Shown here one piece after another: positions 1-34,738 of a stretch of DNA of 34,738 nt. The stretch covers positions 1 to 34,738 of the forward strand of contig JBHJGN010000065.1 of the NCBI GenBank assembly GCA_050331735.1, in the 5' to 3' direction. Position 1 is the first letter of the stretch, and each line of letters starts with the position of its first letter. The notes under the pieces are model-generated. The model saw only the letters and a program-made list of their open reading frames with translations. It was not told where the DNA came from and searched no databases. This DNA is from Cyanophyceae cyanobacterium. Lineage in GTDB: Bacteria > Cyanobacteriota > Cyanobacteriia > Cyanobacteriales > JBHJGN01. A program made the translations under genes and the position numbers.

Positions 1-145
1 GAAGTCAAAGAAGTCCCTTAAAGCGAGGAAGCCACAGTTTCACAACTATCATCAAGCTAGAAAAAGGTATGCTATCAAGCATCTCAAGATAAGTAGGCAG
101 CGTAAAGACCATGCGGTGAAACTAGCAAGGTGCGTCGTCACCTAG
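1..145 (+). pseudogene. tnpB: Internal fragment of an IS200/IS605-family TnpB, truncated
   Basis: Frame from nt 2 reads ...PQFHNYHQARKRYAIKHLKISRQRKDHAVKLARCVVT*, which resembles the cyanobacterial TnpB segment just before 'NDLVAYEDL'. It ends at TAG 143-145. Not in the ORF track. Confidence 0.75.
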
Positions 146-251
146 AACCCACATTCCGCAGGTAAATCAAGAAAGGAGATAATATCGGCGGCAAGGAGAA
201 CCGAGAAACTGAAGAATATGGCTTCGCTCGGAAGTAAGATTACTAATTTGT

Positions 252-937
252 TTAAGGTGGCTGGGACTCTTGAGAGCCATCTGAGAAACTGCATTTGTTG
301 GCGATTCTCTTGAGTGTCAAGAGCGGCATCGGCGACAAAAAGGGCATCAACATCCCACTGTTGCCGAAACTCTTTGAAGAGCTGGGCAAAAACAGCACGT
401 TCTGATTCATTGCCATCGGCTACCCGCAGATACAAGGGCACATCCCCGTCTGCGCTACACATCAAATCGACGATAAATTGTTTCAAGTCGGGTCGATGAT
501 CTCTTGAATAACCATAGGTAATTTGAATCGCTTTTGATTGAGTTTCTGCTGAACGGACGACTCGCGCACCGGAACCAAGTTCCGGTGTCGCGTCCTCCTC
601 TTCATCGTCAGCGGATTCTCCATCGACATGAAATGAACTTGAATCGAGATGTACACTCTTCGTTTCTACGCCTAGCTTTTGAGCCGCAGCGAGGGCGACT
701 GCTACGAAGACGCGGGTTAATCCGGCTTCAAACAGTTTGTCTAATACTCTTCCCAGACAGTCATCGTTTAGATGCTCTGGATGGATTCCTTCCCCTAATA
801 AATGTTCGGTAGCTTTGCCGCTGAAAAATCGACTGAATAAGTAGAGTGGCGCACTGACCATCCCTCATCCATTGATAATCATCGCTTTGATTGCTTGACC
901 AGGAGTGACAATTTGATGATGATGCACTCCTAAGCAT
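252..937 (-). mobile_element. IS1634-family transposase remnant, truncated at both ends, with internal stop
   Basis: Motifs LGVHHHQIVTPGQAIKAMIING*GMVSAPLYLF, HLNDD.LGRVLDKL, HLDSSSFHV, ITYGYSRDHRPDLKQF, FVADAAL and WLSRVPATL. TGA at 865-867 interrupts the frame. Similarity is lost near 252 and near 937. Confidence 0.88.
553..597 (+). repeat. 43-45 bp hairpin element, copy 1 (in-frame insert in the IS1634 transposase)
   Basis: acggacgactcgcgCACCGGAACcaaGTTCCGGTGtcgcgtcc (553-595), collinear with 2561-2603. It encodes about 15 extra residues (DATPELGSGARVVRS) on the minus strand. Confidence 0.85.
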
Positions 938-1649
938 CGCCTCGTGCAGCGTTTACTGGGGCGATTTCGGACGCAGGGCTTTATCCATGACGAGCTAAGT
1001 CGGGCTTGCGTCTGCCGCACCACCGATGCTGTGCTCAAGGTGCTGGTTTTTGGGCGACTGTCCCTGTACGCTGAGGGAGCTAGTCGGTTACACGACGAGG
1101 TGTTGTGCGTCGCGGCGGAGTGGCGCGAGCCAGAACTTCGTGCGGGAGGGACATTACGACCCTTAGAGGCTGCTGCCGAGTCAAAGGCGATCGCCGCGTT
1201 GAATGCAGCCCTAGTTACGCCGCGCTTGCAGGTTAGCGAGGGCGATCCGCTAATAGCCAAGCTCAAAGCTGGCGTGACGATAGACATTACCGATTTATTG
1301 CCTCACTTGGAGGCGAAATCTCAAGAGCGCCAAGAAACGGCTGAACAAGACCTCAAGGAACGAGGGAAACGGGAGGCTGACAGGTATGCGCGAGTTACTC
1401 AAGCGTCAGCGCAAGCGCATCGCCGAGCAGTATCACGGGCAGGATTTGAAGGTTGTGCAGCTCGAACTCAACCTCAATGATAAGGAGTCTCGCCAGGTGG
1501 AAGCTGATCGCCGTTACTGGGAACGCCGTCTCGATCAGCTCGAAACCGAAATTGAAACAGAACCAGAGCGCATTCGTCAGATGTATGCCGTGAAAGCGAG
1601 TCGGATAGAGCCAATCGGTGTTGCTTATCTTTGGCCGATTAGTTTTTAG
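935..1649 (+). pseudogene. drmD: C-terminal part of a DISARM DrmD-like SNF2 helicase, 5'-truncated and frameshifted
   Basis: HRLVQRLLGRF..QGF.HDELSRAC, FGRLSLY..GASRLHDE, then after a frameshift near 1380-1386 MRELLKRQRKRI...EPERIRQMYAVKASRIEPIGVAYLWP. It lies directly upstream of the methyltransferase, as in class 1 DISARM. Confidence 0.8.
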
Positions 1650-1958
1650 TTTTTATTTCTTAGTTCGATCAACTCGTTAGAGCCTGAATCCAGAGTTTGT
1701 CTTACTCACAGGTTAGTCAATCTGAACACTACACCCTAACCCCTGTCCCTTATGTCTATTGATCGCTCCCATCAGTATCTTTTGCAGCAGCACCGCGACT
1801 GGCTCGGTGAAATTCAGCCTGTTGGTCTTGTCGTCGCTCCGATCGCCCTCGCCAATGCAGGAGTTCAGCTTGAGCGCGCTCGCACTCTCGTCGAAGCGCA
1901 GGCGACTTTGCGGGAGTTCGTTACAACAGAGGTACGGGGAGGAATTGCTGACGACCAA

Positions 1959-1979
1959 ACGGACAACTCACGGTACGGA
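1959..1979 (+). repeat. Half copy of the 43-45 bp hairpin element at a frameshift/deletion junction
   Basis: acggacaactcacggtacgga matches the first 21 nt of copies 1 and 2 (acggacRRctcRcg..ccgga), then switches abruptly to methyltransferase coding sequence. Confidence 0.65.
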
Positions 1980-2560
1980 TTTGTTAGAGCCAGAGGCAGA
2001 ACTGCGAGTATCTCTACCAGAGTATGGCGAGACGCTGGAGCCAACTTATGTAGTAATGAATTCTTTACAGACACGGGAAACGCCCTTGCTGTTGGTCAAA
2101 GTAGAGCCTGTGGGGACGAATCTGGAGCGCAAATCTAATCATGAGGGTTGGTCAGCAACGCCTCAAGAGAAATTTGAGCGACTGCTGCGGGAAACGGGAG
2201 TGGATATTGGTTTGTTGTTCAATGGGGCAGAATTGCGGTTGGTGTATGCTCCACGAGGCGAGGCTTCTGGGTATCTAACTTTTGAGATCGCAGCAATGAC
2301 GGAAGTGGCGGGGCGATCGCTGCTGGGGGCGATGCTAATATTGCTCAATGGGGAATCGTTGTTTATCCAAAATCCTGAGTTTGCTGCTAAACGCCTGCCG
2401 AAGCTATTAGTTGATAGCCGACAGGCGCAAAATACGGTCACGGAGCAGCTATCAGAACAGGTATTGGATGCGCTATGGGAACTGTTGCGCGGGATTCAGT
2501 CTGCGGACGCAGATGTAAAGGGGCAAGTGCTAGGGGATTTAGGAACGACTGACCCGCAGC

Positions 2561-2605
2561 ACGGACAGCTCACGTGCCGGAACCAAGTTCCGGCACCGTG
2601 TCCTT
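2561..2605 (+). repeat. 43-45 bp hairpin element, copy 2 (in-frame insert in the methyltransferase)
   Basis: acggacagctcacGTGCCGGAACcaaGTTCCGGCACcgtgtcc. Removing the 45 bp 2561-2605 restores gac ccg cag cat att tat ggg = DPQHIYG. Confidence 0.88.
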
Positions 2606-2922
2606 ATATTTATGGGGGCTTGGTAACGGCGCTGATGCGGCTGGTGTTTTTACTCTACGCTGAGGAGCGCAACGTCATGCCGAATGATGACCTCTATCAG
2701 CGCAATTATTCGGTAGTGGGGCTGTACGAGAAGCTGCGTCAGGATGCGGGCAATCATCCCGATACGATAGATCGGCGCTACGGCGCTTGGGCGTCGCTGT
2801 TAAGCTTGTTTCGCTTGGTTTATGACGGCGGCGGGGCGACTCCTGATTATCTCCCGGCGCGGGACGGGCAGTTGTTCGACCCGGACGAGTACCCGTTTTT
2901 GGAAGGGCGAAAGCAGAGCGAT

Positions 2923-2949
2923 AACCCCTTCGGGGATGGCTTCGCTTAC
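2923..2949. repeat. 27 bp SDR-like insert splitting a HIP1 site
   Basis: GCGAT|aaccccttcggggatggcttcgcttac|CGC. Excision restores GCGATCGC and keeps the frame. It contains two TTCG-loop mini-hairpins. Confidence 0.7.
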
Positions 2950-5798
2950 CGCTACTGTAAATGCGGTGAGGACGGCAAGCCAATCTTAAGCGATCGCGGC
3001 GAACGGATTCCGATTCCGGTGGAGAATGCCCCCCGCGTCCCGGACGGGAAAGTGTTCCGGGTTCTCGATCGCCTGTTGATAGTGAACGGCGAACGGCTGA
3101 CCTATCGGGCGCTGGACGTGGAGCATATTGGCTCGGTGTACGAAGGCATTATGGGGGATGAGGTGGAACGGGCGGCAGCGCTATCAATTGCGGTGACGAG
3201 TAAGCCCAGTGGCTCAAAGGTGTCGGTTCCGGTAGTGGTGAATTTAGAGGCATTACTGGCAGCACAGCCTGGGAAGCGCAAGCAGTTACTAAAAGACTGG
3301 GCAAACTGCGAGATTTCGGCGGGGATTAATAAAGAACTCAAAGCAGCCACTTCTATTGATGAGATAGTGGCGGCGTTGGGTCGCAAGGTATCTCCGAAAA
3401 CGCCTAACCCGCTACCGCCAGGAGCGCTCTATCTCCAGCCAGGGGAGGAACGGCGAAGCTGCGCCCAATTTGGAAACGGCTAGGGGAAAATCCGACGGCA
3501 GAGCAGATTTTAGAGTTGAAGGTGTGCGATTTGGCAATGGGCAGCGGCGCATTTTTGGTAGAAGCCTGTCGTCAGATTGCCGATCGCCTGCTGGAGAGTT
3601 GGGAGAGGTATGGATGCGATATAGATGAAACCGTCGATCGCGTATTGGCAGCGCGGCGGTTAGTGGCACAGCGCTGTTTGTACGGGGTGGATAAAAACCC
3701 GTTTGCGGTCAATTTGGCAAAGCTGTCGCTGTGGTTGTTTACCTTAGCAAAGGAGCGTCCGTTTACGTTTCTCGACCACGCGCTCAAGTGTGGGGATTCC
3801 TTGGTAGGGCTGACTCGTAAAGAAATTGGCTCGTTCGCCCCCGATCCGATCGCAGAGTTACCCTTGATGGCGCTGCTGAAAGCACAGGTCGATCGGGCAA
3901 AGTCCGGCACGAACAGAAATTCAGGCGGCAGATGTGGCAACAGATGCGGATGATACGAGAAAGCGATCACAACTACGAGAGGCGGAGGCGGAGATAGAAT
4001 CGGCGCGGTTGCTGGCAGATGTGCAGATCGCCGCGTTTTTTGAGGGAGGGACGACGGCAACGCAGCGCAATGAGAAACGCAAAGAGTTTGCCGAGTTGGT
4101 ACAGTTACAGCGAAATTCTGGGGATACTTCCGGGCTGGAGGCGATATCGAAGCGGTTACGCAGTGGCGATCGCACCGTTATGCCTTTCAACTGGGAAGTG
4201 GAGTTTCCAGAAGTGTTTGACCGCGAAAATCCTGGGTTTGATGCCATTGTCGGCAATCCACCCTTTGCTGGGAAAAATACGATTACAGCAGGTAATGCTG
4301 AGGGATATTTGCACTATCTCAAAGAAAGCTATCCTGAGTCTCATGGTAACTCCGATTTAGTCGCTTATTTCTTCCGTCGTGCGTTTAATTTATCGCGGCA
4401 GTCGGGAACGTTGGGCTTAATTGCGACAAACACCATTGCTCAAGGCGATACGCGATCGACGGGGTTACGCTACATCTGCAAGCAGGGAGGCACGATTTAC
4501 AACGCCAAAAAGCGCCAGAAATGGACTGGACTCGCGGCAGTTGTGGTCAGTGTTTTGCAAATTGTCAAAGGTGAGTATTCAGGGAAAAAGACGTTAGACG
4601 ATCGCCCAGTAGATTATATTTCGGCGTTTCTGTTTAATTCCCAGAACAATGACGATCCGAAAACTTTAATTGCTAATGCGGGGAAAAGTTTCATTGGTAG
4701 CTATGTCCTTGGCATGGGTTTCACGTTCGATGATTCCAACCCAGACGCGACACCGATTGCAGAAATGCACCGTTTGATTGAAAAAGATCCGCGAAATAAA
4801 GAAAGAATTTTTCCCTACATTGGCGGTGAGGAAGTTAACAGTAGCCCGACTCACGCACATCATCGCTACGTAATTAACTTTGGCGAGATGAGTGAAGATG
4901 AGGCGCGAAAGTGGGCTGATTTAATGGCGATCGTTGAAGAGAAAGTAAAGCCACAGAGGCTAAGACAAAATCGTGAAATTCGTAAGCGTTATTGGTGGCG
5001 ATTTGGAGAACCTACACCAGCTTTGTTTAAAGCGATCGCCCATTGCGATCGAGTTTTAGTCTGTACTTTACACGCTCCTTATCTCTCGTTTACCTTTTTA
5101 CCTGCTAACAGCGTCTTTTCCCATGCGTTAGCTATTTTCCCCCTCGAAACTAATTCAGCCTTTGTCCTACTCCAATCCAGTCCTCACGAACTTTGGGCAC
5201 GATTCCTCGGCTCATCCATGAAAGATGACTTGCGCTACACTCCCTCATCTTGCTTTGAAACCTTCCCCTTCCCCAAAAACTGGGAAGACAACACCGATCT
5301 TGAAGCGATAGGAGAAACCTACTACGAATTCCGCGCCGACCTGATGGTTAAAAACAATGAAGGACTCACCGCTACCTATAACCGCTTCCACGATCCTGCC
5401 GAAACCGATCCCGAAATCCTGACCCTGCGCGATCTCCACAGCAAAATGGATGATGCCGTCCTCGCCGCCTACGGATGGCAAGACCTCGACACCACTTGCG
5501 GATTTGCCCTCGACTACCTCGACCTTGACGAAGAAGCGATCCAACAGCTTCCCACCGAACTCCAAGTCCGTATTTACACTAATGACCTTTGGTTCCCCAA
5601 CCCTACCGAAGCCGTCTATTTTGATGTGACGGTTAGACAAACTACTAGCAGCAGACGCAAACTTCCCTGGCGCTACCGTTGGACTGACGAAACCCGCGAC
5701 ATCATTCTTGCTAAGCTATTGGATCTCAATCAGCAGCGCTACGAGGAAGAATTGCGGGGAATTAGTTCTTAGCTAAAATTTAGTTCAATTAATTGGTG

Positions 5799-5825
5799 TG
5801 ACACTATTATGTCATAATGGTGTCA
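5799..5825. promoter_or_regulatory. Inverted repeat, putative TA operator overlapping a -10-like element
   Basis: TGACACTATTATG-t-CATAATGGTGTCA (13 bp arms, 1 mismatch) directly upstream of the AGGAGG RBS of the antitoxin. Confidence 0.6.
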
Positions 5826-5841
5826 TGACGAGGAGGAAGTG

Positions 5842-6129
5842 ATGAAATTTATTACAGCTAGAGAGATCCGGCAGCTAAACAGCAAGGTTTGGTCTGAAGA
5901 CCAGAGAGAGCCGGTTGTTTATGCCCCTAACGGGAAACCGGAAGCGCTAATTTATCCAGTGGATGAAGACAATTTCGACCTTATCTTAAGAGCCACAAGA
6001 AAAGCCGTGGCGATCGCCTCAGTTCAAGCCATGCAGGAGCAGTCGTTGAAGCAGGGAACGGATCAGTTGACGAACCAAGAAATTGAGGCTGAAATTCAGG
6101 CTGTACGGCGCGATCGCGAGTCATCTTGA
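5842..6129 (+). CDS. Phd/YefM-like antitoxin
   Basis: MKFITAREIRQLNSKVW...EPVVYAPNGKPEALI resembles a Phd N-terminus. AGGAGG RBS. Overlaps the PIN gene by 4 nt (TTGA). Confidence 0.75.
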   Translation: MKFITAREIRQLNSKVWSEDQREPVVYAPNGKPEALIYPVDEDNFDLILRATRKAVAIASVQAMQEQSLKQGTDQLTNQEIEAEIQAVRRDRESS

Positions 6130-6527
6130 AAATTGTGCTCGACACCAATATCCTTGTCTCTGCCCTACTCAATGCTAGGTCAGTGCCAGCACAGGTGTTC
6201 AATTTGGTGCAAAACGACCAAGTTCAGGCTTATAGTGACGTGAGGATTTTGGATGAATACAGGAGCGTACTTTTACGTCCAAAATTTGGTTTCGCTCGAT
6301 CGCTTGTCGATGGAGCCTTGTTTCACTTTGAGGAGTTCATCGTGTCTCCACCCCCTCTCACTGAATCTTTGCCAGACGAAGACGATCATCCTTTTTTAGA
6401 AGTAGCTCTTCACGTTGAGGCGGGTTATCTAGTGACGGGTAATCTTGCCCACTTCCCGAAAGAGAAATGCGCTCCAGTTAAGCCGATTAGCCCAAGAGAG
6501 TTCTTAGACATTTTCAGAAATAGTTGA
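6126..6527 (+). CDS. PIN-domain (PIN_3/VapC-like) toxin
   Basis: IVLDTNILVSAL, ILDEY, DEDDHPFLEVA and LVTGNLAHF show the acidic PIN motifs. Confidence 0.9.
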   Translation: MKIVLDTNILVSALLNARSVPAQVFNLVQNDQVQAYSDVRILDEYRSVLLRPKFGFARSLVDGALFHFEEFIVSPPPLTESLPDEDDHPFLEVALHVEAGYLVTGNLAHFPKEKCAPVKPISPREFLDIFRNS

Positions 6528-6575
6528 AATCTTCAAGATGCTAAACTCTCTAAACCAAAAAACTAAGAACTAACA

Positions 6576-6893
6576 ATGTCTCCCCTTGAAACCCTTACAA
6601 CTAAACAAAATCGTCTGGCTGAATTTTGCCAAAAATGGCAAATCGTTCAACTCGCCTGTTTTGGTTCCGTCCTTCGTGACGACTTTCGACCAGATAGCGA
6701 CATCGATCTGCTTGTCGATTTTGCTCCGAGGGCAAATCTTGGTCTGCTTGACTTCATTCGACTTGAAAACGAACTGTCTGCACTTCTCGGTCGCCCCGTA
6801 GATCTGGTCGAAAAGAGTGCTGTTGAAACCAGTCCTAATTGGATACGCCGCACTGAAATTCTCAACACTGCCCAAGTCATTTATGCTACGTGA
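6576..6893 (+). CDS. Minimal nucleotidyltransferase (MNT) antitoxin
   Basis: FGSVLRDDFRPDSDIDLLV (GSX10DXD) and GRPVDLV. Confidence 0.92.
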   Translation: MSPLETLTTKQNRLAEFCQKWQIVQLACFGSVLRDDFRPDSDIDLLVDFAPRANLGLLDFIRLENELSALLGRPVDLVEKSAVETSPNWIRRTEILNTAQVIYAT

Positions 6894-7227
6894 CGAAGCT
6901 ACCTTACTGGACATTGATCGCTATGCTCGCGCTATTCTTAGCTTTACCGAAAATCTCGATCGCAAGAGCTTTGATAATGACCCAAAAACTCAAGCCGCTG
7001 TCTTGTACAACCTTTCTATAATTGGCGAAGCCGTCAAACGTCTATCCCCTAGCTTCTGCGAACAACACCCAACTATTCCTTGGTCTGATATTGCCAAAAT
7101 GCGGGACAAAGTTATTCACCATTACGACCGCATCAAACTTGATATCATCTGGAACACGATTTATCAGGACATTCCTAGCCTCATTGCCGCTATTTCTCCC
7201 CTACTGCCTGACGATCCCTCAATCTAG
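6883..7227 (+). CDS. HEPN/DUF86 RNase toxin
   Basis: ATG at 6883 overlaps the MNT end. IIGEAVKRLS and IPWSDIAKMRDKVIHHY (RX4HXY). Confidence 0.92.
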   Translation: MLRDEATLLDIDRYARAILSFTENLDRKSFDNDPKTQAAVLYNLSIIGEAVKRLSPSFCEQHPTIPWSDIAKMRDKVIHHYDRIKLDIIWNTIYQDIPSLIAAISPLLPDDPSI

Positions 7228-7388
7228 ATAGTCTGTTCAAACCCAACAAAGTCAAATTTAGCGATCACATAACTGCGTAGCACTCCGGTACTCAGGCATA
7301 ATATTATCGGCTACCAATGTAATGCTGTTTCCTGAAAGTTCAAAGCGGAAAGCTCTCCTAAACTGGCGCAAATGCAAGGAATATTGCT

Positions 7389-7592
7389 ATGAAAGCGGTT
7401 ATCTCTCGGAAGTTGTCTATTGTACTCGCTAGCGAAACTGGTCGTCGCCAGCTTGGGTCAATGCTTGCCAGGGGAGAGTATGGCGGAACGGTCAAGGCTG
7501 ACGGTAAAACCTACCGAGTTGTTGCTTTAAGAGGCACGCATCGGCGGACTAAAAGAGTGTTTCCTGTAGAGTTTGCAAAGAAAGAAAACTAA
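7389..7592 (+). CDS. Small basic hypothetical protein (67 aa)
   Basis: ATG preceded by AAGGA, on the same strand as the island genes. No recognised motif. Confidence 0.5.
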   Translation: MKAVISRKLSIVLASETGRRQLGSMLARGEYGGTVKADGKTYRVVALRGTHRRTKRVFPVEFAKKEN

Positions 7593-7815
7593 GCTTCAGC
7601 ATTACACAGTTGAGGGACAGTGTTTTGTTGTTCGATATAGCTCCGTTAAAACCCTTAATATTGAATACTTTGAAATAGAAGAAGCTTGATTTAGACTGCC
7701 TAAAATATCTGTGAATCATCTCAGGACTAGCAGTTAAGATATTTTGCCAGCGAACATTCGGTAATTTTTCGGTTGAGGATTGCCAATCTGGGGAATAAAA
7801 TGGCTGGCTACTAGC

Positions 7816-7860
7816 GAGGACGCGGGGGGCGAAGTGAGTTCGTCCCCTTCAGTCGTTCGT
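7816..7860 (-). repeat. 43-45 bp hairpin element, copy 3 (inverted, diverged inner stem)
   Basis: gaggacgcg-GGGGGCGAA-gtgag-TTCGTCCCC-ttc-agtcgttcgt. Same length and nearly the same termini as the reverse complement of copy 1 (gaggacgcg-acaccggaa-cttgg-ttccggtgc-gcg-agtcgtccgt). Confidence 0.75.
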
Positions 7861-7921
7861 TTGGCAGGGAAGCCACCAGCTAAAAGCTGCAATACTGCCG
7901 CTATCTCTCTCCTACTGCCCA

Positions 7922-10037
7922 ATGTCCCCTCAATCTAGACAATCTGCCAAAATCCGCGACGAACTGATCGATGCCCTCCGCCTCGATCTCATCGGTCCTA
8001 CCCCCGATGATACTCTCCACGATGATGAAGAACTCGATCGCGAACCGAGTCGCTGGTATCTCTCCGGTTTCCTCGTTCCCTACGAAGCCAAATTTAGCGA
8101 TCGCACTGACCCCACCGCCGACGATGAAGTTAACAGTCCTATCGAAGACAAAAGCGACGACGATCCGGTTCCAGAATCAAACTCTGCCCGTAAAGTTAGC
8201 TTCCCCTCCTCAATGGGGCTGAGTTTCCTCGTCAGTACCGACACTACTCAACTCGAAGTAACCGTTACCTGGGGCGACTACGAACCCCGATCGCAAGATA
8301 GCGATACCCCAGAAGCAACACCCGCCACCGACAAAAGCCGTAACTCCCTGCGGAACGATGCGATCTGGTGTCGAATCCCCCGCCGCGAACCCCTCACCGT
8401 CGATATCCCTAACCGCAGCAAACCTCGATCGATAGAAATTCCTAACAGTGGGGGACTCCAGCTTGTTATCTCCGTCAGCCCCGTCTCCCAAATTAGCCAT
8501 CTCCCTGCCGGAACCCGTACCGTCTCACTCTTCCTAGTCAATCACCGCCTGCCTGCCGAAGGGGAAAGCCGCGATCGCGCCTATGCTTCTCAAACCGCTC
8601 TAACGGTTCGCAGCCGCACCAGTTTTATCCCCCGTCCCGATCCGCGAGGACGCGACACCCAAGACCGCGACGAAGGCATCGCCTACCTGCAATACCGCGA
8701 TTCCTATGAATTTGCCGTTGGTCATAACGTTTCTGCCTGGGACGAAAGGAGTGGCGATCGCTGCACCACCATCGGCACTACCTGGATTCCCCGCGCCGCA
8801 TCCGAAAATTGTTGCCTCCACCGCCACCGTTCGCCGGGCAGAGTCCCAGATTCAAGCCCTTTTTGGGCGCACCCAAGTCGATATTTTCCCGCCTCCTGGA
8901 CCGAACCGCCGCGATTCCTTCTTTGCTCTCACCGCCCCAGTTGCAGAACGTAACCCGCGTACCTACCTCGGTATTGCCGCTCAGGGTCGCAGCTTAAAGG
9001 TGGTGCTGTTGAGGGTCTATCTCGCTCTGCTCGGAGCCGTACAGAAAGCCTGGGAACGAGAAGGCGGCAAGAGAAACCTTAAAAATCCTGCCGATCCCTA
9101 TATGACGCTACTTGGTTACTTTAATGCCCTGCGGGAGCTAGGCGGCAGCCGTCGCATAGTAGAAGATGAAATCAACGCTCGCTTGCAGAATTACGGCAAC
9201 CGCATCCGCCTTGACGAAGCTGAAGGCAGTTTCGCCAATCGCACGATCGCCAATGAACCTGTCGAACTCACCTCCCGCGTTAGCACCGACCGGGTAGCAA
9301 AAGCCAAGCACCGTCTATCGTTAACCTTTGACAATTGCGATCGCGTTGATGTTGCCCTCGCTACCAACATGATTTCCGTTGGTCTGGATATCGATCGCCT
9401 GGGGTTGATGGTCGTCCTCGGTCAACCGAAAACGGCTGCCGAATATATTCAAAGTACCAGCCGCGTCGGTCGAGATGAAACTCGCCCTGGGCTCGTTGTG
9501 ACTCTGCTTAACGTGCATCGTCCCCGCGATCGCTCCCACTACGAACACTTCACCGCATGGCATGATGCTTTTTATCGCGCGGTTGAAGCTACGAGCGTCA
9601 CGCCATTTTCCCCTCGCGCTCTCGATCGCGGTCTAGCCGGAGTCACGGTTGCCTTAGCCCGTCTTAGCTGTTCTCATCTAACGCCAGCCTTAGCCGCCGC
9701 CAACATAGTTGAGCACCGCGACGAACTAGAGTTTGTGGCAGAATCGCTAGGCGATCGGGCGGTTTCTCATCAAAAAAACCTAGATCGGTCGAGTGAATCC
9801 TGGCTTCGCTTTCAGGTTGTGGGTCAGACCAAACATTTGCTCGATAAATGGAAAAACGAAGCCGAAGAACGGGGCAAACTCCAGTATCAGCGTGAGGAAG
9901 GAGGCGCAAATCCTCTCCTGCGCGACCCTCTCGACCCGGAAGAGAAAGGACACAAACTCTTTAAGGCTCAGCGCAGCCTCCGCGATGTCGAGCCAACCGT
10001 TAACCTCTGGCTGAAAAAACCAGAAGATATTGACTAA
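7922..10037 (+). pseudogene. drmA: DISARM DrmA-like SF2 helicase with the central ATPase domain deleted
   Basis: N-terminal IRDELIDALRLDLIGP...PSRWYLSGFL...YEFAVGHNVS...TTWIP is fused out of frame near 8797 to PKIVASTATVRRA...ATNMISVGLDIDRLGLM..GQPKTAAEYIQSTSRVGR (helicase C-terminal motifs). No Walker A or DExH motif is present. Confidence 0.88.
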
Positions 10038-10051
10038 ATTCATTCTTAACG

Positions 10052-11413
10052 ATGCCTACAAGGAAGAACGTCAAACCCCACGGCGAAGTTCGTCGCAGCC
10101 AGCTCATCACTACCTTTGGCCCTGGCTCAATGGTCGATTTGCCCGATCATTCTGTCATAATCGGCGGTCTGAATCTTTGGAAGGGATATAAGCAGCATCT
10201 CATCGAAGAAACCCGCCTTGCCAGTAAGGTGAGGGACAACTTGATTAAATTTGGTCACGCTACACAAAATACCCAAATTTCTCTCTATTCTCCCCCTGCG
10301 GCTAATGATGAATTGGATACAGGCATCGAGACATTTATCTTTCCTCACTGGTTCGTCGTTCAAAAGCCAACTTCCTTCTCTCGCAACGGCAAAGATTACC
10401 AGTCCCGTCCCCTACTGCCTTACAAACGATTGATTAACGGTAAATACGAGGATAGCAATCGTCAAAAACATGCCGTCGTTCCTGTGCGATTTGTGCAGGC
10501 TTGTCCGAACGGACACCTGAGCGATATCGACTGGTATCGGTTCGTCAACCCCGACTGCCGCAGCAACTGCCCCGAACAGCTATATCTCGAAGAAGGCGGT
10601 ACGGGCAATGATTTTTCTGATATTTTTGTGTACTGCCAAAAATGTAAAAAACGTCGTCCGCTCTCGGATGCCAAACTTCCGAACGTTCCAAATCTCGGCT
10701 ATTGTCACGGCAATATGCCTTGGCTAGGCTTTAAAGTCAAAGAAGAATGCAGTCAACCTGATAACAACAAGCCTATAGCAAATCGGCTGTTGGTGCGCTC
10801 CGCGAGTAACGCCTATTTCGGGCAGATCCTCAGTGCTATTTCGATACCCGATACTAACCAAGCTTTAAAAGATGCAGTCACGCAAGTTTATGAAAAGTAT
10901 TTGAAAGAAGCTGATTCAGAAGATATTAGTTACTTCCGCAGCAAGTTACCAGAGGTACGAGAAGCGCTAGAGCAGTTTGAGGATGCAGCGATTTACGCTG
11001 AGGTAAAACGCCGCCGTTCAGGAACCTCAGAAGACAACAGCCAACCGATCAAGCAGCTTGAACTCGAAGTGCTGTTAAACGACGGCGAGCAGGGTATAGA
11101 CGAACCCGACAGTAACTTCTATGCCGAACAGCGATCGCTGCCCAAACTCCCTAATATCCTTCAAGGACGGCTCAACCGTATTGTTCTCGTCAAGCGCTTG
11201 CGTGAGGTGATTGCTCTGATCGGCTTCACTCGTTTTGAACCGATTAACACCGACATTGATGGCGAACTGCCTGAAGAGGCGATCGACCTGCGGGTGGGAC
11301 TTGCCAAACTCAACTACGAGGTTACCTGGGTTCCCGCTGTTGAAAATAAGGGCGAGGGGGTATTTATCTCCTTTAATGTCGAGGCGATTAAAACTTGGCA
11401 GGGTCGGTCTGCC
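10052..11413 (+). pseudogene. drmB: DISARM DrmB-like protein, 3'-truncated (no DUF1998 C-terminus)
   Basis: GEVRRSQLITTFGPGSMVDLP, PVRFVQACPNGHLSDIDW, RSASNAYF, RLREVIALIGFTR and ENKGEGVFI. It runs into ISAs1 sequence at about 11413. Confidence 0.85.
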
Positions 11414-11750
11414 TGCTTCAGCCAGACTTGCTTGCTCAATCCATAGGTTTCAATGTCTTCCCAACCTTTGGCTCCCGCAATGACTGCTAGAATACTAACC
11501 ATTCGTATGTCCATCAATTCATGGGCACGGCTACGCTCTACTCGTGGATCTTCAATCTCGCTAAAATATTCCTTGAAGGAGCCGCCCACTTCACCGATGC
11601 TTGCTGTGTTGCTGCTCCTATTGACCTTTAGAGTGGGCGCTTGGGCAAATCCTTGTTTCACGTGCGTGATTCCGTAGATAAGTGTTGCTCTTCACTCTAA
11701 CGGATTTCTCTTCCCCTATTTTTCCTGAATCTTTAGATGCGCTTACTCTG
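11413..11750 (-). mobile_element. ISAs1-family element, left end plus transposase N-terminus only
   Basis: YFSEIEDPRVERSRAHELMDI...AVIAGAKGWEDIETYGLSKQVWLKQ. Putative terminal IR CAGAGTAAGCGCATCTAAA ends at 11750. Confidence 0.85.
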
Positions 11751-11783
11751 GGTTTGGGGTTTTCTGTTTGCTGGCTCTTACAG

Positions 11784-12152
11784 GTAGATAGCGACGATTT
11801 GGCTCTAGTAGCAGCAGAAACTTTACGCCATCCAGAACAACACGCGGGTAAGATATATCCTCTCGGTTACGACACCGCAACTATGTCCGAAGTAGCCGAA
11901 TTTTTAACCGAAGTAATCGGTCAACCCTATCGAGTTGAAAATCATTCTCCAGACGAATTTTTAGCAAATATGCTCGAATTAGGAGCAGAACCAATTTATA
12001 TTCACTGTGTCTACACTCAGTTCAAACTCAATATTGCCAACAAAATTCCTAACGCAGATGCTACATTTAACAACTTTGAAGCCATTACAAGACGTAAACC
12101 TACTAGCTGGCGAGAGTTTGTCGCTAAGAATCACCAGCAATTGCAGTACTAA
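11784..12152 (+). pseudogene. C-terminal fragment of an NmrA/SDR-like NAD(P)-binding protein
   Basis: VDSDDLALVAAETLRHPEQHAGKIYPL...FEAITRRKPTSWREFV. The N-terminal Rossmann part is missing; the upstream part of ORF 11682 is IS DNA. Confidence 0.75.
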
Positions 12153-12431
12153 ATATTGACAGTTTTTTGCTCAAGTTGTTTGCTTGACGTTTTGTATTTA
12201 AAAAAATAGTCTTTCAAACACATCTAATCAACTGACAATAAAACGTCTTGGAAATTTGTCATTTTGGTGTCACATTTATCAGCTAAGTATAAAAAAGTTA
12301 ATTAAAATCAACAAACTGTAAAAATCAAACGAGAGACAGGTAGCGATCGCGATTCAAATTCGGAACAATAGGGTCAAAAATCTTTCTTGGCATAAAAGCA
12401 CTCATTCTTCATCTACCCAATTACCTCAATT

Positions 12432-13823
12432 ATGTCTTCTGTTAACAATCCACCCCAGCCGTCGCCAGAATCAGAACCGGATGTTCAAAAAAGCCCGACA
12501 GAAGAGCTGCACAAGCCAAAAGAAAACAGAAGTAAACTATTTGGCTGGCTATTAGCAACTCTGTCGTTAGGAGGAGGCGGTGTTGCTTTATGGCAGACCC
12601 TTATTTCTAACTCTGCACCTGTCGCTCAAACCGCTACACAAACACCACCACCCACAGCCGTAACAACCGTTGCTTTAACTCCTGGTACGGGTAACAGACA
12701 GGTAAGGCTATTAGGTCAGGTAGAAGCAGGGGAAAGAGCCACCCTTAGTCCCCAAATTGACGGTAAGGTACGGCAAGTTTTAGTCAGAGAGGGCGATCGC
12801 CTTACTCCAGGTATGACTGTAGCAATACTAGATGATGCCGATTCTCGATTAGCTTTAGCCGAGGCAGAAGCGAGATTGGCACAGGAAAGAGGTAATCTGG
12901 CTAGGTTGCAGGTTGGTACTCGTCCCGAAATCATTGCCCAACGTCAGGCAGAATTAAATGCAGCCAGAGCCAGAGAAGCAGAAGCGAGAGATAACCTTGA
13001 AAGAGTATCGGGTTTGACAGCACAAGGTGCATTATCCCGCAGAGCTTTAGTCGAAGCTAGAGCCGAAGCAGATGCAGCCAGAAGCGAACAATATCGCGTT
13101 GCCGCCTTACTCGCCGAAGCTGAAGCAGGATTTACCCAAGAAGAAATAGATGCTCAAGAAGGTTTGGTTGCAGCAGCCCAAGCAGCCGTCAGACAAGCGG
13201 AATTAGCGATGCAGCGCACCGAAATTAAAGCCGCCTTTTCAGGAATTGTTCAATCGCGAGATGTCGATCCTGGGGATTATGTAGAAGTAAACGATCCGGT
13301 TTTAACTATGGTTAGCGATCGCACTCTCGATATCTTTTTAGAAGTGCCAGAAAGCCTTAGCGGACAAGTCGCTCCAGGAATGCGGGTTAGCTTAAACGCC
13401 AGAGCGTTACCTAACTGGCAACAGGAAACAACCATCACCGCAGTAGTCCCCACAGCTAACACGTCCTCTCGCCGACAGTTAGTTAGAGTCAGCTTAGATA
13501 ATCCGCCCCCAGAATTATTACCAGGAATGGCAATTCAGGCAAATCTAGCTCTACCAACAGACAACACGAACACTCTTATCGTACCCAGAGATGCTCTAAC
13601 GAGAAGAGATAATGAATGGCTGTTGTTTGTGGTGAATGACGATCGGGCACAGCAGGTAGCTGTAGAAATGGTTGCAGATATGGGGCAAGAGGTAGCTATA
13701 GCTAATCCCCAACTACAGGCAGGACAAAACATTGTCGTTATGGGCGGAGATGGTTTAACCGACAACGCAGCAGTACAAGTAGTAGGGGCGAATGGTGCGC
13801 CCTCTTCCAATGACCAATGGTAG
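12432..13823 (+). CDS. RND efflux periplasmic adaptor (MFP)
   Basis: N-terminal TM, SPQIDGKVRQVLVREGD lipoyl half, long coiled coil, IKAAFSGIV, LLPGM and VPRDAL. Confidence 0.92.
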   Translation: MSSVNNPPQPSPESEPDVQKSPTEELHKPKENRSKLFGWLLATLSLGGGGVALWQTLISNSAPVAQTATQTPPPTAVTTVALTPGTGNRQVRLLGQVEAGERATLSPQIDGKVRQVLVREGDRLTPGMTVAILDDADSRLALAEAEARLAQERGNLARLQVGTRPEIIAQRQAELNAARAREAEARDNLERVSGLTAQGALSRRALVEARAEADAARSEQYRVAALLAEAEAGFTQEEIDAQEGLVAAAQAAVRQAELAMQRTEIKAAFSGIVQSRDVDPGDYVEVNDPVLTMVSDRTLDIFLEVPESLSGQVAPGMRVSLNARALPNWQQETTITAVVPTANTSSRRQLVRVSLDNPPPELLPGMAIQANLALPTDNTNTLIVPRDALTRRDNEWLLFVVNDDRAQQVAVEMVADMGQEVAIANPQLQAGQNIVVMGGDGLTDNAAVQVVGANGAPSSNDQW

Positions 13824-13984
13824 ATTACTAATATTTATGTTTGATTTTATTTCAAAATATCATGTTGGAAAGTAAACCCCAAATTCCTGTCAGCGTTAAT
13901 TGTTAATAAATGCGCTCGCCATAGCTAAAGCTATTACGACAAACAGTATTGAAAAAACCCATTTAATCAGGAGTAAACTAGCAA

Positions 13985-14398
13985 ATGAAATATCTTCCCC
14001 TAGCTGCCCGCATTTGTCTTTGTATCATTTTTATTAATTCTGGAATCGGTAAAATCTTTGGCTTTTCTGGCACTGCATCAATGATGGCTGAACAAGGTTT
14101 ACCTATCCCAGGGATTTTGTTGATCTTCACCATTGCTTTTCAATTACTCGGCGGTCTTTCTTTACTATTTGGTTACAAAATTAGAATCGGTTCTTTGCTG
14201 CTAATTTTATTTCTGATTCCCGCAACTTTAGTATTTCACAATCCCATTGGTAATCCAAACGAAGTTAATGCTTTTCTCAAAAACATCGGCTTAATTGGCG
14301 GATTGCTGATGACTATGTATGCTGGCGCGGGTGCATTGGCTATAGATACTGCTGCCGAGAAAACACAACGCCGACAAGAAGTAACCACTAATCACTAG
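13985..14398 (+). CDS. DoxX-family membrane protein
   Basis: ARICLCIIFINSGIGKI...FLIPATLVFH...FLKNIGLIGGLL...GAGALAID. Confidence 0.88.
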   Translation: MKYLPLAARICLCIIFINSGIGKIFGFSGTASMMAEQGLPIPGILLIFTIAFQLLGGLSLLFGYKIRIGSLLLILFLIPATLVFHNPIGNPNEVNAFLKNIGLIGGLLMTMYAGAGALAIDTAAEKTQRRQEVTTNH

Positions 14399-14410
14399 CA
14401 ACTAATAACA

Positions 14411-17400
14411 ATGAGCTTAATCAGAACCGCCGTGCGTTGGCGACACGGTACAGGGGTATTATTTTGCTTGCTCGCTTTATTTGGTATTTTGGCATTATTC
14501 CAATTACCCTTGGAACTACAGCCAGGAGGCGATCGCCCTGAAATCAGTATTACTACTGCTTATTTGGGGGCTTCTCCCGCCGAAGTAGAAGATTTAGTCA
14601 CTCGTCCTATTGAAGAAAGACTCGAAGAGGTACAGGGAGTACAGGAAATTACCAGTACCAGTAGTGCGGGAGTTAGTACGATTAATGTGGAGTTTGACTG
14701 GGGTAGCGATATTAATCGCTCTTTGGTAGATGTTTTAACTAAGCTACAGCAAGTGGAAGCACTACCAACTGAAGCAGATGAATCGGATGTGGAAGTAGTA
14801 AGCGGCAGCAGCGACCCGATGATGTGGGTCATTTTAACCCCTAAAGAGGGTTTTACCCCTGACGATAACCACTACCGAGATTTAGTTGATGATGTAGTCG
14901 TACCTCGCTTCCGTCAAGTACAGGGGGTAGGACAGTTTTTAGTCTCTGGCGGCAGAGAAAGAGAAGTAGAGGTAATTGTCGATCCCAAAGCCTTAGCTGA
15001 TCGCAATCTTACCATTGGAGATGTGGCTGCTACCCTCCGTAACAACAACCGAGATATTCGCGGTGGTCCTTTGGTGTTAGGACGCAGAGAATATAGAGTG
15101 AGGACGATTAGCCGTATTGATGATGTAGAACAATTAGAAAGCTTTGTCCTGCGTCGGGATGAGTCGGGGACAGTTTATCTGGGAGATGTGGCCCAAGCGC
15201 GGATCGGGAGAGCCATCCAAGATCGAGCATTAATTAGAGATGACCAGCCTGCTGTAGCTGTGGGAATCATTCGCCAAGTAGGAGGCAACGTACCCGAAAT
15301 ATCGGCAGGAATCAGAGAAGCATTAGTCGATTTAGCAGCCAGATTCGATCGCGAGGGAGAAGGGATTACCTTTGATATTACCTACGATGAAAATGATTAC
15401 ATTAACCAGTCGATCGCTTTTGTGCAGGGTAATTTAATTATCGGTGCGATTTTAGCCGCTTTAGTATTAATGTTATTCCTTGGTTCGTTGAGAACGGTTG
15501 GGGTAATTGCGATCGCCATTCCTACTACTTTAATTACCGTTTTTATTGTCTTCTATCTATTAGGACGTACCCTGAACGTTATTAGTTTAGCGGGGTTGGC
15601 TTTTGCGGTGGGGATGGTGGTAGATAACGCCATTGTAGTGTTAGAAAACGTTTTTACTCACATGCAAAAGGGTAAAACACCGATGAAAGCTGCGATCGAT
15701 GGGACGCAGGAAGTAGGTGGCGCGATGCTAGCTTCTACCTTAACCACCGTAGCCGTATTTGCCCCGATTGTATTAGTTACGGGGGAAGCGGGACAACTAT
15801 TTTTCGATATTGGGATTGCTCTTTCCGCCTCGGTCATGTTTTCTCTGTTTGCAGCCTTAACCCTCATTCCCATGTTGGCGGGACTGTTTCTCAAGCGAAC
15901 TGAGGCAGACCAGATGTTGTCGGGAGGAGAATATAGGGACGGTAACTGGTTAGAGCGTGCCGTTCGCCAAATAACAGCAACTTTTCGCTTATTTCAAGCT
16001 AAATTAGAGGATTTTATGTTAAAAGCCGTCCGTTGGTCGTTAGGAAGAGGTAGATTAAAACGCCGTTTATTAGTTCTCGCACTTCCCATACTCTTGTTAA
16101 TTACCAGCTTCAAACTTTTACCCCCCGCAGACTACCTCCCCGAAGGAAACCGCAACCTCGTTCTCTGGTTAGCCGAACCCTTCCCAGGTACGAGTATTCC
16201 CGAAGCGGTGGAACTATCCCAAGCACCCAGAGACTTTATTAGTCAACAACCAGAAATTATGCGTACCCTATACGTACATCGTTCTGGTTTTAGAGCCGTT
16301 CTTGCTTTTGTCGAACCAGAATTAGCGACAGGTAATCATTTAGATTCTTTAGTAAACCGCCTGCGACAAGCAGGGGCAAATTTCCCTGGCTACCGTTTCC
16401 TCGTACCCATACGCTCCTCTATTTTTCAAGACCCTGGCAAAGAATTTGAGGTGCAGATTATTGGCGAAAACCTAGAGGAAATAGATGGACTGCAACAACA
16501 GCTTAGACAGCGAATAAGTGAGTTACCAGGCATTCTAAATGTCCGTTCCGATTTTGTTACGGGTGCGCCAGAACTACAGGTAATTCCCAACCGCGAACGT
16601 TTAGCAGAAGCCGGGTTATCGGAAGGGGAAATCGGCGACATCGTACAGGCTGCTTTAGGTGGTTTGCGCGCCTCCGAATTCGTTGATGGTCAGCGAGAAT
16701 TAGATGTTTCTGTAGAGTTACAAGATACTTTTGTCCAAAACCCCGAACAACTGCGCCAACTAGCTATTTATAATGGTTCTGGTCAAAGAGTGCAGCTATC
16801 AGATGTCTCCGAGGTAGTCGAAACGACAGGTGCAGACACCATAAACCACGTCGATTTAGAAAGATCGATTACCCTAACCGTTAGTGTAGCCAACGACGCT
16901 CCTTTAGGTGCATTAGTCGATCGCACCGAACAACAAATCCTTGCACCTTTACGTCAAGAATTGCCTCCAGGGGTGCGAGTTGAGCTAGCAGGATCGGCAG
17001 ATGTTTTAAGCGAAACCCTATTCCAGTTAGGCTCTACTTTTATTCTTTCTTTGGTAATTACCTATTTACTACTAGTCGCCTTGTATCGCTCCTTTATCTA
17101 CCCCTTACTAATCATGGTAACTGTGCCAATGGGAATGACTGGCGCATTATTATCTCTAGTAATTGCTAATTCTATCCCTGGTGTAGTTGTTCCCCTAGAT
17201 ATGATTACGGGATTGGGTTTTGTAATTTTAACCGGGGTAGTCGTGAATAACGCTATTCTTTTGGTAGATAGGGCGTTACAACTTCAAGCAGAAGGGATGG
17301 AATACGAGGCATCTTTACATTATGCCGTAGGCGATCGCCTGCGTCCTATCTTCATGTCAGCAGGAACTAGCGTACTAGGGATGTTACCCTTAGCCGTGCT

Positions 17401-17626
17401 TCCAGGGAAAGGCGCAGAACTCTATCAAGGTTTAGGCATCGCTCTCACAGGGGGTTTGGCTCTCTCTACTTTCTTCACTCCCACTGTAATACCCGCATTG
17501 ATGGGATTATTACAGGATTTTGATGCGAGTAAATCTCGTCAATCTGAAATTCAATCGCACAAACATTTAGTTTCTATCGAACAAGTCACGACGAGTTCTA
17601 TGAGTTCTATTGATAATGAGCATTGA
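14411..17626 (+). CDS. RND efflux permease (AcrB/AcrD/AcrF family)
   Basis: 1071 aa. GASPAEVEDLVTRPIE, GMVVDNAIVVLEN, RLRPIFMS, with two TM blocks. Confidence 0.95.
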   Translation: MSLIRTAVRWRHGTGVLFCLLALFGILALFQLPLELQPGGDRPEISITTAYLGASPAEVEDLVTRPIEERLEEVQGVQEITSTSSAGVSTINVEFDWGSDINRSLVDVLTKLQQVEALPTEADESDVEVVSGSSDPMMWVILTPKEGFTPDDNHYRDLVDDVVVPRFRQVQGVGQFLVSGGREREVEVIVDPKALADRNLTIGDVAATLRNNNRDIRGGPLVLGRREYRVRTISRIDDVEQLESFVLRRDESGTVYLGDVAQARIGRAIQDRALIRDDQPAVAVGIIRQVGGNVPEISAGIREALVDLAARFDREGEGITFDITYDENDYINQSIAFVQGNLIIGAILAALVLMLFLGSLRTVGVIAIAIPTTLITVFIVFYLLGRTLNVISLAGLAFAVGMVVDNAIVVLENVFTHMQKGKTPMKAAIDGTQEVGGAMLASTLTTVAVFAPIVLVTGEAGQLFFDIGIALSASVMFSLFAALTLIPMLAGLFLKRTEADQMLSGGEYRDGNWLERAVRQITATFRLFQAKLEDFMLKAVRWSLGRGRLKRRLLVLALPILLLITSFKLLPPADYLPEGNRNLVLWLAEPFPGTSIPEAVELSQAPRDFISQQPEIMRTLYVHRSGFRAVLAFVEPELATGNHLDSLVNRLRQAGANFPGYRFLVPIRSSIFQDPGKEFEVQIIGENLEEIDGLQQQLRQRISELPGILNVRSDFVTGAPELQVIPNRERLAEAGLSEGEIGDIVQAALGGLRASEFVDGQRELDVSVELQDTFVQNPEQLRQLAIYNGSGQRVQLSDVSEVVETTGADTINHVDLERSITLTVSVANDAPLGALVDRTEQQILAPLRQELPPGVRVELAGSADVLSETLFQLGSTFILSLVITYLLLVALYRSFIYPLLIMVTVPMGMTGALLSLVIANSIPGVVVPLDMITGLGFVILTGVVVNNAILLVDRALQLQAEGMEYEASLHYAVGDRLRPIFMSAGTSVLGMLPLAVLPGKGAELYQGLGIALTGGLALSTFFTPTVIPALMGLLQDFDASKSRQSEIQSHKHLVSIEQVTTSSMSSIDNEH

Positions 17627-18292
17627 TTAAGGTCGCAGGCGGTAGCCGACTCCTCTAACTGTTTCAATCATCTTATTGCCTAACTTTCTGCGCAGATGGC
17701 CAATATAAACATCCACCACGTTCGAGCCTGGATCGTAGTCGTATCCCCAAATACGATCGAGGAGCTGTTCTCGGCTCATGACCTGCATCGGATGACGCGC
17801 CAGGGTTTCTGCTAAAGTAAATTCCCGCGCCGATAGCTCAATTTCTCGCTCTCCTAGCCACACTTGCCGCGTCAGTAAATTAAGAGTCAGGTGGCCAATG
17901 TGAAGTTTAGTGTCGTCTTTAGCGGTTGGCTGATGTATTTTGCGTAACTGGACTCGTACTCTGGCCAAGAGCTCTTCAAACCGGAACGGTTTGGTAATGT
18001 AGTCATCGGCTCCGCCTTCGAGTCCCGACACCAGATCGTCTATGCCGTCCCGCGCCGTGAGCACAAGTACAGGGAGGGGTTCGCCGCGTCCGCGCAGTTG
18101 CCTGAGCACCTCCATCCCGTCCATACCGGGAAGCCCCAAATCTAGAATGAGCAGATCGAAATCCTGGCTGCTTGCCGATGCCGCTTCCTGGCCCTGGTTA
18201 GCGACAAGAGTTGTGTACCCGTGGGCTTGAAGTCCAGCTTCGATGAACTCGGCGATGCGGGGGTTGTCTTCGGCAATGAGGATTCGGCTCAT
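17627..18292 (-). CDS. OmpR-family response regulator
   Basis: MSRILIAEDN, LILDLGLPGMDG, GADDYITKPF, NVVDVYIGHLRRKL and ETVRGVGY. Start moved to ATG 18292, which has a GGAGG RBS. Confidence 0.93.
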   Translation of the reverse strand: MSRILIAEDNPRIAEFIEAGLQAHGYTTLVANQGQEAASASSQDFDLLILDLGLPGMDGMEVLRQLRGRGEPLPVLVLTARDGIDDLVSGLEGGADDYITKPFRFEELLARVRVQLRKIHQPTAKDDTKLHIGHLTLNLLTRQVWLGEREIELSAREFTLAETLARHPMQVMSREQLLDRIWGYDYDPGSNVVDVYIGHLRRKLGNKMIETVRGVGYRLRP

Positions 18293-19730
18293 GGGCTGCC
18301 TCCTGAGATAGGGGAAAGACGATGGTAAAAGTAGACCCAACCCCCAGGGCTGAGTCTAGCTCAACCCAACCGCGATGGGCCGTCGCAATGGCTTCGACAA
18401 TCGCTAATCCTAAGCCTGCCCCCTCGCCGGGAGTATAGCGATCGCCATCACTCGCGCGAGCAAAGCGCTCAAAGATTCGTTCTTGGTCAGCGGGGGCGAT
18501 GCCAACTCCTGTATCGCGCACCCACAGGTAAGCGTACTCGTCCTGCACGGTTGACCCCAAAGCAATCGTATCGCCTGTTTGGGTATGCCGAATCGCGTTC
18601 TGAATCAGATTCATCACGGCTTGGGTCAAACGTCCCCGGTCGATTGCCACTGGACTTAAACCTTTTGATTCTAGTCGCCAGTTCCGTTGAGCAAGGGCTT
18701 GGGCTTTAAAATAGAGTTCTTCGGTCAACCAGTCTAGTTCCTCCAGTTTAAGACACAAGAAATGAGGCTGCTCAGCCTTGGCAATCAGCAGGAGGTCATT
18801 GACTAAACGGCTCATGCGGTCCAGTTCATCGGTAACTAACTCAATGGTCTCGCGCTGCTTTTCGGGTCGGTACTGAAGGATTTCTAGCTGACCCTGAATA
18901 ACGGTAATCGGCGTACGGAGTTCGTGTCCCGCATCTTTGAGAAACTCTTGCTGAGTGGCAAAGCCGGTCTGTAGGCGGTCGAGCATGGCGTTAAACGTCG
19001 CGCTCAGCTCGGCAATTTCGTCGTTTCCGGTCACGGCAATGCGCTCTGCCATATCGGTTTGGGAAATGGCGCGAGCCGTCTCTGTCACCCGACGCAGGGG
19101 CAGTAGAACCCGTCCTGCGGTGGTCCAGGCGATCGCAAAAAAGAGCATCAACACAACCGTTGCCACTTTAATCACGAGAATAATAATGCGGGTGCCAGTT
19201 TGGTAATCTGCTCTAGCATCGCGCACGGCTACGACCACTCCCCCAGTGCCATTGACTTCAATGGGTTGGGCGACTGAATAAATGGGTCCGTCCGGGAGAA
19301 TCAACTCGCTGCGCGTCAAGTCGGTAACGGTTGCCCATTCCGATCGTAATTGGGATTGGGCGATCGCATTCGGTAGAGGCGACTGAGGAGAGTAGATCTG
19401 TCCGTCGATCAGGGCAAAAATGTATTGATCTCTAGTAGGAACGTAGAGAGGTAAAAGCGCTGCGACACTGTCTTCTAAGGTAGATTGAGTATCTTGCTCG
19501 ACTAAGCGCTTAAATCTGCCGACCTCTGCCGCGATCGCCTCTTGACCGCGACTTTGTAATAAGTTGCAGAAAATTTGGCGAGTGACCCCAACAGAGACTA
19601 ACACAGTACAGGTGGTCAACAGAAAGTACCACGCGAGGATGCGAAAGCGAACGCTAGTAAACTGCTGCCTAAAGGACCGATTGTTTTGAGTTAGTTTTCT
19701 ATTCTTTGGTCTCAAGATGTTAATTTTCAT
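18198..19730 (-). CDS. Sensor histidine kinase (2 TM, HAMP, HisKA, HATPase)
   Basis: DEIAELSATFNAML, AGHELRTPIT, NLIQNAIRH, DTGVGI and GAGLGLAIV. Confidence 0.93.
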   Translation of the reverse strand: MKINILRPKNRKLTQNNRSFRQQFTSVRFRILAWYFLLTTCTVLVSVGVTRQIFCNLLQSRGQEAIAAEVGRFKRLVEQDTQSTLEDSVAALLPLYVPTRDQYIFALIDGQIYSPQSPLPNAIAQSQLRSEWATVTDLTRSELILPDGPIYSVAQPIEVNGTGGVVVAVRDARADYQTGTRIIILVIKVATVVLMLFFAIAWTTAGRVLLPLRRVTETARAISQTDMAERIAVTGNDEIAELSATFNAMLDRLQTGFATQQEFLKDAGHELRTPITVIQGQLEILQYRPEKQRETIELVTDELDRMSRLVNDLLLIAKAEQPHFLCLKLEELDWLTEELYFKAQALAQRNWRLESKGLSPVAIDRGRLTQAVMNLIQNAIRHTQTGDTIALGSTVQDEYAYLWVRDTGVGIAPADQERIFERFARASDGDRYTPGEGAGLGLAIVEAIATAHRGWVELDSALGVGSTFTIVFPLSQEAAHEPNPHCRRQPPHRRVHRSWTSSPRVHNSCR

Positions 19731-19815
19731 CAGTGCTTTTTACATTACATTTGTGCCTAGTACGACTATTGCTAAAATGCTTGCGAAAAACTAACTTTTT
19801 TATTCTACAGCTCTC

Positions 19816-21111
19816 TTATAGAGAGAGATTTTTGCTATTAAACGCGAAAACCTGCCGCATCGAGCGCTCGCGTAAAAAGTAATCCTTCAACCAAGCTCCT
19901 AAAAGTTTGAAGCGGTTCGACAGTCCTGGTAAATAGTAGAGATGAATTCCTAACCATAGCAGCCACGCTAAAGAACCACTGAGGGGAATTTTGCCTAGTA
20001 GATAAGCCACTCCCGCGTTGCGAGCAATAATAGCGGCTGTCCCTTTGTTGAAATAGTCAAACGGTTTTGGGGATTTTCCTCTTAATTGTCGCTTAATATT
20101 TTCGGCGACGGCTCCTCCCTGTTGTAAGGCTTCTGGGGCGACTCCGATGAGAGGTGTCCCGTCTTGTTCTACGTAGGTGGCATCTCCAACAATATAAACG
20201 TGAGGAGCTTCTGGTAGCTGGAGAGTCGGTAAAACTTTGACTTTGTTGGCGTTAGCGGTGGAAAAACTTCCTTCTGGTTGAGGAAAAGTAGCTTCTACTC
20301 CCGCCGTCCAGATCACTGTAGAGGTCTCAAGGGTCGTTCCGTCTTCCAAACAGACTGCTGTAGGCGAAACGGCTTTGACCCGATTATTAAAATGGACTTT
20401 AATTTGGCGATCGCGCAGTTGACGCAGAGTATACTTTCGCAAACGTTCGGGATAGGTCTTGAGTAAACTTGCTCCCGACTGCAATAAAACCACTCTAGCT
20501 TGGCGTAATTCCAGTTGAGGATAATCTTGAGTCAAACAGTCGCGAATCAGTTCCTGCAAAGCACCAGCCATTTCTACTCCGGTCGGACCACCACCGACAA
20601 TGACAAAAGTCATGAGTTGCTCTCGCCGTTCTACATCATGTTCGGGTAGTTTTGCCGCTTGCTCAAAGCAGTGAATGATGTGATGGCGTAGAGTGACGGC
20701 ATCTGCTAACGTTCTTAACGGGAAGGTATGTTGCGGTGCGCCAGATACCTGTAAAAAAGTCGTTTGACTTCCCGTAGCAATAACGAGATAATCGTATGCT
20801 ACTGATAGGTTGTCCGTAATCACACTTCTAGTTTCTAAATCGATCTGTTTAACGTCTGCCATCAAGAAACTAGCGTTCCTAATCTTTCGTAATATCCGGC
20901 GGAGAGGGTAGGCAATGAGTTCCGGTTCGATAAAACCCGTGGCTACCTGATAGAGGAGAGGAATAAAAGTGTGGTAGTTATGGCGGTCGATTAATAATAC
21001 TTCTGCTTCAGCACCGGATAAGCGTTTAACGGCTCTTAACCCCGCAAATCCTGCTCCTATTACGACAATTTTGGTTTTTTTGGCGGTAAGGTTTGTTTCT
21101 GTCACGATCAA
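19816..21111 (-). CDS. Type II NADH dehydrogenase-like FAD oxidoreductase
   Basis: VVIGAGFAGL, PLLYQVATG, YDYLVIATGS, IVGGGPTGVEMAG, WTAGV and YIVGD. Confidence 0.9.
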   Translation of the reverse strand: MIVTETNLTAKKTKIVVIGAGFAGLRAVKRLSGAEAEVLLIDRHNYHTFIPLLYQVATGFIEPELIAYPLRRILRKIRNASFLMADVKQIDLETRSVITDNLSVAYDYLVIATGSQTTFLQVSGAPQHTFPLRTLADAVTLRHHIIHCFEQAAKLPEHDVERREQLMTFVIVGGGPTGVEMAGALQELIRDCLTQDYPQLELRQARVVLLQSGASLLKTYPERLRKYTLRQLRDRQIKVHFNNRVKAVSPTAVCLEDGTTLETSTVIWTAGVEATFPQPEGSFSTANANKVKVLPTLQLPEAPHVYIVGDATYVEQDGTPLIGVAPEALQQGGAVAENIKRQLRGKSPKPFDYFNKGTAAIIARNAGVAYLLGKIPLSGSLAWLLWLGIHLYYLPGLSNRFKLLGAWLKDYFLRERSMRQVFAFNSKNLSL

Positions 21112-21318
21112 AAAGAAGTCGAGCGATTGTTGTTTTTCACGACGCGCCTATTTCTTGGCGGAGAGGCTCATTATTGATACTAATTGGAAAAAAGAATGAG
21201 AGACTTAAATAGTTGGGAAAAGGGGAACGGCAAGCACAGCTAATCTTTCCCCTCTAACCTCCAACTCTTTGCTAGTTTGAGAAACTCTCTGACTAATTTC
21301 GGTAACTGATATGAGCTC

Positions 21319-21729
21319 TCATTGAGAATTGATTCGTCTCGTCCGTTTGTCGGCAGAGGAGCGATCGTCAATCCTGAGTGCTCCAGGTCCAGCATAGATT
21401 AGCATTAATAGACCGCCGATTAAACCAAGATTTTTGAGAAAGTCGATGAGCTGGCTGGGATCGGCAATCGGATTATGAAAGACCAACGTAGCAGGAATAA
21501 GAAAGAGGATGAGCAAAACTGAGCCTACTTTAACCCGATAACCGAGTAACAAAGAAGCTGCTCCCAATAGCTCAAAGGCTACTGCTCCAGCTAACAGTAC
21601 GTTAGCAAGGGGTAAGCCTTGCTGCGTCAGCATTTGCACATCCTCTTCAAAAGCTAACACCTTACTAACTCCTGTTTGGAAAAAGATTAAGCACAGACAA
21701 ATCCGGGCTGCTAGGGCTACATATTCCAT
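21319..21729 (-). CDS. DoxX-family membrane protein (paralog)
   Basis: ARICLCLIFFQTGVSK...FLIPATLVFHNPI...FLKNLGLIGGLL, clearly similar to 13985-14398. Confidence 0.88.
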   Translation of the reverse strand: MEYVALAARICLCLIFFQTGVSKVLAFEEDVQMLTQQGLPLANVLLAGAVAFELLGAASLLLGYRVKVGSVLLILFLIPATLVFHNPIADPSQLIDFLKNLGLIGGLLMLIYAGPGALRIDDRSSADKRTRRINSQ

Positions 21730-21866
21730 TAGAATGGCTCCTTTTGCGTGAACTGTGTAGGTTAAGAGTATTTACTGCCAGAGATAAATTGAAGTGGCAA
21801 GCAGTTTGTATTAGACAGAGAAAGCCGATGAATGCAGGGAGTTTGGCGAGCGGCTTTCCGACGCTC

Positions 21867-22217
21867 CTATCTAGTGGTGAGATTATTCAACATAGAATCA
21901 ACCGCATTAATGTATCCTCTATTGTTAGTAATATCTGGCATCACTCGTCCGGTTTCCACTCCAGCCTGGACAAGATCTTCAGCACTAATATTTCCTAGCG
22001 AGTAGGCAGCGACAAGGGCTTTGGAACTCGGAATTCCTTGATTGGCAAAGTAGCCGCGATGCGCTAAATGAACAAGGCTATTGGGTGAAGTTTCTGTTAA
22101 AGCAGGTTTAATGTTATTGAGAGTGGCAGCATTGAGCGTGGTTTCAGAGGCTTGAACGGCTGGTGAAGCGGCTGCTATTAAAAGTGTAGAGATCAGACTG
22201 CTGGTAAAACGTTCCAT
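21867..22217 (-). CDS. Small secreted hypothetical protein
   Basis: ATG 22217 with AAGAGGA RBS. Signal peptide MERFTSSLISTLLIAAASPAVQA, then LVHLAHRGYFANQGIPS. Confidence 0.7.
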   Translation of the reverse strand: MERFTSSLISTLLIAAASPAVQASETTLNAATLNNIKPALTETSPNSLVHLAHRGYFANQGIPSSKALVAAYSLGNISAEDLVQAGVETGRVMPDITNNRGYINAVDSMLNNLTTR

Positions 22218-22491
22218 TGTTTTTCCTCTTGATACTTTTTCAATCAGTTCAGCCTTAAACGTGGCTGACAATTATCAGTATTAAGGAGAAGTATGAATTA
22301 CCAATAACGCGAACATGAAAGCTTTTTTAGAAACTGAGCGATGAGTATACCTAGGCGAATCAGAAGAAGCGCGTAAGTGGCTAGACATGATTTGTCAGAT
22401 GGAGAGATTTGTGGGGAAGGGAGATAGGGAGAGCAGTAAGTTTTTATGTTTGGGATAATCATGTCCACCTACTTATCGGCTGTGTTCTCGC

Positions 22492-23388
22492 TCAATGGAG
22501 GTCGTCTAATTTGGTCGCCACTTCTCGAACAACCTCTAGAAACCTCTGTAGAACAGGAGACAATCCTGTTGGCTGCCACGCTGCGACGAGTTCTAACTCT
22601 GGGGTTGGAACATCTAGTTCGCGATAAACGACACCAGGACGATTGAGATTCTGAAGACTAGCAGAGACAAAGCTCACGCCAATTCCGGCTGCTACTAAAC
22701 CAATCATGGTGGGTTGTGGAGTAACTTCCTGCACTATTTTGGGGTTAAAACCCGCTTGCTGACAAATAGATAAGATGCGGCTGTAGAGTGATGGTCCTTC
22801 CTGTTGGGGAAATAGAATGAAAGACTGGTCTGACAATTTGCGAACAGGGATTTGAGGAAAAGACGTTAACGGATGACCCTCTGGCAAGGCTAACACCATT
22901 TTTTCGGTCATGATCGAAACGGTTTCAAAGTTGCCGTCTATAGGCGGATGCAGGAAACCAACTTCAATATCTCCGGCTCTTAACGCTTCTAGCTGGTGGT
23001 GAGTACAAATTTCTCTGAGGACCAATTCAACTTCAGGAGAGCGATCGCGAAAGGTACGAACAATCTCCGGTAAAACGGTATAGAGAGCGGGTCCAGTATA
23101 TCCGATTATTAGACTGCCGAGTTCCCCGCGCTCGGCTTTCTGTACTACCGTAACGGCTTTCTCGACTTGCTCTAAAATCTGTTTCGCTTCTGCAAAAAAG
23201 AGTTTTCCTGGTTTGGTAAGCTGTACGGTGCGTTTAGTCCGAGAAAATAGCTGAACCCCTAATTCTTGCTCTAAACGGCGAATCTGGTCGCTAATGACGG
23301 GTTGAGTAATGTGAACTTTAGCCGCAGCCCGTCCAAAGTGCAGTTCTTCTGCTACTGCAACAAAGTATTTTAAATGTCGAAGTTCCAT
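22492..23388 (-). CDS. LysR-family transcriptional regulator
   Basis: MELRHLKYFVAVAEELHFGRAA...LEQELGVQLFSRTKRTVQLT. Confidence 0.95.
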   Translation of the reverse strand: MELRHLKYFVAVAEELHFGRAAAKVHITQPVISDQIRRLEQELGVQLFSRTKRTVQLTKPGKLFFAEAKQILEQVEKAVTVVQKAERGELGSLIIGYTGPALYTVLPEIVRTFRDRSPEVELVLREICTHHQLEALRAGDIEVGFLHPPIDGNFETVSIMTEKMVLALPEGHPLTSFPQIPVRKLSDQSFILFPQQEGPSLYSRILSICQQAGFNPKIVQEVTPQPTMIGLVAAGIGVSFVSASLQNLNRPGVVYRELDVPTPELELVAAWQPTGLSPVLQRFLEVVREVATKLDDLH

Positions 23389-23399
23389 CGTCGCTTTGA

Positions 23400-23420
23400 T
23401 TAATAGCTTGAAGCTATTAA
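23400..23420. promoter_or_regulatory. Putative LysR recognition site
   Basis: Perfect palindrome TTAATAGCTT-G-AAGCTATTAA containing T-N11-A (23404/23416), in the divergent intergenic region. Confidence 0.7.
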
Positions 23421-23510
23421 ACTCTCTGCATAAATCTATTGGACATTATAAATAGCGGCGTTTTATCTTATAGAAAAGCTAAGAATAACAATCAGTTTAA
23501 AAATATAAGC

Positions 23511-24071
23511 ATGGCTCGCCAAAAATGGTTATTTAGGCTCGTTCTGCTATGTTTTTCAGTGGCAATAAGCCTCTGGCTAACCCGCATCGGTTCTTCTCAG
23601 TCCGTAGAATTTCCCTACAACTATCGAAAAGAGTTTTTTCATTACGCCTCGATTGCCTGTCCGAATAGTCAGATCGTGCGTCAAATATACGCTAATCCGA
23701 TAGCCCTCAATGCGGCTAAAGAAAACCACCCACTACCCAATGGTTCGGTCATTGTCATGGAGACTCATTCTGCGACATCTGATGTTAATGGGCAACTAAC
23801 GCCAACTCGCCTGAATAACGTGTTCATTCGTGAAAAGCGATCGCAGTTTGGCAAAGAACATCCAGAGAATCTGCGTAACGGGAACTGGAAATATGCCTAG
23901 TTTAGTTCCACAGGAAGCTTAGTGTCTAGCCACGAAGAGTCTTGTTTGGGTTGCCATACCAGAGTCAGAGATAGAGAATACGTCTTTACTCTGCCAGATT
24001 TAGTTGTCGCAGCACAGACGAATGAGTTGCAGTCTAGATCCACTGAATTTGGACTATCTGTTTGCAATTAA
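23511..24071 (+). pseudogene. Cytochrome P460/c'-beta family haem c protein with in-frame TAG
   Basis: Signal/TM peptide, RQIYANP.A, LPNGSVIVME and NGNWKYA, then TAG (23898-23900), then in-frame FSSTG...SCLGCH...YVFT to TAA 24069-24071. Confidence 0.8.
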
Positions 24072-24092
24072 CTTATTGAATTAGTGTTGACT

Positions 24093-25412
24093 ATGAACTT
24101 AAAGAAATGGTTTGCTGTTCCTCTGGCATTAGCAGCGATCGCTCCAGCATTCGCTCAAAGAACAGCGCCAATGGATTTTCAAGGACGTTACTTAGTCGCA
24201 GTTTCCGACGCAGATATGCTGGCATCAGCTTATATCGATGGTCGTTTAGGATCCCGCGAAGGCGAAGATGCTCTCAGCGTGATTCCGGTTGGTCAGCACG
24301 TCAGTCAGCTACAGGCTTACGAAACTCCCGCCAGCAACTCAGTGGCGGGCCCTCCTGTGGCTGTTGCCGTTACTCCCGATGGACGATATGCCCTCGTTGT
24401 CGAAACCTTTACTCAGCGTCCTGAAGGTGCAGCCGAAAATCAAACGTTCGCCGATTTAGAACAGGGAAATCGCATTTTAGTGATCGACCTTCAAAACCCG
24501 ACTAATCCTCGTCTCGTTCAAGATCTAGCTATTGCCGAGCGTCCTGATTCTGTCAGTGTTAACTTTGATGGCTCCCTCGTTGCTGTCTCTTTTAATCCTA
24601 ATGGTGCAGGAACAGAAACTCCTCTAGCTTTAATTCCTTTTAATGAGGGGCAATTGGGCGACCCGGTTTATCCTCCCGTTAGCAGTATCCCTCAAGGAGA
24701 AAGATTAATTCATGCGGAATGGCATCCGACGGAAAATGTTTTAGCTTTGATGAACGAAACCGCAGCCGAAGTTTCTTTTGCCAGATCAAATAACTTAGAA
24801 CTCGAACCGTGGGGAAACGTTATTCAGATTGAGAAAGCTCCTTACATGGGCAGATTTACTCTCGATGGTCGGCATTTGATCGTTAATAATTTGTATTGGG
24901 GTGAGGATGTCGAGGGAAGATGGACGGAAGCCCCTAAAGGCAGCATCAATAGCATTCGCCTAGAAGCTGGAACCCAGGAAGATGGTTCCCCCCGACATGC
25001 TTTGATTTCGCGATCGCAGACGGGGGTTAGCCCTGAAGGAATAGCCATTAGTCCTGACGGTCGCTATGTGGTGACAACAAATCTAGAGCGCAGCTATCTT
25101 CCCTACGACGACAAGCGCATTACCTGGTATTCTTCTCTGACTCTAGCAACTCTAGACCCCGAAACCGGACAGCTCAATCACGTTGGCGATTATCCTTTTG
25201 ATGGTATTTTACCCGAAGCCGCTGCCTTTGATGCTTCAGGGCAGTATTTAGCGGTTGTCAATTACGACCATTTCGACGACTCGATTGAAGGAGGCAGTAT
25301 CGATTTTTGGCGTATCGGTGCAGATCCTCTCAATCCTCAACCGCAATTGATCAAAACTAACTATTCTGTTCCAGTAACGCGAGGAGTTCACTCGCTGGTG
25401 TTGGTTAAATAA
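24093..25412 (+). CDS. Secreted beta-propeller (lactonase/YVTN-like) protein
   Basis: Signal peptide MNLKKWFAVPLALAAIAPAFA. Repeated blade motifs AVTPDGRYALV, PEGIAISPDGRYVV and PEAAAFDASGQYLAV. Confidence 0.75.
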   Translation: MNLKKWFAVPLALAAIAPAFAQRTAPMDFQGRYLVAVSDADMLASAYIDGRLGSREGEDALSVIPVGQHVSQLQAYETPASNSVAGPPVAVAVTPDGRYALVVETFTQRPEGAAENQTFADLEQGNRILVIDLQNPTNPRLVQDLAIAERPDSVSVNFDGSLVAVSFNPNGAGTETPLALIPFNEGQLGDPVYPPVSSIPQGERLIHAEWHPTENVLALMNETAAEVSFARSNNLELEPWGNVIQIEKAPYMGRFTLDGRHLIVNNLYWGEDVEGRWTEAPKGSINSIRLEAGTQEDGSPRHALISRSQTGVSPEGIAISPDGRYVVTTNLERSYLPYDDKRITWYSSLTLATLDPETGQLNHVGDYPFDGILPEAAAFDASGQYLAVVNYDHFDDSIEGGSIDFWRIGADPLNPQPQLIKTNYSVPVTRGVHSLVLVK

Positions 25413-25423
25413 AATCAAAACCT

Positions 25424-25830
25424 TTAAATAGATTTTTCTAGTTGGACAAGCACTTTACTTCCTTCCCAAAGTTCTACAGCTTTGTACCTATCGTGAGACT
25501 CTACAGAAGATTCAACTTGCTTAAATCCATCAAAATATTTTCCTGATACATCATCTAAGTCAGAATTTAAGACCAGCGATGCTAGTGCTTTGCCCATCTT
25601 CTTAGAGTTTCGGAAGCGAAAAATGTGAAACAATAAATCAGGAAAACTATCCAGTAATAATTTAACAGTTTCTTTTTGGCTATAATCACGAGGAAGTTGA
25701 GTATCCAACATTAAGCCTGGATTGAAAGCGTTAACCCAAATTCTTGTTTGATAATTTTGAAGTCGGAGTGCAAGCTCATAAGTACACAGTAAATTACAGA
25801 GCTTAGATGTCGTGTATCGACATCTTCCCC
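25424..25830 (-). pseudogene. C-terminal fragment of a retinol-DH/POR-like SDR
   Basis: Upstream of ORF 25711 the frame continues GRCRYTTSKLCNLLCTYEL...VNAFNPGLMLDT, and later SGKYFDG..SSVES. No Rossmann N-terminus is present. Confidence 0.75.
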
Positions 25831-25930
25831 TTCAGCAGGCTTAGGTGTATACTTTGCTACAGAAAATCAAGAGAGACGAGAAGACTAGCTTAAACCAGTG
25901 TTTTGCGATCGCCTGGTCTCTATATTGATC

Positions 25931-26809
25931 TCATCGAGTGAGGTAGCCTCCGTTGATCCAAATTGTTTGACCTGTAATCCACTGGGAACCTGGCAGGGCG
26001 AGAAACTCCACTAACGGAACTAAATCGCTAATTTGACCGAGGCGACCAGCTACAGCCAGATTAGCGGCAAAGCGAGCGGATTCCGGCGTTTCTTGCTCGT
26101 GGAAGAACGGCGTGTCAAACGGACCCGGGGAAACGGTGTTAACAGTAATACCACGCTCGCCTAGTTCTCGCGCACCCATGCGAGTCACTTCCTCCATCAT
26201 TGCCTTGGTTCCCGCGTAGGCAGAGTAATTGGGAGCCATTCCCGCCAGCAGTGAAGTGCCAATGTTAATAATGCGTCCGTTGTCCGCTATCCGGCGGGCG
26301 GCTTCTCGCATACACAAGTAGGTGCCGCGTGTATTGATATTAATCATCCGCTCCAAATCTTCGTCGGTCACTTCAGCTATTGGCTTTTTCACAATGGCTC
26401 CAGCGTTGTTAATCAAAATATCCAGGCGACCGAATTCAAACGCAGTGTCAAACGTCCGCTTGACCGTTTCCGCCTGACCCAAATCGCCCTGCACCAGAGC
26501 AGCACGCGCTCCTTGCGCTTCTACTAACCGCGCCGTTTCCTCTGCCTGATCCCGCGTTGACTCTCGATGGTAATGGACCACGACATCCGCACCGTGTTTG
26601 GCGAGCGCTTCGGCAAAAGCACGGCCAAAGTTAGCCCGAGCGCCAGTTACAATTGCTACTTTGCCCGTCAGTTCTCCTTGAGAATTGGTAGTAGCTGGGC
26701 TAGGCGACGGAGTCTGGGGATCTTGGGCGGTAGCTTGCCCGGTGACAATGGCTCCTGCTACGCTGGTTGCTCCGATCGCGCCAAGAAACTTACGTCGATT
26801 AGTACTCAT
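25931..26809 (-). CDS. SDR oxidoreductase with twin-arginine-like leader
   Basis: NRRKFLG leader, VTGARANFG, NNAG, YAGTK and GQTIWINGG. Confidence 0.9.
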   Translation of the reverse strand: MSTNRRKFLGAIGATSVAGAIVTGQATAQDPQTPSPSPATTNSQGELTGKVAIVTGARANFGRAFAEALAKHGADVVVHYHRESTRDQAEETARLVEAQGARAALVQGDLGQAETVKRTFDTAFEFGRLDILINNAGAIVKKPIAEVTDEDLERMININTRGTYLCMREAARRIADNGRIINIGTSLLAGMAPNYSAYAGTKAMMEEVTRMGARELGERGITVNTVSPGPFDTPFFHEQETPESARFAANLAVAGRLGQISDLVPLVEFLALPGSQWITGQTIWINGGYLTR

Positions 26810-26908
26810 GTTTATTGCTTAATATTTTCTTTATAAATCGTAGGTAATGTTGGCAGAATAAGAAGTATCTTCCTGATACTGAAACGACTAGATCGAGATC
26901 CAGCTTGA

Positions 26909-27511
26909 TTAATCAAGCAAAATAATGGCATCAGCTTGGCGGCTAATTTGCCGATTTTGTTCTAATCTGGCTAAAGCTCGCGATACGGTTCGCGGAGACA
27001 AATACAGCTCAGCAGCAACTGTTTTCAGCGGCTGGTTGACAACAACGGTTTGATTGCGAGCAGCCGCCGCTTGATAGCGTAAATATTGTAGTAACCGCTG
27101 ATGAGCGGCTCTAATCTGGAGGAGTTCTAAACGAACTTCCAAAGCTTGAATTTTCTTGAGTAGCCGCTCTCTAAAATCCGCTGCTAGCTCTGGATGTTGA
27201 TGGAGCGCTTCTCTCAGCAGCGCTGGAGGAAACGCGATCGCTCTTGAAGGAACCTCGGCAATGGCTGTATAAGGAGAAAAATCTGAGAGGAAAGTATTTT
27301 CACCCAAACTTTCCCCCCGGTTCACTACCTGTAGAACCACCGTTCTGCCTTCAATCGTAGAGCGAACTAGCTTGATGCGTCCGTTGGTAACAATTAAAAC
27401 ATTCCGCGAGCGATCGCCTTGGCGAAACAGTATTTGGTCTGCCGCAAACGAGTAACTGGTGGTGGCGTTTTGTAGAAAAGATGGCAGGCTCTGAAAATTT
27501 GAAAGTTGCAT
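26909..27511 (-). CDS. Crp/Fnr-family regulator
   Basis: LFRQGD..GRIKL..GESLGE cNMP-binding domain. C-terminal HTH AAELYLSPRTVSRALARL. Confidence 0.88.
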   Translation of the reverse strand: MQLSNFQSLPSFLQNATTSYSFAADQILFRQGDRSRNVLIVTNGRIKLVRSTIEGRTVVLQVVNRGESLGENTFLSDFSPYTAIAEVPSRAIAFPPALLREALHQHPELAADFRERLLKKIQALEVRLELLQIRAAHQRLLQYLRYQAAAARNQTVVVNQPLKTVAAELYLSPRTVSRALARLEQNRQISRQADAIILLD

Positions 27512-27515
27512 TCTC

Positions 27516-28556
<1,041 letters not shown>

Positions 28557-28880
28557 CTATGTGAAATTGAGCTAACTCCAAACCAACGAGGGGTCTGAGT
28601 CGTACCTTTACCAAACCAGTCGCGAGCCGTTGCCGAAGTAGAGATCGCAGCCACAGTAGCCGCTACAGTAGCACACAATTTGGGGTGTTTTTTCAGCATG
28701 GAGTTTGAAGAACTTTGAGCACTATTTCTAAATCAGCCGCTTTGCCAACGGTGGAACCGTTAAGTCTCCGGCTCGATGCGTTTGACTAGTGTTTTTTGCT
28801 TTCACTTTTGAATATAGGCGCTCAAGCTGGCGGCTGTCTTTTCAATTTCTCCAAAAACTTTTCAAATCTTCAGAACTTTC

Positions 28881-29777
28881 TCAAAAGGCATTACGATAGG
28901 TTCTCGGAGTCATGCCAGTCTGTTTGCGAAATACGGTGGAAAAGTGGCTTTGATTGGCGAAGCCGACTTGTTGAGCTACCTCAATAAGGGGCAAACGAGT
29001 CTTTTTGAGCAACCGTTTTGCTGATTCAATGCGACGCTGAGTGACATACTGGTGCGGAGAAACGCCAGTCGCTTGCTTAAAGAGGCTAGCAAAATAATTA
29101 GGACTCATTTGCACAACAGCAGCTAGTTCAGCAAGAGAAAGATCGCGATCGAGCAGCTCGTTAATGTAGCTAATCACCTGCTTCAGTTGCGATTGCGAGA
29201 GTCCGCCTGAAGTGTACTGACCTTGAGTCCCCGTTGTGCAATAGTGGCGCAGCACGTGCATGGCAAAGGCATTAGCGATCGCTTCTAGATAGAGGCAATT
29301 GTTCCATCCTTGGGTTTCGAGTTCGGTTTTAAGAGACAAGCCCAGTTGATAGAGGAGTGAATCGTTTCTTTGGCACAAAGGCGTTAGAGACACCCGATCT
29401 GGCTCGCTCCATTCTGGTGCAACGTGAGAGAGCCTGTGCGGATCGAGGATCGCCAACAAATAATCATGCTCGGTATCCCAATAGGTTCGATGGGCAACCT
29501 GAGCGGGAATAATACAAACATCGCCATTTCTAGTGTGTTCGGGATGTCGCTGCCCGTCTAACCATCGCTCGCGCTGTAAAGGAGACTGAATCTGGTTGTG
29601 AATAACAACTAGATGCTGACGAGCAACAATTTCGGGCAATTCGTGGGGGGGTTGACGATGATACTCTAGCTGAATACCCAATCCAGGAGTTTGACTCGCA
29701 AACAGGGGCAGACGCGGCGTAATTTCATGGGCTGACCGATCGGAAAAATCTACAACCTTTGCACCTGTATTCGTCAT
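28881..29777 (-). CDS. AraC-family transcriptional regulator
   Basis: LSLAELAAVVQMSPNYFASLFKQATG...GFANQSHFSTVFRKQTGMTP. Confidence 0.95.
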   Translation of the reverse strand: MTNTGAKVVDFSDRSAHEITPRLPLFASQTPGLGIQLEYHRQPPHELPEIVARQHLVVIHNQIQSPLQRERWLDGQRHPEHTRNGDVCIIPAQVAHRTYWDTEHDYLLAILDPHRLSHVAPEWSEPDRVSLTPLCQRNDSLLYQLGLSLKTELETQGWNNCLYLEAIANAFAMHVLRHYCTTGTQGQYTSGGLSQSQLKQVISYINELLDRDLSLAELAAVVQMSPNYFASLFKQATGVSPHQYVTQRRIESAKRLLKKTRLPLIEVAQQVGFANQSHFSTVFRKQTGMTPRTYRNAF

Positions 29778-30144
29778 TATTACCCCAACTCACCGAGAGG
29801 AAATTTGGCCTGTATAAAAGCGCGAAACTTAATCTAATTTTAACAAAAGTTAAGCTTTAGCCAGATTGGAAAACAAAATAGGTGCAATTAGATTTGTGCA
29901 AGCAAGGCGCGATCGCTTTTCAGACTTTACTCGAATTGATAGGGGTTAAACCTTGGTAAAGAGACGTGTCAGAAACAGCGGGCTCGATCGCATTGAGTTA
30001 ACAAAACAAGACCAACAAAAAAGTGATGATTTTCCTCAAACAATAAATTGACGAAGGTTCAAGCAGATTCTTAAACTAAACTGCGAACGGTATAGTTGCT
30101 AAAAATAGCAAAATTCGGGTATTCCGGCATTTAAGGGGGAAAGA

Positions 30145-30747
30145 ATGATGTGGCGAACACTATTGATTAGCTGTATTAGCGTAGGAACCTTCGTTTCCAG
30201 TTTGGCTGCTGCCCATGCTGCTGAGTTGACCTATAATTTTTCAGGAAACTTTGCCGAAGAGGGCAGTTTTTTCGGCAGCTTCTCTTACGATACAGAGGCA
30301 GAAAACCAAGCCCCGCTGGAAGGGACTGGGATTTTTGCCCTGCTTGATTTCGAGGTCTTTGTCGATGATGTGCTGTTGCTATCCTCAGAACAAGCAGAAG
30401 GAACGATCGCTCGCTACAGCTTTACGGATGTTGTCACCCTCGAATTTGGAGCAACAGTCGGTATTCCAGAAGCGCCACCGCCAACGGGATTTTTGCTAGA
30501 ACTAGCCGGAGTCGGCGGCAACATTAATGAGCCACCAAGGTCTTTGGCGACCACCGATAACGTCGAAGTTGTGAATGGCTTTGCGACTTCTGAAACCTTC
30601 ACAGGAAGCGTCAACCCAAACGAAACGGTAATTACGCTAGCATCGGAGTCTGGGGCAGATACCTCTGAATCGATTCCAGAACCCTCGACTGTTCTTGGCT
30701 TGGTTCTTGTTGGTTTCGGTTGTGCTCATCCCAGAAGACGGAGTTAG
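30145..30747 (+). CDS. PEP-CTERM exported protein
   Basis: Signal peptide ending AAHA. C-terminal IPEPSTVLGLVLVGFG followed by RRRS. Confidence 0.85.
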   Translation: MMWRTLLISCISVGTFVSSLAAAHAAELTYNFSGNFAEEGSFFGSFSYDTEAENQAPLEGTGIFALLDFEVFVDDVLLLSSEQAEGTIARYSFTDVVTLEFGATVGIPEAPPPTGFLLELAGVGGNINEPPRSLATTDNVEVVNGFATSETFTGSVNPNETVITLASESGADTSESIPEPSTVLGLVLVGFGCAHPRRRS

Positions 30748-30768
30748 CAAACGGGAGCGGTGATCGCC

Positions 30769-31020
30769 TTATCCCAAAATCGAGCTAATATACTGGGCCA
30801 GTTCGGTAAGATTAGCGGCATCGTTGCAGTATTGCTCTGCTTGGGGCCGTCCCATGCCCAAATCCTGCAAAAAGCCAACCATACAGTTGTACATCGTCAC
30901 CTCAGCTAAGTGTTGCTGTTCGCCGCCGATAGTTTGGTAGTGCAGGTACTCTTGCGATCGCAGCTTCAGTTCGTAATAAGTAGAATTGACTGTCAACCTG
31001 CTCAATATTGATAATTCCAT
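30769..31020 (-). CDS. Small hypothetical protein
   Basis: ORF directly downstream of the P450 on the same strand. No recognised motif. Confidence 0.55.
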   Translation of the reverse strand: MELSILSRLTVNSTYYELKLRSQEYLHYQTIGGEQQHLAEVTMYNCMVGFLQDLGMGRPQAEQYCNDAANLTELAQYISSILG

Positions 31021-31062
31021 TGAACTGCCCAAGCTAAATTAATAGAACTAGAGAAAAATTTG

Positions 31063-32535
31063 CTACTGAGGCAAATCGACCATTTCTCGTATGTTTCCCG
31101 TTACGCCCCCAACTCCCCGGTGAAATTGACGATCTTGTTGATGCACCATCATCGGCAACCCGAATTTAGGTTTGATAGAAATAAAGCCAGAACGCACTAC
31201 GGGGCGCTGTGGCAAAAACTCTAGTCGGAAGCGTTGTAACATCATAGCGACAACTAGCTTGATCTCCATCATGGCAAAAGCCGCTCCAATACAGGTTCGC
31301 GGTCCAGCGCTAAAAGGATTGTACTCATAGTTGTTAGGAGTAATAGTCTCCCAGCGCTCCGGCTTGAACGATTGCGGATCGGCATAAATGGTGCTGAGGT
31401 GATGAGTATGGTAAATGCTCACAAATACCTCGGTTCCTTTGGCTAGAGGATACCCCTCTAATTCTGTTGCTTGTGCTACGACCCGTCCATTCCAAGGCAC
31501 AGAAGGCAACACCCGCATCGCCTCTTTAATCGCTCGCTCCAGCAACGGTAAGTGCTGTAGTTGTTCTACCGAGGGAGGAGCACCGTTGAGTATACTTAAT
31601 TCGTCTACCAGGTCGGCGGCGACGGAGGGATGCTGTGAAAGTAAGAAGAAAAGCCAGGTCAGGGCGTTTGCGGTCGTTTCATGTCCAGCAGCAAAAATGA
31701 CTCCAGTATGCCCAATAATTTCATCTTCTGTTAACGTTAAACCACTGTCTTCATCGCGAGCTTGAAGCAACATTGATAGGAGATCGTCCTCATCAGTCGT
31801 TCTTTTATCAGCAATAATCTTTCTGATCTTCTCTTCAAACTGAGCGAGGAGGTTAAGGTATTGATGAAACGATAATCCAGGAATGTCTAAAGTCAATCCC
31901 GTTGCTCGTCGGTTCAAAATTTGCTGTAAGATTTCTCCGGCTGTTAGATCTGTCGTTTCAATATCTTCTCCAAACAGCGTTTTAGTGGCGATGCGCAGCG
32001 TTAGTCTTTGCATGAACTGATTGAGTTCAAGTACCTGATTCCGCGATACGCGATTCAGTTCGGACTGCACAATCGCCACCATCGCGTTTCGATAGGAGTT
32101 AATCTTTTGCTGATGAAAGGCAGGCATCATCAGCTTGCGGTGTTGCAGATGGGTGTCTTCATTAACGCCAAATAGTCCGACGGTAAATCGTCTCAGCGGT
32201 TCTGTGCGCGGAGATGCGTCCTTAAGGCGATACAGTCGTCCGGTAAGGGGGTGTTTGTGATAGATATTGTGCTGAAGCGTCACCTGGCGAACGACTTCCG
32301 GTCCATAGGCGACGACAGACCCCGGACAGTGAGCATCAGAGGAATAGAGATTAGTCCCGCCTCCTGCGGCTAGAGAGGCAACGGAACCGTACTCCTGAAA
32401 AAGCTGGCTGCTGTAGCCAATTGAATCTTGAGCAAACTGAAGACTGTTAAGCATCCGCCCGATGAGCGGCAAAGGTCGGGGGCCGGGAACCGACCACTGC
32501 GAGGCTGCCGTTATCTCTTTTTTACTCTGCATCAT
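31063..32535 (-). CDS. Cytochrome P450
   Basis: AGHETT, EAMR, PERW and FSAGPRTCIG haem-thiolate motif. Confidence 0.96.
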   Translation of the reverse strand: MMQSKKEITAASQWSVPGPRPLPLIGRMLNSLQFAQDSIGYSSQLFQEYGSVASLAAGGGTNLYSSDAHCPGSVVAYGPEVVRQVTLQHNIYHKHPLTGRLYRLKDASPRTEPLRRFTVGLFGVNEDTHLQHRKLMMPAFHQQKINSYRNAMVAIVQSELNRVSRNQVLELNQFMQRLTLRIATKTLFGEDIETTDLTAGEILQQILNRRATGLTLDIPGLSFHQYLNLLAQFEEKIRKIIADKRTTDEDDLLSMLLQARDEDSGLTLTEDEIIGHTGVIFAAGHETTANALTWLFFLLSQHPSVAADLVDELSILNGAPPSVEQLQHLPLLERAIKEAMRVLPSVPWNGRVVAQATELEGYPLAKGTEVFVSIYHTHHLSTIYADPQSFKPERWETITPNNYEYNPFSAGPRTCIGAAFAMMEIKLVVAMMLQRFRLEFLPQRPVVRSGFISIKPKFGLPMMVHQQDRQFHRGVGGVTGNIREMVDLPQ

Positions 32536-32564
32536 ACGTGCGTGGTCAAAAACTTAAGGAGGAT

Positions 32565-33155
32565 TCAATCTACCTCTTTTACTCGACTCCATAATGCCAG
32601 TCCGCCTCCTCTGCCTCTAGCGGCGATCGCCCCTTCACTCACGTAGAAATAAGCAAAAAACGCCTGCTGACCAATTTTATCGGTATAAAAGCTTTCTTCT
32701 TTCGCTTTTCCGGATCTGATGTAGCCGTCATAAAGCGTAGCGCCAAGGAATTTTAGAGTCATTCTAGTAAAGTCAAACGCTAGGATGTTCTTGGGCGATA
32801 CAAATCTCACCGGTCCTGTTAATGATAGCTGTAGGGCTAAAAGTTTGACGCAGTTTTCTACTCGGCCACGCTCGGGAGACGAAAGATTAGCAGAGGAGTA
32901 GCTGAGGGAAATTCTTAAAAACTGAGGAAGGTAGCGCCCGCTTCCTAGAACAACTCCTGCCCTTTCTTGACTCTTCTTAGTTCCCGTCACAAAACGCAGT
33001 CGCCACGTACCGAGCAACTGCTCAAAAGAGTAACTAATTTTTTGCTTTTTAGCTTCTTTTTCAACGGCTAGTAAAGCAGCCACTAGCGATGCTGGAGAGG
33101 GCACCGTTTTTTGGCTTAAAGATGAAGCGGCTTGTTCTAGTACAACGCTTTCCAT
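32565..33155 (-). CDS. Cyanobacterial hypothetical protein (fibrillin/lipocalin-like features)
   Basis: LLGTWRLRF and C-terminal ARGRGGGLALW resemble PAP-fibrillin-like proteins. Confidence 0.65.
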   Translation of the reverse strand: MESVVLEQAASSLSQKTVPSPASLVAALLAVEKEAKKQKISYSFEQLLGTWRLRFVTGTKKSQERAGVVLGSGRYLPQFLRISLSYSSANLSSPERGRVENCVKLLALQLSLTGPVRFVSPKNILAFDFTRMTLKFLGATLYDGYIRSGKAKEESFYTDKIGQQAFFAYFYVSEGAIAARGRGGGLALWSRVKEVD

Positions 33156-33212
33156 AATTTAGTCGATCGCTCTTTAGACAGTCCTTGAAGCAAGCAGCAT
33201 GATTGATATGCT

Positions 33213-33464
33213 CTAATCCTGATTATCTGACTTGAAGCGCCCTTCCACAAATCCTCGTTGCTGAAGGTGCTTTGTTTTTCGCCCCGTCACTCTTTTTCGC
33301 CACATCCGAAAGCTGGAGGGCTTCATTTCCCGACGCATAAGCGTAATCACCTGCTGTTCGTTCAGATCGAACTGAGCTTCAATGGCCTCAAACGGAGTGC
33401 GGTCTTCCCAGGCCATTTCTATGATACGGTCGATGCTAATCGGATCTAGGTCTGGTAGTTTCAT
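33213..33464 (-). CDS. TIGR03643/DUF2805-like protein
   Basis: IDRIIEMAWEDRTPFEAI...SSFRMWRKRVTGRKTKH. Start at ATG 33464. Confidence 0.85.
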   Translation of the reverse strand: MKLPDLDPISIDRIIEMAWEDRTPFEAIEAQFDLNEQQVITLMRREMKPSSFRMWRKRVTGRKTKHLQQRGFVEGRFKSDNQD

Positions 33465-33574
33465 TGGCGCTGAGCTTATATCTAACGTTGCCAGGCGATC
33501 GCACAACCGCTCACATCGACTCTTCCAAACTATTATAAGATCTAGAAAAATCAGAAATTAGCTTTTAATAAGCC

Positions 33575-34474
33575 ATGTCTAGTATCGTTCAGCGTCTCTC
33601 CCCCCACATCAAAGATCTAGGCGGCTTTAAAGCTCGGCGCTGCTTGCCTAACGACCAGCGACAGATGGTTGGTCCCTTCATCTTTTTCGACCATCTCGGT
33701 CCGGCTCATTTTCCCAAAGGCGAAGGCATCGATGTTAGACCGCACCCTCATATCAATCTTGCTACCGTCACCTACCTGTTTGAGGGAGTGCTGCTGCACC
33801 GCGATAGTTTAGGGACCGTTCAGGAGATTTATCCCGGGGCGGTTAACTGGATGACAGCAGGACGCGGCATTGTTCATTCTGAGCGATCGCCTGAGCGAGA
33901 TCGCTCTTCAGACGCTATTCTCCACGCCATTCAAACCTGGGTAGCCCTCCCTAGTGAGCAGGAAGAAACCGACCCCTGGTTCAGCCATTATTCAGCGGCA
34001 GACATTCCTTCCTGGGAAGAGGACGGTGTATCCGTAACACTCATTGCCGGGGAAGGCTTTGGGCGCTCTTCACCGGTTAAAACGCTCTCGCCGATTATCT
34101 ATTTGGACCTAGTATTTCAGAGCGATACTCAGCTTACTCTTCCTGCTAACTATAGCGAACAGGCCGTGTATAGCCTTGATGAAGGATTGAGCATTGACGG
34201 TATTCCCCTAGAGCCGTTCCAGCTAGCGGTGCTGGCCGCCCACTCCGTCAAGCTTTCCGCTAACGCACCAGTCCGCTGTGTTGTGGTCGGAGGTGAACCG
34301 GTAGGCGATCGCCTCAAGTGGTGGAATTTTGTCTCCAGCAGCGCAGAACGCATTGAGCAGGCGAAACAAGATTGGCAGGAAGGTCGCTTTAGCCCCGTTC
34401 CAGAGGAGACGGAATTTATCCCCCTACCCGAGAGAACCGACGATAAGCCGTTTGAGGTGCAGCCCTTGAGTTAG
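33575..34474 (+). CDS. Pirin-family protein
   Basis: GPFIFFDH, PHPHINLATVTY, NWMTAGRGIVHSE and WWNFVSS. Confidence 0.95.
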   Translation: MSSIVQRLSPHIKDLGGFKARRCLPNDQRQMVGPFIFFDHLGPAHFPKGEGIDVRPHPHINLATVTYLFEGVLLHRDSLGTVQEIYPGAVNWMTAGRGIVHSERSPERDRSSDAILHAIQTWVALPSEQEETDPWFSHYSAADIPSWEEDGVSVTLIAGEGFGRSSPVKTLSPIIYLDLVFQSDTQLTLPANYSEQAVYSLDEGLSIDGIPLEPFQLAVLAAHSVKLSANAPVRCVVVGGEPVGDRLKWWNFVSSSAERIEQAKQDWQEGRFSPVPEETEFIPLPERTDDKPFEVQPLS

Positions 34475-34483
34475 CTAATCGCG

Positions 34484-34738
34484 GGGAAGCGCCGCTCCGT
34501 CATCTTTGATGTTTGAGTCGGGATGAGGAGCGGCGACCGACCGGGAGAAATTCTAGGGAATTAAATTATTTGCCTAGAATTAGGGTAGAATCAAGTCATG
34601 TTCACCATGACGTACCAGTACCGGCTCTACCCAAGCCTGGAACAAGAGGCAACAATGGTTTCTTGGTTGGAGACTTGCCGAAAAGTCTATAACGATGCCT
34701 TGGGGGAACGAAAGGACTGGATTAAGTCGAGGAAAACG
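34484..34738 (+). mobile_element. tnpB: IS200/IS605-family element: putative left-end hairpin and TnpB 5' end (runs off the window)
   Basis: ORF from ATG 34598: MFTMTYQYRLYPSLEQEATMVSWLETCRKVYNDALGERKDWIKSRK (TnpB HTH). Upstream stem CGCCGCTCC(34490-98)...GGAGCGGCG(34527-35). Confidence 0.82.

Follow-up and report, generated by a model that had tools for sequence, protein, structure and literature searches.

What moves very small mobile repeats, such as the small dispersed repeats (SDRs) of cyanobacteria, the Rickettsia palindromic elements (RPEs) and many unnamed hairpins, is a long-standing puzzle. SDR1-8, which were described in Nostoc punctiforme and its relatives (Nostocaceae), are reportedly 21-27 nt in length, while RPEs are about 100-150 bp in length. 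The IS200/IS605 insertion sequences move by 'peel and paste', a single-strand, strand-specific and hairpin-dependent process, which involves a 5'-phosphotyrosine, excises seamlessly and leaves no duplication, and which relies on a distinct hairpin at each of the two ends, left and right, and on a target of 4-5 fixed nucleotides. According to passages of PMC3733652, where RPEs are also mentioned, the REP, BIME and REPIN repeats end on one side in a GTAG or CGTC tag, lie outside genes and are found on either side of a RAYT gene.

The window, which here denotes the whole stretch of 34,738 nt of cyanobacterial DNA that was analysed, carries copies of an element that is almost certainly mobile and structured, and that can be described as non-autonomous DNA of exactly 45 nt without coding capacity (Table 1). 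An earlier note on this DNA had listed three cores of 43 bp, lying in a transposase gene, a methyltransferase gene and intergenic DNA, and all three were recovered at its coordinates and in these hosts, but the true unit is 45 nt, as its ends are fixed by exact empty sites. A half copy, which had been placed at 1959-1979, is present as well, with its extent reduced to a partial insert of 16 nt (1959-1974), the first 14 nt of which are identical to the 5' end of a copy on contig C31. The claim that 9 of 43 positions distinguish copy 1 from copy 2, each by a transition and several of them in compensatory pairs, also held. All of the 6 copies collected first could be aligned over 45 columns without gaps, and a copy identical to copy 1 over 46 nt is located on contig C16 between unrelated flanks. 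The predicted fold has an energy of -24.5 kcal/mol and a z of -4.0 in copy 1 and a z of -4.7 in copy 2; copy 3 has kept its ends and scores 52.5-52.7 bits with the covariance model, while the sequence of its inner stem has diverged and pairs only partially (z -1.2).

Table 1. Copies of the 45-nt element in the window and the genes in which they lie
Feature	Position	Strand	State, context or evidence
Truncated IS1634-family transposase gene, host of copy 1	142..861	-	Pfam (DUF4277 and start of DDE domain); tblastn matches among annotated IS1634 transposases of cyanobacterial plasmids
Copy 1 of the 45-nt element	553..597	+	Intact; antisense within IS1634-family transposase remnant
MmeI-like type IIG restriction-modification gene, containing copy 2 and the partial copy	1752..5772	+	ORF list; Pfam MmeI_N, Eco57I, MmeI_Mtase, MmeI_TRD
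Partial copy, 16 nt	1959..1974	+	5' constant part only; at frame shift of MmeI-like gene
Copy 2 of the 45-nt element	2561..2605	+	Intact; sense, in frame in MmeI-like type IIG methylase gene
Copy 3 of the 45-nt element	7816..7860	-	Decayed; intergenic DNA

Insertion of the element is precise, occurs in either orientation and leaves no target duplication. Alignment of host genes with their orthologs, which had been put forward as a way to find empty sites, provided them for both proteins and DNA. Exactly the 15 residues of copy 2 are absent in 120 of 120 homologues of its MmeI-like host, and the variable acidic linker to which copy 1 contributes 15 codons is 13-15 aa longer in its host than in the IS1634 transposases of Nostoc and Planktothrix. 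At the DNA level, two transposon families have both states, namely an IS1634-like transposon, which is empty at loci L163, L167 and L174 and filled with exactly 45 bp at L114, and an IS4-like transposon, which is empty at L186 and L184 and filled at L046 and L177. As well, the MmeI-like gene is split into at least three frames, whereas its homologues are single proteins of about 1300-1400 aa; at the partial copy, frame A (from 1752) corresponds to homologue residues 1-59 and frame B starts from residue 73, and removing the 16 nt unites the two frames. A flanking direct repeat of at least 3 nt was found at 0 of 133 sites, in agreement with the missing target-site duplication reported before. 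A one-base duplication was considered, as in the three resolved full-length events the element is followed by the same base with which it begins, but it was rejected as a rule because this applies to only 50 of the 133 sites overall. Classification as a MITE was also rejected, since target-site duplications are missing, the three resolved events are exact 45-bp insertions, the size is 45 nt rather than 70-300 bp, and the arms covary rather than hold one sequence; moreover, no parent insertion sequence was found beside the copies.

Since 45 is a multiple of three, the element survives within genes as 15 extra codons. Of the 133 catalogued copies, genic or not, 131 have a length of 45 nt, 64 of them coming from a search pattern fixed at 45 nt, and these counts, together with the exact 15-codon insertion relative to the 120 homologues, bear out the proposed length divisible by three. 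The covariance-model search recommended for further copies returned 13 in this genome (E <= 1e-4), and the recurrence of the element is far beyond chance. Long ORFs hold 8 of these 13 copies, and ORFs of at least 150 aa hold 26 of 73 catalogued copies. Inserts of 15 codons are present in transposases, restriction enzymes, kinases and other genes, which can mislead annotation, alignments and the calling of frameshifts. The element is often hosted by transposase genes and by other hairpins, and TnpB genes occur among the hosts.

Like SDRs, the element is a tiny gene-less cyanobacterial hairpin repeat, which is precisely inserted in genes and other repeats and has no known mobilising enzyme. It differs from them in its length of 45 nt, its two-stem fold and its constant ends, a distinction based on length and description, and its inner hairpin of 21-23 nt might be SDR-like. 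Whether this inner hairpin is a separate module was also considered, an idea that was dropped as only two hairpin-less remnants (the one in the window and one on contig C5) are available, which is too few. RPEs likewise insert in frame in coding genes, a shared behaviour rather than homology, but they are longer and belong to an unrelated phylum. Integron attC sites were rejected because the copies are solitary, lie inside genes without arrays and have ends unlike the attC core. An E-value scan of 11 loci against Rfam gave no family at the element, and the literature searched on small dispersed or mobile repeats and on in-frame hairpin MITEs in cyanobacteria contains neither a description of it nor either of two 14-nt motifs taken from it. 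Within Rfam and this literature the element still appears to be undescribed, as the earlier note had suspected, and an overlap with the SDR families may exist.

The sequence of the element is constrained to its fold, as had been proposed from the first copies. From the 5' end, the fold consists of two unpaired bases, an outer stem of 5 bp, a conserved 6x2 internal loop (6 nt on the 5' side and 2 nt on the 3' side), an inner stem of 10 bp with variable sequence and a triloop, and it closes with two unpaired bases at the 3' end. In 26 copies, pairing is kept in 94.1% of cells compared with 69.4% in shuffled controls, none of 500 shuffles equals it, and only 31-47% of cells pair in slid controls. 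Double-sided changes are found in 13 of 15 pairs in these 26 copies, so that both stems covary strongly. Such covariation is explained only by intramolecular pairing, and thus recognition must act on the element in single-stranded form. An RNA copy, reverse transcribed and integrated by the enzyme of a retron, a group II intron or an RT-Cas1 type system, would fit the covariation equally well, and reverse transcriptases are encoded in 4 of 5 carrier genomes tested; we regard this route as very unlikely, because no RVT_1 match was found in genome G038 (five copies, 99% completeness), the orientation relative to host genes is unbiased (15 sense and 11 antisense), all 133 catalogued copies are 45-46 nt long with both ends present (as the search patterns demanded), and the sole truncated copy retains the 5' part.

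The insertion is also strand-specific, favouring a cytosine four bases 5' of the junction, C(-4), followed by A/T-rich sequence. Compared with 0.21 in the background, C(-4) is present at 52 of 69 independent sites (p = 1e-21), was replicated at 38 of 64 new sites on metagenome contigs (p = 4e-11), and in the pooled set accounts for 90 of 133 independent sites (p = 1.6e-30), the other 43 having a different base. The preference recurs in each of three subtypes (69/100, 16/25 and 4/6), the left flanks of copies 1, 2 and 3 all carry C(-4), and both junctions of the partial copy read C-N-N-N. Positions -3 to -1 are near background, while the downstream side prefers A/C at +1, C at +3, A/T at +4 (A or T in 121 of 133 sites) and A at +5. 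C(-4) belongs to the target, as two of the three resolved events have it in the site that is still empty. We know of no report of such a strand-specific C(-4) signature for RPEs. Guide pairing between the internal loop and the target was rejected because the downstream motif is the same in subtypes with different loops.

Insertion sites also point to single-stranded targets, in that empty sites, when reconstructed, have a better fold than controls from nearby (Mann-Whitney p = 1e-4), the junction lies within the loop of a stem of at least 5 bp at 20 of 73 sites compared with 171 of 1105 controls (p = 0.009), and at locus L137 one copy sits inside the loop of another element. This favouring of pre-existing hairpins, together with the fact that palindromes provoke template switching, would suit an origin without any enzyme, in which template switching or gene conversion copies hairpins, or in which each site retains the motif for its function as a signal in RNA or DNA. 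Such an origin is the least probable of those considered here, since exact and identical ends recur at 133 unrelated sites lacking flanking homology, both orientations occur inside unrelated coding sequences and broken transposase genes, which local function does not predict, and no Rfam family matches.

At the other junction, the element has an invariant C in column 42, and its own 3' end always reads C-N-N-N, with the C four bases ahead of the last phosphodiester. This column is paired within the outer stem, and its invariance could be structural. The target C(-4) and this 3' C make both junctions C-N-N-N^ on one strand, and C(-4) is the sole strongly fixed base at both. What is new here is that the C(-4) target preference and the invariant C-N-N-N 3' end together match the cleavage rule of bacterial topoisomerase I, which acts on single-stranded DNA and selects a cytosine 4 nt 5' of the scissile phosphate, as stated in passages of PMC3467081. 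We thus propose, with a probability of roughly 40%, that the element is cut and pasted as a single strand by type IA topoisomerase chemistry. According to this proposal, single-stranded DNA would be cleaved 3' of C-N-N-N, with one end held in a 5'-phosphotyrosyl link and the other left as a free 3'-OH. The outer stem would juxtapose the two scissile phosphates, the donor could reseal exactly after excision, and the excised hairpin could then be joined to a second cleaved C-N-N-N^ site where the DNA is transiently unwound. The best candidate for the enzyme would be the housekeeping topoisomerase I (TopA) of the host itself, an assignment which we make more tentatively; equally tentatively, the element may be viewed as a transposon without a transposase of its own, moved as a single-stranded hairpin by TopA where transient unwinding exposes C-N-N-N^ sites.

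No movement of DNA segments by topoisomerase I is known, its link to the element comes from sequence statistics, and to our knowledge there is no precedent for transposition driven by topoisomerase IA; a search of the literature for a link between topoisomerases and mobile palindromes found none. It also weighs against the TopA reading that the enzyme is deduced from a one-base signature, that C(-4) is missing from 43 of the 133 sites, and that a type IA enzyme would need the outer stem melted to bind the column-42 C. As far as we know, the downstream preference at +1, +3, +4 and +5 is not an established preference of TopA.

The IS200/IS605 'peel and paste' process is the closest working model for a possible route of movement, and an HUH-type single-strand transposase or nickase acting in trans (IS200/IS605 TnpA, RAYT, or an IS91- or Rep-like enzyme) would account for several of the same features. 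Such enzymes also employ a 5'-phosphotyrosine, recognise hairpins and leave no duplication, which fits an element without target duplication, with strand-specific junctions, hairpin recognition and single-stranded loop targets. Moreover, this genome has several IS605-type tnpA/tnpB pairs, the element lies in or beside tnpA or tnpB at three loci, and 3 of 6 left flanks in the local CACAA subtype share their final four bases, a word that is a target of IS91 and resembles rolling-circle nick sites. An HUH enzyme is nevertheless an unlikely mover. Only one target base (-4) is fixed, in contrast to the specific tetra- or pentanucleotides of IS200/IS605, there is one composite hairpin instead of separate left-end and right-end hairpins, and the ends of the one resident IS605-type element compared, on contig C16, show no likeness to the element. 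TnpA does not co-occur with the element either: the Y1_Tnp domain (PF01797) occurs in 36 of 41 relatives whether or not they carry the element, most of the relatives (35/41) showing no element, and it was not detected in genome G034 (99% complete), which has the most copies (16), so that the Y1 transposase (TnpA/RAYT) suggested earlier as a co-occurring helper was not detected in every carrier genome. The same Y1 distribution separates the element from REP/RAYT systems, which it resembles as a short structured repeat, these being thought to be moved as a single strand by a tyrosine enzyme without target duplication; in addition, its termini are constant and lack a GTAG or CGTC tag, and 26 or more of 73 copies fall within long ORFs, whereas REPs are extragenic. 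The failure to detect Y1 or a reverse transcriptase in one present-day genome is compatible with past activity, as the copies may be relics. A search for Y2_Tnp gave no match even in control genomes.

Since no gene travels with the element, we infer that it is mobilised in trans. Its distribution is patchy and, among the genomes searched, limited to one cyanobacterial order, with carriers making up 6 of 41 relatives and 5 of 151 genomes in a phylum sample; records with the element come mainly from Pleurocapsales-type, Moorena, Coleofasciculaceae and related cyanobacteria. Mobile and defence DNA holds more copies than expected, and the copies are clustered, 4 pairs lying within 10 kb of each other compared with 0.25 expected (P = 0.0004). 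Both the patchiness across families of one order and the enrichment and clustering would fit a dedicated helper that moves horizontally, borne by a plasmid or phage or belonging to an unrecognised family, in which case the topoisomerase-like target preference would be coincidental. We consider this improbable, as no protein family except the host transposases recurs beside the element in 74 loci, a weak test given flanks of just 300-1500 nt. As for the proposed topoisomerase, a TopA domain was present in 40 of 41 relatives, and none of the carrier genomes tested was without it; TopA being universal, its presence in all carriers is weak support, and the confinement of the element to a few lineages is left unexplained. 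An extra type IA paralogue was rejected as a helper because it does not track the element and is present, among carriers, in G015 only, and a type IB topoisomerase was rejected as a general helper because, among the 41 genomes, it occurs in this one only.

The family offers a clean handle on the puzzle of very small repeats, since it combines exact ends, a fold proven by covariation, empty sites at the DNA level and a replicated strand-specific target signature that leads to a known chemistry. If the topoisomerase proposal is true, a housekeeping topoisomerase would drive an entire class of tiny bacterial elements that insert in frame, which would explain the missing helper genes of tiny mobile repeats in cyanobacteria and perhaps in other phyla, and would open a new route for genome change and protein-loop insertion in any bacterium.

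Finally, a second family with 17 copies, whose ends are not definable, is present in this genome, and a 48-nt element adjoins the 45-nt site in one transposon, where, as a single event, it fits the C-N-N-N rule in one orientation.

The 45-nt mobile hairpins form a low-copy family that is real and well defined, and they belong with the 'very small mobile repeats'. Three cores and a half copy are present in the window where an earlier note had placed them. That note gave the cores one common length of 43 bp; the common length holds, with a gap-free alignment over 45 columns of six first copies, half of them from the window and half from further contigs of the source genome, while 43 bp gives way to a unit of 45 nt, because exact empty sites fix the ends. 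Copies 1 and 2 differ, as had been described, at 9 of 43 positions, all of them transitions, which lie on opposite sides of predicted pairs. A copy on contig C16 of the source genome is identical to copy 1 over 46 nt and has unrelated flanks, which is difficult to account for unless the element moves. Copy 3 lies together with a 67-codon ORF in a segment of ~650 bp, flanked by a 60-nt direct repeat with 78% identity, and this segment resembles a cassette placed at a gene junction.

Coordinates of the hairpin copies and neighbouring features, in the window or on other contigs (C) of the source genome
Feature	Location	Strand	Remark
Copy 1	553-597	+	fold z -4.0 vs shuffles
Copy 2	2561-2605	+	fold z -4.7 vs shuffles
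Copy 3	7816-7860	-	decayed, fold z -1.2
Half copy	1959-1974		16 nt from the constant 5' part of the element
MmeI-like type IIG gene	1752-5772		breaks near 1960, 3483-3516 and 3934-3953
60-nt direct repeat	7185-7244 and 7896-7955		
67-codon ORF	7389-7592		
~110-nt repeat	21215-21312		
IS605-type element	C16:54323-56122		
tRNA-like gene	L021:1426-1502 (C98 ~4587-4663)	-	L021, catalogued locus
Type IB topoisomerase gene	C67:3659-4318		open frame 371 aa
topA	C67:28140-29438		
17-copy family, examples	C14:22060-22100, C59:8523-8565, C98:25212-25254		

The fold was derived from an alignment of 26 distinct copies from the source genome and five relatives, and has an outer stem of 5 bp and an inner stem of 10 bp closed by a triloop; between the stems lies an internal loop whose 5' and 3' sides have six and two bases, respectively, and two bases are free at either end. 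Pairing is found in 94.1% of 387 cells versus 69.4% in column shuffles, none of 500 shuffles being as high, and it falls to 31-47% when the partners are slid by 1-3 columns as a control. Changes on both sides occur in 13 of the 15 pairs, which, together with the pairing level, supports the earlier claim of covarying stems and selection on the fold; the two outermost G-C pairs are almost constant in pair type. The inner stem differs in sequence between nearly all copies, even in one genome, with pairing kept, and its top tends to pyrimidine-G-purine-A-purine. Four columns never vary: 42 (C), 44 (T) and, within the internal loop, a C on its 5' side and a G on its 3' side. Two main subtypes plus a local one differ at the internal loop. 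No Rfam family matches the element.

Exact insertion is documented by empty sites, which the proposed alignment of host genes to orthologs duly recovered. None of the 120 listed homologues (51-58% identity) of the MmeI-like host of copy 2 has the 15 extra residues seen in the window, and the conserved codons around this copy leave space for exactly 45 nt. Moreover, an IS1634-like transposon of Pleurocapsales-type genomes is represented by three empty copies and one with exactly 45 nt between the same bases, and an IS4-like transposon by two empty and two filled copies. Copy 1 sits within an IS1634-family transposase, in a linker that is variable and acidic. In Nostoc and Planktothrix homologues this linker is 13-15 residues shorter, which is consistent with insertion, although less cleanly than in the other events. 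Flanking direct repeats of at least 3 nt were found at 0 of 133 independent sites, in line with the lack of target-site duplication noted before. Five homologues of the MmeI-like protein (P0015, P0026, P0044, P0085 and P0097) have short glycine- and arginine-rich segments of their own, located a few residues before the site of copy 2; in many cyanobacteria, small insertions seem to accumulate in this loop.

The covariance-model search of this genome and its relatives, as the earlier note had suggested, uncovered further copies in both. A first model gave 18 matches in the source genome (5.57 Mb) at E <= 10, 10 of them full-length below E 1e-3, and 13 copies were counted there at E <= 1e-4. The copies are clustered, with four pairs no more than 10 kb apart versus 0.25 expected (P 0.0004). 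Within the same order, matches occur in 6 of 41 genomes including the source, the others all being from different families, and one carrier among the 41 has 13-16 copies. A phylum-wide sample gave matches in 5 of 151 genomes, all five from this order; none was found in the rest of the sample, which is not proof of absence. In a pattern scan over one genome per species, at least 50 hairpin-validated copies were obtained among the matches listed (at least 120 stretches). For 80 of these stretches, the records of validated copies bear cyanobacterial titles (Waterburya, Xenococcus, Pleurocapsa, Myxosarcina, Hyella, Moorena, Coleofasciculaceae, Baaleninema, Prochloraceae and other bins) with two exceptions, an 'uncultured bacterium' record and a Gracilibacteria-labelled bin whose 44-nt copy is outside the 50. 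Pattern matches in GC-rich non-cyanobacterial records were discarded as chance, the hairpin being absent.

In the source genome, 8 of the 13 copies lie in long ORFs, seven of them clearly within genes. The hosts of copy 1 (IS1634 transposase) and copy 2 (MmeI-like) are supported by Pfam, while the names of the remaining ones, a TnpB gene (C16 copy), a Uma2-like nuclease, a CHAT/TPR protein, a hybrid histidine kinase and one further protein, come from reading translations. The eighth copy occupies the 5' edge of a response-regulator ORF, probably upstream of the gene itself. At least 26 of 73 catalogued sites are in ORFs of at least 150 aa (15 sense, 11 antisense), a lower bound given the short flanks. 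Recurrent hosts are transposase genes (TnpB, TnpA, IS4-like and IS1634-like) with differing insertion positions, and besides these no protein family recurs next to the element among the catalogued loci. The tnpB holding the C16 copy belongs to an IS605-type element with divergent tnpA (Y1) and tnpB, whose end segments of ~140 nt recur on contigs C90, C5, C45 and C70. As well, a tRNA-like gene abuts the copy on contig C98 and overlaps its first two bases; ARAGORN assigns it to tRNA-Phe with the unusual anticodon AAA, and it scores 28.9 bits with the Rfam tRNA model versus a gathering score of 29.

The target-site rule is a new result of this analysis. With sites oriented by the element and inherited duplicates removed, 52 of 69 sites have C at -4, counted upstream from the left junction, versus a background of 0.21 (p 1e-21), and no other upstream position stands out. 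A weaker downstream motif consists of A or C at +1, T at +2, C at +3, A or T at +4 and A at +5. In a replication set of metagenome contigs (122 matches, 103 with the hairpin, yielding 64 new independent sites), C occupies -4 in 38 of 64 (p 4e-11) and A or T occupies +4 in 59 of 64; the pooled frequency of C(-4) is 90/133 (p 1.6e-30). C(-4) is kept in each subtype (69/100, 16/25 and 4/6) and is therefore independent of the internal loop of the element. In two of three resolved events the empty sites have this C before any insertion, and it is therefore a property of the target. The mirror-image signal is absent from the other strand, with G at +4 in 3 of 69 sites; the reaction is thus specific to one strand. 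The last four bases of the element always start with the invariant C of column 42; thus, both junctions read C-N-N-N^ on the same strand, with two bases between each of them and the outer stem. Compared with controls from the vicinity, reconstructed empty sites have more structure (p 1e-4), and 20 of the 73 sites place the junction in a hairpin loop versus 171 of 1105 controls (p 0.009); one copy lies in the loop of another. The replicated rule makes the mechanism of the element open to direct test.

Both ends of the 16-nt partial copy also fit the C-N-N-N^ rule. One frame of the methylase gene encodes the N-terminal 67 residues, and another, starting just past the half copy, encodes the remainder; the two become one once the 16 nt are omitted. 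The first break of this MmeI-like gene, which needs at least three frames, coincides with the partial element; its homologues are single proteins of 1300-1400 aa, and the gene in the window is probably a pseudogene.

Bacterial topoisomerase I forms a 5'-phosphotyrosine link. Passages of one source describe it as cutting single-stranded DNA with selectivity for cytosine at the fourth position 5' of the scissile phosphate, and note this selectivity for all characterised bacterial and archaeal topoisomerases I and reverse gyrases (PMC3467081). This cytosine is the one fixed base at both element junctions, and we infer that type IA topoisomerase chemistry may move the element. Two topoisomerase-type cleavages at the hairpin base, resolved crosswise, would give no duplication, exact ends, seamless empty sites, single-strand and loop targets and an A/T-rich 3' flank. 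The peel-and-paste pathway of IS200/IS605 parallels this proposed route.

The gene census is compatible with the topoisomerase reading, but weakly so. The TopA domain (type IA) is present in 40 of 41 relatives and all carriers tested, the one miss being a 61%-complete genome, and the distribution of an extra type IA paralogue does not follow that of the element. That an HUH enzyme moves the element is a serious rival reading, and in likely chemistry the element is similar to REP/RAYT and IS200/IS605. The co-occurrence with Y1 TnpA/RAYT that the earlier note wished to see checked breaks down in genome G034, which has 16 copies: Y1 transposase, found in 36 of 41 relatives, was not detected there. 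Likewise, reverse transcriptase was not detected in the five-copy genome G038. However, a helper gene undetected in a present-day genome leaves room for past helpers, and a helper of some other kind is also a serious rival. Against the topoisomerase reading, the signature is thin, being a single base, C(-4) is missing at a third of sites, the downstream motif has no explanation in it, column 42 is paired within the fold, and a patchy element is ill explained by a universal enzyme. Type IB topoisomerase occurs in the source genome only (1 of 41 genomes of the order searched); its poxvirus-like gene is on the same contig as topA.

The element behaves like Rickettsia palindromic elements and Nostoc small dispersed repeats (SDRs), the latter likened by description only. 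Of the features that define MITEs, REPs and IS200/IS605 derivatives, the element fails those that could be tested. No paper describing it was found in literature searches, whose reach did not extend to the Elhai SDR paper. The source genome also possesses a second structured micro-element family of 17 copies with a similar plan (outer stem, short internal loop, GC-rich inner hairpin) and an inner-hairpin top like that of the 45-nt family. A different, 48-nt hairpin is present in three IS1634-like transposon copies of genome G179 (L164, L166 and L170), 7 nt from the site filled by the 45-nt element in a sister copy; therefore, two families have each inserted into this one loop of the protein. 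Both junctions of the 48-nt hairpin read C-N-N-N in one orientation. Finally, a high-copy, MITE-like repeat of ~110 nt (80-98% identity) occurs in the window and at over 100 further positions, spread over most contigs of the genome.
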